Assembly (NCBI GenBank): GCA_963845185.1
Contig: CAWJRG010000001.1
Coordinates: 270,806-334,805, forward strand
Source of the DNA: an uncultured bacterium
Lineage (GTDB): Bacteria > Oederibacteriota > PGYV01 > CAWJRG01
Length of the DNA: 64,000 nucleotides
Direction of reading: 5' to 3'
The first letter of the stretch is position 1. Each line of letters starts with the position of its first letter. Of this stretch, positions 1 through 64,000 are shown piece after piece. The notes beneath the pieces are model-generated. The model was not told where the DNA came from. It saw nothing but the letters and a program-made list of their open reading frames with translations, and did no database searches. A program made the translations under genes and the position numbers.

Positions 1-143
1 TTTTCCATGAAATAAAAAAGCTCCATTTCATCGGCATAGGCTTTGCGCCCTTCTTCGCTTTTACCGGCTTCGTCAAAAATCTTTTGAACCTCATCCTTTG
101 GCGCGATTTTTAAGTCCGCTTCAGTAATTTTGATTTTTTTCAT
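1..143 (-). CDS. Probable HigA-like antitoxin, N-terminal part (runs off window edge)
   Basis: ATG at 143 overlaps the toxin stop (ATGA); open frame MKKIKITEADLKIAPKDEVQKIFDEAGKSEEGRKAYADEMELFYFME; toxin-first order. HTH itself not visible. Confidence 0.55.
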   Translation of the reverse strand, partial: MKKIKITEADLKIAPKDEVQKIFDEAGKSEEGRKAYADEMELFYFME

Positions 144-484
144 GTTGTTTTTCTCCTTTCCAGCATAATGTTTTTTATTATATTCCCTTTCTCATACTCC
201 CGCCTGTTTTTCTTCTTCTGGTTTTTCTCCACAAAAGAATTGACAAACTGCGCGTGATTGCCCGACCAGAAATAAATCAGCCTGTATTCGATATTGTTAA
301 AGCCCGGCCTCAATTCGTAAAGATTTGTAAAACCCTCGATTTTATCGGAATAAGGCTTTCTGATGTCGTGCCCTTTAATCAGCAGTATGTCTATATACGC
401 CTGAATTTTCTTTTTCAAACCGTCCGATAAATCCATAATTTGCTGTTTTACTGTTTCATTCAAACTGTATGTCACGGGCTCCAC
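140..484 (-). CDS. RelE/HigB (Gp49-like) family toxin
   Basis: Motifs GHDIRKPYSDKI, LYELR, YRLIYF; start re-called to GTG 484 behind AAAGGAG. Confidence 0.75.
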   Translation of the reverse strand: MEPVTYSLNETVKQQIMDLSDGLKKKIQAYIDILLIKGHDIRKPYSDKIEGFTNLYELRPGFNNIEYRLIYFWSGNHAQFVNSFVEKNQKKKNRREYEKGNIIKNIMLERRKTT

Positions 485-508
485 GCGTTCATCTCCTTTA
501 TCAATAAG

Positions 509-537
509 ATTATACACATTTATGTGTACATTATCAA
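509..537 (-). promoter_or_regulatory. sigma70 promoter with overlapping palindromic operator for the TA pair
   Basis: TTGATA-17-TATAAT; inverted repeat TACACAT-tt-ATGTGTA at 513-528. Confidence 0.65.
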
Positions 538-647
538 GCGTTATTTATGATCCTCAATTTCTTTTATTACATATATTTCCATTACGAGCATCCTTTATGA
601 ACATCTCTTACGAACATTTTTATAGAACATTTCTTCGAACATCTTTC

Positions 648-1910
648 CTATCTTTTCTTCATCCACTTTTTCACCCACTTCACGACCTGCTTGAACACCG
701 CATGCCCTATTTTGCCTAAAAGCGACTTCGGCACGTGGTTTTCCGCCTGCGTTATAATATTGTGCGCCAGCTCAAAGCCAGAATTCAATTTGGGATTTTC
801 AGAGTTTGGAATTTGTGATTCACTTACCATACCCTCACCCTGAACATCTTGAGCTTTTGAACCTTGAACTTTTCCTACCTCTTGCCCCCCTTGAACATTG
901 AGCCTTGAACCTTGAACTTCTTTTATGATCGCCGGCAAGTCTGCCCAATACGGGTTATCCTCCAGTTTGCTATCCTTGTGTCCCAGCCACCATATTGCTC
1001 CTGCTGCGCCAAGCGCTGCCAATACGCCGCTATCCTCGTCCGCTATTATAATATGAACACCACCCTTTGCCGGACTTTTTATCTGAAAATATCCAGTCTC
1101 CCTCATCTCCTGTAACAGCTTGGCATACCGCCCGTCTTGCCCATCGCCCGCCGAATGTTCCCCCTCACCCAGACCCTCTCCCGCAAGGGGCGAGGGGTGT
1201 GTTTTGCCGCCCTCCCCGAAGGATTCCGGTGTATTGCCTGCTTTTATCCATGCAGCTATCTTTTTGGCTTGTTTTTCAGTCATTTTCCGCTCAATAAGCA
1301 CTTTTATGGTCTTTTCCATCTTATCCACGTCATCTGGATAGCCATTCGCAAGCCCAGTAAGGGCAATAACAGCAGATTCAGGTATCTTCCAGCCTGTGGA
1401 TAACTCCGGATTCCGGAGTTGTCCACATATTTGCTCCCTTGCCGCTGTATTCAACAGCCCCATTACCTTTGCCACATTCCCTACATATTGAAACCTTAAC
1501 TGGAGCCTGTCCGCGACTTCCTGATTGTTGAGATCAGGGCATAAAGCCATGTATTTTTCAATACCCAGGTAGTTGTCAAACCAGTTCGGCGGCTCCGCTT
1601 TATTGCCCATAATCAACTCCAGCATCTCATCCGCCGGGCTGAGGCCCTTCACAACAACCGCCTCTATCTCGGTCCAGCCGTTCTGCTTAGCGCCTGCGTA
1701 CCTGTAGTGCCCGCATAGGATGTAATAATTGATTCCCTGACCCAGTAGGCCATCGCCGGCCTTTCTATCGTCAGTCAAAAGCGCCAGCTTGACAGGGTTC
1801 AGCAGCCCGTCCTTATCCATGGACTTCGCGACAGCATCCGTAATGTCCTGCTGCAGGAAGCTCCTCGGGTTGTTTGGATGCGGCTTAATCTCGGAAATAG
1901 GTATCTTCAT
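648..1910 (-). CDS. ParB/Srx N-terminal domain protein with repeat-derived C-terminal region
   Basis: IKPHPNNPR, GLLNPV, GHYRY motifs; HTH-like NQEVADRL; RBS GGGGAGG. Confidence 0.75.
   Translation of the reverse strand: MKIPISEIKPHPNNPRSFLQQDITDAVAKSMDKDGLLNPVKLALLTDDRKAGDGLLGQGINYYILCGHYRYAGAKQNGWTEIEAVVVKGLSPADEMLELIMGNKAEPPNWFDNYLGIEKYMALCPDLNNQEVADRLQLRFQYVGNVAKVMGLLNTAAREQICGQLRNPELSTGWKIPESAVIALTGLANGYPDDVDKMEKTIKVLIERKMTEKQAKKIAAWIKAGNTPESFGEGGKTHPSPLAGEGLGEGEHSAGDGQDGRYAKLLQEMRETGYFQIKSPAKGGVHIIIADEDSGVLAALGAAGAIWWLGHKDSKLEDNPYWADLPAIIKEVQGSRLNVQGGQEVGKVQGSKAQDVQGEGMVSESQIPNSENPKLNSGFELAHNIITQAENHVPKSLLGKIGHAVFKQVVKWVKKWMKKR
780..917. repeat. Degenerate 7-bp tandem repeats inside the ParB gene
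   Basis: Repeated CTTGAAC/TTGAGC units at 841-917 and a second degenerate run at 780-824. Confidence 0.5.
1160..1197. repeat. BoxC/REP-like palindromic repeat, in frame within ParB
   Basis: CCCCCTCACCCAGACCCTCTCCCGCAAGGGGCGAGGGG, encoding PSPLAGEGLGEG. Confidence 0.65.
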
Positions 1911-1926
1911 ATTATAACCTCCCCTT

Positions 1927-2085
1927 AGATAGCGTTTGTTTTGTCAAGCCGTCAACAGGCGCTGACAAAACACTACGCTATCTTAGTACCCGCTCCAGTC
2001 ATGGTTTTACCCTGACAAGCGGTATCAATTTGTTTTGCCAAGCCGATCAAGTCCGAGGCTACTGCCAAGGACAAGCGGCGCTTGA
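1927..2085. other. Structured two-hairpin element, copy 1 (ParB leader; hairpin A present twice)
   Basis: Long stems with internal loops; architecture shared with 23807-23904 and 26358-26457. Confidence 0.65.
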
Positions 2086-2114
2086 ATTTTTAGCGTACTG
2101 CCAATCGTGGATAC

Positions 2115-2143
2115 ATTATAATACTACGAAATGAAGGGTTCAA
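2115..2143 (-). promoter_or_regulatory. sigma70 promoter for ParB gene (leader of about 200 nt)
   Basis: TTGAAC-17-TATAAT. Confidence 0.6.
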
Positions 2144-2247
2144 GAAATATTTTGATGGAAATTTTTGGAATTAATAATTGGAATTGCCCTTTTGTTGCCT
2201 ACACATCCCCCTTACCACTTACCCCGTCTTTTGTCTGTTTTATGCTT

Positions 2248-2628
2248 TTATTTCAGGTTATTTTTTACCATGGCAATAATTTCTTTTGCCTTGGCAGTAC
2301 AGCTTTCAGCCTGTTTAAATGTCGGCTCTATAAATTCATCAGGGTAACGCACCTGCACCGCGTAAAAATTCAATTCAGCCGCTTCAATTTTATTAAAAGA
2401 CCCGTCATATTCCGCACAAAGCTTTAAAAGCATCGCAATATCATGTGTTTTGCCCGTTGTTTTCCCCTTATCGGCGAGAAATGCTTTCAGGTATTTTTCG
2501 GCGGCCTGCTGCGCATGGAAACAGACGGCGCCTTTTGCGCATTCAGTTTTCCCAAGCTTCAATTCGTGCCCGACGACTTTCATATCTTCGTCCGCTTTTT
2601 GAATCCATCGGGCCGAAATATCTTTCAT
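2248..2628 (-). CDS. HEPN domain protein
   Basis: FHAQQAAEKYLKAFL, KTHDI, VRYP motifs; overlaps upstream MNT gene. Confidence 0.85.
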   Translation of the reverse strand: MKDISARWIQKADEDMKVVGHELKLGKTECAKGAVCFHAQQAAEKYLKAFLADKGKTTGKTHDIAMLLKLCAEYDGSFNKIEAAELNFYAVQVRYPDEFIEPTFKQAESCTAKAKEIIAMVKNNLK

Positions 2629-2960
2629 ATCGCGACGCCTTCTTTTTCCGCTTCATAGGATATTGTCCCTGCCTGCCTGGAAAGGACGGAAAATTCACTT
2701 TCTGTTTTTATTATTATATCGGAAGGTATGAGTTCCCCCGCAAGCGCGTTGTTTATTTCCTTAAAAAGGGCGATTTTTTCTTCAAAGCCAATATCCTGCC
2801 CGACCACCAGCAGGATATCAAAATCGCTGTCATTGTCATTATCCATTCTCGCCCTCGATCCGAAAAGTATTATTTTTTCTATAGCAAGATTTTTGGCTTC
2901 AGCGCGGGATTCGATAATCTGTCTTATTTTTTCAATATTTTTATCCGTCTCATTTTTCAT
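2625..2960 (-). CDS. Minimal nucleotidyltransferase (MNT)
   Basis: ILFGSRARxxxxxxSDFD (GS-X10-DXD) motif. Confidence 0.85.
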   Translation of the reverse strand: MKNETDKNIEKIRQIIESRAEAKNLAIEKIILFGSRARMDNDNDSDFDILLVVGQDIGFEEKIALFKEINNALAGELIPSDIIIKTESEFSVLSRQAGTISYEAEKEGVAI

Positions 2961-2984
2961 ATTTTACGCCTTCCTTTGATTGAT

Positions 2985-3013
2985 ATTATACGCCGCTGCA
3001 TTTGCTCCGTCAA
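2985..3013 (-). promoter_or_regulatory. sigma70 promoter for MNT-HEPN
   Basis: TTGACG-17-TATAAT. Confidence 0.6.
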
Positions 3014-3034
3014 CTCCGCATTTAAAGCTTGAAT

Positions 3035-3223
3035 TTATAGTTTCTTAAAGAAATCATTCCCGTTGTCAACGCGTATAAACCTGCCGCTGAGTGCGTCTTC
3101 CAGCCCTTTGCGTATCGCGCCTATAACCATGGGGTTCCTGTATACCCACGCTTCCCTGTCGGGAATCTCGGCAGTCGGCGAAGTCGCTTCTTTTGCCTTT
3201 TTTGGCTTTTTATATGTTTTCAT
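3035..3223 (-). CDS. Small protein resembling an antitoxin C-terminal region
   Basis: RBS AAGGTG; IPDREAWVYRNP...IRKGLEDA resembles tails of AbrB/MazE-type antitoxins; no DNA-binding domain seen. Confidence 0.4.
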   Translation of the reverse strand: MKTYKKPKKAKEATSPTAEIPDREAWVYRNPMVIGAIRKGLEDALSGRFIRVDNGNDFFKKL

Positions 3224-3365
3224 TTTTTCACCTTCCTACCTAAAGTATAGCCGAAAGCGGGAAAGGTCTCAAGTGGAAAAATGGATAAAATATTCCCTAA
3301 ATACATATATTTCTTGCTTTTAATTTCAAAAGCAGTTAAAATTTCTTGTATTTAATTCCAAAATA

Positions 3366-4292
3366 GTGGAGATAAGATTGGAAAACAAAAGCATTATTGA
3401 TACAGCAACAAAAGTTGCGCATGGTATCAGGAAGCGGGTTCTTGAGCACACCATCAAAAACGGCGGCGGGTACTTGAGCCAGGCTTGCTCATCTGCAGAA
3501 ATATTTGCATGCCTTTATTCGGGGATCATGAATCTCGAAAAAGTAAAAACCCCTATTATGCCAAGGCTTTTTGCGGGAGTACCATCTGCATCCAATAAGG
3601 ATTATACACTGGGTTATTTCTTTAACGGCCCTCATACACGCATCTCAGACAGGTTTATTCTCTCCCCCACTCATTATTCGCTTGTATTATACGCCGCGCT
3701 CATAGAATCAGGCAGGATGGACAAGACCGGCCTTGACCTGTTCAATAAGGACGGCTCGTCTGTCGAAATGATAGGCGCCGAGCACTCTCCCGGTATGGAG
3801 GTCATGACAGGCTCACTTGGTCAGGGACTGAGCCAGGCAATAGGCATGGCTCTTGGCCGCCGCATGAAAGGTGAAACGGGAAAAACCTTTGTTTTCATGT
3901 CTGACGGCGAATTCCAGATAGGCATGGTATGGGAAGCTTTCCAGTTCATGAACCATCATAAACTTGATAATGTCTTAATATTCGTCGACGTCAACAAACA
4001 GCAGTGTGACGGCGCTATTAATTCAGTAATGAAAATAGACCCGTTTTCAGACAGGCTCAAAGCCTTCGGCGCCGAGGTTTTATCAATAGACGGCCATGAT
4101 GTCAATGCTTTGTTTGAGGCTGCAAAAAATCTGCATAAAGACAAACCACTGGTCGTGCTGTGCAATACCGACCCGTGCAGGTGTATCAGCGAGTTAAGGA
4201 CTAACGCAGGCAAGCTGCATTATTTGAGGATAAAAAGCGATGAAGAAAGAAAGAAATACGAAGAAATTTTAAAGGAAATGGAAGGTCTGTAA
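3366..4292 (+). CDS. Transketolase-like protein, N-terminal (ThDP-binding) subunit
   Basis: TGSLGQG, SDGE...N ThDP motif, IDGHD. Confidence 0.9.
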   Translation: MEIRLENKSIIDTATKVAHGIRKRVLEHTIKNGGGYLSQACSSAEIFACLYSGIMNLEKVKTPIMPRLFAGVPSASNKDYTLGYFFNGPHTRISDRFILSPTHYSLVLYAALIESGRMDKTGLDLFNKDGSSVEMIGAEHSPGMEVMTGSLGQGLSQAIGMALGRRMKGETGKTFVFMSDGEFQIGMVWEAFQFMNHHKLDNVLIFVDVNKQQCDGAINSVMKIDPFSDRLKAFGAEVLSIDGHDVNALFEAAKNLHKDKPLVVLCNTDPCRCISELRTNAGKLHYLRIKSDEERKKYEEILKEMEGL

Positions 4293-5299
4293 TGGAAATC
4301 CTTTCACAGGTCCACAACAGGAATTTAAAAGAATTCGGCAAGGATAAAAAAGAAGTGCTTGTCCTCACCGCCGACCTGACTTCTTCATGCGAAGCTGATT
4401 ATTTTAAAAGCACCTATCCCGACAGGTTCATCTCCTGCGGCATCTCTGAGCAAAACATGCTATCTGTCGCAGGCGGGCTTGCGCGCGAGGGTTTCATGCC
4501 ATTTGTGCATACTTTTGCCGTATTTATATACCGCAGGGCGTTTGACCAGATAGCCATGTCAGTCGCCTATCCCAACCTGCCTGTTAAGATGTTCGGGTTC
4601 CTTCCAGGCATTATGAGCCCTGGCGGCCCAACGCATCAGGCAATTGAGGATATAGCAATAATGCGCTCCCTGCCCAATATGACCGTGCTGGAGGTTGGCG
4701 ACGCTACAGAAGTGGAAAGCGTGCTTGAGCTGGCTTATGAAATCAAAGGGCCAGTATATATAAGGATGCTGCGTGGGGAAATCCCGCGGCTTTTTGATAA
4801 AAGAGAGCCAATAAAACTCGATACTCCCAGGATTATTTCAAGCGGGACTGATGTCCTTATAATATCCAGCGGCATCTGCACCGAGGAATGCATGCGTGCC
4901 GTAAATGCCTTGAAGGCAAAGGGCGTGTCAGTCGCGCACGTGCATATATCAACTCTAAAACCTTTTAACAGCAAGGAAATTGCGGACATACTCGCCATGC
5001 CAAAACACGGGATAATAACAGTCGAGAACCACACAACAACAGGCGGGCTCGGCTCTATAATCGCGGAAAAAATGGTTGAAAAAGGAATAAATAAAAAACT
5101 TTCAATGCTCGGCTTAAAAGATACTTTTGCCCATGGTGCGAGTAAACGCTACCTTATGAAGGAATATGGTTTTGACGCCTTTGCAGTTACTGCCGAAACT
5201 GAAAAGCTTATTGGGTTTAAACTCGGCATCACCGAAAAAGATCTGACAGATGCACGAATCGAAGCAGTGCATTCTGCTGCAAAGCCAGAGGCCATGTAA
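4292..5299 (+). CDS. Transketolase-like protein, C-terminal subunit
   Basis: GISEQN, RRAFDQ, GPTHQAIED, VENH motifs; translationally coupled to N subunit. Confidence 0.9.
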   Translation: MEILSQVHNRNLKEFGKDKKEVLVLTADLTSSCEADYFKSTYPDRFISCGISEQNMLSVAGGLAREGFMPFVHTFAVFIYRRAFDQIAMSVAYPNLPVKMFGFLPGIMSPGGPTHQAIEDIAIMRSLPNMTVLEVGDATEVESVLELAYEIKGPVYIRMLRGEIPRLFDKREPIKLDTPRIISSGTDVLIISSGICTEECMRAVNALKAKGVSVAHVHISTLKPFNSKEIADILAMPKHGIITVENHTTTGGLGSIIAEKMVEKGINKKLSMLGLKDTFAHGASKRYLMKEYGFDAFAVTAETEKLIGFKLGITEKDLTDARIEAVHSAAKPEAM

Positions 5300-5330
5300 T
5301 ATTGTTGATTGTCAAAAAAACGGAGGAAAA

Positions 5331-6440
5331 ATGAGGTTTTCAGTAATCTATTCTATCTCAGGGTCAATAGCAGAGGTTAAAAAGCGGGCTTTTAATGTAT
5401 GCATAGAACAAACCATAGAATTTCCTTTTCATTTAGTTAAAGATAAGTATATTAGAAATGAGATTGTCGGCAAAATAAAATCACTCAAGCCTGTTTCAAA
5501 AAATCGCTTTCTTGCTGAAATTACTTATTCCGAAGCCTCTGCAGGAAACGAGCTCACGCAGTTTTTAAATGTTGTTTTTGGCAACACCAGCATTAATCCA
5601 GGTATAAGGATCGAGTCTATCAAATTATCCCCGGGGTTGCTGGAAAAATTCAAAGGCCCGCGTTTTGGTGTAAAAGGCATAAGAAAACTTCTAAAGGCTT
5701 ATAACAGGCCACTGATTTGCTCTGCAATAAAACCAATGGGCTTGACCCCAAAAGAACTTGCCGACTTGGCCTATAAGTTTGCCCTTGGCGGAGTTGATTT
5801 TATAAAAGATGACCACGGTCTTGCGAACCAGCTGTTTTCCCCATATGAACAGAGGGTAAAACTTGTAGCGCAGGCAGTAAAAAAAGCTAATAAAATAACA
5901 AAAAAGACTTGTCTTTATGCGCCAAATATCACTGCTGACGGAGATGATGAGATAATCAGGCGCGCAAAATATGCTAAAAAAGCAGGCGCAGGTGCTCTTG
6001 TAATATCCCCGGGTCTTGCCGGTTTTAATATTGTCAAAAAGATATCTTCTATCAAGTCAATAAATCTTCCTATTCTTTTACATCCTGCCCTTCTCGGCAG
6101 TTTTACAGTGGATAAATACTCCGGCTTTTCCCATTTTTTCCTTTATGGCCAGCTAGCGCGCATGTGCGGGGCAGACATATCAATATTCCCGAATTACGGC
6201 GGCAGATTTTCTTTTTCAAAAGAGGATTGCAAAAATATAGCTTTTGGCTGTAAGGCCAAAATGGGCAATATTAAAAATATATTTCCCGGCCCCGGCGGCG
6301 GCATGACATTGGCAAACGTAAAGCAGATGAAGGAGTTTTACGGTAACGACGTGGTATTTTTAATGGGCGGCGGCCTTCACGAAGCAGGCCCGGATATTGT
6401 AGAAAACGTTAAAAAATTCAGGAAATTAATTTCAGGTTAA
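5331..6440 (+). CDS. RuBisCO-like protein (form IV)
   Basis: EQTIE, FGN, GPRFG, IKPMGL, GVDFIKDDHG, PGGG motifs; start re-called to ATG 5331 behind GGAGG. Confidence 0.9.
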   Translation: MRFSVIYSISGSIAEVKKRAFNVCIEQTIEFPFHLVKDKYIRNEIVGKIKSLKPVSKNRFLAEITYSEASAGNELTQFLNVVFGNTSINPGIRIESIKLSPGLLEKFKGPRFGVKGIRKLLKAYNRPLICSAIKPMGLTPKELADLAYKFALGGVDFIKDDHGLANQLFSPYEQRVKLVAQAVKKANKITKKTCLYAPNITADGDDEIIRRAKYAKKAGAGALVISPGLAGFNIVKKISSIKSINLPILLHPALLGSFTVDKYSGFSHFFLYGQLARMCGADISIFPNYGGRFSFSKEDCKNIAFGCKAKMGNIKNIFPGPGGGMTLANVKQMKEFYGNDVVFLMGGGLHEAGPDIVENVKKFRKLISG

Positions 6441-7235
6441 ATTCAGCAGTTTTTGCGCGTTCTTATAATATATTTTATCCTTTATCTCTTTATCGTTTAT
6501 AACCTGCTCTATTTTTTTCTTTATATTTGCAGCCCTCTCCCACGGAAAGTCGGTGCCGAAAAGTATTTTTTCCGGGCCATGGGCTTTTATCATTTGCCTG
6601 TATAAATCGTCATTGATTTCATCTGTATATGCAGTATCAAAATAAACATCTTTACCGATAAGGTATTTCATTACATCATCCCACTGCCTGTATCCACCCA
6701 TATGCGCGAGTATAAGTTTTAAACCCTTGATTTTTAAAACTTCGGCAAATCTTTGTGGGGTGCTGTGCACATCATCATAAGCCAGGTCCACACCGGCATG
6801 AAATAAAATTACAAGGTTGTTTTTCCTGCAGGCATCGTATATTTTATTCACCCTTTCTTCATCCGGGTAAAAACCCATGTAATCAGGGTGAAGTTTGATC
6901 CCTTTTATACCGGATTTTGCTATAAACTCCAGTTCTTCATGAATATTGCCTATTTTATCAAAATCAGGATGCATTGCGCCAAAGCATATGATTCTTCCGT
7001 CAGATTGCTGGTTATTCTCAATCATTTTCCTGTTTATGCCTGTTACTTGCTCGGGTTTAGTAGCTACAGGTTGGTTTATGGAAATAGACACGCCGTCTTC
7101 GTCCATTTCTTTCCTTAACGTCGCCATATTATAGCCATATGACTTTACTTCTTCTTTTGCATTATGTATCAACAATTCCACTGCTTTTTCCGCAATACTA
7201 TCCGGGAAAAAGTGCGCATGCACGTCAATCAGCAT
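6432..7235 (-). CDS. Amidohydrolase_2 family metallohydrolase
   Basis: IDVHAH, GIKLHP, FHAG, LAHMGG, FGTDFP. Confidence 0.85.
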   Translation of the reverse strand: MLIDVHAHFFPDSIAEKAVELLIHNAKEEVKSYGYNMATLRKEMDEDGVSISINQPVATKPEQVTGINRKMIENNQQSDGRIICFGAMHPDFDKIGNIHEELEFIAKSGIKGIKLHPDYMGFYPDEERVNKIYDACRKNNLVILFHAGVDLAYDDVHSTPQRFAEVLKIKGLKLILAHMGGYRQWDDVMKYLIGKDVYFDTAYTDEINDDLYRQMIKAHGPEKILFGTDFPWERAANIKKKIEQVINDKEIKDKIYYKNAQKLLNLT

Positions 7236-7243
7236 AAAGCCTC

Positions 7244-8326
7244 CTAGTAGTTTTTTCCAAAAACAGCCAGTCTTTTAAAAATCTTGCCTTTTTCAGAAAG
7301 TTCAATTTTTGAAGTATTGACGATTTCTTTCAAAAAGTCAATATTTCTATCGTAAAGTTGCCTGTTTACAGGATACGGTATACCGTCTTTGCCGCCATGG
7401 GCAAAGCTATATGTTATTGGATCCTTATAAGATGGCTCCTTTTTATAAATCAGCTCTGATATTAAAACGAGTGAACGCATTGACTTTGGTCCGAAGCCTT
7501 TTGTCAAAAGCAGGCTTTCGAAATCTCCGGGTTGCGTCTCGTAGGTTTTTAGCAGTATTTTTTCCATGTTTTTCGGGTTTATATCTTCCCTTATTATCTC
7601 GTGCCTTGCAGGAAGGTCATAATTTGATATTATCCTGACCTCGCCCAGTACTTTCTCCGGGTTCTCTTTTGAAATACCAAGTGTGACATCGCGCGCGTCT
7701 TTGCTTTCATTTGCGGTCATATTCAGGACTTCATCCTCTTTTTTCTCTCCGCATATTGCCTTATGCGGCTCAATGATAAAACTTTTTATATCATCCGAAA
7801 GCCAGTGATAGCGCCTTGCGTATTTTGTCGTCCCGTTCATTCCCTGCTGGATTACGGCCCATTTGCCTGATTTTGTAAAAAGTATATGGTGAAGGTAAAG
7901 CTGGTATCCGTCCTGTATTGCGACTGAGTCGACTTTTGCCGTAAGTTTGCTTATTCTCACGTAATTTGAAGTATCTGCTCCCAGTGCTTTTGCATGCGCA
8001 AGCAGTTCGTCCGGTGTGTTTCTTGATTTCCCGCCTTTGCCGCCTGCAACAAACACGCCTGTGTCTTTTTCCGTGCCTGCAAGAGCTTCTTTTACCGCAG
8101 CGTTTACAGTCGTCGTAAGCCCGCTTGAGTGCCAGTCAAAGCCGAGCACGCAACCGAATGCCTGGAACCATAAAGGGTCAGACAGCCTGGATAAAACTTC
8201 ATCGGGCCCGTATTCTTTGATTATTAAAAAAAGCATTTCACGGGCAAGTTTTTTCATACGGTTAAAAAGCCAGGCAGGTGCTTTTCCTCCGTGCAAAGGT
8301 AGGTTTGCAATAGATTTTGTTATCAT
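7244..8326 (-). CDS. DUF763 family protein
   Basis: LPLHGGKAPAWL, GFDWHSSG, QQGMN, RRYHW, FAHGGKDG. Confidence 0.85.
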   Translation of the reverse strand: MITKSIANLPLHGGKAPAWLFNRMKKLAREMLFLIIKEYGPDEVLSRLSDPLWFQAFGCVLGFDWHSSGLTTTVNAAVKEALAGTEKDTGVFVAGGKGGKSRNTPDELLAHAKALGADTSNYVRISKLTAKVDSVAIQDGYQLYLHHILFTKSGKWAVIQQGMNGTTKYARRYHWLSDDIKSFIIEPHKAICGEKKEDEVLNMTANESKDARDVTLGISKENPEKVLGEVRIISNYDLPARHEIIREDINPKNMEKILLKTYETQPGDFESLLLTKGFGPKSMRSLVLISELIYKKEPSYKDPITYSFAHGGKDGIPYPVNRQLYDRNIDFLKEIVNTSKIELSEKGKIFKRLAVFGKNY

Positions 8327-8350
8327 CTTATTTCGTGCTCCAATCCAAAT

Positions 8351-9214
8351 CTATCTTATCTCTTTTAATCTGGATTCGTAATAAATCCTCTTGTTCTGCT
8401 CAATTTTATTCATAGTGTAAAGGTGTATGCCTTTTACGTTATTTTTTATCAGGTGGTTTATCTGGCCGACAGTGTATTGCACCGTGTCCTCGCATACATG
8501 CGCGTTTATGTCGCAGGAAGCTGTTGCTTTCCTGAACCTCTCAGGTATTTCAATGCTGCACAGGTTTGCCATTCTTTCCAAATTTGCTATCTTTGTAGCG
8601 GTCATAATACCCGGCAAAACAGGCACTTTAATCCCTGTTTTTACAAGCATTTCGAAATATCTGTAAAAATGATCGTTGTCAAGGAAAAGCTGAGTGGTGA
8701 TAAAATCCGCGCCTGCATCTGTTTTTTCTTTCAAATGTTTTATATCTTCATCAATATTTTTTGCTTCCGGGTGTTTTTCCGGATAGCCAGCCACGCCAAC
8801 ACAAAAATCCCAGCCTTTTTTTATGAATTTCACAAGGTCAACTGCATACCTGAAATCCAGGAACGGTTTTTTTTCGTTTTCCGGCAAATCCCCTCTCAAA
8901 GCAAGTATATTCTGGATATTTTTATTTTTAAGCTCGTCAAGGATTTTGGCGATTGAATCTTTTGTCGCGCCTATACACGTGAGGTGGGCAAGTGCTGGAA
9001 TACGATAGCTATTTTCTATTTTGTCCGCTATTTCGACTGTCCTGCCTTTTGTCGAACCTCCCGCGCCGTATGTGACACTGATAAAATCAGGCTTTAATTC
9101 CTTCAGCTGCTCGATTGTATTGTATATTACGGATATGTCATCATCGCGCTTTGGCGGGAAAACTTCGAGCGAGAAAATGAATTTTTTATTATTTAATATG
9201 TCTTTTATTTTCAA
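8351..9214 (-). CDS. metF: 5,10-methylenetetrahydrofolate reductase
   Basis: SLEVFPPK, SVTYGAGG, AHLTC, LALRGD, GYPEKHP, ITQLF, HLYTMN. Confidence 0.92.
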   Translation of the reverse strand: MKIKDILNNKKFIFSLEVFPPKRDDDISVIYNTIEQLKELKPDFISVTYGAGGSTKGRTVEIADKIENSYRIPALAHLTCIGATKDSIAKILDELKNKNIQNILALRGDLPENEKKPFLDFRYAVDLVKFIKKGWDFCVGVAGYPEKHPEAKNIDEDIKHLKEKTDAGADFITTQLFLDNDHFYRYFEMLVKTGIKVPVLPGIMTATKIANLERMANLCSIEIPERFRKATASCDINAHVCEDTVQYTVGQINHLIKNNVKGIHLYTMNKIEQNKRIYYESRLKEIR

Positions 9215-9227
9215 TTTTACTGCCTTT

Positions 9228-9980
9228 TTATCGTCTGCTTCTTAATTTGGCAAGCAGGTTCAAAATCTCTATGTAAAGCCATACCAGGGTGACTATTATG
9301 CCAAACGCAGCATACCATTCCATATATTTCGGCGCGCCTGCCTCTGCCCCTGACTCAATAAAATCAAAATCAAGAACCAGGTTCAATGACGCTATTATAA
9401 CGACAAAAACCGAAAACCCGATTCCTATCCATCCGCTCTGGTGTATATAAGGGATTCCTATATTGAAAAATCCGAGTATTAAATCAATCAAATAAACCAG
9501 GGCAATTCCGGCTGTGGCGGCAAATACACCCAGCTTGAATTTTTCCGTAACTTTTATTATCCGCGACTTATATGCAAATAAAAGCATAAGGAGCACTCCA
9601 AGCGTAAGCGACACTGCCTGTATGACAATACCCGGGTATTGCTTTTCAAATATGGCCGAAATGCCGCCAAGCACCAAACCTTCGCACAAAGCGTATAAAG
9701 AGCCTGTAATTGCAGCTATTTTTTTGATGAATATTGTAAGTAAAGCAAAAACAAGCCCTCCAATAATCCCTGCCCACAGACAAGCCATTACTGTTTGAAT
9801 ATCTCCCTTATAAAACTCCCTCCATGTCCATAAAGCCGTGCATAAAAGCAATACAGAAAAGAAAAATGTTTTATTTGTGGCACCATCTATTGTCATTTTC
9901 TGCCCGCCCGCGGCACTTTCAACTGCCTTAAAAGTGTTCTGCCCCAGAGCTGGGTTTGATGTCCTAAAAAGTCCCGGCAT
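9228..9980 (-). CDS. Bax inhibitor-1/YccA family membrane protein
   Basis: RTSNP start, multiple TM segments, LVLDFD, EWYAAFG, VWLYIEIL. Confidence 0.85.
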   Translation of the reverse strand: MPGLFRTSNPALGQNTFKAVESAAGGQKMTIDGATNKTFFFSVLLLCTALWTWREFYKGDIQTVMACLWAGIIGGLVFALLTIFIKKIAAITGSLYALCEGLVLGGISAIFEKQYPGIVIQAVSLTLGVLLMLLFAYKSRIIKVTEKFKLGVFAATAGIALVYLIDLILGFFNIGIPYIHQSGWIGIGFSVFVVIIASLNLVLDFDFIESGAEAGAPKYMEWYAAFGIIVTLVWLYIEILNLLAKLRSRR

Positions 9981-10026
9981 ATTAGTCTCCTTATGTTTGG
10001 TTTGCTTTTATAATCGTATAATCTTT

Positions 10027-10065
10027 ATATAAAAACATCTTAATGTTTTTATATCCTGATGTCAA
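10027..10065 (-). promoter_or_regulatory. sigma70 promoter with perfect 12-bp inverted repeat over the -10 box
   Basis: TTGACA-17-TAAGAT; ATATAAAAACAT-ctta-ATGTTTTTATAT at 10027-10054. Confidence 0.6.
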
Positions 10066-10090
10066 TATTAAACAAATTCTTGATAAATAA

Positions 10091-10117
10091 AAAAGGCAAC
10101 CTGTCAGGTTGCCTTTT
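10091..10117 (-). terminator. Intrinsic terminator after GH94 gene
   Basis: AAAAGGCAACCTG/CAGGTTGCCTTTT palindrome with T tracts. Confidence 0.75.
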
Positions 10118-10139
10118 ATCTTTTTAATCAAATTACAGC

Positions 10140-12488
10140 TTACCCCATTATAACTTCTATAGAATGCTCCTTGTTGTCTTTAAATATCGGCACTAAATTG
10201 CCCTTTATTATCTTGCCATCGGCCGTGACTTTTTTTACGCCTTTATTTACACCATCGGGGTTTTTTACTGTGATATTGTAAGTCGCGCCCCTGAATACCC
10301 TTTTTACCTTGAACCCCTTCCACTTTTTTGGTATACAGGGATCAATTATAAGCCCGTTAAAATCAGTCCTTACTCCAAGTATATATTGTGATATTGCCAC
10401 AAAGTTCCATGCGGCTGTGCCTGTGAGCCATGAATTTTTTGCCTGCCCAAAGTCCTTGTGTTCTTTTCCGGCTATCATCTGCGAATAAACATAAGGCTCG
10501 GTCCAGTGTACATCGGCTATGTCGTTAAGTGCTGCTGGAAGTATGGTCTTATAGTACAGCATTGCTTCCTCTCCCCTGCCCGCCATGGCTTCGGAGCACA
10601 TTGCCCATGGGTTTGTATGGCAGAATATTGCCGCGTTTTCCTTTAAGCCCTTGGGAAATACCGAAACATATCCAAGTTCCTCGTGGTGTTCCGAATATGC
10701 CGGCCAGAAAAGGACTATGCCGTATTTTGTATATAAATTTTTCTTTATGCTGTTTAAAGTGGTTATCATTCTTTCGCCTTCGGCCACTCCGGATAAAACC
10801 GCCCATGTGTTCGACTCAATCCATATTTTACCCTCCTTATTATTGGAAGAACCTACCGGTGTGCCGTCGTCTTCAAAAGCCCTTAAATACCATTCCCCGT
10901 CCCATGCTTTTTCATTTATCCTTTTCTTCATCTCTATTGCCATTTCCCTGTATTTTTCCACGTCAAGAACCCTGCCGGATTTCTCGGCAAGTTCGGCAAG
11001 AAGGTTTGCGCCAAGAACGAACTGACAGGCTATCATTACCGAAGACCCCATGCCTTTCGGCCCTGCTAAATTCAGACAGTCGTTCCAATCTGCTTTACCC
11101 GCTTTCGGCAGGCCTTGCCAGCCTGTATTATTCCATGAATATTCAATCGCCCTCTGAACATGCTCGTACATTTTTCCTTTGCTTTCATCGTTATAAGGCA
11201 CTATCTCATTTAAAAAATTGATGTCCCCAGATTCTCTTATGTAATTATGTACAGCCTGAACAAGCCATAAATGATCATCGCCAAATCCATCGCCCCTGCC
11301 CTTTTTGGTAAGCGGCGAGTAACCGTGCATGGCGCAGCCTTCGGGAAACTGAACCGAAGCTAATTCAATAAGTCTCGCCCTTACTTTATCCGGTATCTGG
11401 TGGGCAAATCCCAGCGTGTCCTGGTTTGAATCCCTGAAACCCATTCCGCGCTCCCCGCCCGCCTCGTAATATGATGCCGACCTCGACCAATTGAATGTTG
11501 TCTTGCACTGATATTGGTTCCATATATTTACCATGGAATTAATTGCCGGATCCGGGGTTTCCGCGGAATATTTGCTTAAATTATCGTCCCAGTGGCTGCG
11601 TAAATCCGCAAATTCCTTGTCAACCGAGCCTGGCTTTTTATATTTTGCAAATACTTTTTTTTCCTCGCCCATCTTTTCCTCATAACCAAGTATAAAAGTC
11701 ACCTGCTTTTCCTGCCCTGCTTTGAGGCTTACGTTAATATTAAGCCCTGCAAAAGGTGCCCATCCTACTGCGAGAGAGTTTGAGCATTTGCCTTTTTCTA
11801 CGGCTATTGGGTTTGCTTCACCCCTGTACGGCCCGGTAAAAGACTGTCTAACGCCGTCATATGAGGCTACTTTTTTATCCGCCCAGAAATAGGAAAAACA
11901 ATTCTGGTGCGCGTGATAGTTAGTTACATGGTATATTGCGTTATTTAAAAATTTTGTCTGGCCTATATTAAGGTTGTACTGAAAATCGGTTGCGTCATTT
12001 TGTGCGTCCCACATGCAGAATTCCACATAAGTAAAAAGGCTTAAACTTTTCACTTTTTTCGAATTATTTTTGATTTTAATACGCCATATTTCATGGCTTT
12101 CTCCGATAGGAACAAAGTAAGTTGTCTCGGATGCTATACCTGCGTATTCGGCCCTAATCTTGGTATAACTTAACCCGTGCCTGCATTCGTATTTATATTT
12201 TTTTAAATCCTTGTTTGTAGGTTGCCAAGACGCAGACCAGTAATCTTTTGATTTATTATCCCTGATATAAATATACCTTCCGGGCCTGTCGCTGGGAACA
12301 TTATTATAACGGTATCTAAGTATTCTCCTGTGGGCCGCATCGCGGTAAAAACTGTACCCTCCCGCGGTATTTGACATAAGACCGCAGTAAACATCCACTC
12401 CAAGATAATTAATCCATGGCAGCGGCGTATCCGGCCTTGTTATGACATATTCCCTGTTTTCGTCGTCAAAATACCCATATCGCATCAT
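10140..12488 (-). CDS. GH94 glycoside phosphorylase (cellobiose/chitobiose phosphorylase-like)
   Basis: YGYFDDENREYVIT, PWINY, GMGFRDSNQD, ADWNDCL, ENAAIFCH, SWLTGTA. Confidence 0.92.
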   Translation of the reverse strand: MMRYGYFDDENREYVITRPDTPLPWINYLGVDVYCGLMSNTAGGYSFYRDAAHRRILRYRYNNVPSDRPGRYIYIRDNKSKDYWSASWQPTNKDLKKYKYECRHGLSYTKIRAEYAGIASETTYFVPIGESHEIWRIKIKNNSKKVKSLSLFTYVEFCMWDAQNDATDFQYNLNIGQTKFLNNAIYHVTNYHAHQNCFSYFWADKKVASYDGVRQSFTGPYRGEANPIAVEKGKCSNSLAVGWAPFAGLNINVSLKAGQEKQVTFILGYEEKMGEEKKVFAKYKKPGSVDKEFADLRSHWDDNLSKYSAETPDPAINSMVNIWNQYQCKTTFNWSRSASYYEAGGERGMGFRDSNQDTLGFAHQIPDKVRARLIELASVQFPEGCAMHGYSPLTKKGRGDGFGDDHLWLVQAVHNYIRESGDINFLNEIVPYNDESKGKMYEHVQRAIEYSWNNTGWQGLPKAGKADWNDCLNLAGPKGMGSSVMIACQFVLGANLLAELAEKSGRVLDVEKYREMAIEMKKRINEKAWDGEWYLRAFEDDGTPVGSSNNKEGKIWIESNTWAVLSGVAEGERMITTLNSIKKNLYTKYGIVLFWPAYSEHHEELGYVSVFPKGLKENAAIFCHTNPWAMCSEAMAGRGEEAMLYYKTILPAALNDIADVHWTEPYVYSQMIAGKEHKDFGQAKNSWLTGTAAWNFVAISQYILGVRTDFNGLIIDPCIPKKWKGFKVKRVFRGATYNITVKNPDGVNKGVKKVTADGKIIKGNLVPIFKDNKEHSIEVIMG

Positions 12489-12597
12489 TTTTCTCCCGAT
12501 AACTGTCTTTGTTTTATTCCTGATGATTTTTTTTGGCGGGAACTATATATAAACTCCCTCACCAAACAATCACTTCCAAGATTATTTCACAAGAATA

Positions 12598-12648
12598 ATA
12601 CAGATAAAAATAAGGGGAAATTTATTTTCCCCTTATTTTTATCTGTAT
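12598..12648. terminator. Long perfect hairpin (23-bp arms), terminator or processing stem
   Basis: ATACAGATAAAAATAAGGGGAAA-tttat-TTTCCCCTTATTTTTATCTGTAT. Confidence 0.65.
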
Positions 12649-12667
12649 ATTGTAATAACTTTTATTT

Positions 12668-13696
12668 TTAAAATTTACCTATTACTGACAGATATTGCAA
12701 AGGAGTTAATTCATTATTAACCCATGCGTAATCCAATCCGATAAAATACCATCTTAAACTCGCTCCTAGCGTCCATGTAGGTTGCTGCTGCAGCCCCTGA
12801 GATATTTCGCTATAACCCTGTAATCCGCCTCTAATTCCTATCATCCTGTTCCACCAGTACTCGGCTCCAACATGGTATATAAGCTGGTATTTTGTGTCAA
12901 TATCAGCCGCAATGATAAACTCGCTTTTCATTTGTTTTAAAAAATCCATTGGCAGATTATACGCAAGCCCTGTCTTTACATTTATAGCAACCTGTTCCAT
13001 TCCGCCTAGAAAGGCGTTGATGCCAGTGCCTACTGAACCCCAGTCCATTGCACTATATATATCCTGAAAATTTACGCCGAGCGATAATCCCTGTAACCCA
13101 CTTGAAAGCGTGGCCATATTCAGATAAAGCCCTGCGTCAACACCACCACCGCTGTAATTTACTGTAGACAGGCTATAGCCCGATGGAGCAGAAGCATTTG
13201 CTATTGTCGCCGGATAATTTCCAAGCAACAGTTTACCCGATACTCCGATTGAAAAACCCTCAATAAGATTTCTTGCATATGAAACATAAATAGTGTTATC
13301 AGCATTTTCCTCCGTACCTAGAAGAGTGCCGCTACTATCCGTTATTTGTATGCCTCCAATTCCCTGCCTCAACCATGCCACGCCGAATGCGCCAATATCA
13401 TTACTTACGTTATAAACAAGATTAACGTAAGTATACTTGGTGTCAATCTGGTTATTGAAGCTCTGCGTCAATTTCACGTCCGATACTTCCACACCTTTAA
13501 CATTCACGAGTCCCGCAGGGTTCCAGTATGAGGTAGAAGCATCGTCTGCCACAGCCGCAAACGCACCTCCCATGCCAAGCGCCCTCGCGCCAACGCCAAT
13601 TGCCATCGATTCACCCGCATAGTCATCCGCATATAAACTGATTGCAAAAAACGTAAACACAACCGCCACTAAAACCATCTTCATCATTAACTTCAT
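12668..13696 (-). CDS. PorV/UPF0164-like outer-membrane beta-barrel
   Basis: Signal peptide; GARALGMGGAF...ADDAS..YWNPAGL; C-terminal Phe. Confidence 0.8.
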   Translation of the reverse strand: MKLMMKMVLVAVVFTFFAISLYADDYAGESMAIGVGARALGMGGAFAAVADDASTSYWNPAGLVNVKGVEVSDVKLTQSFNNQIDTKYTYVNLVYNVSNDIGAFGVAWLRQGIGGIQITDSSGTLLGTEENADNTIYVSYARNLIEGFSIGVSGKLLLGNYPATIANASAPSGYSLSTVNYSGGGVDAGLYLNMATLSSGLQGLSLGVNFQDIYSAMDWGSVGTGINAFLGGMEQVAINVKTGLAYNLPMDFLKQMKSEFIIAADIDTKYQLIYHVGAEYWWNRMIGIRGGLQGYSEISQGLQQQPTWTLGASLRWYFIGLDYAWVNNELTPLQYLSVIGKF

Positions 13697-13719
13697 AATC
13701 TTCTTACCTCCTTCAAAAG

Positions 13720-14820
13720 TTATATTATTGCCGTTTCGTTTGACGCGTCAAAAAAATGCGCCTTGTTCATGTCAAATACCAGCTCGAGTTCCTGGTTTAT
13801 GTCTATCTCCGCGTCGGAGTCCATCTTCGCTATGAACGGCGTCTTCCCTGTCGTCAAATACACCAGGTTTTCGCTTCCAAGCGGTTCCACTACCTCAACC
13901 GTTGCCACCACCGTATTGTCCGCGCTCGCGTTCGGAGCGTACACCTTGTCGTATATGTCTTCCGGCCTTATTCCCATTATTATCGGCTGCCCTGCCTTGC
14001 CCTTCAGCAGCGCTCCCATCGACTCCGGCACCTTTACCTCGAAATTCTCTTCGTTGAAAAATAATCCCCCTTTCTTTTCCTCCAGTATTCCGTCTATGAA
14101 ATTCATTGACGGGCTCCCTATAAATCCTGCACAGAATTTGTTCACTGGCTTATCATACAGTGTCTTCGGGTCCGCTATCTGCTGTATCTCTCCGTCCTTC
14201 ATTACCACTATCTTCTCCCCCATTGTCATTGCTTCCACCTGGTCGTGCGTTACGTATATCATTGTCGCCTGCAGCCTCGTGTGCAGCTTTGAAAGCTCTG
14301 CCCTCATCTGCACCCTTAGTTTTGCGTCCAGGTTCGACAACGGCTCGTCAAACAAGAATACCTTCGGCTTCCTTACTATCGCCCTTCCTACCGCTACCCT
14401 CTGTCTCTCTCCTCCGGACAGCTCTTTCGGCCTCCTCTTCAGCAGTTTCTGTATCCCGAGTATATCAGCCGCCTCGTCTACCCTCTGCTTTATCTCTGCC
14501 TTCGGGTATTTCCTAAGTTTTAACCCAAATGCCATATTTTCCTCTACTGTCATGTGCGGGTATAACGCGTAGTTCTGGAATACCATTGCTATATCCCTGT
14601 CTTTCGGCGGCACGTCATTTACCATCATGTCGTCTATAAATATCTCTCCTGCCGTGGCTTCCTCCAGTCCTGCCACCATCCTCAATGTCGTTGTCTTTCC
14701 GCATCCGGATGGCCCTACCAGTATTAAAAATTCTTTATCTTCGCATACTATATTTGCACCTTTTACTGCAAGTACGTTTCCGTATTTCTTCATTACATTT
14801 TTCATTACTACTCTCGCCAT
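13720..14820 (-). CDS. Sugar ABC transporter ATP-binding protein (MsmK/MalK/UgpC type)
   Basis: GPSGCGKTT, VFQNYALYPHM, LSGGERQR, DEPLSNLD, TOBE tail. Confidence 0.93.
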   Translation of the reverse strand: MARVVMKNVMKKYGNVLAVKGANIVCEDKEFLILVGPSGCGKTTTLRMVAGLEEATAGEIFIDDMMVNDVPPKDRDIAMVFQNYALYPHMTVEENMAFGLKLRKYPKAEIKQRVDEAADILGIQKLLKRRPKELSGGERQRVAVGRAIVRKPKVFLFDEPLSNLDAKLRVQMRAELSKLHTRLQATMIYVTHDQVEAMTMGEKIVVMKDGEIQQIADPKTLYDKPVNKFCAGFIGSPSMNFIDGILEEKKGGLFFNEENFEVKVPESMGALLKGKAGQPIIMGIRPEDIYDKVYAPNASADNTVVATVEVVEPLGSENLVYLTTGKTPFIAKMDSDAEIDINQELELVFDMNKAHFFDASNETAII

Positions 14821-14836
14821 TTTGTCCTCCGCTATT

Positions 14837-15225
14837 TTACAAAATTTTTAAATATAATTCCCTGCTCCTGGGACCGTCAAATTCGCAAAAATAAATTCCC
14901 TGCCATCTGCCGAGTACCATTTGCCCGCTTTTTATAAAAAAAACAATTCATTCCCAAATACCGATGATTTTATATGAGAATCCGCATTTCCTTCTCCGTG
15001 CGTATATCCGTCGCCTTCTGGTACGATTTCGCTAATTTTTCTCATTATATCATTTCTTACAGCAGGATCCGCGTTCTCATTTATAGTAAGTCCCGCAGTT
15101 GTATGCGGTACATATAAAAAAACCATGCCTTCTTTTATCTTTTCCGCAGCAACTAATTTACGCACTTCATCAGTTATTTCTATAAACTCCATTCTTTTCC
15201 TGGTGTTTATATTAATAACTTTCAT
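14837..15225 (-). pseudogene. yjbQ: YjbQ/UPF0047 family gene with one-base frameshift (real or sequencing error)
   Basis: HTTAGLTINENADP, GNADSHIKS; family C-terminus [16 protein letters not shown] continues in the -1 frame after a T8 run near 14936-14943. Confidence 0.8.
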
Positions 15226-16166
15226 TTAAATTTTAATGTTAATCCTATTCTGTGCGTGCTGCCAAGAACGCCGTAATCTTGAAACGCGTAATCAAGTTCA
15301 TAAATATCAAATTTTATACCTGCCCCTATTACAAATCCTGCCATAATTTGAGGCGTAGCTACGCCTTCTGTAACGTGATTCATATCAAACATACCCTGAT
15401 ATTGATAGCCTGTTCTAACAACAAGCAGGTCTCTGTACCAGTATTCAAAACCCGCAGCCAGAATCCCGTTTGTTTCAATTGGTTGAATATAGTCAAGCGT
15501 TAAAACCATATTGTAGAACCCCTTGTATGCCGCTCCTAGCTTAACCGTTACCGGTGGCAAAAAAGATTCTCCAAACCCAAATTTCGGCCCAAGATTCTGC
15601 AGGCAAGCCCCAAATTGAAGTCCCGGTACTTCTTGAATTTTATATATACCTCCAATATCGGCAACAAAACCAAAAGAACCTTGGTTGGCAATGGTTTCAT
15701 TAAAAAGTTTTATTGATATACCTAAAGACAATTGTTTATTGATCTGTGTGCCGTAGCCGAGATCTATGCCCAGATCTCCCGCAGAAAAAGCCGCTTGCGG
15801 ATTGCCGTTAATATCCCATCCCGGAATGTCGCCGGAATTAACGTAAACGATTGCAAGTCCAAGCGTACCAATATCACCAAAAGGATATGCGCCGGCAAGG
15901 TAATCATAAAAAATACTCTGCAGCCATATACTATGCATAAATGTGGCTTCGAAGCTTGGAAGTAACGCAAGTCCAGCTGGATTCCAGAGAGTTGCGTTTA
16001 CATCGTCGGCTAAAGCCGTAAAAGCGCCTCCCATTGCAATAGGTCTGGCACCCTCTTCCAGCTTTAAAAATGCCGCTGCTGTAGTTCCCTGATCGGCCAA
16101 TACAGTAAGCCCTGATGACAATATTATTGCTACTGTAATAACGATCAAAACCACTTTTTTACCCAT
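15222..16166 (-). CDS. PorV/UPF0164-like outer-membrane beta-barrel
   Basis: Signal peptide; AAFLKL..GARPIAMGGAF..LADD...WNPAGL; LDYAF..YG.LG.THRIGL. Confidence 0.82.
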   Translation of the reverse strand: MGKKVVLIVITVAIILSSGLTVLADQGTTAAAFLKLEEGARPIAMGGAFTALADDVNATLWNPAGLALLPSFEATFMHSIWLQSIFYDYLAGAYPFGDIGTLGLAIVYVNSGDIPGWDINGNPQAAFSAGDLGIDLGYGTQINKQLSLGISIKLFNETIANQGSFGFVADIGGIYKIQEVPGLQFGACLQNLGPKFGFGESFLPPVTVKLGAAYKGFYNMVLTLDYIQPIETNGILAAGFEYWYRDLLVVRTGYQYQGMFDMNHVTEGVATPQIMAGFVIGAGIKFDIYELDYAFQDYGVLGSTHRIGLTLKFK

Positions 16167-16195
16167 AAAAACACTTCCTCTCGGTATTTTTTAAA

Positions 16196-16224
16196 ATATT
16201 AGCATTTCTTTTTATAAGTGTCAA
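16196..16224 (-). promoter_or_regulatory. sigma70 promoter
   Basis: TTGACA-17-TAATAT with TG extension. Confidence 0.55.
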
Positions 16225-16269
16225 GTTTAAACTATTCATAGTTAAACCTTACTTTACTTCTTAATCTTT

Positions 16270-16297
16270 TTAGACAAATTATAAAATCAAAAGTTCC
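16270..16297 (-). promoter_or_regulatory. ECF/sigmaE-type promoter candidate
   Basis: GGAACT-16-GTCTAA. Confidence 0.5.
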
Positions 16298-16378
16298 GTT
16301 TATTTTATAGTATATTTATATAGTACCATCAACGGCGTCCACGTTATGAAACATTTGTGCTAAAAACTTACATTTTCT

Positions 16379-19354
16379 CTATTTTATAGCGGCATTGCCC
16401 TTATAAATAACTTTGCCACCACGTTTTATTATATACAAATATAGGCCGCTGCTGACTTGGCTCTTGCCTGTATTTGTCCTCCCGTCCCAACAACAGGAAT
16501 AACCGTTATCATCCCAATTCATGGGTATCTTTTTTATCAACTCAGCCGCAATATTATAGATATACATATACATTAATGTGTTTGATGGCTGTTCGCCCAA
16601 AACCGTGACACAAAAATTCTCTCCTTTTTCCGGATGAAATAAGTTATTTTTTATTATCACTTTAACGCCTGCAGGCGTGGCAGTTGGCACTGGAGTATTC
16701 ATATAAAATCCCATGTTTTCAACAGCTACACATGCGCTTGCATGAACAGTGCTTGATGGCTGGAAAGAAATTGCTAGTATATTTTGCCTGGTGAAAGGCG
16801 TTCCGGTTATTCCCCACGAAGCTTGGGTCATATTCGCGAACGGGAACATGTAATAAGCCCAAAAGGTGTTTGAATTAAAGTCCATTCCATAGTAATCATA
16901 ATTTGGAATATTGTTCTGATTTAAAAACACCCTTGCCTGCAATCCGTCACCTTTATATAAAAACATTATGCCATCATAACTGCTTACATCCGTCGGCGAC
17001 CATGAAGGACTCAATGGCGCGCTCAACCCAAATCCCCATGCGCCTGAATTCGAAGACACAGTACCGGTAACTATTGCGTAATAACACATTGAGCCATTTA
17101 CGTTTCCATATGCCTTTGCGTTAAAGGGGTTTGGCGACCACACGCTTCCCAGCGTGTCGCCGTAACTGTCCCATATCCCTCCCCAAAGATCTATAGTGCT
17201 GGCGTTTCCGCAGTCATCTACCATATCGCCCCCGTAAGCGATCGGGGTTGGAGTTAAAGTTGCCGTTGGCCCTGGCGTAGGAGTATTCGACGGCGTAAAC
17301 GTCGGCTGAGTTGAATCGTACATAGTTATTATCGCAATATTGTAAGGCGCCACCGAATAATTAAAATTCGATGACGCGTTATTTATCTGCGTTTCCATTG
17401 GCAGTAAATCCGGGTCAGCGTGTGATTGCTGAGTTGCGGCTACCCATGAATATTGCTGCGGCGAATATGTTGTTACATCGGCAGACGAAAGTGGCGTGAA
17501 ACCCGCAATAGCAATATTGGAACTCATGGTATTTGTGGAGCTCGTGTTTACGAGAATCACCGATAATTTCCTATCCCCCCTTTTATTTGCATAAACATTA
17601 AGGCTTGTATTGTTTGATGTAGCGCTCACAAGAGTATTGCCGAGGGCTTCTGCAGCTGAAAATTTATTGCTCAGCATCCAAAGCGCCCAGTATGACGAAC
17701 GCGGCTGGTACTTAAAAGCTGCATTATTGCCGGTAAGCCCGCCTCCCTCAATGCAGCCAAAATCAGAATATATTGACTTGTCAAATTCTCCAGGCCCAGG
17801 TGTGCCAAAATCCTGGAAAAGGCAGCTAAAGCTGCCGCCGTTTTTTAAATAATCCAATATATAAGAAGAAATAAACAAACTATTAGAAAAATGATTTGTA
17901 AACCCGCTGTCTATGCCGTCATTATATTCCGTTAGCCATATTGGCACGCTCTGTCCCGGGCAATAAGTGCTTATCCAGGTTGTCAAAGGCGTCAATCCTG
18001 TATCCCAGAAATTAGATTGCGCCAGAACTGTAGCTTCGCTTGCAGGCTCAAAAGTTGGATATTTGTGGATAGAAATACCTTGTAAAGACGATAACCTGCC
18101 CTGTGTCTGCAGATAATTAAAAAAGTCTTGTATATAATAGTTATAAGCATTTGGCGGGCAACTAGCATTCAATGTAACATTTTCCGGGTCTGAAACGCTG
18201 TTAAATTGGGGTATTACCGTTATGGTTATGCCGTTGGCATTTGCAACAGCGGTCATTGCATCAAAAAACGCAAGAAAGCGCCTCGCGTACATCTGCGCAT
18301 TTACAGGCCCGCCAGCTTCCCAGTCACCCCAATTTTCATTCCCTATCTCCCAGTACTTTATATTATATCCTTTGATGACATCAGCGTAATAAACCCAGTC
18401 AGCAGCTTCCTGTGTTGTACCTGTAAAAAAATTAATTGTTATAAGCGGCTCCGCGGGTGGTGTCATAGACTTGCAGATACTCATGAACTGCTCAAAATCC
18501 ATGCCGCCAGAGTAATAGTATTTGTCGCCAAGAGCCACGGAAGATGAAACCGACGCTGTCTGCGCAACAGTTGTTACATTTGTGCTTATTTGTGTTGAAC
18601 CGTTAAAAAGTGTTATCTCTTTAATAGCATATTGATTTGTTGCTACTGAAGAATTCAGGCAAAGCACCCTTATATACTCCGCGGTTACAGTATTAAAACT
18701 CATATCAGCGTGCCCGGTGGTGTTGGTTATTCCAAGCGAAGTGTCTGTCCATGCAGTATCGTTATATGCCCATTCTCCCATGCCGTTCCAGCAACTGGAG
18801 GTTGCGTACTGAACTTTATACTGGCTAGCGTAAGTATTGCTGTCCCAGTCAATCACTATTCTGTTTATTGTTTGGTTCGACGATAGATCAAGGTAAATCC
18901 ACTGCGGGGTTGTTTCGTTCGGGTAACTTAGCCATTCAGTAGTAAGGTCTCCGTCAGTAACCATGGCTGGATGTCCATAGCCAGCTGAAGTCGAGCCTCT
19001 GTGTATGGAAAGATCTATAAATCCCGGAGAGAATGTTGTTGGAATAGGGCTGCCGGTAACCGTCCATATTGAATTCGAATCGTACGAGCCATTGCCGTTC
19101 CAGTGGTATTCGTTTGAATTGCTACCGCCCGGGAACCGCAATATTTTAAATCCAGCTGCCTGGAACTGCCATGTGTTTGTACTTAACGTAAAGTAAGAGT
19201 CGTATTCTGCTGAATTCAATCCAAAAGCCTGGTACGGCAAAAACGGACGCGAGTTACCATTTATGGTGGCGTCAACAGAAACAGTTACATTATCCGAATA
19301 AGCAGATATAAAAAATATAAAGATAATTATAGCCAACATTGATATTTTTTTCAT
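16379..19354 (-). CDS. Secreted clan-A glycoside hydrolase with inserted F5/8-type-C domain, PT linker, CBM11-like domain and C-terminal FlgD-Ig-like domain
   Basis: Signal peptide; LRFPGGS..YHW, YWEIGNE (acid/base), IWLTEYN (nucleophile); DGD..T.W/QWIYLDL; PTFTPSNTPTP; WDGR...VSSGLY. Confidence 0.8.
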   Translation of the reverse strand: MKKISMLAIIIFIFFISAYSDNVTVSVDATINGNSRPFLPYQAFGLNSAEYDSYFTLSTNTWQFQAAGFKILRFPGGSNSNEYHWNGNGSYDSNSIWTVTGSPIPTTFSPGFIDLSIHRGSTSAGYGHPAMVTDGDLTTEWLSYPNETTPQWIYLDLSSNQTINRIVIDWDSNTYASQYKVQYATSSCWNGMGEWAYNDTAWTDTSLGITNTTGHADMSFNTVTAEYIRVLCLNSSVATNQYAIKEITLFNGSTQISTNVTTVAQTASVSSSVALGDKYYYSGGMDFEQFMSICKSMTPPAEPLITINFFTGTTQEAADWVYYADVIKGYNIKYWEIGNENWGDWEAGGPVNAQMYARRFLAFFDAMTAVANANGITITVIPQFNSVSDPENVTLNASCPPNAYNYYIQDFFNYLQTQGRLSSLQGISIHKYPTFEPASEATVLAQSNFWDTGLTPLTTWISTYCPGQSVPIWLTEYNDGIDSGFTNHFSNSLFISSYILDYLKNGGSFSCLFQDFGTPGPGEFDKSIYSDFGCIEGGGLTGNNAAFKYQPRSSYWALWMLSNKFSAAEALGNTLVSATSNNTSLNVYANKRGDRKLSVILVNTSSTNTMSSNIAIAGFTPLSSADVTTYSPQQYSWVAATQQSHADPDLLPMETQINNASSNFNYSVAPYNIAIITMYDSTQPTFTPSNTPTPGPTATLTPTPIAYGGDMVDDCGNASTIDLWGGIWDSYGDTLGSVWSPNPFNAKAYGNVNGSMCYYAIVTGTVSSNSGAWGFGLSAPLSPSWSPTDVSSYDGIMFLYKGDGLQARVFLNQNNIPNYDYYGMDFNSNTFWAYYMFPFANMTQASWGITGTPFTRQNILAISFQPSSTVHASACVAVENMGFYMNTPVPTATPAGVKVIIKNNLFHPEKGENFCVTVLGEQPSNTLMYMYIYNIAAELIKKIPMNWDDNGYSCCWDGRTNTGKSQVSSGLYLYIIKRGGKVIYKGNAAIK

Positions 19355-19471
19355 TTAATTGCCTCCGTTTTTAGATGATTCCTGATTTTCCACAATGATT
19401 TATTTGCTATTTATAATGCATTCCCGTTGAAAAGGTTGCAATTTTATCAATTAATGATGAGATTATTACTG

Positions 19472-19900
19472 TCAGCCTCTGCGTTTTTTCTGAAGCAGCT
19501 CTATCGCCTTCATTCTTGCCAGTTCTTTCATGAGACTTATCTGTATTTTATCGAAATCAACATCCTTTGCGCTCTTGCCCTTAAGCAGTCTTTCTTTTTC
19601 ATCAAGTTTTCTTTTTGCCCTCTCGGCATCTATTTCCTCTGACCTTTCCGCTGTTTCAACCAGGAGTACCACTTTACTGCTGTCTACTTCCACATAACCA
19701 CCGCTTATGGCAATTATTTCCTCTGCTCCGGAATTGTTTATTATCGTTATTATGCCTGCCTTTAACACCGTGGCAAAAGGCGCGTGACCTGGCAGAACGC
19801 CGAATTCGCCTTCAATACCCGGAGCCATTATCTCTTTTATATCGCCCTGAAAAGCAATTTTTTCCGGCGTCACTATGTCTATATGCATTATCTTTTCCAT
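19472..19900 (-). CDS. atpC: ATP synthase epsilon subunit
   Basis: IVTPE, GEFGVLPGHAP, SGGYVEV; operon position. Confidence 0.95.
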   Translation of the reverse strand: MEKIMHIDIVTPEKIAFQGDIKEIMAPGIEGEFGVLPGHAPFATVLKAGIITIINNSGAEEIIAISGGYVEVDSSKVVLLVETAERSEEIDAERAKRKLDEKERLLKGKSAKDVDFDKIQISLMKELARMKAIELLQKKRRG

Positions 19901-19948
19901 TCTTACCTCTTCATTGATAATTGAAAATTGTCAATTGATAATTTCCGA

Positions 19949-21376
<1,428 letters not shown>

Positions 21377-22231
21377 TTATTTAAGAGCTTCAGCTCCGCT
21401 TACTATCTCAAGTATTTCTTTTGTTATGGCAGCCTGCCTTGTTTTATTGGCAAGCAAAGTAAGTGAATCTATCATATCTGATGCGTTGTTGGTCGCCATG
21501 TCCATTGCAACCATCCTCACGCCGTGCTCGGATGCCTGCGTTTCCAGCACTCCGCGGTATAAAACGGTTTTTATGTATCTCGTCAAAAGGTTCGAGAGCA
21601 CGGTTTCCTCGCCTGGCTCGTATAAAAAATCCCTCACCATGCCGATTTCACTTTTTTTCTGCTCAAATACTATTGGCAAAAGCTGTTTTTTCACTACTTT
21701 CTGCTGGAGCGAAGTCTTAAACTCGCTGAAAATCACTTCTGCACTTTTGTATTTGCCTGCTGTAAAATTTTTTATTAAAAGTTCTGCCGCCTCGTCTATG
21801 TCATCCCACTGTATCTTGTTGTCGTTGAATTTAAAAATTTCTATTTCTTTCCCGAACTTTTTCACGGAATCAAGCCCTTTTTTACCTATGATAAAAAAAT
21901 TAATGTCCGGATTTTCCTTTAGTTTTATCACTGCTTCCTTTACCAGGTTAATGTTAAAACTTCCACACAGGCCTTTGTCCGAAGTTATTAAAAATATGGC
22001 TTCTTTTTTCACTCCGGGATTTTTCTTTAAGAGCAAATACTTTTTTTCGTCTGCCCTCCCTATCAAATCAGCTATGACTTCTTCTATCTTAGCCGAATAA
22101 GGCCTTGCAGACAAAATCTTGTCCTGCGCTTTTTTCAGCTTGGCAGCCGCCACCATTTTCATGGCTTTAGTAATTTGTTTTATATTTTGCGCGCTCTTTA
22201 TTCTTTTCCGCACTGCCCTTAATGTTGCCAT
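21377..22231 (-). CDS. atpG: ATP synthase gamma subunit
   Basis: ITKAMKMVAA, SDKGLCG, RQAAITKEILEI. Confidence 0.97.
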   Translation of the reverse strand: MATLRAVRKRIKSAQNIKQITKAMKMVAAAKLKKAQDKILSARPYSAKIEEVIADLIGRADEKKYLLLKKNPGVKKEAIFLITSDKGLCGSFNINLVKEAVIKLKENPDINFFIIGKKGLDSVKKFGKEIEIFKFNDNKIQWDDIDEAAELLIKNFTAGKYKSAEVIFSEFKTSLQQKVVKKQLLPIVFEQKKSEIGMVRDFLYEPGEETVLSNLLTRYIKTVLYRGVLETQASEHGVRMVAMDMATNNASDMIDSLTLLANKTRQAAITKEILEIVSGAEALK

Positions 22232-22285
22232 TTTTCTCCTAAAATATTTGGGTGCAGGATTTCATCATCGTCTCCGGCTACCCGT

Positions 22286-23904
<1,619 letters not shown>

Positions 23905-23907
23905 TAA

Positions 23908-24543
23908 TTATTTTTTCTTTTTCTTTGCTTTTTTAACAGTCTTTTTTGCCGATTTTGCCTTTGCGGCCTTTTTTGCAGTCGGCCTTCTCGCCGGTTTTAC
24001 TGCTTTTACTTCGTATAATTTCGTTTTCAGCGACTGTAAAAACTGTTTTAAGCTGCCGTCTATAAGGTTGAACCTGTCCCTTATTATAATGCCTCCCAGT
24101 ATGTCAGGGTTAACTTCGGTTTTTACTTTCAAAGTACTGTGCATTTTTTTCTCAAGTTCTTTTATAAGCCTGTCCCTGTCTAGCGTGCTCAAAGGATAAG
24201 CTGTCTCCATTGTTATTTTCCTTATCCCAGCGTCCTCGTCAGCCATTTCAGCGAATATATCGCATATATCATAGAATATCTTCTCCCGTTTTTTATCCAC
24301 TACAAGGCACAAAAAATCAAATGAAAGCTTTGATATATCTTTCGAAAATATTTTTTTCAAAATATCCTTTTTTTCATCCCTGTTTATGCCCGGATGGTAA
24401 AAAACATCCTGAACGTTAACGTTGTTTTTCATGAAAATCTCTATTGCCTTCAGGTCTTCTTTTACAACCTGCAGACTGTTTTGCTCTTTTGCAGCCTGAA
24501 ACAGCGCCTCCGCGTATTTTGACGGGAGTACCAGGTTTCCCAT
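23908..24543 (-). CDS. atpH: ATP synthase delta subunit with Lys/Ala-rich tail
   Basis: YAEALF, VNPDILGG, IDGSL; operon position. Confidence 0.92.
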   Translation of the reverse strand: MGNLVLPSKYAEALFQAAKEQNSLQVVKEDLKAIEIFMKNNVNVQDVFYHPGINRDEKKDILKKIFSKDISKLSFDFLCLVVDKKREKIFYDICDIFAEMADEDAGIRKITMETAYPLSTLDRDRLIKELEKKMHSTLKVKTEVNPDILGGIIIRDRFNLIDGSLKQFLQSLKTKLYEVKAVKPARRPTAKKAAKAKSAKKTVKKAKKKKK

Positions 24544-24545
24544 TT

Positions 24546-25037
24546 TTAATTCACCCTTTTCTCAATATCTTTTAAATAATTTTTGATTATCCCCATCTGT
24601 TCCTTGCTTCCCACTTTTTTCTTTATGACCTTTTCAGCGACCATTATGGAAAGTTCCGCTATCTTATCCTTAACGCTTCCTATTGCCCGTATTTTCTCCG
24701 CCTCTATCTCGCGTTTTGCCTCGTCGATTAATTTCGCGCCTTCCTTATGCGCTTCTTCAGTCATCTGCGACTTGATTTTGTCGCCTTCGGCCACCGCTTT
24801 CTCGAGCGCGCTGCTTGATTTTTGCTCTATTTCTTTAAGGCTTTTTTCGTATTCCAGCTTCATTTTCTCAATGTCGGCTTTGTCTTTCTCGATTTTGTCA
24901 ATTGATTCCCTGATAAAATCGTCTCTTTTCTTTAAGGTTCTGGAAAGCGCCTTTATAAAAAGAATCCATACCAGTGGCATTGCGATTAAAAAAGTAATTA
25001 TCTGCGTTAAAAATACCGGCCAGTTTATCTCTACCAT
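24546..25037 (-). CDS. atpF: ATP synthase b subunit
   Basis: N-terminal TM then charged coiled coil; operon position. Confidence 0.9.
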   Translation of the reverse strand: MVEINWPVFLTQIITFLIAMPLVWILFIKALSRTLKKRDDFIRESIDKIEKDKADIEKMKLEYEKSLKEIEQKSSSALEKAVAEGDKIKSQMTEEAHKEGAKLIDEAKREIEAEKIRAIGSVKDKIAELSIMVAEKVIKKKVGSKEQMGIIKNYLKDIEKRVN

Positions 25038-25109
25038 AGTAAACCTCCAAAATTCAAGTTTGCGTAAGTTGTTTCCATGAGTCCAAGCGGAGCTTTCGCC
25101 CCGCGTTTT

Positions 25110-25514
<405 letters not shown>

Positions 25515-25544
25515 TTATATTTTATTTTAATTCCCTGTTTTTAT

Positions 25545-26342
25545 TTACCGCGCATGCTCTTTGCTGTGTTCATCCTCTCCATGATGAGCCGCCACTGCGC
25601 CTGCAAGGTATATTGATGTCAGCAGAGCAAAAACGCCTGCCTGAATAATACTTACTAGTGTTCCTAACACTATAATAAGCGGCCTTAAAAGGAAAGCAAA
25701 ACCACCTATTAGTCCGGCAATTACTCTTTTCAGAATTTCCTGGTTACTCAAGTCAGGCCAGAACATTAAAACCAACAACACAAGCACGCCTAATAGAATT
25801 TCTTTTGCAATTAGATTTCCGAAAAGCCTGAAAGACAGTGACAATGGTCTGGATATGTCTGAAAGCATTTCAACAAAAAACATAAAAGGCTTTAAAGGCC
25901 CTGGTATACCCGGCCCTCCTGTAAAGTGCGCAAAAAATTTAATAGGCCCTACTTCAATAATGCCTGAAATCCAATACCAAAAAAATACCATTAATGCGAG
26001 CGCTACAGTAACGGACAGGCTTGACGTTGGCGATGTAAGACCAGGTACAAGCCCAATAAAATTGCCTATTAAAATATAGAAAAAAATCATTACTATAAGT
26101 CCATAATATTTTGGCGCTTTCTCCCCTATTATGGAGTCCGCGGTATCAGTGATATATTTGACCGTCCATTCCACAAGGTTCTGGGCTTTTTTGGGTTTCA
26201 TTTTTGGATTTACTGACCCTAACGCGAATATAATAAAAATAATAAGATAGTCAAGCAGCATCATTAGTAGTATTGTAAAATAATGGTCATCAAGTCCAGG
26301 TATAAATGATTTGAATTCTATGGCTTCTTTTATTCCAGTCAT
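25545..26342 (-). CDS. atpB: ATP synthase a subunit
   Basis: RPLSLSFRLFGN, IQAGVF.LL..IY. Confidence 0.95.
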   Translation of the reverse strand: MTGIKEAIEFKSFIPGLDDHYFTILLMMLLDYLIIFIIFALGSVNPKMKPKKAQNLVEWTVKYITDTADSIIGEKAPKYYGLIVMIFFYILIGNFIGLVPGLTSPTSSLSVTVALALMVFFWYWISGIIEVGPIKFFAHFTGGPGIPGPLKPFMFFVEMLSDISRPLSLSFRLFGNLIAKEILLGVLVLLVLMFWPDLSNQEILKRVIAGLIGGFAFLLRPLIIVLGTLVSIIQAGVFALLTSIYLAGAVAAHHGEDEHSKEHAR

Positions 26343-26357
26343 TACTTTGTCTCCTTA

Positions 26358-26457
26358 GAATCCGTTGATTTTGCCTAGTGTCAACAGCAAAGGCAAAATC
26401 TTACGGAATCTTGCACCCAATCCAGTCCGAGGCTACTAATCCGAGGACGAGCGGTGC
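26358..26457. other. Structured two-hairpin element, copy 3 (atpI-atpB junction)
   Basis: Shares AGTCCGAGGCTACT and GGACRAGCGGYGCTT with copy 1; abuts atpB RBS. Confidence 0.65.
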
Positions 26458-26831
26458 TTTTTCACTCTTGAAATCAACGCATCTGCCGCTATTAAAACAA
26501 GGGTCAAAGTAAATCCAATCAAAAATCCCTTAATACTGTAATACTTCCTGAAAATTATAAGTCCTGCCAGCGCGCATCCGATAAGCATCACTTTTAAAAA
26601 GTATATCAGGACTGTCATGATCACCGCGCCGGTTGACGGGGTATCCGGCTTGACTACTGATTTTACTGTGAACACAATCGCCGCAAAGTTTATTGTGCCT
26701 AACGCAAGCCCTGCCAGCAGCCCGGATACAATTTCTCTTCTAATTACAGCAAACAGGCAGCATGTTATCACAAAACATGCGAAAAATAAAATAAAAATCC
26801 GTTTAATGTTTATCATTACTTTTCGCGACAC
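26436..26831 (-). CDS. atpI: ATP synthase protein I
   Basis: Four TM segments; position before atpB; exact start uncertain. Confidence 0.75.
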   Translation of the reverse strand: MSRKVMINIKRIFILFFACFVITCCLFAVIRREIVSGLLAGLALGTINFAAIVFTVKSVVKPDTPSTGAVIMTVLIYFLKVMLIGCALAGLIIFRKYYSIKGFLIGFTLTLVLIAADALISRVKKHRSSSD

Positions 26832-27024
26832 CGTAAATTATATAGACGAAACCCGCTATAATCCCGAACAGCAGGCATCCTATTGTAAATAGCGGTTTTA
26901 AATGCGTTACTTTATCAAGCCACAGGCCCAATCCCAATCCTGCGAAAGTTGAAAGCACCAGCGTAAAGCCCAGCGCCCCGAGATTGCCCACAGTATTTAA
27001 AAGGTCCCTTTGATCCTTATCCAT
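26803..27024 (-). CDS. atpZ: AtpZ/AtpI-family small membrane protein
   Basis: GLGLGLWLD...P.F...G...G pattern; first gene of atp cluster. Confidence 0.8.
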   Translation of the reverse strand: MDKDQRDLLNTVGNLGALGFTLVLSTFAGLGLGLWLDKVTHLKPLFTIGCLLFGIIAGFVYIIYGVAKSNDKH

Positions 27025-27086
27025 TTCAATTCCTGCTTCAAAATAATTTTTTTAAAACCGGGTTCCAATTTTCATTCAAAAAAAAT

Positions 27087-27569
27087 TTATTCTTTGTAAT
27101 TTATAAAATCAGATGGCTTGATGTCTTTTAAGAACTCCTTGAATTCCTTCATTTCCTTTTCGTATTTCTGCTTGTCCATTATTGTGGCTTCCATAATGAC
27201 GGTTTCGGAAACATAAATACCGGCTTCTGTCCTTAAGGCAAGCGCTATTGCGTCCGATGGCCTTGAATCTATTTCAAGTTCTTTGCCGCCGCTTAATAAA
27301 TGTATTTTCGCAAAAAATGTATTCTCTTTTATATCATGTATTACAATCCTGTCTACAGTAACCTGAAGCGTCTCAAGCATAAGCTTTATAAGGTCATGAG
27401 TCATGGGCCTTGGTACTTTAATGTCCTCAAGTGCTACAAGTATCGCGTCTGCCTCATATACACCAATCCATATTGGTAGAAACCTTTTTTCCTCATTATC
27501 GGTAAGTATTACTACGGGCATTTTGGATGTGCTGTCTATGGCAAGCCCGTTGACTTTCATCTCAATCAT
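27087..27569 (-). CDS. Bifunctional nuclease family (DUF151) protein
   Basis: LPIWIG..EA, RPMTHDL, DSRPSDAIALA. Confidence 0.9.
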   Translation of the reverse strand: MIEMKVNGLAIDSTSKMPVVILTDNEEKRFLPIWIGVYEADAILVALEDIKVPRPMTHDLIKLMLETLQVTVDRIVIHDIKENTFFAKIHLLSGGKELEIDSRPSDAIALALRTEAGIYVSETVIMEATIMDKQKYEKEMKEFKEFLKDIKPSDFINYKE

Positions 27570-27759
27570 CGGCTTTTTCTCCTTAAATGATGTTTAGGCA
27601 TAGCTTATTAGGAAAAGTCATGAAATACTACACTATAAAAAGTATTTTTTCAAGTGTTTTTTGGTTATGGTATCCGGGCAAATAATTTTTTATTTTTTAA
27701 TTGTTATTTTTTCTGCGTTGAAGTAAAATTACAAAACAACACAGAAAAAACTAAACTTT

Positions 27760-29367
27760 GTGAGGCTAAAAATGAATAAATTCGTAAACCAGCTTTTCAG
27801 GCTAAAGAGCCTGAACCAGACTATTTCAGAAACACACGAGCCGCATCACACTTTAAAGAAGGTCCTTGGCCCGCTTGAACTTGTGCTTTTCGGGGTCGGC
27901 GTCATAATCGGCGCCGGAATTTTTACCACTATCGGCACCGCCGCGGCAGGAGACATCGCACGTCCCGGCGCTGGGCCCGGCCTCATAGTTTCCTTTATTA
28001 TAACAGCTATAGCATGCGGTTTCGCCGCCATGTGCTACGCGGAATTCGCGTCTTTAGTGCCTGTATCAGGCAGCGCTTACACTTATTCGTATTCCTCATT
28101 CGGTGAACTTATTGCGTGGATAATAGGCTGGGACCTTATGCTTGAGTATTGCGTCGGCTCCATAGCTGTATCAATGAGCTGGTCGGGTTATTTCAGGGGA
28201 TTCCTGCAAAGTATCGGATTCAACCTGCCGGCATGGGCAGTCATTGATTTTCGCACGGCAATGACAGGTTTTGCAAAAGCAACTGCCTTGATGAAAACCG
28301 GCGTAAATCTCGGCGGTATGTCGTCCAACCTCCAGTTTTCTTATACCGCTGTTACGTCAGCCCCGCATATTTTCGGAATTCCCGTGTTATGTAATTTACC
28401 GGCAAGCATTATTGTTCTTTTGCTGACTTTCCTGCTTGTCATAGGCATCAAAGAAAGTTCGAGGTTCAATAATATAATAGTAGCCATAAAACTCCTGGTA
28501 CTCGCCTTTTTTATTTTTATAGGCGTAAAATACATAAAACCCTCGAACTGGCATCCTTTTGCTCCTAATGGTTTTGCTGGTATAAAAGCAGGCGCTGCAA
28601 TAGTTTTCTTTGCTTACATTGGCTTTGACTGCGTTTCCACGGTCGCGGAAGAAACCCGCAACCCAAAGCGCGATATGCCCATAGGAATAATAGGCTCCCT
28701 TGTTATTTCAACCTTGATTTATATGCTTGTTGCTGCGGTATTTACAGGTATAATACCGATCCAAGCTTTAAAAAACGCGATGATGAACGAAAAAGCCGAG
28801 CCTCTGGCATTCGCTTTCCGTTATATAAACCAGGGCTGGGCTTCGATAATCGTGGCTGTGGGCGCAATATGCGCGCAACTCGCCGTGTTGCTGGTGCTTC
28901 TCATGGGCCAGTCCAGGATATTTTTCTCAATGTCCCGCGACGGCCTGCTGCCCAAAGTTTTCTCCAAAGTTCATGAAAAATTCAAGACACCTTATGTGAC
29001 CACTATAGTCGTCGGCGTGGTGGTAGCAGTAATAACTGCTTTTACTAATATTGAGGAAATGGTTGACTTGACAAACATAGGCACTCTTTTTGCCTTTTGC
29101 CTCGTATGCCTTGGGATTATCATATTGCGTGTTAAAGAACCGGCAAGACATAGGACTTTCAAAGTGCCATTTAGCCCTCTTTTCCCTTTGCTGGGAGTTG
29201 TATCCTGCATATTTTTGATGTCAGGACTGCCTGTAGTAACATGGATAAGATTTGTGGTGTGGTTGGTTTTAGGCCTCGTTGTTTATTTTCTTTACAGCTA
29301 CAGCCACAGCATGCTGCATCCAAAAAACCGTAAGTTCAATCAGGAACGCGGCAATTATAAATCCTGA
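27760..29367 (+). CDS. APC-family amino acid permease
   Basis: IIGAGIF, GSAYTY, IGWDL.LEY, FFAYIGFD, SRDGLLP; start may be ATG 27772. Confidence 0.92.
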   Translation: MRLKMNKFVNQLFRLKSLNQTISETHEPHHTLKKVLGPLELVLFGVGVIIGAGIFTTIGTAAAGDIARPGAGPGLIVSFIITAIACGFAAMCYAEFASLVPVSGSAYTYSYSSFGELIAWIIGWDLMLEYCVGSIAVSMSWSGYFRGFLQSIGFNLPAWAVIDFRTAMTGFAKATALMKTGVNLGGMSSNLQFSYTAVTSAPHIFGIPVLCNLPASIIVLLLTFLLVIGIKESSRFNNIIVAIKLLVLAFFIFIGVKYIKPSNWHPFAPNGFAGIKAGAAIVFFAYIGFDCVSTVAEETRNPKRDMPIGIIGSLVISTLIYMLVAAVFTGIIPIQALKNAMMNEKAEPLAFAFRYINQGWASIIVAVGAICAQLAVLLVLLMGQSRIFFSMSRDGLLPKVFSKVHEKFKTPYVTTIVVGVVVAVITAFTNIEEMVDLTNIGTLFAFCLVCLGIIILRVKEPARHRTFKVPFSPLFPLLGVVSCIFLMSGLPVVTWIRFVVWLVLGLVVYFLYSYSHSMLHPKNRKFNQERGNYKS

Positions 29368-29466
29368 TGAATTTTGTCTTAATTTTAGGATTAATTTTGA
29401 TTGATTATGATTCAGGGATTATTTTATTCCAAAATCCAAATTCTAAAATTTAAAATTAATTTTATA

Positions 29467-30033
29467 TCACCATTGACGATTTCCATTAGCATCAAGTTTT
29501 ATCAAATAGGCGTAATCATTTCCTTTATTTCCGTTTAAATTGGTGCTTCCAGCAATAATGTATCCCCCGTCTTTTGTCTGCTCCGCCGAATATGCCCCAT
29601 CATTATTTTTGCTTCCGAATGTCCTTGTCCAAACGCAATCCCCGTTGGCATCGGTTTTTATAATGTATATGTCTTTATTTCCCACACCGAATGAATTTGT
29701 GTTTCCCGCGATTATATAACCTTTATCTGTTGTTTGCTGTACTGACCACCCTGCGTCATCTTCTTTTCCATAAAATGTCTTTGCCCAAACGCAGTCACCT
29801 TTGCTGTCCGTCTTTATAAGATATACATCGTATTGATTCCCGTCAAATGAGTTGCTCCAGCCTGCTATTATATATCCCCCGTCGCTTGCCTGCCGGACAG
29901 AATAGGCATGCTGAAAAATACTGTTGCATAATTTTTTATATTGTTTTTGCCCCTGCATGTCATCTGTTTTATTGCCGCAGTTTATTACAACTGCTATGAC
30001 CAGGAAGAAAAATATTATTGCCTTTTTCTTCAT
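29467..30033 (-). CDS. Putative lipoprotein with beta-propeller-type repeats
   Basis: Hydrophobic leader ending VINC; three SVxQTxDGGYIIAG...YLIKTD repeats. Confidence 0.7.
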   Translation of the reverse strand: MKKKAIIFFFLVIAVVINCGNKTDDMQGQKQYKKLCNSIFQHAYSVRQASDGGYIIAGWSNSFDGNQYDVYLIKTDSKGDCVWAKTFYGKEDDAGWSVQQTTDKGYIIAGNTNSFGVGNKDIYIIKTDANGDCVWTRTFGSKNNDGAYSAEQTKDGGYIIAGSTNLNGNKGNDYAYLIKLDANGNRQW

Positions 30034-30185
30034 ACTCTGCCCTCCCTTTATTTACCTGCAAACTAATCATACCATTTTAAAAATGTTTTATCAATTGCAT
30101 ATTTAAATATGTTTTCAGTATCATATTTTTTATCATAATTTATCCCCTATATTACACCGCCAACCATTAATTAAAACAAAATCAT

Positions 30186-30893
30186 CTACTTTCCAGAAAA
30201 CTTCAAGGCCGCCCATTTAATGATATTGAAGCTTCTTGCGAATACCGCTTTGATAAAAGGCAAAAAAGATATTTTATTTGATAATATCGAAAGCACCAGA
30301 ATTATAATTATAATGTTCATAAAAAGCACAAAAACTATTGAAAAAACAATATTGCTGTCCTCGTGCAGGTCTTTCTGGTTTATCATCAGTGAGTAAAGCG
30401 TAAGCGCTATGTGAAATGCCAGGCTCGCGCCGATAAAAAAAGCGATATAAGGCAGGAATTTCTTGTCTGCTATTATGTAAATTAAAATAAAAATAAAAGT
30501 ATATAACGGGAAAAAATAAGGCGCAAGCGATATCAGAAAATTCGACTTGCTTATCATTACCCTGCCGCCTTCGCGTGCAACCCTTAATTCCTTTGTTTTC
30601 CCGCCGAAAAGCGCGGCCCAGAGCATATGCGTCAACTCATGGCTCATCACGTGTATAAAAACCGGCTTGTAAAAAATCATGTGTATTACGAGATAAACAA
30701 TAAACCCCAGCAGAAAGAAAAACTCTATTTTGGAGCTTATTGAAAAATTTTTTAATACCCTGATAAACTCCACGGCTGCCGAAGCGGAAAGCAGGACAAA
30801 TAGCGCGGTTAATATGATGAATATTGCTTTTTTCATGTGGAACCCCGCCGACAGGAGTCGGCGGCTCCTTAAAAACCACCGGAGGTTTATCAT
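30186..30893 (-). CDS. M50-like membrane metallopeptidase
   Basis: HELTH after TM segments; SLAPYFFP; alternative start 30836. Confidence 0.7.
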   Translation of the reverse strand: MINLRWFLRSRRLLSAGFHMKKAIFIILTALFVLLSASAAVEFIRVLKNFSISSKIEFFFLLGFIVYLVIHMIFYKPVFIHVMSHELTHMLWAALFGGKTKELRVAREGGRVMISKSNFLISLAPYFFPLYTFIFILIYIIADKKFLPYIAFFIGASLAFHIALTLYSLMINQKDLHEDSNIVFSIVFVLFMNIIIIILVLSILSNKISFLPFIKAVFARSFNIIKWAALKFSGK

Positions 30894-30963
30894 GAGTTCC
30901 CTCCGGAAAGGTATGATTTATCCCCCAACCGGAGTTGGGGGATTTCTTTCTGGATTAAAGTTG

Positions 30964-33243
30964 TTACTTTACATCCTGCACTTTTGCGAGTCTTTCGTTT
31001 ATTTCTTCCAGGCGTTTTTTGGCCGTGACATGGTCGGGCGCCATCTGCAGCGCCGAAATTATTTTTTCCCTAGCCTCTTTTAATTTGTTGTCGTTGTACA
31101 AATCCATTGCTTCTTTGTATTTATTCTGCGCCTCTTCTTCTATCATCGGCCTCACATCCCTCAAAAATTTGAGTGTGTATTCGTTTGTAGGGTCGAGTTT
31201 TAAAATGGCATTCGAGTAATTTGTCATTTCAACCACATTTTTTGTTCTGTATGCCTCGTCCATTTTTTCAATCAGTTCCTCAAGCCTCGCCTTGAATATA
31301 TCTTTTGCCCTGTCTATGTAATCTTTTAACTTTTTATCAAGCGGCCTTTTCTCCTGAGTTTTTTTCCACTCCTTTATTGTATCAACATAATTTTCTTTCA
31401 AAAATTCATCAAGGCCTTTTTTAAATGATTCCACTGCCACTTCTGAGTCAACGCTTTTATCCGCTGATATGCTGTCGCTTATAAGCCTGTTGTAAGTGTC
31501 GTCAAAATTTTTCTGTATTTCCTGGGAGTCAGGCTTTAAATTAAGCGCCTTTTTGAGGCTGAAAATAGCCTGAAGCAGGTTCCCCGCCTCAGCTTCCTCG
31601 ACGCCCTTTTTATGCAGCTTCTCTATTTCTTTTTTAAGCCTGAATTCCTTTAGTTTTTGTTCTGCACTTTCAATATAAGCTTTTGCCTGGGCGTTTGTAG
31701 GGTCCATTTTCAGGACTTTTTTCCACGTATTTATCGCTTCCTCCACTTTTCCTGTCTTGTATAATTCCACGCCTTCCGCGATTATTTGGGGCACGGCATT
31801 CGCGGTCTCCTGCCTTTCCTCCGCGCTTTTTATATATGATTTTGCCTGCATATTGTCAGGGTCCATATTAAGCACTTCCTGCCATTTAAGAATCGCGCCC
31901 TTTATGTTACCTTGCTTGTAAATATTTAACCCGTCATTTATCATGCTTTTAATTAACTGCTGGTTTTGTTCTTTATTGACCGTTACTTTTACTTTTTCCA
32001 TTAAATCCGCTATCTCTTTGTTTGTCGGGTCCTGTGATAATATTTTTTCAAAAGCTGCATAAGCCTCCCTCATCTTATTAGCCGCAAATAAGGCTTTTGC
32101 CTGCCTTATCTGCTCTTCCAATTCCTTGTGAACCTGGTCTTTGAGCATGCTGTCCAGTATTGACTGCGCCGATGCCTTGCTTGAGCTTATCCCTTTCAAC
32201 GATAAATCTATTTCCTGCTGTGATGTCGCATTACGCCTTGCTTCCTCTATAGAAATAAGCCCTTTCTTATAGAGGCTTATAAGTGACTGGTCAAAAGTCT
32301 GCATGCCGTATTGCGCGCCGTCTTTTATCATGTCTTTAATTTGGCTGATTTTTCCTTCTTCTAACAGCGCTCTTACTGTCGGCGTCACAATCATTATTTC
32401 CACTCCAGGGACTCTGCCCACGCCGTCTGCCCTCAGAACAAGCCGTAATGACAATACTGCACGCAAGGCGCCTGCCATCTGAATGCGCATCTGATGCTGT
32501 TCTTCCTTTGCAAAAAAATCCAGTATCCTGTTTATGGTCTGTACCGTATCTATTGTGTGAAGGGTGGAAAATACCATATGGCCTGTCTCTGCCGCGCTTA
32601 TTGCCGCCTTCACTGTCTCGGAGTCCCTCATTTCGCCGATAAGTATGACGTCCGGATCCTGTCTTAGCACGTATTTCAAGGCGCTGGCGAATGTCTCCGT
32701 ATCGAGTCCGACTTCCCTCTGGGATACGCTGCATTTCTTGTCCGAATGCACAAATTCTATCGGGTCCTCTATGGTCACTATATGGTGGTTGTAATTCTCA
32801 TTGACTTTGTTTATCATTGCAGCAAGGGTGGTGGATTTTCCGCTGCCTGTCGTGCCTGTGACAAGCACAAGCCCCCTGGGATAAAGCGAAATCTCGCTGA
32901 GTACCGACGGCAGGTTTAATTCTTCCAAGCTTGGTATTTGTATCGGTATGGCCCTTAATACAATTTCTATTTTCCCCTTTTGCTTGAAAACATTTGCCCT
33001 GAAACGCGCTACATCCTCAAGATTGTACGCCGAATCCATTTCGCTGGTTTCTTCAAATTTTTTCCGCTGCCTCTCATCCGCAACTACGAATATCATTTCC
33101 TTTAGATCATCTTCGGTTATCGTCGCCATGTCAAGCGGCGATAATTTGCCGTCTATTCTTAAAAGAGGCGGCCTGCCTTCTTTTAAATGCAAATCTGATG
33201 CTTTTTTATCGAGCATTATATGCAGAAGGTCTGATATATTCAT
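30964..33243 (-). CDS. PilT/PilU family ATPase fused to a C-terminal TPR array
   Basis: ASDLHL, GTTGSGKST, TIEDPIE, LRQDPD..IGEMRD, TGH...TLH, GMQTFD; about 400 aa of TPR-like repeats (W..VL..DP.N..A). Confidence 0.9.
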   Translation of the reverse strand: MNISDLLHIMLDKKASDLHLKEGRPPLLRIDGKLSPLDMATITEDDLKEMIFVVADERQRKKFEETSEMDSAYNLEDVARFRANVFKQKGKIEIVLRAIPIQIPSLEELNLPSVLSEISLYPRGLVLVTGTTGSGKSTTLAAMINKVNENYNHHIVTIEDPIEFVHSDKKCSVSQREVGLDTETFASALKYVLRQDPDVILIGEMRDSETVKAAISAAETGHMVFSTLHTIDTVQTINRILDFFAKEEQHQMRIQMAGALRAVLSLRLVLRADGVGRVPGVEIMIVTPTVRALLEEGKISQIKDMIKDGAQYGMQTFDQSLISLYKKGLISIEEARRNATSQQEIDLSLKGISSSKASAQSILDSMLKDQVHKELEEQIRQAKALFAANKMREAYAAFEKILSQDPTNKEIADLMEKVKVTVNKEQNQQLIKSMINDGLNIYKQGNIKGAILKWQEVLNMDPDNMQAKSYIKSAEERQETANAVPQIIAEGVELYKTGKVEEAINTWKKVLKMDPTNAQAKAYIESAEQKLKEFRLKKEIEKLHKKGVEEAEAGNLLQAIFSLKKALNLKPDSQEIQKNFDDTYNRLISDSISADKSVDSEVAVESFKKGLDEFLKENYVDTIKEWKKTQEKRPLDKKLKDYIDRAKDIFKARLEELIEKMDEAYRTKNVVEMTNYSNAILKLDPTNEYTLKFLRDVRPMIEEEAQNKYKEAMDLYNDNKLKEAREKIISALQMAPDHVTAKKRLEEINERLAKVQDVK

Positions 33244-33399
33244 TTCACTTATGACTCCCCTTATCCGTTAATCTATTAAACTTGCAAAAACCCGTCTATA
33301 TCCAGGTACCGATCATCCACCGAATATTTAATAATGTGATCCCTTCCCGTAGCACTATCCATCACCGCTTCTATCAGTATAAATTTTTGCTGAGCGGGA

Positions 33400-34401
33400 T
33401 TAAAACGTCATCGACAGGCCAAACCGCTGGGTATTATCCAGTACCGATCTCATAACATACTGGTAGGTATAATCCAGGGAAAAATCCTGCATGCAAATGC
33501 TTGCGCCGCCCGCCAATATGTCAGCATTATCAATAGGGTCTATTGAAATTCCTGCCCTGATGCTTGCTTTTTCAATACTGCTGTTTTTTCCAAAATTTAT
33601 GGTGTATTCAGAGCCACCGCTGTATGTTTGTATTTCAGGCACGCCTTTATCATCCTCAATCGACTTAATCTCGCCGCTGATTAAAAAATTGTCGGTTATT
33701 CCGTAATAAATCCCGGTTCTTAATTCATAAGGTATCTGCTCGCTGGTCCCTGAATCCCATTTAATATCGGAATAAATATCTTTTGCCATTATTCCTATCC
33801 TCAAATTTTCTTTTAATGCTAACATTAATCCTAAATCAAAAGATGGCCCCGTTGCCCCTGTACCTGAACCCAACAAGCTGTCGAGGTTCGACTTTTCAAT
33901 CAAATACTTCGCGTTAACTCCTATTGCCAATTTTGGGTAAAGATATTTAACAAGTCCTAATGCATTGTCTATTTGTATTGCCCATGATCCGACAAGAGTC
34001 CATTCATCCCAGGAGTACTGGTTGTCTCCAGGGTAATCTGCCCCTATTTTTACTGACATATCGCTTATGCTCGCTCCGAGTGCCCCATAACCTGATAAAT
34101 CACCCTGCCCGTAGGAAACCAGCCAGCTGGATGCTCCACCTGCAGTCAGGTTAAATAAAGACGGGTCATAAGTAAAAGATACGCTTTTCTTTTTATATAA
34201 AAAAGCAAGCCCTGCCGGGTTCCACCACGAAGCGTCAGCGTCGTCGGCTATTGCTGTATATGCGCCTCCCAGGCCAAGTGGCCTGACGGATATACCGTTA
34301 TCTGTAAAAGCGCCGCCAACAAAACTGGAACTTACGGCATGTGCGGTCCATGCCGCCGTCATAAGGCATACTGTGAAAATTATAATTGCCGACTTCCGCA
34401 T
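33400..34401 (-). CDS. PorV/UPF0164-like outer-membrane beta-barrel
   Basis: Signal peptide; RPLGLGGAY.AIADDA....WNPAGL; QRFGLSMTF C-terminus. Confidence 0.8.
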   Translation of the reverse strand: MRKSAIIIFTVCLMTAAWTAHAVSSSFVGGAFTDNGISVRPLGLGGAYTAIADDADASWWNPAGLAFLYKKKSVSFTYDPSLFNLTAGGASSWLVSYGQGDLSGYGALGASISDMSVKIGADYPGDNQYSWDEWTLVGSWAIQIDNALGLVKYLYPKLAIGVNAKYLIEKSNLDSLLGSGTGATGPSFDLGLMLALKENLRIGIMAKDIYSDIKWDSGTSEQIPYELRTGIYYGITDNFLISGEIKSIEDDKGVPEIQTYSGGSEYTINFGKNSSIEKASIRAGISIDPIDNADILAGGASICMQDFSLDYTYQYVMRSVLDNTQRFGLSMTF

Positions 34402-34422
34402 TTTATACCTCTTTCTTTTTAT

Positions 34423-37400
34423 TTATTTAATAACCGCTATGGTTCGTGCTGTGTTTTGACTTTTCCCGTTCGTATAGGTAATCTGCATTTTTAAAACATA
34501 AATCCCGTTCCGGACAAGTGAACCCGCGTCGTTTTTCCCGTCCCATGAAAAATAATAATTTTTTGTGCCTGCTACCGGGTCGGTGTCAAAGTTAGAAAAA
34601 AGTGCTGGATTTTGTGTGTATTCAACCGTCCTTACAAATGTTCCTGCCATGTTGAATAAATAGCATTTGACATTTTGAATATTTACTATGCTGGATATCC
34701 CAAGGTAAATTTTCGCCGGCCCTATATTCGGGTCAAATACTTTTGTATTCTGGAAATGAAAAGTTGATTGCATCGTTGTTGGAGGCACATACATAAACGC
34801 AAAAACATTATTTGCCACTATCTGGTTAAATGGCGGCGTAAGGCCCGTAAGTGTCGCCTGGACATAATTATCTGTTCCAGTATTTACTATGTTGCCTGTA
34901 TTACTTATTTTTCTCCATGTTGCCCCGTCATACATCCATAAGCTTAAAGCGCTCTGGTCAAGTCCCATGCTTGTCAACTGGCTGATATCGCTGTTCGTAA
35001 AATGCATTACGAGAGTAACCGTGCAGAGGTTTGCATTAAAATTAAGGGGCAAAGACGAACCGCCGCCTCCAAAGGTCACTGCCGTGCTTATCTGTTTATA
35101 TCCGGCAGGCGGTGCGGGAACCGAAGCGTCTGCTGAAACGGTTATTATGTTTGCAGCTACCGTATTTCCGCTCGGGTCTGTTATTCCCGAATTGCCTGCG
35201 CCTACAGCAGATATTATCATGTATGTCGAGGTGTTGTTTCCTGTCCCGCTTAAATCAACATAAGTAACAGTGCCGCTTGAACCTGTTGAAATAAAAAACT
35301 TGTATTGATATGCCCCCGAATAGTTGTTCACGGAATCAGGGGTTACTATTACGTCGTAATTTCCGTCCTGCAGCGGTACCGATGGCGTGAAAGTAAGTAT
35401 ATTTGTTCCTGAAACATGCGAAAGAGTGCCTGCTATTGCTTGGTTTGATGAATTAATGACCTGTATTGAGGAACTGGTCCAATTTACCTGGGCGCCGTTG
35501 GTCGAAGACCCCGATAAGATTACGGCATTAATGCTTGAAACAAAGTAATTAACCTGGGTCTGCGTTGATGAAGACAGACCTGTTGTCTGGCCTGCAGATG
35601 ATAATGCGGAAACCGCGTTAATCACTGGTATTGATGTATCCACTATGCTGAACGTAAATGTTGTTGGCGCCCCTACGTTCCTGTTCGCGTCAACAGGTGT
35701 CACTATCCATGAATAAGTGCCTCCCAGCGTCAGGCTGGAAGACGGTATATAGTAAAGTTCCCATGTTTTTAAACCTGACCCTCCGTTCCACGATACTTGT
35801 CCCGGGACTTGTGTGCCGTTTGGCCCGTATAAAACAATAGATGAATAATTAATACTGCCAGCGCCGACTCCGGTATCATTGAGCGTCACTTTAATATAAT
35901 TTGAAGGCCCTATAACATTCGGTGATATGCTTTCAGTGTTTGAAGGGTATTCCGAATTAGTCACGATTGACGGCGGCGTATTGTCAGGAAGCGGTGGATT
36001 GTTATTCTGTTCAATTATAAAAGACGCCGTGCTCTGGTTTGAAGCAAGCCCATATCCCTGATGTCCGGCTATAATTCCTGTGCTGGCATCCCAAAAAAAA
36101 CTGGGCTGCATATGATAAGCCAGATATGTATATGTTACACTGCTAGTAGTAGTAGTCCCGTTGGCACAACTTGCAGTGCCTGATTGAATTCCATTACTGT
36201 ACACCACCATTGTTTTTCCAACCAATATGCCTGAGCCGGCTACTATATAAGTCCCTGGATTAATACTCGACCATGTGTAGTCCATGCCAAAATTTCCTGT
36301 AAAAATGCCTTGTGATGCATTTTGCAGATTAACAACAACATCCCAGTCATTGCCCGTATTGCCGTCAGGCACCGTATAAAGTACGGTCGAGGTTATACTG
36401 CACGGATTTGTAGGTAAAGGCATGTAATTATATTGGCCTATTGTTGTTACAGACAAAAGCCCGGATGGACTGATAAAGAACGGAGGATTGCTGGATGGGT
36501 CTAAATACCACATGTCTGAATCAACGTTAGAGCTTAGGTCCTGTGGCAGAGTGCTAATCAAATTCCCGCTGCTGTCATACAGCTTAAGGCTTACTAAAAG
36601 AAATGGATAGTTTCTATAATCAAGATATCCTGTATATCCGCCTCCGGGTGAACCACCCGGGTTTGGAATATCAAACCCGAGATTCTGCAAATTGGCCTGG
36701 GTAGCGTTATTCACCTGTGCCTGCATGCTCACTATCACTCCTATCTCATTATAACTTGTATTACTGTAAATCGGGTCAATTGAAGTCACCTGCATTGTCA
36801 TATTAACAGTCGTAACTATCAAATTGCCGGTATAGGTTGTTCCTGTATTGCCGTACATATCTGTAAAATTTATTGCATACTGGTAAAGACCGTCTGCCTG
36901 CAAAGTACCGGTATTGCTCAATCCATCCCATTCTATTGGTATATTATTGCCGCCCATGCCGCTCGCGTTTAAAGTTTTTATGGTTGTACCATTTAATAGT
37001 ATGTTTAATGAAACATTGCAGTTCGTGCTCAGGTAATAACTGATAGCCAAAAGTCCTGCATTGGGGTTGAATGGATTCGGCGAAGCATTTACAAGCTGAA
37101 TAGTGGGTCTTACACCGTCAATTGAGATTGGTCTTGGCGCTGCAAACGGGTCGCCGCTTGCCAAATTGCCATTTACTGAAAAATGCCCTATTATAGAACC
37201 ATTTGTAATATTGAATTGATATGCTTCCCTTACAAGAAATTGAGTGGTATATACGTCAGTTCCATTAACAGTAGTGTCAGTAAGAATATTTCCAGTTACT
37301 GCTGTTCCTATGTCAAAAGTCGCTTGAATAATATTGCCACCGCCGGAATTTACTGTTGCTGCAAATACGCATGTAAAATTTGCGTATTGAATATTGTAAT

Positions 37401-37833
37401 AATTTACCACAGGCTGGCCGGCTATCAGTTCACTATCATTAAGCAAAAGGGTGTTTTGTGCATTGTTATTTGGATTTGGAACGTATGGAGCTGGTATCTC
37501 CCATGTATGGCTTCCATCATAAACATACACATTGCCACTGCCGGTTGGGAAAGTTGCAGGTAAATCAGAACCGGACAACTGCAACCAAGAAGTAACAGCT
37601 GTTGTTGTAACATAAACAACTGTTGTCACATCCGTGTATGTTTGAGTAACATTGAGCGGTACCATGGTCACATTGATATAAGAACCAATAATCGCTACTT
37701 GAGCACTCGGGGATATTTGGTAATCAAGGGAAGCTATTATATAATTCGCATTGCTGGTTTTCGTAAATGAAAAAAAACATAAAAGCACAAAGACCGCTGT
37801 AATAAAAACTTTTGTTTTTAGGATTCTATGCAA
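34423..37833 (-). CDS. Large secreted Ig-repeat protein with two FlgD-Ig-like domains
   Basis: Signal peptide; S/T/N-rich; PNPFNPN...WDG...DGLY internal; Ig-like D.TPP / LTFTP..PL.DG.Y units; terminal WDGKND.G..V.NGIY. Confidence 0.75.
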   Translation of the reverse strand: MHRILKTKVFITAVFVLLCFFSFTKTSNANYIIASLDYQISPSAQVAIIGSYINVTMVPLNVTQTYTDVTTVVYVTTTAVTSWLQLSGSDLPATFPTGSGNVYVYDGSHTWEIPAPYVPNPNNNAQNTLLLNDSELIAGQPVVNYYNIQYANFTCVFAATVNSGGGNIIQATFDIGTAVTGNILTDTTVNGTDVYTTQFLVREAYQFNITNGSIIGHFSVNGNLASGDPFAAPRPISIDGVRPTIQLVNASPNPFNPNAGLLAISYYLSTNCNVSLNILLNGTTIKTLNASGMGGNNIPIEWDGLSNTGTLQADGLYQYAINFTDMYGNTGTTYTGNLIVTTVNMTMQVTSIDPIYSNTSYNEIGVIVSMQAQVNNATQANLQNLGFDIPNPGGSPGGGYTGYLDYRNYPFLLVSLKLYDSSGNLISTLPQDLSSNVDSDMWYLDPSSNPPFFISPSGLLSVTTIGQYNYMPLPTNPCSITSTVLYTVPDGNTGNDWDVVVNLQNASQGIFTGNFGMDYTWSSINPGTYIVAGSGILVGKTMVVYSNGIQSGTASCANGTTTTSSVTYTYLAYHMQPSFFWDASTGIIAGHQGYGLASNQSTASFIIEQNNNPPLPDNTPPSIVTNSEYPSNTESISPNVIGPSNYIKVTLNDTGVGAGSINYSSIVLYGPNGTQVPGQVSWNGGSGLKTWELYYIPSSSLTLGGTYSWIVTPVDANRNVGAPTTFTFSIVDTSIPVINAVSALSSAGQTTGLSSSTQTQVNYFVSSINAVILSGSSTNGAQVNWTSSSIQVINSSNQAIAGTLSHVSGTNILTFTPSVPLQDGNYDVIVTPDSVNNYSGAYQYKFFISTGSSGTVTYVDLSGTGNNTSTYMIISAVGAGNSGITDPSGNTVAANIITVSADASVPAPPAGYKQISTAVTFGGGGSSLPLNFNANLCTVTLVMHFTNSDISQLTSMGLDQSALSLWMYDGATWRKISNTGNIVNTGTDNYVQATLTGLTPPFNQIVANNVFAFMYVPPTTMQSTFHFQNTKVFDPNIGPAKIYLGISSIVNIQNVKCYLFNMAGTFVRTVEYTQNPALFSNFDTDPVAGTKNYYFSWDGKNDAGSLVRNGIYVLKMQITYTNGKSQNTARTIAVIK

Positions 37834-37874
37834 AATTGTGCTCCTCTTTTATGTTTTCACTTCAGTCAATATGA

Positions 37875-37902
37875 ATAATATCATATTTTTTTTAAATGTC
37901 AA
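37875..37902 (-). promoter_or_regulatory. sigma70 promoter candidate
   Basis: TTGACA-16-TATTAT with TG extension. Confidence 0.45.
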
Positions 37903-38027
37903 GACAAAATAAATGTTAAGTTTTTTGTTTACTTATTGCTTTTTCATTCCTATATTTAATAAGGATTTTACGCTTTCGTTGCCTTTTTGATTTAATTATC
38001 CTTTTTTTACCTTTGTTTTTAAAAGCA

Positions 38028-38055
38028 AACGGGCCGGTTATTGAACCGGCCCGTT
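38028..38055 (-). terminator. Intrinsic terminator
   Basis: AACGGGCCGGTT-attg-AACCGGCCCGTT followed by T-rich run on minus strand. Confidence 0.75.
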
Positions 38056-38083
38056 ATTAAAAATTTAATTTATCTAGTATAGT

Positions 38084-38725
38084 TTAAAAGTAATACCTAA
38101 CTACTAATGGAACAACTGAAAAATCCGGCAAAGCTACACTCAAGCCAATGCTTGTACTTGAACTGGTATTGCCGTTAACTGAAGTGCTGTTGGGATTTAT
38201 TATAAGCCCTGCTCCAAAGCTACTGCCTATACTAAAATCTTTGCTTATTGCAGTCAGGAATACTTCGCCTTCAAGCCAGCATCCAAGAATCACATTAAAT
38301 GAGCTCTGAGTTGCGTTAATCCCTGCAATAGTAGTACGCCCATTATTATAACCTAACCTAATGCCTGGATCCAGATTTAAATAAAATGAGCCTGCGTTAT
38401 ACATTGGAAATATAATGTTCATGCCGGCGTTAAAAGTAAATGATGATTGGTTTCCTGTTGTAAAGCCAAGCCCACCGGTGAATTCCATGCCCATGTTGTA
38501 ATTTGGCCAAAACCTGAAATACACATTCCTATCTATTAAGTCGTACCCGAGTGCCAGCTTGTCCTTAAACGTGGTCTCTTTCTGCACCACCGCTTCTTTC
38601 TGTACTACTACTTCTGTTTGCACTGGTTTAACCTCATCTTTTTTAACATGTTTTTTCTTAGCGGCAGTAGTAAAACTAGCGAATAACAACAACGACAAAA
38701 CAATTACAGCAATTTTTTTAAACAT
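38084..38725 (-). CDS. Small outer-membrane beta-barrel protein
   Basis: Signal peptide, amphipathic strands, C-terminal VRYYF. Confidence 0.65.
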   Translation of the reverse strand: MFKKIAVIVLSLLLFASFTTAAKKKHVKKDEVKPVQTEVVVQKEAVVQKETTFKDKLALGYDLIDRNVYFRFWPNYNMGMEFTGGLGFTTGNQSSFTFNAGMNIIFPMYNAGSFYLNLDPGIRLGYNNGRTTIAGINATQSSFNVILGCWLEGEVFLTAISKDFSIGSSFGAGLIINPNSTSVNGNTSSSTSIGLSVALPDFSVVPLVVRYYF

Positions 38726-38726
38726 G

Positions 38727-40208
38727 CTATACCTCCTTTAAAAATTTTTTAAAAAACTGAATCAGCAGCCTTACCCCAATACCTGAAGCGCCTTCAGGTA
38801 TATATGGTTTTTCTTTTACGCCATATGCAGTGCCGGCTATATCCAAATGTATCCACGGCGTGTTTCCCGCAAACTCTTTTAGAAACATACCTGCCGTTAT
38901 TGTGCCTGCACCACCCCCTCCTGTGTTTTTAATATCGGCAACCTTGCTTTTAATCTGATGCATGTATTCGTCAAACAACGGCAACTGCCACACGCGTTCG
39001 CCTGTTTCCTTTCCTGCCTCCTCCATTGTTTTCATCAGCCTTTCGCTGTTGCCCATCATGCCTATTGTATAATGCCCCAGCGCTTCAACAACGGCTCCTG
39101 TCAATGTCGCTATGTCGATTATTGCCGCGGGCTTATATCGCAAAGAATATGTTATGGCGTCAGCCAGTATAAGCCTTCCCTCGGCATCGGTTGAGATTAC
39201 TTCTATTGTTTTACCCGCGAGCGATTTTAAAATATCACCCGGCTTATATGCCTTGCCCGACGGCAGGTTTTCCGTAGCCGGCATCAGGCCTACCACGTTT
39301 ACTTTTATTTTCAACTCAGCCAGCGATTTTATGACGGCAAGTGTAATCGCCGTCCCTGACATGTCGTATTGCATTCCTTCCATTTTATTGGAAGGCTTTA
39401 TTGATATCCCGCCCGAATCAAAGGTGATGCCTTTTCCTACCAGAGCAATTGGTTTTTGCGTTTTAAGCCCGCCCCTGTACTCGAGGATTATGAATTTCGC
39501 AGGCTCGTCCGAGCCTTTCGCAACCCCGTAAAAAGCGCCCATGCCGAGGTTCTTTATATCTTCCAGTTCCATAATTTTTAATTTTAAATCTTTATGCCCT
39601 GCTGCTATTTGCTTTGCTGTTTTTGCCAGGTATGACGGCGTTGCTTTATTTCCCGGCGCATTCATCATGTCCCTGGCGAAAAATACATTTCCCATTATGG
39701 TTTTAATCTCGTTTATTTCATTGTTAAAATTTTTATTGTTTTTGACAAATATAAATTCTTTTAATATTTTTGGCTTTTTGTCGGTTTTATATTCGTCGTA
39801 GGAATAGTCCGCTAACAGGACGCCCTCAATCTGGGCTTTATCGATCTCGCCGCCTTTTTCCCACGATGCCATGGCAAAACTTTTAGCGTCTGAATTTTTC
39901 ATGTAGTTTAAGATGTCGCCAGCAGCTTCCCTTATTTTTTCTGCATTTATGTCTTTTACGCTGCCCAAGCCGATAAATATAATCTTTTTGATAGCGCCTT
40001 TGTAGGAAAATGCGTGTACAGACTTTTTCCCTCGGTCAAAAGCTATAACGCCTTTTTCAAAAATATTCTTTATTGTCTTTTCAAGGCCGTCGCTGCCCAT
40101 GGTCCCGACTTCAAACTGGTCTTTTTTATCGCCAAAAACAGGCACCACGCAGATTTCCGCCTCTGTATCAAATAACTTTTTGTTAATAACCTTTATTTCC
40201 ACTTTCAC
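38727..40208 (-). CDS. pepA: Leucyl aminopeptidase (M17)
   Basis: VGKGITFDSGG, TDAEGRL, ATLTGA, WIHLDIAG. Confidence 0.95.
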   Translation of the reverse strand: MKVEIKVINKKLFDTEAEICVVPVFGDKKDQFEVGTMGSDGLEKTIKNIFEKGVIAFDRGKKSVHAFSYKGAIKKIIFIGLGSVKDINAEKIREAAGDILNYMKNSDAKSFAMASWEKGGEIDKAQIEGVLLADYSYDEYKTDKKPKILKEFIFVKNNKNFNNEINEIKTIMGNVFFARDMMNAPGNKATPSYLAKTAKQIAAGHKDLKLKIMELEDIKNLGMGAFYGVAKGSDEPAKFIILEYRGGLKTQKPIALVGKGITFDSGGISIKPSNKMEGMQYDMSGTAITLAVIKSLAELKIKVNVVGLMPATENLPSGKAYKPGDILKSLAGKTIEVISTDAEGRLILADAITYSLRYKPAAIIDIATLTGAVVEALGHYTIGMMGNSERLMKTMEEAGKETGERVWQLPLFDEYMHQIKSKVADIKNTGGGGAGTITAGMFLKEFAGNTPWIHLDIAGTAYGVKEKPYIPEGASGIGVRLLIQFFKKFLKEV

Positions 40209-40212
40209 CGCC

Positions 40213-40890
40213 TTACACGAACTGAGTTAAAAAACTAATCGTGTTATTATTTATAAATTCATCAGTCAGGTTCAAATTGCTGTTTATCGTATTATTCCCC
40301 GATTTTAAATCAATCGGCTGCGGAAAATTTGCTTTGTCTTCAACAAAAAGTGTTTTGTAATCTTCCATGGAGGATTCGATTTTTATTTCGTGCGAAGTTG
40401 TATCTTCGGGAACCGGTGGAAAAAAAATCCTGCACCCCATCATATGAATCGGCCTGTTAAAGGTTTTAAAATTTTCATCCTTAAATTTAAAAACTTTTTT
40501 AATCAAAAAATCTCTCGAGTCGTCTATGCCTTTTATATTGATGAGTTTTCTTATTGTCACGCCGTGCATCAGGAATAACGGCATGCCCGTAGCTTTTGCA
40601 AAAATTTCAACGAAATCTTTTATCAGGCCGGAGTAATACGCGATGCTGCTCGTGCAGTATTCGTAAGAAATAAACAGCCTGTCTTTCATTATTTTATATA
40701 ACGCGTGGTCTGAATGTTCTTCTTTTGAACCCGTCATTTGTATTGTCGTGTCGGGAAGCGATATGTAAGAACGGATGAAATGCCCTTCGGATATTTTATC
40801 AAATATCTCCCTGTATTTTTTATCCTCTATATGCGTAGGTAAAAAAACAAGCTCTGTTACTACCGAAAGCAAGCGCGTAGAAATATCCAA
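40213..40890 (-). CDS. Hypothetical protein
   Basis: Long ORF 4 nt upstream of pepA; start re-called to TTG 40890 behind AAGGAGG. Confidence 0.65.
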   Translation of the reverse strand: MDISTRLLSVVTELVFLPTHIEDKKYREIFDKISEGHFIRSYISLPDTTIQMTGSKEEHSDHALYKIMKDRLFISYEYCTSSIAYYSGLIKDFVEIFAKATGMPLFLMHGVTIRKLINIKGIDDSRDFLIKKVFKFKDENFKTFNRPIHMMGCRIFFPPVPEDTTSHEIKIESSMEDYKTLFVEDKANFPQPIDLKSGNNTINSNLNLTDEFINNNTISFLTQFV

Positions 40891-41228
40891 AATTGCCTCC
40901 TTTAATGGCAAAAAATACTAGCTTATACTGGGTTGTTTTATTTCTGTCCTGAACTAAAATTTCACACCCAACACAATCTCGCTAAAGCGGCATATATCGT
41001 CCACGGTTATTTGTGGTATCTTATACTGGTTTTTCCGTTAATCAATATATTTTCATAATAACATAAATTAATTGTTTGTAAAGGATTTTCATTGCGGGCA
41101 ATATTGCCTTCCTCAAAAGAGGCATAAATCGGTTTTTTCAGCAGTTTTTGCAGATAAAATCATACAAAAACAGTTTATTTTTATTTATTATGGTTAAAAC
41201 AGGCGTGGGGACAAGATTTATTTTATTT

Positions 41229-41420
41229 TTAGCTGAACTTTGATTGCTTAATTTCTATTATACTGCCCATATTGCTATATTGATGGCCCTTTTTTACCCC
41301 GCCTTTATTTTTCGCTATATTTATCGCATCAAGTATACTTTTAGCTTCTATATATATTTTTTTCTCGTTATATTTTCCTGCTCCAATGTGTCCTTCTTTT
41401 ACTATACATTCAAAATTCAT
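41229..41420 (-). CDS. Small basic hypothetical protein (63 aa)
   Basis: RBS GGAGG; directly downstream of a sigma54 promoter. Confidence 0.65.
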   Translation of the reverse strand: MNFECIVKEGHIGAGKYNEKKIYIEAKSILDAINIAKNKGGVKKGHQYSNMGSIIEIKQSKFS

Positions 41421-41456
41421 AACCTAACCTCCATATTACTAATCAAACATAATAAA

Positions 41457-41473
41457 AGCAAGATTTATACCAG
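41457..41473 (-). promoter_or_regulatory. sigma54 (-24/-12) promoter
   Basis: CTGGTATAAATCTTGCT = GG-N10-GC with TTGC. Confidence 0.7.
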
Positions 41474-41524
41474 TATTGTCCCCCTTTATTTTTAAAGCAT
41501 TTCCTTAATTATCCATCGCAATTG

Positions 41525-41552
41525 TGTTAACCACGGTTAACAATATGTTAAC
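41525..41552. promoter_or_regulatory. Candidate enhancer (UAS) for the adjacent sigma54 activator
   Basis: TGTTAACC-ac-GGTTAACA palindrome; three GTTAAC at 41526, 41536, 41547. Confidence 0.6.
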
Positions 41553-41597
41553 TAAGACCGCCAATCACTTTTAAGCTCGCTATTTGGAATAAATAAA

Positions 41598-43421
41598 TTA
41601 CTTGATCCCTAATTTGGTCATTTTTTTCCATAAAGCAACTCTGCTTATTCCTAAAAACTTTGCCGCTTTTGTTTTTGAGTAATTTACACTTTTCAAAACT
41701 TCAATTATTTTCCCCTTTTCAGTGTCGTTTGCCCCGGCTTTATTCGGCTTATACTGCAATATCTCTTCGGGCAGGTATTCTAATTTTACCTCTTCGTCAT
41801 CATAAAGCGTCATGATCCTTTCAACTACATTTTCAAGCTGCCTCACATTACCCGGCCAGGAATATTTATAAAATGCCTCCAGCGCATCGTCTAAAAAACT
41901 TTGGAAATTTTTCCCATATTTTTCATTGAATTTTTTTAAAAAATGCTGCGCCAGTATTATTACATCTTTTCCCCTCTCTCGCAAAGGCGGCATGAAAACA
42001 GGCAATACATAAAGCCTGTAATATAAATCCTCCCTGAATTGTCCCTCGTCAACAAGCTTTTTTATATCCTTGTTTGTAGCGGCTATTATCCTCACGTCGA
42101 CTTTTTTTGTTTCTGTGCCGCCGACCCGTTCAAATTCCTTTTGTTGAACAAAACGCAAGAGTTTAACCTGCATGCCCTGGGTTATATCGCCTATCTCGTC
42201 AAGGAATACTGTCCCTTTATCTGCAAGTTCAAACCTTCCCGGCTTTGCGTTTACAGCACCGGTGAAAGCTCCTTTTTCATAACCGAATAATTCCGACTCC
42301 AAAAGAGTCTCAGGCAAAGCTCCGCAGTTAACCACAATAAAAGGTTTCTCATCCCTCTTGCTTAACTGGTGTATTGCCCTGGCAACAAGTTCTTTGCCGG
42401 TGCCGTTTTCCCCCTGGATTAATACTGTTGTATCAGTGCTGGCGGTCTTTATTATTATTTCTTTAACCTTTTTCATTTTATCCGACTCGCCTATAAAATC
42501 AATATTTATCTCACCTAGCATTTCCTTTTTTGCCACGTTCATTATGGAGCGCGAAAGGTTAAAAACAATATCCACTCCCCTTTCATATTTTAAAAATTCT
42601 TTGTAGTCATCTTTTACTTTGTCCTGCAACCCGCTTCTAACATATATTATGCCCAAATTATGTATGGCATCCTGATTGTCCGAGTTCAATATGATTGCCT
42701 TTTTAAACATATTTATCGCTTCTTCAATAAGCCCTTTACGGAAGAAACAAAGCCCAATATCATTGTAAAGATATGATTTTCTAAAATAGTCGCGGCTGTT
42801 ATTTATCGCTTTCTGGTAATATTTCATTGCCTCGTCGTAATTATCCTGCTTAAAATATATATCACCCAGATTTGCATTCGCAAGCTCGTTTCCCGCGTCG
42901 CTCTCCGTCACGTTTTTAAAATACTTTATTGAATTTTCTATTTTATCCAGACTTTTATATAAAACGCCGAGATAAAGGTATATGTCTATAAAAAAAACTT
43001 TTTTATTGCTGTACCTTTCGGAGTAAATCATGCTTTTTTTAAAATCAATATCCTGTTTTAATATTGCTTCCATGTATTTTATGGCTTCGCCAAATTCGTT
43101 CCCGTTTAAATGTATAAGCGCAAGGTTAAAGTTTGCGTCCCATTCCCTTTTTTCATTTTTAATTTTCAGGTACGCTTCCTTCGCGTCATTATAATTGCCT
43201 GTAATAAAATTCGCATCGCCCCTTATTTTATTTATCAGGTTTTTATCCCCGGCTTCGTTGCCTATATTTTTAAGTTTGTTCAATATAATACTGTATCTTT
43301 TATTTTTAAAATCATTTGTTATATCGGCAACAACATTTTTGCCATTTTCCACTTTAGCCCCGCACTCTTTGCAGTATTTCGTGTCATCATTTACTTTTTT
43401 TCCGCAGTTTTCACAGTACAT
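41598..43421 (-). CDS. sigma54-dependent activator: zinc ribbon + TPR + AAA+ + Fis HTH
   Basis: CxxC-CxxC N-terminus; TPRs; [43 protein letters not shown]. Confidence 0.92.
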
Positions 43422-43422
43422 T

Positions 43423-43875
43423 TTATCTTCCCTTTTTTAATTTCTCTTCTTTTATCCAGCGCACGCGCTGTTCGGCAATTCCTGCAATTTTGGGATTGTC
43501 TTTGTATTTGGGGATTAATTGTTCATAAATTTCAGCCGCTTCCTGCCATTTTTCCTCTTTTTCTTTGTCGTAACCATTCCTGAATTCCTTTTCAAATTCA
43601 ACAAGTTTTTTTCTTTCCTCTTCTACAATATGCGTGGTAAAAAGGTGACCAAGTTCCGTAAAAAATGATATAAGAAGTATATTAACAAAATAAATAGGAA
43701 AAATACCGGCAAGTAATAGGCTTAATACGGTAAGTAATCCCCATTCTTCCTTTTTCAGGAGGGTTTTGGGCACATTGATAAATTGGTCTTTATTCTTTAG
43801 GTTATTTATTATGCTTTCTATATCTGTATACTTTAATTCTTGTTCTTTAGTTTTTTCTTCTTTTCTACTGACCAT
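43423..43875 (-). CDS. Hypothetical membrane protein with TPR-like C-terminus
   Basis: Hydrophobic segment then W.EA..IYEQLI..Y; coupled to activator gene. Confidence 0.6.
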
Positions 43876-43888
43876 AAATCGAACTCCT

Positions 43889-44953
43889 TTACATATACTT
43901 TCCGAAAATATTATACATTAAATCATCTTTGATAGGAATATGTATTTTTTCTTTAGCTTTTATTTTAAGGTAAAATTCGTATAATGCGTGCAATTCAGCT
44001 TTTTTTATTCCGAAATTCGAGAATCTTTTAGGAATGTCAATTATTTCAAAAATAGATTCGATCTCCGCGAGATTCTTTTTATTTTTAAGCAATGATTCCT
44101 GGATAATCAGTCCCATTGCCACATGCTCGCCGTGTAAAAATTGTCGCGATGCGGATATCGAAGTCATAGCGTATGATATTGCGTGCGCTACAGAAGATGT
44201 AACTGAATATCTGCCGAGTGTTGATACCATACCTGATAATACTATATTTATATCCGCAATTTCCTTTTTAACAAGTCCGTCTGCTTTTATCCACTTTTTT
44301 AACAATATTGATTTAAGCCTTTTATATAAAAATTTTGCCATATCATAAACTACTTCATCCATTAATCGTAACTTTTTTTCATATTTTCTAAAAGCCACAA
44401 TCTCATAATATTTAGCAAGTGTGTCCGCCACGCCAGCCGCAAAAAAAGCAGCGGGTACTTTGTTGAATATTTCGTAATCAATTAAAAGATAATCCGCGGT
44501 AGGCACGTCAATGGTATCCATATAAGAATGATTTTCATTATAAACAACGCTAACAGCTGTAAAAGCTGCGCATGTGGCGCATGATGTCGGGACAAGGATT
44601 AATTTAATATTTTCGAATCCGCTTTTTATTATCTTGGCAATATCCATGGTTTTGCCTCCGCCCATGGCCATTATCTGTTTTATGCCCTTCTCAGTAACTA
44701 TTTTTTTTATCCTATAAATTTCAGATGGGCATACTTCTCCTTTAAAAAGAACTTCGTTTATTTCGTTAGAGATTTTACAGCCGTAGGTTTTCATTATGTA
44801 TGAATCGGCTATTAGAACGGCTTCTTGCGGATTTGTAATGATTTTATTTATTTCCCCTAGTATCCCGTCGCCCTTAATGATTTTAAAGGGTGATAAAAAA
44901 TATTCTTCATATTCTGGCGTAAATGAAATATTTCTTAAATGAAAATATTTCAT
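43889..44953 (-). CDS. Glycerol dehydrogenase-like (iron-containing ADH superfamily) protein
   Basis: GGGKTMD.AK, PT..ATCAA, G.ADTLAK, AHA, HGE.V. Confidence 0.8.
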   Translation of the reverse strand: MKYFHLRNISFTPEYEEYFLSPFKIIKGDGILGEINKIITNPQEAVLIADSYIMKTYGCKISNEINEVLFKGEVCPSEIYRIKKIVTEKGIKQIMAMGGGKTMDIAKIIKSGFENIKLILVPTSCATCAAFTAVSVVYNENHSYMDTIDVPTADYLLIDYEIFNKVPAAFFAAGVADTLAKYYEIVAFRKYEKKLRLMDEVVYDMAKFLYKRLKSILLKKWIKADGLVKKEIADINIVLSGMVSTLGRYSVTSSVAHAISYAMTSISASRQFLHGEHVAMGLIIQESLLKNKKNLAEIESIFEIIDIPKRFSNFGIKKAELHALYEFYLKIKAKEKIHIPIKDDLMYNIFGKYM

Positions 44954-47073
44954 TTGCCTTTATCGTTACCTTGCTCCCTTAATGCTTCTTTTCGTGAAAG
45001 CTGTATCCTGTTGTTTTTCTCGTCAATGCCGAGTACTTTTACCATGACTTCGTCGCCTTCTTTTAAATAATCCGTTACCTCTTTTACACGCTCTTCTGCT
45101 ATCTGCGATATATGCACCATTCCGTCAACTCCCGGCATTATTTCAACAATTGCTCCAAAATTAAGTATACGCGTGACTTTGCCCATATAAATTTTTCCTA
45201 CTTCCGCCGTAGCTGTCGCTTCCTTTATAAGCTCAATTGTCTGCTCCATCACTTTGCCGTCGGAAGCAAAAATCCTGACTGTACCGTCCTGCTCTATGTC
45301 GATTTTCGCGCCTGTCTGCTCTACTATCCTTTTTATATTCTTTCCGCCTGGCCCAATTAAATCCTTTATGCGCTCCTTATTTATAGGGAATATTGTCATT
45401 TTGGGCGCATAAGGGGATAATTCTTTTCTTGGTTCTGCAATTGCTGTTTTCATTTTATCAAGAATAAACAATCTCGCATCTTTTGCTTTGGCAAGCGCAT
45501 GTTTCATTATTTCAATAGATAATCCCTTTATTTTTATATCCATCTGTATCGCGGTTATGCCGTCTCTTGTCCCGGCGATTTTAAAATCCATGTCCCCAAA
45601 ATGGTCCTCTAATCCCTGTATGTCGGTGAGTATAATAAAATTTTCGTCTTCTTTAATTAGGCCCATTGCAATACCAGCTACAGGCTTAGTAATAGGTACG
45701 CCCGCATCCATAAGCGACAACGTCCCGCCGCATACCGAAGCCATTGAGGATGAGCCGTTTGACTCAAGAATATCCGAAACTACCTGGATTGTATATGGAA
45801 ACGTTTCCTTTGAAGGTATAACGCATCTTAAAGCCCTCTCTGCAAGGACTCCATGTCCAACCTCGCGCCTGCCAGGACCTCGCAAAGGTTTCACCTCACC
45901 CACTGAAAATGGTGGAAAATTGTATTGAAGCATGTAATGTTTCAATGATTCGCCTTCAAGTTCATCAAGCATCTGCGCGTCTTCCTCCGAGCCCAGTGTT
46001 GTAGCCACAAGCGCCTGAGTCTGTCCCCTTGTAAATAAGGCCGAACCGTGTACACGCGGAAGTACGCCCACCTCGCAGGTAATTGGCCTTATCTCATCAA
46101 ATTTTCTTTCATCAAGCCTAATACGTTCCTTGTTGATTTTGTCCCTTACAATCTTTACTTCTATTTCCTCAATCACCATATTTATGTCTTTTTCTTTTTC
46201 TTCGTATGCTTCCTCGCCTAAATCTTGTTTCATTTTTTCGTCTATATCTTTCTTTATCAAGTCTATACTTTCCTGCCTTTTAATTTTATCTTTAATCTTA
46301 TATGCTTCTTCAAATTTTATTCTTGTTAGCGATTCCACTTTCTCCTTTACTGTCTTATCGACCTGATGTAATACAACTTCCATTTTTGGTTTGCCGCATT
46401 TTGTCTTGAATTTTTCAATGAAAGCTGTTATTTTTTTTATTTCCTCATGCGCAAGCACAATTATTTCCGCCATTTCCTCTTCTGATATTTCCTTTGCTTC
46501 TCCCTCTATCATGGCCACGGCGTCTTTTGTGCCTGCTACTACTATATTTAAATCGCCGTTGTCTATTTCGTCATTTGTTGGATTGACTATTAGTTGACTA
46601 CCGCATTTGCCTATTCTTACCGCGGCAAGAGGGCCGTCAAAAGGTATGGAAGATATATCAATGGCGACAGCCGAACCTATTATGCCCAATATATCCGGGC
46701 TGTTCTGCATATCGGCAGAAAGTACGGTGGTTATAATCTGCACTTCGTTTAAAAAGCCTTCAGGAAATAAAGGCCTTATTGGCCTGTCTATAAGCCTAGA
46801 CGTCAGGGTCTCTTTTTCCCTCGGTTTTCCCTCGCGTTTAAAAAAACCACCTGGTATTTTTCCCGATGCGTAAAATTTTTCCCTATATTCCACGGTAAGC
46901 GGAAAAAAATCAGTGCCTTCTTTCGGTTCCTTTGATGCACATGCTGTAGCAAGAATCATTGTTTCGCCGCAGCTTACGACAACCGCGCCGTCTGCCTGTT
47001 TCGCCAGTTTCCCTGTTTCAAATACCAGTTTTTTTCCTGCTATTATTATTTCTTCTTTGACGTATTTGTCCAT
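44950..47073 (-). CDS. pnp: Polyribonucleotide nucleotidyltransferase
   Basis: GKIPGGFFKREG, SRLIDRPIRPLF, ESNGSSS, GDMDFK, KH and S1 domains. Confidence 0.98.
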   Translation of the reverse strand: MDKYVKEEIIIAGKKLVFETGKLAKQADGAVVVSCGETMILATACASKEPKEGTDFFPLTVEYREKFYASGKIPGGFFKREGKPREKETLTSRLIDRPIRPLFPEGFLNEVQIITTVLSADMQNSPDILGIIGSAVAIDISSIPFDGPLAAVRIGKCGSQLIVNPTNDEIDNGDLNIVVAGTKDAVAMIEGEAKEISEEEMAEIIVLAHEEIKKITAFIEKFKTKCGKPKMEVVLHQVDKTVKEKVESLTRIKFEEAYKIKDKIKRQESIDLIKKDIDEKMKQDLGEEAYEEKEKDINMVIEEIEVKIVRDKINKERIRLDERKFDEIRPITCEVGVLPRVHGSALFTRGQTQALVATTLGSEEDAQMLDELEGESLKHYMLQYNFPPFSVGEVKPLRGPGRREVGHGVLAERALRCVIPSKETFPYTIQVVSDILESNGSSSMASVCGGTLSLMDAGVPITKPVAGIAMGLIKEDENFIILTDIQGLEDHFGDMDFKIAGTRDGITAIQMDIKIKGLSIEIMKHALAKAKDARLFILDKMKTAIAEPRKELSPYAPKMTIFPINKERIKDLIGPGGKNIKRIVEQTGAKIDIEQDGTVRIFASDGKVMEQTIELIKEATATAEVGKIYMGKVTRILNFGAIVEIMPGVDGMVHISQIAEERVKEVTDYLKEGDEVMVKVLGIDEKNNRIQLSRKEALREQGNDKGK

Positions 47074-47076
47074 TAT

Positions 47077-47346
47077 CTATTTTCTAATCTTCAGTTTGTC
47101 GATAAGTTTCTGATACCTGTCGTAATCGCTTGCTTTTACGTATTCAAGCAGGCGTCTTCTCCTGCTGACCATTCTGAAAAGCCCCTGGCGTGAGCTTGAA
47201 TCCTTTTTATTTTTTTTCAGATGTTCTGTCAGGTAGTTTATTCTTTCCGTCAGTAAGGCGACCTGTACTTCAGGCGAACCTGTATCTTTTTCGTGCGTCT
47301 TGAAATTTCCGATCAATTCGGTCTTCCTTTCTTTCACTAAAGCCAT
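47077..47346 (-). CDS. rpsO: 30S ribosomal protein S15
   Basis: [16 protein letters not shown]; upstream of pnp. Confidence 0.98.
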
Positions 47347-47516
47347 TTTCTTGCTCCTTTCATTGATTTAAAATAAATCTGCCGGAGTCACGTCGGCTAT
47401 TCTGATAACCCCAGCTAAGATTTTAAGGCAGAACTCACAATAGCATAATTAAAAATGTTTGTAAAGTATTTTTGTTTGTCTTATTGCTTCGTTTTTCCAG
47501 ACAAATAAACTGCCAT

Positions 47517-48548
47517 TTATATCCACTTTTTTATTTTCTCAAGAACCATCTCTGGCGTTATATGCTGCATGCATCCGCCTTTTTCGCAATCGGGTTTATG
47601 GCATGGCCTGCAGTCAACATCCGCAGCCAGTACTATATTATTATCGTCAACAAAAGCCCACCCTTTGTCATTGCTCGGCCCAAAAATACCAATTGTCCTT
47701 ACGCCAAGCGCTACGGCCATGTGTCTCACTGCTCCGTCATTGGCGATAAGAAAATCGCCGTATGATAAAATTGCTGCCAGGGCCCGCAAACCGTCTCCAG
47801 GAATAATATAAACGTTTCCGTAATTTTCCAGTTCTTTGAGGAATTCTGAGGCGTCGTCCGGACTTTTCAGCACAACCATTTTTGCATCCGGATAACTTTG
47901 CCGTATCATGCTTATCAGTTTTTTCCAGTGACTGTCCGGCCATCTCTTTATTTCCCATTTGCTTGAAACGCATAGCATTATCTTTTTACCGGACATATTT
48001 ATGCCGTTGGCTTCGTAGAATTTCCGGCCATATTCTTTTTCTTTTTGCGTGAGGCTCATAAAAATCCTGTTGTCTATCTGCTCAAAGTTGCCAAGCGGTT
48101 TTACAAGCGCCAGGTGCCTTTTTATCACATACCAATCCCCATCCGTGTAATCGACTCTGGTCCCGTAAAACATATTATATAATTCCCTTCTCTTATCCCT
48201 TATAAGATGCCCTATTTTCATGCTTGCTTTTATCATAAAAGAAAAATATACCGAATAATAACTGCTTTCAAAATCAATAAAATAGTCGTATTTTATATTC
48301 CCAAAATTTTTCTTAAAAAATTCCCTCATTAATAACGGCCTTAAAAACTTTGGAACCCGGGTGTTTTCTTCTGGCAGGTAAAATACTTTATCTATATATT
48401 GGTTGTTTTCAAGCACCGGAGCCGCCTTGTGCCCGGCAAGATAGTGAATCACAGCATCCGGAAGCAAATCCCGGGTTTTTTTGACTGTAGCTGTTGTCAG
48501 CAGCACGTCGCCTATGGCCCCTATCCTGAAAAAAAGTATTTTAATCAT
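47517..48548 (-). CDS. GT9 glycosyltransferase (LPS heptosyltransferase-like)
   Basis: AIGDVLL, KRWP, ND...HMAVALG, IFGP, C.PC....C...C. Confidence 0.85.
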   Translation of the reverse strand: MIKILFFRIGAIGDVLLTTATVKKTRDLLPDAVIHYLAGHKAAPVLENNQYIDKVFYLPEENTRVPKFLRPLLMREFFKKNFGNIKYDYFIDFESSYYSVYFSFMIKASMKIGHLIRDKRRELYNMFYGTRVDYTDGDWYVIKRHLALVKPLGNFEQIDNRIFMSLTQKEKEYGRKFYEANGINMSGKKIMLCVSSKWEIKRWPDSHWKKLISMIRQSYPDAKMVVLKSPDDASEFLKELENYGNVYIIPGDGLRALAAILSYGDFLIANDGAVRHMAVALGVRTIGIFGPSNDKGWAFVDDNNIVLAADVDCRPCHKPDCEKGGCMQHITPEMVLEKIKKWI

Positions 48549-49615
48549 CTTTGTTCCTCTATATATTTTTTTAATTTTTTAGCTATATTTTGCCAGTAAA
48601 AATTCTTTATCTGGAATTTTCCGGCTTTTCCCATCGCCTGTTCGTAATTATTATATACGGATACCAGCTTGACCACAAGGTCGTTAAAATCAGGCTCTGA
48701 CATAACAGCATTTTTTGAATTATTATCATACTGCACCAAGCCTGCTGCAACAAGCTTATATTTCAATAATTCGGAGTTTGCTTCATTTAAAAAATCTGTA
48801 TGGCCTCCCCATCCTGTCGCTATCACCGGTATACCGCATGCCAGCGCCTCAAGATAAACCATTCCAAATCCTTCGGCCCTGCTTGGCAGCACAAAACATT
48901 TGGCGCTCCTGTACAGTTTGCCCATCTGCTCTTCCGTATATTCAGCAATAATAAACCTTATATTTTTGTGTTTCTTGTATTTTTCAATAACAATATCATC
49001 ATATTTACTCTTCCCCGGTGAATAAGACAGTTTTGCAATGAGTTCAACATCCTTTTTATCTTTAAAAGCTTCTAAAAACGCCGCCAGCAATATATCCAGC
49101 CCTTTTCTTTTTTGTGGCATGGCTATTGTCAAAAACCGGAAAATATTAGAAGTGTTACGTTCCTGTAGCGGAGTTTTAAAATAATATTCTTGATTTATGC
49201 CATGGGGCAATACCCTGATAATTTCCGGTTTGACGCCAGCGGCTAAAAATATTTCTTTATTAAAAACACTTGGGACAAAAAGCAAATCAAGATACTTATT
49301 TATATTATCTGCCCACTCACTTGGAAGTACTGTTGTCTCATAAACAAGCATTCCATATCTCTTGCTGCTTTTTATCAATTTGTAATTCAACGGGTATTCA
49401 AAAGTCAAGGTATCATCAGAAATAAATTTGTTTGATATTGATTCTTCTAGTTCTTTATCAAGCTTGAAACTTTTATTATATCTAAAACCTTTACGTTCAT
49501 AAATATGCGTTTTAATATTACGCTTAATTAATCCTAATATAATTTCCCTACCCACTTTTGCCCAGCTTACAGGGGAGCGCAATAATCCAAAATAATTCAA
49601 TTCTAATTTATCCAT
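48545..49615 (-). CDS. GT4 glycosyltransferase
   Basis: RKG.D.LL.AF, FVLPSRAEGFG...LEALACG.PVI. Confidence 0.88.
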   Translation of the reverse strand: MDKLELNYFGLLRSPVSWAKVGREIILGLIKRNIKTHIYERKGFRYNKSFKLDKELEESISNKFISDDTLTFEYPLNYKLIKSSKRYGMLVYETTVLPSEWADNINKYLDLLFVPSVFNKEIFLAAGVKPEIIRVLPHGINQEYYFKTPLQERNTSNIFRFLTIAMPQKRKGLDILLAAFLEAFKDKKDVELIAKLSYSPGKSKYDDIVIEKYKKHKNIRFIIAEYTEEQMGKLYRSAKCFVLPSRAEGFGMVYLEALACGIPVIATGWGGHTDFLNEANSELLKYKLVAAGLVQYDNNSKNAVMSEPDFNDLVVKLVSVYNNYEQAMGKAGKFQIKNFYWQNIAKKLKKYIEEQR

Positions 49616-49659
49616 TTATTTTTTATCCCGATTTTCATTTGAATTCTTAACTTTAATCT

Positions 49660-50883
49660 TTATAAATGCAGTAAATGCCCGAGTTTTATCTTTTTAGTTT
49701 CAAGATATTTCTTGTTTATTTCATTCGGCTCTATTTCTATAGGCAATCTTTCTATTATTTCAAGTCCATGGCCTTTAAGCCCTATCACTTTTTTGGGATT
49801 ATTAGTAAGAAGCTTTATTTTTGTTACCCCAAGGTCTGCCAGTATCTGGGCTCCTATGCCGTAGTCCCTCAGATCTGCTGGAAAGCCTAAAGCCTCGTTA
49901 GCTTCTACTGTATCAAGCCCTTTTTCTGTCTGGAGTTTATATGCCTTGATTTTATTGACAAGCCCTATGCCTCTGCCTTCCTGTCGCATATACACAAGCA
50001 CGCCTTTGCCTTCTTTTGCTATCATTTCCATGGCTGCATGGAGTTGAGCCCCGCAGTCACATTTTAGCGAACTAAAAATATCGCCAGTGAGGCATTCGGA
50101 ATGCACTCTTACAAGCACAGGTTCTCCTTTTTTTATCTCTCCTTTAACAAAAGCAAGATGTAATTTCTTATCAATCTTATCCTCATATAGATGAAGTCTA
50201 AAATCTCCATATGGTGTGGGCAGCATTGTATCAACAATATGTTCAATCAATATTTCAGTTTTCCTTCTATACCTTATTATTTCTTCTATCGTTAAAATTT
50301 TAAAATCATGCTTTTTTGCAAATTCTATCAATTGTGGCATCCTTGCCATTGTTCCGTCGTCATTCATTATTTCGCAAATAACCCCGGCATAAACAGACGC
50401 GCCTGAGAATTTCGCAATATCAACTGCAGCTTCAGTATGCCCTGCTCTCTCAAGAACTCCTCCAATTTTTGCTTCAAGCGGAAATATATGCCCCGGCTTA
50501 ATAAAATCAGAAGGTTTTGCATTTTTATTCACCGCTTTTAATATAGTTATTACCCTGTCGCCAGCTGATATGCCGGTGGTAATGCCTTCTTTTGCGTCTA
50601 TTGCTAATGTAAATGCTGTCCTGTGTTTGTCTGAATTTTCATCAATTATTGGTTCCAAATTTAATTTTTCTGTTTGGGTTTTATCCATTGCCAGACATAT
50701 CAGTCCCCCGCCCTGCTTTGCCATAAAAGCTATGTGCTCTGAATTTACTTTTTCAGCAAGACATACAAGGTCTCCCTCGTTTTCCCTGCTTTCATCGTCA
50801 ACAACTATAATCATTTTTCCGGCTTTAAAATCCGGCAGTATTTCTTCTACTGTAGACAATTTGAATTCAGTCATCCTTTGCAA
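49660..50883 (-). CDS. ribBA: Bifunctional DHBP synthase / GTP cyclohydrolase II
   Basis: [44 protein letters not shown]. Confidence 0.96.
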
Positions 50884-50939
50884 TCTCCATTTTTAATATT
50901 AGAATAAAATTCTTACTGTATTGCTTATTATAACTCATC

Positions 50940-51425
50940 TCAAGAATACATATCCACCAACATGCCCCTGATTTTATCAAGCGCAGACAATATTTCTATT
51001 GTTTCGGCGTGCTGATTTAAAATCTTCTGTGTGAGTTTTTCAAGTTCTACATCGACCATTTCAACCATGATGTAAACTTTTTTTCGTTTTATCATGAACT
51101 TGGAACTATCCGAAACTTTCACGCTGTATATTTTTTGTATCGCCTGTTTCATAAAATCTTTGACAAGGGTCTTGTACTTGTTAAGTTCGTCAAAAGTCCT
51201 GTGTTCCGCTAGTATCTTTGCCTGTTGGGAAAGTTCTTCTATGAGTTGGTCCAACGACTTTTTTACCTGTTCCTCGGTCGCATCGTCCAACTCTTTTAAA
51301 AAATTCATCGGATTCACTTTATCCCTTGCTATTTCGTGCGGAGCTCTTTTTGAACTCGACTTTTTTGCCTTGCCTATATTCAATTTATTGTCGCCGTATT
51401 GCCCTGACGGCTCATATATTTTCAT
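50940..51425 (-). CDS. YaaR/DUF327 family protein
   Basis: YK.LVKDF, VD.ELE.L, IRGMLVDMYS; start re-called to ATG 51425 behind AAGGAG. Confidence 0.75.
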   Translation of the reverse strand: MKIYEPSGQYGDNKLNIGKAKKSSSKRAPHEIARDKVNPMNFLKELDDATEEQVKKSLDQLIEELSQQAKILAEHRTFDELNKYKTLVKDFMKQAIQKIYSVKVSDSSKFMIKRKKVYIMVEMVDVELEKLTQKILNQHAETIEILSALDKIRGMLVDMYS

Positions 51426-51534
51426 GATTAAACTCTCCTTTTTAATGAATTTGTCCCGGGACTTGCCAGGGCCTTCCCTTTCCCTTCTCTGAAAAGGCTT
51501 GTCAAGCACAAATCCAAGTATAAGGGCTAAAATG

Positions 51535-51656
51535 TTAATTAACCTTCTCTTCGCCGCAGTTCTTTTCACCCGGCATTATAACAAATCAAATTAAGGCCCT
51601 CTAACCTCTCCCACAGCCCAGAAGATTTACTGACTCAGGGGAAAACAGAGCGGCCT
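51535..51656 (-). ncRNA. Predicted bridge/seek RNA of the IS element
   Basis: Two stem-internal-loop-stem units; first loop carries TTTCCCCT and TGGGAGA matching the reconstructed target. Confidence 0.6.
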
Positions 51657-52676
51657 ATAAGTATATTTTTTATATATCCTTTCTTCATAACCACGATTTT
51701 CTTTGAGCATTTTAAATATTATTTCTGCCATGTGCCTTGCAACTGCTATTATTGCCTTGTTTGAACCTCTGCGGCTTTTTACGTTCAAGTATATTGATTT
51801 AAAATACAAAGAACTTCTTACCGCTGTCCAAGCTGCTTCTACAAACGCACATTTTAAATGTTTGTTTGCCTGCCTTATTATCGGACCTCTATGTATTGTT
51901 TTATTACTCGCATATTCGCTTGGAACCAATCCGGCATATGACGCTAATCGTTTTGCCTTAGAGAATCTATTTATATCAACTATTTCAAACGCCACTACCT
52001 TTGAAAGAACTTCTCCAAATCCAGGTACCGTCTTTATTATTTCCACATATCTATCTTTCCCTGTCATTTCTTTTGCAAGTTTTTCTGTTGCCTTTATTCC
52101 TGTATTAAGTTCGTCCACCAAATGCATCTCGAGGTTCAGCAATTCACGTTCGCTTTTTACCAGTTCGACTCTTTCTATTGTGTCCCTGCCTTTTTTCCCA
52201 AACAAATCGCTGTGTACGCTTGTATCTATATGGTTCCTTGTCAATAACTGGTGCACCCTATTTTTTACAGCTGTCCGTGTGCTCACCAGGAATTGCCTCT
52301 CTCTTAATATGTTCTTCTTAAGCCTTATTTCCTTCGACGGCACATATACTTCCGGTATTAAATTTGCTCTCAACAAATGGGCCAATATCTCCGAATCCCT
52401 TACATCGTTTTTTATCTGGCTTTCCGCTATCGCTCTCAGCTTCTGCGCATGCGCCAATTTTGTCTTTACGCCGAGTTCCTCCAAAAGGTCGTACACTACT
52501 CCCCAGCAGTACGTTGTCTCAATTACCGCTTCGCATTCCTCTCCAATCTCAGCCAGCATTTTCTTAAAATCCTCTGTCCTGTTTGAAAGAGCTCCTCTAA
52601 ATCTGACTTGACCTTCTTTTGTCACCGCTGTAACATAAGACACGTTCTTGTGCACGTCCACACCAAGATACAACAT
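51627..52676 (-). CDS. IS110-family transposase (recombinase)
   Basis: GVDVHK, IE, KNDVRD (DEDD RuvC-like); TVPGFG, SYAGLVPSEYAS, A.IAVAR. Confidence 0.95.
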   Translation of the reverse strand: MLYLGVDVHKNVSYVTAVTKEGQVRFRGALSNRTEDFKKMLAEIGEECEAVIETTYCWGVVYDLLEELGVKTKLAHAQKLRAIAESQIKNDVRDSEILAHLLRANLIPEVYVPSKEIRLKKNILRERQFLVSTRTAVKNRVHQLLTRNHIDTSVHSDLFGKKGRDTIERVELVKSERELLNLEMHLVDELNTGIKATEKLAKEMTGKDRYVEIIKTVPGFGEVLSKVVAFEIVDINRFSKAKRLASYAGLVPSEYASNKTIHRGPIIRQANKHLKCAFVEAAWTAVRSSLYFKSIYLNVKSRRGSNKAIIAVARHMAEIIFKMLKENRGYEERIYKKYTYRPLCFPLSQ

Positions 52677-52797
52677 ACGGCACCTCCTAGGTTTTTAATG
52701 TTGTGGGTGCTAACACACGCCACGTTACCATTATACCTGGGGGTGCCTTCTTTTCATATTACCTCTCCCATAAAGGCAGAGAGCATAACTTCCGGTT

Positions 52798-53391
52798 TTA
52801 TTTTAATTTTATCATTTTTTCTATGTATTTTCCTATAATATCAAACTCAATATTAACAATAGTCCCTATTTTATAGTACTTTATCACTGTGCTGTTTAAA
52901 GTCTCCGGGATTATGGAAACCTGAAAGCTGTTGCCCTTTACATTATATGCAGTAAGGCTTATGCCGTCGGCTGCAACCGAGCCTTTCTCAACCACATACC
53001 TGATAAATTCCCTTGGAAACGCGACTTCCAGTATCATATAGGCTGCTTTTTTTATAATCCTTCTTACTTTTCCGGTACAATCAATATGTCCCTGAACTAT
53101 GTGCCCGCTTAAAAGAGCGTCTGCGGTTAGTGGAAATTCTATATTTACCTTGTCCCCGTATTTCAGTATTTTTAAATTTGTTTTTTTTACAGTCTCTTCT
53201 GTCGCATCCGCAGAAAACTCTTTTTTTTCAGTAATTTTTGCCGCTGTAAGGCATGTCCCGTTTACCGCTATGCTCATACCAACGCACGGGTTTATTATTT
53301 CCTTATTCAGGGCAATACATATCCTTTTCTGCTTGTTCCCGTTGCTCATGCTTTTTATTGTGCCTGTATCGTATATTATACCGCTAAACAT
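52798..53391 (-). CDS. ribE: Riboflavin synthase (alpha chain)
   Basis: MFSGII, SIAVNGTCLT, GHIVQGHID, KGSVA.DGISLT. Confidence 0.95.
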   Translation of the reverse strand: MFSGIIYDTGTIKSMSNGNKQKRICIALNKEIINPCVGMSIAVNGTCLTAAKITEKKEFSADATEETVKKTNLKILKYGDKVNIEFPLTADALLSGHIVQGHIDCTGKVRRIIKKAAYMILEVAFPREFIRYVVEKGSVAADGISLTAYNVKGNSFQVSIIPETLNSTVIKYYKIGTIVNIEFDIIGKYIEKMIKLK

Positions 53392-54472
53392 ATTTTAATT
53401 TTCCCTTTATCAAAATGTCGCTTCCGATCTTTTGTGTCTCTACATCCGCCAATTTATAGACTTTTTTTAGGTTCTTTATTCCCAGCGGTCCTACAAAAGG
53501 TATTCCATCGTTGCCTATTATTTTATTCGCAATATAAAAATTGGCCTCATCCGCATACTCTGACCTTAAAAAAGAAGTGTGCACTTTGCTGCCGCCCTCT
53601 ATGAGAATACTCCGGATCCCTTTTTCCCACAAAGTATTTATGACAAAATCTTCGGTTATCTTCCTGTTCCTAGTGTAAATTATATTAATTCCTTTTTTAG
53701 CTAGCATCATTGCCTTGCTTTTATGCATTGATGCTGTAAAAATATAAATATCCTGTGGCAGCGCATATCTAAAAATATTTGCGTCAGGGCTTATCCTGCC
53801 CTTTGTGTCAAGTATTACTTTTTTTATCTTTTTCTCGCGGTCTATCCTACAGTCAAGGTATGGATTGTCCTTTTTTATTGTGTTTGTTCCGGTAAGTATT
53901 GCGTCCACTTCCCTACGCAGGAGCTGGTCGTGCATCCTGGACTCTTCGCTTGTTATCCATTTTGACGTTCCGTCTGCTAGAGCTATTTTCCCGTCGATTG
54001 ATATACCGGCTTTTAATATCATGTATGGTTTTCTCTTTAAGTGGTTTTTAATAAATATTCTGTTGAGTTTTTCAGCATCTTTTTTCAACAGGCCTACGTC
54101 CACTTTTATTCCGTGCTTACGCAATTTCGCTATGCCTTTTCCGTTTACTATCGGGTTCGGATCCTGCATGGCGGCGACAACCCTTTTTATGCCGTACTTT
54201 ATTATTTTTGCCGTGCACGGAGGCGTTTTACCAAAATGGTCGCACGGCTCAATGTTTATATACAAAGTCGCTCCTTTTGCGCCATACCTGATTTTTTTCA
54301 GGGCTTCTGCTTCAGCATGCAGCCACCCTGCCCTTTTGTGATAGCCTGTGCTTATAATGCGATTGTTTTTGACGATAACGCACCCGACGAGCGGGTTTGG
54401 CGAGGTATGGCCTATTGCTTTTTTTGCCAGTTCTATTGCTCTTTGCATATAATAAATATCTTTTTCTTGCAT
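53384..54472 (-). CDS. ribD: Riboflavin deaminase/reductase
   Basis: PNPLVG, HAE, EPC.H.GKTPPC, SKWIT, IEGG. Confidence 0.96.
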   Translation of the reverse strand: MQEKDIYYMQRAIELAKKAIGHTSPNPLVGCVIVKNNRIISTGYHKRAGWLHAEAEALKKIRYGAKGATLYINIEPCDHFGKTPPCTAKIIKYGIKRVVAAMQDPNPIVNGKGIAKLRKHGIKVDVGLLKKDAEKLNRIFIKNHLKRKPYMILKAGISIDGKIALADGTSKWITSEESRMHDQLLRREVDAILTGTNTIKKDNPYLDCRIDREKKIKKVILDTKGRISPDANIFRYALPQDIYIFTASMHKSKAMMLAKKGINIIYTRNRKITEDFVINTLWEKGIRSILIEGGSKVHTSFLRSEYADEANFYIANKIIGNDGIPFVGPLGIKNLKKVYKLADVETQKIGSDILIKGKLKYV

Positions 54473-54795
54473 AATTCCCTCGTTTTTATAATTAAGATTG
54501 TGTCGAATTAGGTATGAGGATCAAATACCAATATTATTATATCATATAATTAACATTGCTATCTACTAAAAAACAGAAACATCTTTGATAAATATATAAA
54601 AAATTTATCTTATTCACAAAATTTTAAATTTTCTCTTTACAATATTAGTCTAAAAATCATTTAACAACTATATTGTCTTATAAAAAAATTTAATATCAAT
54701 TTTTTCTTCATTATTTTGAAATTAACATATAAATGTGATCATTAGGAGTTATTATTATTCAGATTTAACAGGTTATAATTTTATTTATCTTCTTT

Positions 54796-55245
54796 TTATT
54801 TTCTCTTTTTTCCCTGCAATGATTTTTTCCATTTCTTATAATTATTCTTGATTTTTTGTTTTTCTTTAGGCGACATTTCTTTCCACCTATTATAATTTTG
54901 TCTTACTTTTTCTTTTTCTTCCGGCGTCAACTTTTTCCAGCTTTCGTTCGCTTTTATTATTTTTTGCTTTTTTTCAGGTGGCATACTTCTAAATCTTTTA
55001 TATTTATCTAAAATTTCTTTTCTTTTTTTAGGTGGAATTTTTTTCCATTTTTTATGAACCTCGCGTACACGCTGCTTTTCTTCGGGCGATAAATTTTTCC
55101 ATTTTTCAAGAGATTTTTTATACTCTTCTTTATCGTCCGCCCCGTAGGGGGGTGCTTGCTGGGCTTTTATAAAAGACATGCCTAAAATAAAAAATATTAT
55201 TGTCGTAAATAATATAATTCCTTTTGTATTCCTATTCATCGTCAT
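54796..55245 (-). CDS. DUF3106-like exported protein
   Basis: Signal/TM then repeated W..L.PEEK..+ units; ECF operon context. Confidence 0.7.
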   Translation of the reverse strand: MTMNRNTKGIILFTTIIFFILGMSFIKAQQAPPYGADDKEEYKKSLEKWKNLSPEEKQRVREVHKKWKKIPPKKRKEILDKYKRFRSMPPEKKQKIIKANESWKKLTPEEKEKVRQNYNRWKEMSPKEKQKIKNNYKKWKKSLQGKKRK

Positions 55246-55493
55246 TCTCCATTCACAACTGTACTATTATTTTCATTTACATAAGAATTATAATTTTCAA
55301 AAAAATCTAGCTGCAGAATCAGTTCGTAGTTTTCAAATAAGTCCAGATTCCCAATTATTTCCTGCTCGTCTTTTTCAGATATGGATGATATATCAGTTTC
55401 CGTGCCTCCCTTTTCATTCTCGCTTGTTTCCGCAAAAATACCCAAGCTGAAAATTAAAACAAAGCCTGATATTAAAAAAAATATTCTTTCCAT
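55242..55493 (-). CDS. Small acidic exported/membrane protein
   Basis: Hydrophobic N-terminus; I..NLDLFEN.ELI..LD motif also present in the anti-sigma C-terminus. Confidence 0.55.
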   Translation of the reverse strand: MERIFFLISGFVLIFSLGIFAETSENEKGGTETDISSISEKDEQEIIGNLDLFENYELILQLDFFENYNSYVNENNSTVVNGE

Positions 55494-55495
55494 TA

Positions 55496-55951
55496 TTACG
55501 TATTGTCCCCGTTATCAGCAATATGTTCCAGAATCTCAAGTTCCTCAATAACATCGATATTTTGAAACATGTCAAGATTTTTAACTATTTCTTTTTCATA
55601 CATAATATGCCTGATATAAGCAAAAGCGCTGACTCCTATAAAAAATAATATAATAAAAGTGTAGCCCAACCTGCGTATCACAATATTTGATCGTAACAAT
55701 TCCAAGAGACCTTTTTTTTCGGTTTCAAGTTTTTTCATTACAATCTGCCGTTGAATATGCCAGACGTCTTCAGAAAAATCAACTTTCATATCTTGAAAAA
55801 GAGATATTATTTTCCTTTGTTCCTCAACTACAAGCCTACATTTTTCACATGAATTAATATGTGCTTCAAATTCAGCTTTTAAGGTTTCTGGCATTTCATT
55901 ATAAACATATTCTGTCAGTTTTTCCTCTGTTGATTTGCACTTTTCATCCAT
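55496..55951 (-). CDS. Zinc-finger (zf-HC2) anti-sigma factor
   Basis: HINSCEKC (HxxxCxxC), single TM, follows ECF sigma. Confidence 0.85.
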   Translation of the reverse strand: MDEKCKSTEEKLTEYVYNEMPETLKAEFEAHINSCEKCRLVVEEQRKIISLFQDMKVDFSEDVWHIQRQIVMKKLETEKKGLLELLRSNIVIRRLGYTFIILFFIGVSAFAYIRHIMYEKEIVKNLDMFQNIDVIEELEILEHIADNGDNT

Positions 55952-56516
55952 TGTTTCTTCCTCTTATTTTTATTTTTATTTTTTCCATTGCCCTGCTTAA
56001 ATGCGATTTCACCGTACCGTCTGATATATTAAAAAAATTTGCGATTTCTTTTATCGCTAATCCTTCCATATTTTTTAATACAAATACTTGCTTTTGGATA
56101 TTGGTCAATTCCACCATCGCCTTCTTAATATCATCTTTTAAAAACTTTCTTTCGGCATCTTCCTCAATATTAATAAGATCTTTTATCTCAAACTTATTTT
56201 CCTCGTTTTCACCAGCAGTTTCCGACAAAAGTATCGACTTATCGTGGTGTTTGTCCCTTCTCTTAAAGTCATAAAATGTATTCATCACAACCCTATAAAG
56301 GTATGTTGTAAAAGAACTTTCTTCTCTGAATTGATTGATATTTTTTACCAACTTTACAAAAACTTCCTGCGATATATCCCATGCTTTATCGTAATCCATT
56401 ACCAGTCCATAAGCTATGTTATAAACTCTTTTTTGATGTTTTTTTATTAACTCCTCTATTACTTCTTTTTTCCCTTGCTTTATATCACTGATTAAATCTT
56501 TGTCTTCTTTTTCCAT
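55944..56516 (-). CDS. ECF sigma factor
   Basis: D.SQEVF, SSFTTYLYR, EIA....S.GTVKSHLSRA. Confidence 0.92.
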   Translation of the reverse strand: MEKEDKDLISDIKQGKKEVIEELIKKHQKRVYNIAYGLVMDYDKAWDISQEVFVKLVKNINQFREESSFTTYLYRVVMNTFYDFKRRDKHHDKSILLSETAGENEENKFEIKDLINIEEDAERKFLKDDIKKAMVELTNIQKQVFVLKNMEGLAIKEIANFFNISDGTVKSHLSRAMEKIKIKIRGRNNG

Positions 56517-56530
56517 CCTGCTTTTCCTTT

Positions 56531-56560
56531 TAGACGCAAATAAACGTCGCTTGGTTTACA
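56531..56560 (-). promoter_or_regulatory. Probable autoregulatory ECF promoter
   Basis: TGTAAAC-17-CGTCTA just upstream of the sigma gene. Confidence 0.55.
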
Positions 56561-56605
56561 ATTCTATTTCATAATATTTATTTAAAAAGTAACGCTTCGA
56601 ATAGG

Positions 56606-57052
56606 CTATCTTTTCCACATTAAAATTGCAACTTCAGTATTTTCATAGTATTTCTCGCGTTTCCCTTCCACTAAAAAACCTGCCTTTTTATATAATTTCA
56701 AAGCTGCTTCGTTGCTTTGCCTGACTTCCAAAGTGAGAGAATTAATACCGGTTTCTTCTGTCTTTTGTATAAGTTCTTCCAATAAAGTTGTTCCAATTCC
56801 CCTTTTTCGGTATTTGCTTTTGACAGCAATATTTGAGATGTGGGCAAAATCTGTTATTAAATCCGCCATAATATAACCTACAACTTCCGATGTTTCGATG
56901 TCTTGCGCCACAAGAAATATATTGGTGCCCTCTTTATTTTTTGAAATTTCTATCTTAAATGCCTCAATTCCCCACGGCCTCGGATAAGATTCTTTCTCAA
57001 TCTCCAATATCTCCAGCAAATCTTTATCTTGTGCTATTTTTATCTGAAGCAT
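56606..57052 (-). CDS. rimI: Ribosomal-protein-alanine N-acetyltransferase (GNAT)
   Basis: NIAV...R.RGIG, LEVRQSN..A..LY...GF, R.KYY. Confidence 0.85.
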   Translation of the reverse strand: MLQIKIAQDKDLLEILEIEKESYPRPWGIEAFKIEISKNKEGTNIFLVAQDIETSEVVGYIMADLITDFAHISNIAVKSKYRKRGIGTTLLEELIQKTEETGINSLTLEVRQSNEAALKLYKKAGFLVEGKREKYYENTEVAILMWKR

Positions 57053-57094
57053 TAAACTCTTCCCTTTTGCTGTTATTACTTCTTTCCTTGGATA

Positions 57095-57868
57095 CTAAAC
57101 TTTATATACTTTCCCTTCTTCCATTATCCTGATATTATAGCCTTTTATTGATTTAATCTCTTTTTTAATCTGTATTAGATATTCAGGTTTTATGTGCATA
57201 ATAAATATTTTGGGTTTAACTTTAGTACCCAACTTTTTAAGCTCGCTTGCCATAGTCTGAGGAACTAAATGGCCGCTGTTTTTAGCTAATTTTAAAAGTC
57301 CGTTTGGATAAGCCACTTCAATCAGTATACTTTTCAGTTTGTTTCCAAGTTTCTTTGCTTCCTTCCAGATTGCCGTAGTTTGCTTCGTATCGCCTGTATA
57401 AAGCATATAATGGTTATTTTTTCCGATGATAAAACCATCAGCGGGTATTGTGTGCAGCACCGATACGGGTTTAACCATGTATCCGCCGATTCTATTCCAA
57501 AAATTATGCTTCATTTTAGTATATTTAAAAATACTATTGCCGCTAAAATTTTTGATCTTGGTGAAATCCGGCCATATTGTACCATTCATAAGATGCCTTG
57601 CAATTGCATTCACAGTAAAACCTGTGCCTGTAATCTCTACGGTTTTGGATTTGCTGCTTACAATATTCACCGCATAAAACGGTATCGCACCGATATGGTC
57701 GAGATGCGGATGTGAAATAAAAATAGTCCTGATCTTTTGCTGCTCTTTTATATTAAGCTTCAATGCTATTGTACCTGCGTCAATCAGCGTATCACCGTCC
57801 AGCAGATATCCGCTGGTATTGCATCCGGGCAACTGACCTCCATAACAGCCTAAAACTTTTATCTTCAT
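57095..57868 (-). CDS. 3',5'-cyclic nucleotide phosphodiesterase (metallo-beta-lactamase fold)
   Basis: VLGCYGG, LIDAGT, SHPHLDH, N..IWPDF, YTGDT, HL.P, H.KP. Confidence 0.82.
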   Translation of the reverse strand: MKIKVLGCYGGQLPGCNTSGYLLDGDTLIDAGTIALKLNIKEQQKIRTIFISHPHLDHIGAIPFYAVNIVSSKSKTVEITGTGFTVNAIARHLMNGTIWPDFTKIKNFSGNSIFKYTKMKHNFWNRIGGYMVKPVSVLHTIPADGFIIGKNNHYMLYTGDTKQTTAIWKEAKKLGNKLKSILIEVAYPNGLLKLAKNSGHLVPQTMASELKKLGTKVKPKIFIMHIKPEYLIQIKKEIKSIKGYNIRIMEEGKVYKV

Positions 57869-57879
57869 TTATTTCCTCC

Positions 57880-59589
57880 TCATCTAGTGCCAAGTATGTT
57901 AAAAAATATGTTTTTGCTCTCGGCATCGGCTATCTTTTGAAATTTGGTTAAATTAATATAATTTTGTATGTCTTTTTCAGGTACTATTATATATTTTTTT
58001 CTTTCCATTGTTTCCATTCCTTCCTTTAAATAATAATTTTTATCTAAAAATATTATATCCCGGTTATATTCAAATATATATATTTCCGAATCATTTAATA
58101 AAATATTAAAATTAAATTCCACAAGGCTGTTTTTTATTTCAAAAAGCATATCAATAAGAGCCGTTAAGTCTTTGCTTTCCCCAAAGGAAACAATGCTGAT
58201 TTCATTGCTGCTATTTATCTTAATCAATATATCTTGTTGTTTATTATATATTATTTCTTCTATTTTTTCAAAAACTTTCTTTATATTTTGGGGGCTTGAC
58301 AAAAAATTCATATCAAAAAACAAATAAATAGCAAAAGCTCTTATCCATGTGTCTTTTATTTTAATATCCCTGTTTTTTAATATAAAATGTTCAAGAGCAT
58401 CTTTTCTCATAAACCTGGAAAATACTGCTTTTCTTTCCTTTAACAATAATAATTCATTTGAAATCCTATAAAAATATATAATAAAAAATGCCATTACATT
58501 TACCGCGGATATCACTGAAAAATCAAGATAAAAATTATCTGTTAAAAGTCGCGATACTACAATACCTGTAATTAACTCAATCAAAGCCGCTAATATGATA
58601 GCAAAAGAAAAGCCAAGGTTTCTGTATGCTAACCAAAAAATTAATAAAGATATAAAGGCAATAATAAAATTCAAATTGGGGCTATATCGTATATATGTCT
58701 GTTTTAAAATGCTTTCGCCAGCCATGCCCAAGCCCAGCATTGTATCCATTGTATTTTCCCGATCGTTTATTATAATTATTTTGTCTGTTGTGTCTTCCTT
58801 CCCAAGCGCAAGAAACTCTTTAAAACTATATACTTTAGGTTGTTTAATTAGCCGATGAATTAAAATTTCACCATTATTTAGAAGAGGTAATGATATTATA
58901 TTGCTTATTTTCAATTCTCCCCTATCGAACTTTATTTGAGTTTTTGGAAATCTGTAATATTTCCTTATTGCCTCAATTATTGGGTTTACAAATACCGTTC
59001 CTCTATATTTAAATAGAATAGGCATTTTATAGGGATAATGATTATCTTCTTTGTAAAACCCCATATTTTGTATAGCCATAAACAACTTGCTGTTATTTGC
59101 CCTTACATAATGATAATCGTACTTATTCAAATCTAAATTAATCTTCCTGCTGTCAAAATAGCCAAATGATTCTATTCCATCCGTAAAACTATTTTGCCTG
59201 TCATTGGTTAAATAAACAACCGGCAAAATATTCTGTGCTTCTATCACTTTTAATATGACTTCCTTGTAATCTTCCTTTATTTTTTTTAGATATTCCAAGT
59301 TTACTTCATCCAGATAGTTTTGGGTTTTCATGCAGAATATTTGCGGCAATAATATGGCTACCGAGTTATTGCTTTCTTTTATTTTATCAATTAAATCATC
59401 GTAATCTTTTAATGAAAAATTATCGTTTACAAACAATATATCATCGGTCTTTATCTTTTGCTGCATAATTTTTTCAAACTGTGTTAATGTAGAAAATTCC
59501 AGTTGTTCGTTGTATTTTATATAAAAAAATAAGAAAATCGCTAAAATCAGAATGCATGCCGCAACAACCTTTGTTTTTACTTTATTCAA
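57880..59589 (-). CDS. CHASE2-like membrane protein with degenerate cyclase-like tail
   Basis: N-terminal TM, extracytoplasmic domain, three TMs, then ERKAVFSRFM linker; catalytic motifs not recognisable. Confidence 0.5.
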   Translation of the reverse strand: MNKVKTKVVAACILILAIFLFFYIKYNEQLEFSTLTQFEKIMQQKIKTDDILFVNDNFSLKDYDDLIDKIKESNNSVAILLPQIFCMKTQNYLDEVNLEYLKKIKEDYKEVILKVIEAQNILPVVYLTNDRQNSFTDGIESFGYFDSRKINLDLNKYDYHYVRANNSKLFMAIQNMGFYKEDNHYPYKMPILFKYRGTVFVNPIIEAIRKYYRFPKTQIKFDRGELKISNIISLPLLNNGEILIHRLIKQPKVYSFKEFLALGKEDTTDKIIIINDRENTMDTMLGLGMAGESILKQTYIRYSPNLNFIIAFISLLIFWLAYRNLGFSFAIILAALIELITGIVVSRLLTDNFYLDFSVISAVNVMAFFIIYFYRISNELLLLKERKAVFSRFMRKDALEHFILKNRDIKIKDTWIRAFAIYLFFDMNFLSSPQNIKKVFEKIEEIIYNKQQDILIKINSSNEISIVSFGESKDLTALIDMLFEIKNSLVEFNFNILLNDSEIYIFEYNRDIIFLDKNYYLKEGMETMERKKYIIVPEKDIQNYINLTKFQKIADAESKNIFFNILGTR

Positions 59590-60230
59590 TCTTCACCGAA
59601 TGCTTTTTTCATTTCAAGAAATTGTCTGTATCTTTCAAGGTTGTCAAGGCTCGAAAGGGTTATTGTAGTGCCATCTGACTTGATAACCCTTGCTTTTTCC
59701 ATGGAAGATAAAATCTGCATGAGTTTTTCTTTGCTTTCTTCCATGCTTGCCATCTGGATGAGGTCGCTTATTTTGAAAGGTATGTTTTCTCCGTTCTTGT
59801 GTACATGCATCATTAAGGTATTCACAACCCTCATATTGTTGTCCTTTATTGTCAAATTTTTAATAGTCTCGTCTGCCGCACGCAGTCTCGCGCTCATATT
59901 CTTCAATATTTTTTTTACTATTTTTGCATTTCGTTGCATTTGTTGGTCAAAAAGTTCCTCATTTAGAACTATGCAAGTTGTATCTTCCGCTGCTATGGCT
60001 GAAGCTGATCTTGGTTCCTTGTCTATTACAGCCATTTCTCCGAAAAAATCGCCGGCAGAAAGCACAACAAGAATTTTTTCGCCTTCATCTGTTTTTTTGG
60101 TTATTTTAACCTTGCCTTTATGAATAATATACATTTGCTCCCCTAGATCCCCTTCTTTAAAAATTGTATACCCGGCAGGATACCTTTTCCCATATTGGTT
60201 AATTACATCATCTTCTGTTACCATGTGCAA
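59586..60230 (-). CDS. Crp/Fnr family cyclic-nucleotide-binding protein
   Basis: IFKEGD, G.VKI, GDFFGEMA.....RSASA. Confidence 0.88.
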   Translation of the reverse strand: MHMVTEDDVINQYGKRYPAGYTIFKEGDLGEQMYIIHKGKVKITKKTDEGEKILVVLSAGDFFGEMAVIDKEPRSASAIAAEDTTCIVLNEELFDQQMQRNAKIVKKILKNMSARLRAADETIKNLTIKDNNMRVVNTLMMHVHKNGENIPFKISDLIQMASMEESKEKLMQILSSMEKARVIKSDGTTITLSSLDNLERYRQFLEMKKAFGED

Positions 60231-60342
60231 CCTCCTTAATCTACTCTGACAATTTCTTTTATCATAATAATAATACCATAATTAAAAATATGTGTAAATA
60301 TATTAATGTTTTTGCTTGTTATTCCTGCCTTGAATTAAATCA

Positions 60343-60431
60343 TGGCGGAGAGAGCAGGATTCGAACCTGCGGTCCCCAAAGGGGACAACTGATTTCGAGT
60401 CAGCCGCTTTCGACCACTCAGCCATCTCTCC
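60343..60431 (-). tRNA. tRNA-Ser(CGA)
   Basis: GGAGAGA acceptor stem, anticodon loop CTCGAAA, long variable arm, GTTCGAATC, encoded CCA. Confidence 0.95.
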
Positions 60432-60789
60432 GTTAAATTAGGTTATGCAGTTAATTCTTGCTCCCATAAGTAAAATTCCTTCTTTTCGAGTATAAATTCA
60501 CGGGTTTGACCTTATTATAACTTTGTCTAAATATAACATTATATTGCAGTTTTTTAAAGAAAAATTTATTTCTGTATTAAAAAATAAAAGACACCCCTTT
60601 GTTTTATTCAGTAAATGCAAATTTCGGTCAAAAGGACCAAGGTTTTCGTTTCATGAGGACCAAACAATTCGTTTTAAAAGAACCACGCAACATCCAAGCT
60701 TAATCCAATGTGAATAATAGCTTAAAATTTTGCTTCTTTCAAGCTTTTTATCTGTCCGGAAATCTGAAAAATCCGCTTAAGGCGTCCAC

Positions 60790-61617
60790 TCACTCTTTGT
60801 GTTCGTGTTTGTGATGTAAATGCTGATGCGGATGTACGTGCATTGTAGTACCATCCGCATGCTTATGTCCATGTGCATGAACGAGATTGTTTTCTTCCAA
60901 CAATTTAAAGTTATTCAAAAGTACGTCAGGTTTACCTTCGGCAGCTATGTTACCATGCCTTGATAGAATTATCACTCTGTCAGATATCTCCTCAACTATA
61001 TGAAGGTCGTGTGTTGCTGTTATTATTGTTTTTCCTTCCGTGGAAGCCTTGGCTAGTATGTCCACTATATGTCGAGTAGTGAGCGGGTCAAGCCCAGCTG
61101 TTGGCTCATCAAGAAGCATGACATCCGGGTTAATCACCAGCACCGTGGCTAACGCCACTTTCTTTTTTTCGCCTATGCTTAAACGATGCGGCGGCCTGTC
61201 GAGCAGTTCTGTTATACCGAGTTCTGCTGCTGTTTCTTCCGTTTGTTTCCGGACTTCTTCAGCAGGCATTCCCATACAGAGCGGACCAAAAGCTATATCT
61301 TCTCTCACGGTAGGGCAGAAAAGTTGTACTTCGGGATTTTGGAATACAAAACCTGTTTTTGCCCTGAAAAATTTTACAAAATCCATGTCGTTAAACGCTG
61401 CTTCTGAAAGTTCTCTATCGAAAGAAACAATTGTTCCACTACTCGGATAAATAAGACCATTCAGCATAGTAAGTAAAGTTGACTTCCCCGATCCGTTTGC
61501 GCCTATTAGCGCTATACGTTCACCTTTTTTTATATCAAGACGGATGCCTGCTAGGGCTGGCACTTTACCAGGATAAGTATACTCAATATTTTTTAGTTCA
61601 AAAATATTTTCATTCAT
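60790..61617 (-). CDS. cbiO: ECF transporter ATPase (NikO/CbiO) with His-rich tail
   Basis: GANGSGKST, FQNP..QLF, DEPTAGLD, THD. Confidence 0.9.
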   Translation of the reverse strand: MNENIFELKNIEYTYPGKVPALAGIRLDIKKGERIALIGANGSGKSTLLTMLNGLIYPSSGTIVSFDRELSEAAFNDMDFVKFFRAKTGFVFQNPEVQLFCPTVREDIAFGPLCMGMPAEEVRKQTEETAAELGITELLDRPPHRLSIGEKKKVALATVLVINPDVMLLDEPTAGLDPLTTRHIVDILAKASTEGKTIITATHDLHIVEEISDRVIILSRHGNIAAEGKPDVLLNNFKLLEENNLVHAHGHKHADGTTMHVHPHQHLHHKHEHKE

Positions 61618-62468
61618 TATGTTTTCCAGCCTTTAATAAAATAATCAAGAGCAATAAAAGATGCTGCCGCAGTAATAAAAAATGCAAACCAGATAAAATC
61701 CCGCATTTTTGCCATAGACGCATTTAACGATACCGGTTCACCCGTAAAACCGCGTGAGCGCATAGCGTCGTATACATTTTCATTTAATATATATGACCTA
61801 CGCCACAGCATTGCTATATTCCAGGCTGTTATTTTTTGGCCGTGCCCTGTCTTTATGATTCCTCCGGTTCGACTCTTTATAGCAAGAAAAGTGTTCTCGA
61901 CAATTCCAGCGAAAAGGTATATGTAGCGGTAACACATTCCGGCCACCATTACAAAAATATCCGGTATTCCGAACGTCCTAAGCGTCTTAAGCAATTCAAA
62001 ATGTCGGGTTGTAAGGCTGAGTAAGATTATAAGGGATACCGAAACCGTTACACGCGTTATAATTAATACAGCGCCATTTAGCCCCTGTTTGGTTATTGAA
62101 AACACAACACTGCCGATATGTCCCTCCCATATTACTTGTCCCGGCGTAAAAAAACCGAATATTGAAGGGAATACTATTAAAAATGAAAAAAGGGGTATGA
62201 ACAGCAGAGTACGTTTAAAGAAAAAAATAAGACTTACGCCGGATAAAACCGTAAGCGCAAGACATAATACATAAAGTATTAGAAGCAATTGCTCATGTCT
62301 CAGAAAAAGAGCGCAGAACACGAAAACAAAAATAGACAAAACCTTAAATCTGGCATCCAGTCCCTGCAGAAAACCTATTTTGGATGCTATTTCTTCTGAA
62401 AAAACAGACTCTTTTATAATAGATACCGCAGCGAGGATTGTTTTTTCAATAAAACTGTTTCGTTTCAA
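61617..62468 (-). CDS. cbiQ: ECF transporter T component (NikQ/CbiQ)
   Basis: LDARFK, YRYI, AIKSR, AMRSRGF. Confidence 0.9.
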   Translation of the reverse strand: MKRNSFIEKTILAAVSIIKESVFSEEIASKIGFLQGLDARFKVLSIFVFVFCALFLRHEQLLLILYVLCLALTVLSGVSLIFFFKRTLLFIPLFSFLIVFPSIFGFFTPGQVIWEGHIGSVVFSITKQGLNGAVLIITRVTVSVSLIILLSLTTRHFELLKTLRTFGIPDIFVMVAGMCYRYIYLFAGIVENTFLAIKSRTGGIIKTGHGQKITAWNIAMLWRRSYILNENVYDAMRSRGFTGEPVSLNASMAKMRDFIWFAFFITAAASFIALDYFIKGWKT

Positions 62469-62469
62469 T

Positions 62470-62808
62470 TTATTTTTCCTCTTTTTTTACAAGCAGCTTG
62501 CCTATAATAAAAGATATCCCAACAATTACTATTATGCCTAAAATTGCCGAACAAATATAAGCAAAGCTCAAATGCTCCATGTTTTTATTCTCCCAGCCCG
62601 CAAAAGAGTAATCAGGCATTGGAGCTTTCCATAATTCCGATAATTTTTTCAGTTTCTCTGGAACATAGCCTGCAATTTGTTTTATTTCATCAGTGCCCCA
62701 CTCGCCCCACGCAGCCCCGGCCTTAAAAAATAACGGCAGCAGCAATCCGAGCGGTGACAGGATTGCCAACACTGCTAGTCCTATCCACAATTTTATCGTT
62801 GGCTTCAT
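62470..62808 (-). CDS. PDGLE-type accessory subunit (NikN-like)
   Basis: PLGL....AWGEWG, APMPDY, two TMs. Confidence 0.8.
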   Translation of the reverse strand: MKPTIKLWIGLAVLAILSPLGLLLPLFFKAGAAWGEWGTDEIKQIAGYVPEKLKKLSELWKAPMPDYSFAGWENKNMEHLSFAYICSAILGIIVIVGISFIIGKLLVKKEEK

Positions 62809-63490
62809 TTATCTGCACCCCCGTTCTGTAATAGCTCGGGCATTTGTTTTCCGATGTAAACAAGCACCAACGCCGTCACGATTGCTTCCACCCAGCCGAA
62901 AAGTATTATGTGCTCAAGCAACATTGCTGGTACCGCCACGTTCAAACCGTAAGGACAATACAAAGATTGGCCGGATACTGTGTGATGAAAAATAGGTTGT
63001 AAACCGAATTCCACTCCTGCACAAAAAGCCGCAAGGTTTATTCCTAGGTATCCTGCGGCCCCAGCTGATATTATTTGCCGCATTGAGCCAATTTTTGACT
63101 TTCCAGCAAAAAGTTTATACAGATAGTAGCCAGTAAATGGAATGACAAAAGCCATATTAAAACAGTTTGCGCCCAATGCTGTGATTCCACCGTCACCAAA
63201 AAGCAACGCTTGTATCACGAGCGCTACGGTAATAGCTATGCACGCAGCCCATGGGCCAAGCAGTATTGCGATGATAACACCGCCTACAGCATGACCGGTC
63301 GTACCTCCAGGTATAGGGACATTGAACATCATTATAACAAAACTAAACGCCGCTCCTAATGCAAGTAAAGGACCTTTTTTGTCTTGAGCGTTTTCCTAAC
63401 CTTATTTACGGCAATCGTCCAAATAGGTACCATAGCCGCAAAAGCTACGGCACAGGTAGGTGGGCCGAGATAACCATCAGGTATGTGCAT
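62805..63490 (-). pseudogene. cbiM: NikM/CbiM substrate component split by a one-base frameshift (real, recoded or sequencing error)
   Basis: MHIPDGYL start at 63490 behind GGAGG stops at 63356; PLLALGAAFSFVIMMFN.P.PGGTTGH continues in the -1 frame. Confidence 0.85.
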
Positions 63491-63506
63491 ATATTCCTCC
63501 TTTTAA

Positions 63507-64000
63507 TTATATTTTTAACGTCAATCCAGATGTCACATGAACTAATCGAGATTCTTTGCTAAAGTTAATTCCTGTTCCTGCATCTATCGTGATCCATTCT
63601 GCCACTGAAAAACGTGCGCCTATAAACGGCGTAACATTATGATGAATAAACTTTTCTTCCGTTGAGTCAATTATTTCCGCTCCGATCGAGATATTTTCGG
63701 TTATATTGTAATCCCCGGCTATCGAACATGTATATCCTCCCTGCTCACCGGAACACCAGTTGATTCATAGCCAAAATTCAGGTACAGGCTGACAGAACCC
63801 AGCGTTTTTGAGATTATGCCGTTTACCGAGTATTCCGGCTGCCCCGGCTCGGTAAAAACGCTCACCGCAGCGCTGGGTATATTTTCGGCTTCACTTAAAA
63901 CCGTCAGCTTTAAGCCGAATAAAATACCTTCCGCGCCTCCTGCTGGGCTCAAATAGGGGAGTGTCACCTTTATGTCCATCTTTTCCGTATGCCGTGTCCT
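63507..64000 (-). pseudogene. Outer-membrane beta-barrel transporter-like gene, 3' part, with frameshift near 63750
   Basis: ORF ...LYLNFGYESTGVP continues in the -1 frame as GEQGGYTCSIAGDY...GARF...IDAG.G...GLTLKI*, ending 16 nt before the nikM start. Confidence 0.55.

Follow-up and report, generated by a model that had tools for sequence, protein, structure and literature searches.

An apparently intact IS1111-type insertion sequence, probably RNA-guided, at BoxC-like sites in an Oederibacteriota genome

IS621 (Durrant et al., 2024, PMC11208160; Hiraizumi et al., 2024, PMC11208158) has a CT core and a bridge RNA in its left end, with two loops whose left and right guides are about 7+2 and 5+2 nt long and a handshake dinucleotide that matches the donor. 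The IS1111-group elements ISEc11, ISKpn4 and ISPa11 (Siddiquee et al., 2024, PMC11187229) have a long stretch of non-coding DNA on the 3' side of the transposase gene, and the seekRNA elements of the same paper combine subterminal inverted repeats (usually 11–13 bp and near-perfect in the IS1111 group) with 7- and 3-bp terminal extensions, a junction promoter, a 330–350 aa protein and no target duplication; in the IS1111 order the top-strand guide lies 5' of the bottom-strand guide, and ISPa11 targets REP repeats. Durrant et al. (PMC11208160) give 7–17 bp for the inverted repeats. ISPpu9 and ISPpu10 of Pseudomonas putida (PMC12288879; bioRxiv 10.64898/2026.03.19.712850) also target repeats and have an AG boundary dinucleotide, a 5'-UTR structure that blocks transposase translation, a native internal promoter and an antisense Asr9-like RNA; for ISPpu10 a structural target gate is reported. 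The BoxC repeat, also called PIT or TMECO, has the consensus CCCTCNCCC-loop-GGGNGAGGG-loop-GGGNGAGGG according to Holder et al. (2015, PMC4666352), who noted no association with mobile elements in E. coli.

The element is a member of the IS110 superfamily with an IS1111-type layout, and one copy lies in the window, by which we mean the whole 64,000-nt stretch of DNA that was analyzed; coordinates are window positions unless a contig is named. Superfamily features include an N-terminal DEDD RuvC domain together with a PF02371 domain that has the conserved serine, site- and orientation-specific insertion at a short core without duplication (all five sites share (G/A)GGAG-AG-GG in a single orientation) and, at the sequence level, a non-coding RNA with loops matching target and donor. 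The IS1111-type organization noted in the preliminary description is borne out by about 140 nt of non-coding DNA after the stop codon vs. about 87 before the start, by the guide order, and by terminal extensions of 7 bp on the left (AG+GTAAT) and 3 bp on the right (AGA), a count that includes in the repeat an A/T pair which many homologues retain but which has become G in this element. The element resembles the IS1111 group further in its protein length and in a junction promoter, which is here predicted, and it has repeat targeting in common with ISPa11. It has the CT core, two-loop guide plan and donor-matching handshake of IS621, but its RNA lies 3' and overlaps the ORF. With ISPpu9 and ISPpu10 it shares the AG boundary, repeat targeting, a leader structure over the transposase ribosome-binding site (where blocking would be the presumed role) and an internal promoter, in this case a candidate.

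The recombinase of 349 aa is encoded on the minus strand at 51627–52676 and scores above the cut-offs of PF01548, PF02371 and NF033542 (221.5 bits for the last, cut-off 140). Residues D7, E53, D91, D94 and S257 are intact and invariant in 20/20 aligned sequences; they are the positional counterparts of the catalytic D11, E60, D102, D105 and S241 of IS621 (PMC11208158). The C-terminal motif GLVPSEYASN has S-N in place of the S-G of the group motif GL-P----S(t)G. Other database proteins are at most 73% identical, and the named insertion sequences in a 60-row plasmid sample are about 22–25% identical over the full length, although a named element closer than those in this sample may exist. The match to IS621 is remote and confined to the C-terminal part (E 1.8e-7). 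In a small tree (32 rows with long branches, IS1111 itself and ISEc11 left out) the transposase groups into a clade of 21 (95/92 support) distinct from that of ISKpn2/ISShdy1. Among 99 genomes of the phylum, five, the element's own included, have a homologue at E 1e-40 or better. A scan of genome contigs with the single protein returned no homologue, and an alignment-based scan did find homologues. Two unrelated IS110-family transposases (about 28% identity) are encoded in the same genome at C9:363013-363996 and C6:73849-74844.

Five full, near-identical copies and one fragment are present in the genome. Examining other copies had been proposed as a check on the ends, and both ends recur in the four further full copies, with (G/A)GGAGAGGTAATATG at each of the five left junctions and TTTTCAGAGAAGGG at each right junction. 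Three of these copies are identical to the window copy over 1,282 nt, so that four identical copies and intact catalytic residues agree with the intactness suggested in the preliminary description; the remaining full copy has two single-base indels and a broken frame. That copy (L017, G000 C9:95266-96547) splits a protein of about 1,600 aa that contains three long internal repeats and linkers rich in Thr; C9 encodes many paralogues of this protein. The fragment (L018, G000 C10:481955-482186) is a 92%-identical left end that adjoins a BoxC-like hairpin and represents an older insertion. In the window, the element sits between the co-oriented genes for riboflavin synthase (PF00677, minus strand, 52798–53391) and a DUF327 protein (minus strand, 50940–51425), the latter followed by ribBA (50883–49660), in a ribD-ribE-DUF327-ribBA run at 50940–54472, with RibD domains upstream. 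A terminator scan found none within the element, so read-through to ribBA may persist; in the same scan no outward hybrid promoter was seen at the right junction. A single run at 54796–56516 encodes an ECF sigma factor, a zf-HC2 anti-sigma factor, a small protein and a DUF3106 protein. Contig sets from three DNA sequencing runs matched inner pieces of the element only and contained neither a junction nor an empty site, and a search for the orthologous empty ribE-DUF327 site, in which 10 of 41 relatives' genomes matched the DNA, and these weakly, did not find it.

The element has an AG core, which reads CT on the opposite strand, at 52763–52764 on the left, where the element starts, and at 51485–51484 on the right. 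This register, which agrees with the 7+3 bp extension rule of IS1111 (PMC11187229), sets the element at 52764–51486 on the minus strand, 1,279 bp in length. The preliminary description, whose quoted junction strings are in place (left 52774–52750, right 51505–51478), had taken the core as the 4-bp GAGA, which gives the target GGGAGAAGGG and a promoter spacer of 16. GAGA is indeed directly repeated at the two junctions in every one of the five copies, because GAG closes the target and GAGA closes the right end of the element, but this reading is refuted by the copy that splits a gene: excising 1,279 nt at C9:95266 (AG register) yields an open frame of 1,598 aa that, across the junction, aligns with internal repeats of the same protein, whereas excising 1,278 nt (GAGA register) gives a stop four codons past the junction. 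The homologue scan yielded 162 loci, 67 of them with a usable inverted repeat found without assuming AG and representing 35 distinct elements; AG stands at +5,+6 past the right repeat in 30/35 of these and at the matching left position in 29/35. A 4-nt repeat in the GAGA register was found in only 1 of 27 elements (47/162 loci usable), the window's own. At 4/4 scorable sites, the AG reconstruction is one substitution closer to the BoxC consensus, and the genome contains GGGAGAGGG 53 times vs. nine for GGGAGAAGGG. One unoccupied paralogue of the C10 site speaks for the GAGA register, reading GGGAGAAGGGG as it predicts, whereas two others read GGGAGAGGGG. We therefore rejected a GAGA core, which is hardly credible given the frame test, the position of AG in homologues, the rarity of the repeat and the BoxC fit. 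The same one-base register error displaced the target reconstructed earlier, TGGGAGAAGGGAAA; with the AG core, the empty site in the window reads TGGGAG-AG-GGAAA and the empty target GGGAG-AG-GGG. The preferred target suggested earlier, about TGGGAGAGGGGAAA, agrees with the AG register, but its leading T is found at only one of the five sites.

The left subterminal inverted repeat, TGAAAAG (52750–52756, minus strand), is a 7-bp perfect match to 51496–51490, shorter than is usual in the IS1111 group; over 14 positions the repeats agree at 8, and in homologues at up to 14/14. The right repeat CTTTTCA and the terminal GAGA occupy 51486–51496 of the minus strand, 51486 being the element end. Flanking host DNA on the left supplies GGGAG (52765–52769, minus strand), an arm of a decayed BoxC-like hairpin, and on the right the core and target half GGAAAGG (51477–51485, minus strand). 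The left half is GGGAG at 4/5 sites, identical to the 3' target guide, and AGGAG at the fifth.

Together the guides predict the target GGGAG-AG-GGGAAAA; over its inner 8 positions, each of the five sites agrees at 7 or 8. Occupancy declines with mismatch, from 3/10 perfect sites to 2/137 with one mismatch (p = 0.002) and 0/954 with two. A BoxC-like target had been inferred in the preliminary description, and indeed two sites are near-perfect BoxC repeats (0 and 1 substitutions, with the second loop relaxed to 1–4 nt), two are decayed hairpins (5 substitutions at the window's own site, 6 at the other) and one is in a gene. In the host genome, the BoxC consensus is matched strictly at 6 places, with a relaxed loop at 16 and nearly at 36. 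Since the guide fits a BoxC arm and BoxC holds most of the perfect matches in the genome, insertions are mostly intergenic. At hairpin sites, G is third after the core in 3/4 occupied vs. 6/43 unoccupied cases (p = 0.02). None of a second BoxC subfamily, with CCCTTCCCCC...GGGGGAAGG arms (e.g., in C5, C6 and C9), is occupied by the element.

The earlier suggestion that the specificity might be new did not hold. BoxC specificity is already known from Durrant et al. (2024, PMC11208160), at the same base and with near-identical guides: according to their supplementary files 4–5, some IS621 orthologues target CCC-CT-CTCCC in BoxC, with the bridge RNA guides TTCCCCT and GGGAGAG. Supplementary file 5 lists IS621-orthologue targets (5,485 according to the figure legend) and contains CCCCTCTCCC 46 times; in the 30 matches listed, the 31-mers are centered on the same CT. 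File 4 couples several such targets with bridge RNAs carrying TTCCCCT and GGGAGAG. These targets were found in the supplement, and no paper linking BoxC to IS110 or bridge RNA was among the main-text matches listed. As the proteins are only remotely related, the BoxC guides that the element shares with IS621 orthologues are probably convergent.

An alignment of 23 3' regions, hand-picked from the 162 loci, gave a consensus of two hairpins with internal loops, in keeping with the two stem-loop-stem units proposed earlier. Two-sided changes occur in 17 of the 20 stem pairs, as high a number being reached in 0/500 shuffles, and 92% of cells pair, vs. 36–53% in slid controls. The target-binding hairpin (51594–51656, minus strand) overlaps the last 10 codons of the ORF and, by co-variation with the flanks, presents a 5' guide TTTTCCC-CT (51645–51637) and a 3' guide GGGAG-AG (51612–51606), followed by the handshake GT (51605–51604), which matches the donor in homologues. 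The donor-binding hairpin (51539–51590, minus strand) has the 5' guide TGTTAT (51583–51578) and the 3' guide AGAGA-AG (51550–51544), then the dinucleotide GT. All loop strings quoted in the preliminary description are in place (TGGGAGA at 51613–51607, TTTCCCCT at 51644–51637, AGAGA at 51550–51546, TGTTAT at 51583–51578). On its own, the RNA of the window copy has a modest fold (z −1.8 and −2.2), since the target guides complement each other and are paired together, closing the loop, in the minimum-free-energy (MFE) structure. Rfam returned no match at E up to 1.

The proposal of loops that recognize target and donor gains support from the homologues, in which the guides co-vary with each element's own flanks and ends, although kinship among the rows, and the selection by hand of 23 rows out of 162 loci, make the permutation counts overstate significance. 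Against the left flank, the 3' target guide agrees at 94/105 positions (21 rows; permutation mean 33.9, max 58), and against the right flank the 5' target guide agrees at 86/140 (20 rows; mean 41.6, max 72). On the donor side, the 5' guide matches the left end at 79/126 (mean 60.9, max 77) and the 3' guide the right end at 80/80 in 20 homologues (mean 61.8), with GAGA copied by the guide. The target-loop handshake agrees with the donor at 32/42 (mean 23.6; 1/5000 permutations as high), and the donor-loop handshake shows no co-variation with the target (15/40 vs. a null of 14.9). The outer right flank fits the 5' target guide loosely, with 3–6 of 7 matches, a fit that requires shifting the guide by one base against the structural alignment (22 vs. 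19 of 35). In a looser, word-based comparison, the left flank plus AG had a match of at least 7 nt in the element's own RNA region in 20/27 cases, vs. 42/702 cross pairs. In a relative of which seven copies were compared, the 6+4 spacing is retained and a TG core is written in both loops in the same register.

This TG-core relative, from genome G073 (L192, L196, L199, L202, L204, L205 and L206), is an instance of natural core reprogramming. The right flank of one G073 copy continues identically to the element's own RNA region, possibly through self-insertion into its own guide or a rearrangement. The ORF tail that overlaps the RNA is not conserved, and the tails of close relatives are translations of the same RNA stem; the C-termini of P0001 and P0004, RPLCYPLS and GRSVSPLA, resemble translations of C-rich guides, hinting that these closest homologues also target G-rich sites. 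In distant homologues from Rhizobiales, Bdellovibrionota, Verrucomicrobiota and others (L077, L106, L111, L127, L134, L169 and L172; 37–39% identity), the AG core ends a Shine-Dalgarno-like left flank (mostly AAAGG-AG) and an ATG lies 5–7 nt inside the right flank, which points to a clade whose members insert between ribosome-binding site and start codon. Such insertion is an IS900-like habit.

Joining the ends as a circle would create a promoter from TTGACA (51500–51505, minus strand) and TAATAT (52756–52761, minus strand), the latter overlapping the left terminal extension GTAATA (52762–52757). Both hexamers of this predicted promoter are as first described, and the spacing, previously put at 16, is 17 nt. 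Of 27 elements 22 were scored, and 11 of the 12 that reached 9/12 or more have this 17-nt spacing, a further point in favor of the AG register. The GGCACC and GGTGCC strings earlier proposed to form a stem over the ribosome-binding site (52747–52742 and 52684–52679) close a hairpin of about 70 nt (52679–52747, minus strand; z −5.16, 0/200 shuffles) that covers the Shine-Dalgarno (SD) sequence AGGAGG (52688–52683) and may control translation, as ISPpu9 translation is blocked by its 5'-UTR (PMC12288879). Inside this hairpin is an internal promoter candidate, ATGAAA-16-TATAAT (TATAAT at 52735–52730; 10/12), from which a transcript would be devoid of the anti-SD arm, leaving the SD half free. The SD is paired in 14/22 homologue leaders vs. 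8/22 shuffled controls, and an internal TAnnAT is present in 17/22, counted without a chance control. Read-through can provide RNA for excision in IS621 (PMC13626964). Circle-junction or read-through transcripts of the present element would carry the anti-SD arm and could serve mainly as guide RNA, and the internal promoter could yield translatable mRNA. If true, this split would overturn the common view that transposase is made from the junction promoter. It is part of a wider reading that we regard as doubtful, in which a deep, uncatalogued clade with a 3' RNA independently converged on the BoxC nucleotide used by IS621 orthologues and may divide its products by promoter choice.

In all likelihood the element is an autonomous, intact IS110-superfamily insertion sequence of IS1111-type layout, guided by RNA to GGGAG-AG-GGG(A/T) and moving through a circle without target duplication. 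Its ends, core, target, copy number, RNA structure and guide–flank covariation are read directly from the genomes compared. By analogy with published work on IS621 and ISEc11, which is the basis for expecting RNA expression, circle formation, promoter activity and catalysis, an RNA encoded by the last part of the transposase gene and the non-coding DNA 3' of it would bind the recombinase, its first loop pairing with both strands of the target and its second with the joined element ends (AGAGA-AG-GTAATA). The element would exit as a circle, probably by copy-out, which two preprints favor over cut-out and which would suit five near-identical copies. The circle would create the TTGACA-17-TAATAT promoter and recombine into new sites at the 2-bp AG/CT core, again without duplication.

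The MFE pairing of the two target guides, the S-N motif, the frameshifted copy and the 92%-identical fragment could each belong to an inactive relic with a non-functional RNA, for example one whose self-complementary guides collapse the target loop. We consider this very improbable, since four identical copies lie at unrelated sites, the catalytic residues are all intact, and IS621 orthologues have the same self-complementary guide pair; the element appears instead to have been active recently. For ISPpu10, a structural gate in addition to RNA pairing has been reported (bioRxiv 10.64898/2026.03.19.712850), and here an upstream complementary arm of at least 7/9 is present at 4/5 occupied sites, as would be expected if a BoxC hairpin or triplex formed a second gate. 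Hairpins are, however, also found at 65/142 unoccupied sites with at most one mismatch (Fisher p = 0.15, with little power at five occupied sites), and one copy lies in coding sequence without the arm (2/9). Such a gate thus seems unlikely to us, and target selection appears to be mainly by sequence, with one copy at a chance match within a gene.

The element, from a poorly catalogued clade, is a new instance of a known mechanism, which it leaves unchanged, and of a known target choice. It represents a compact, apparently active programmable recombinase on a branch far from the characterized ones, and since five natural insertions, along with relatives reprogrammed in nature, define its ends, core and four guides, it is ready for testing as an additional genome-editing orthologue. 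The finding also suggests that BoxC repeats are a shared landing site for unrelated RNA-guided elements.
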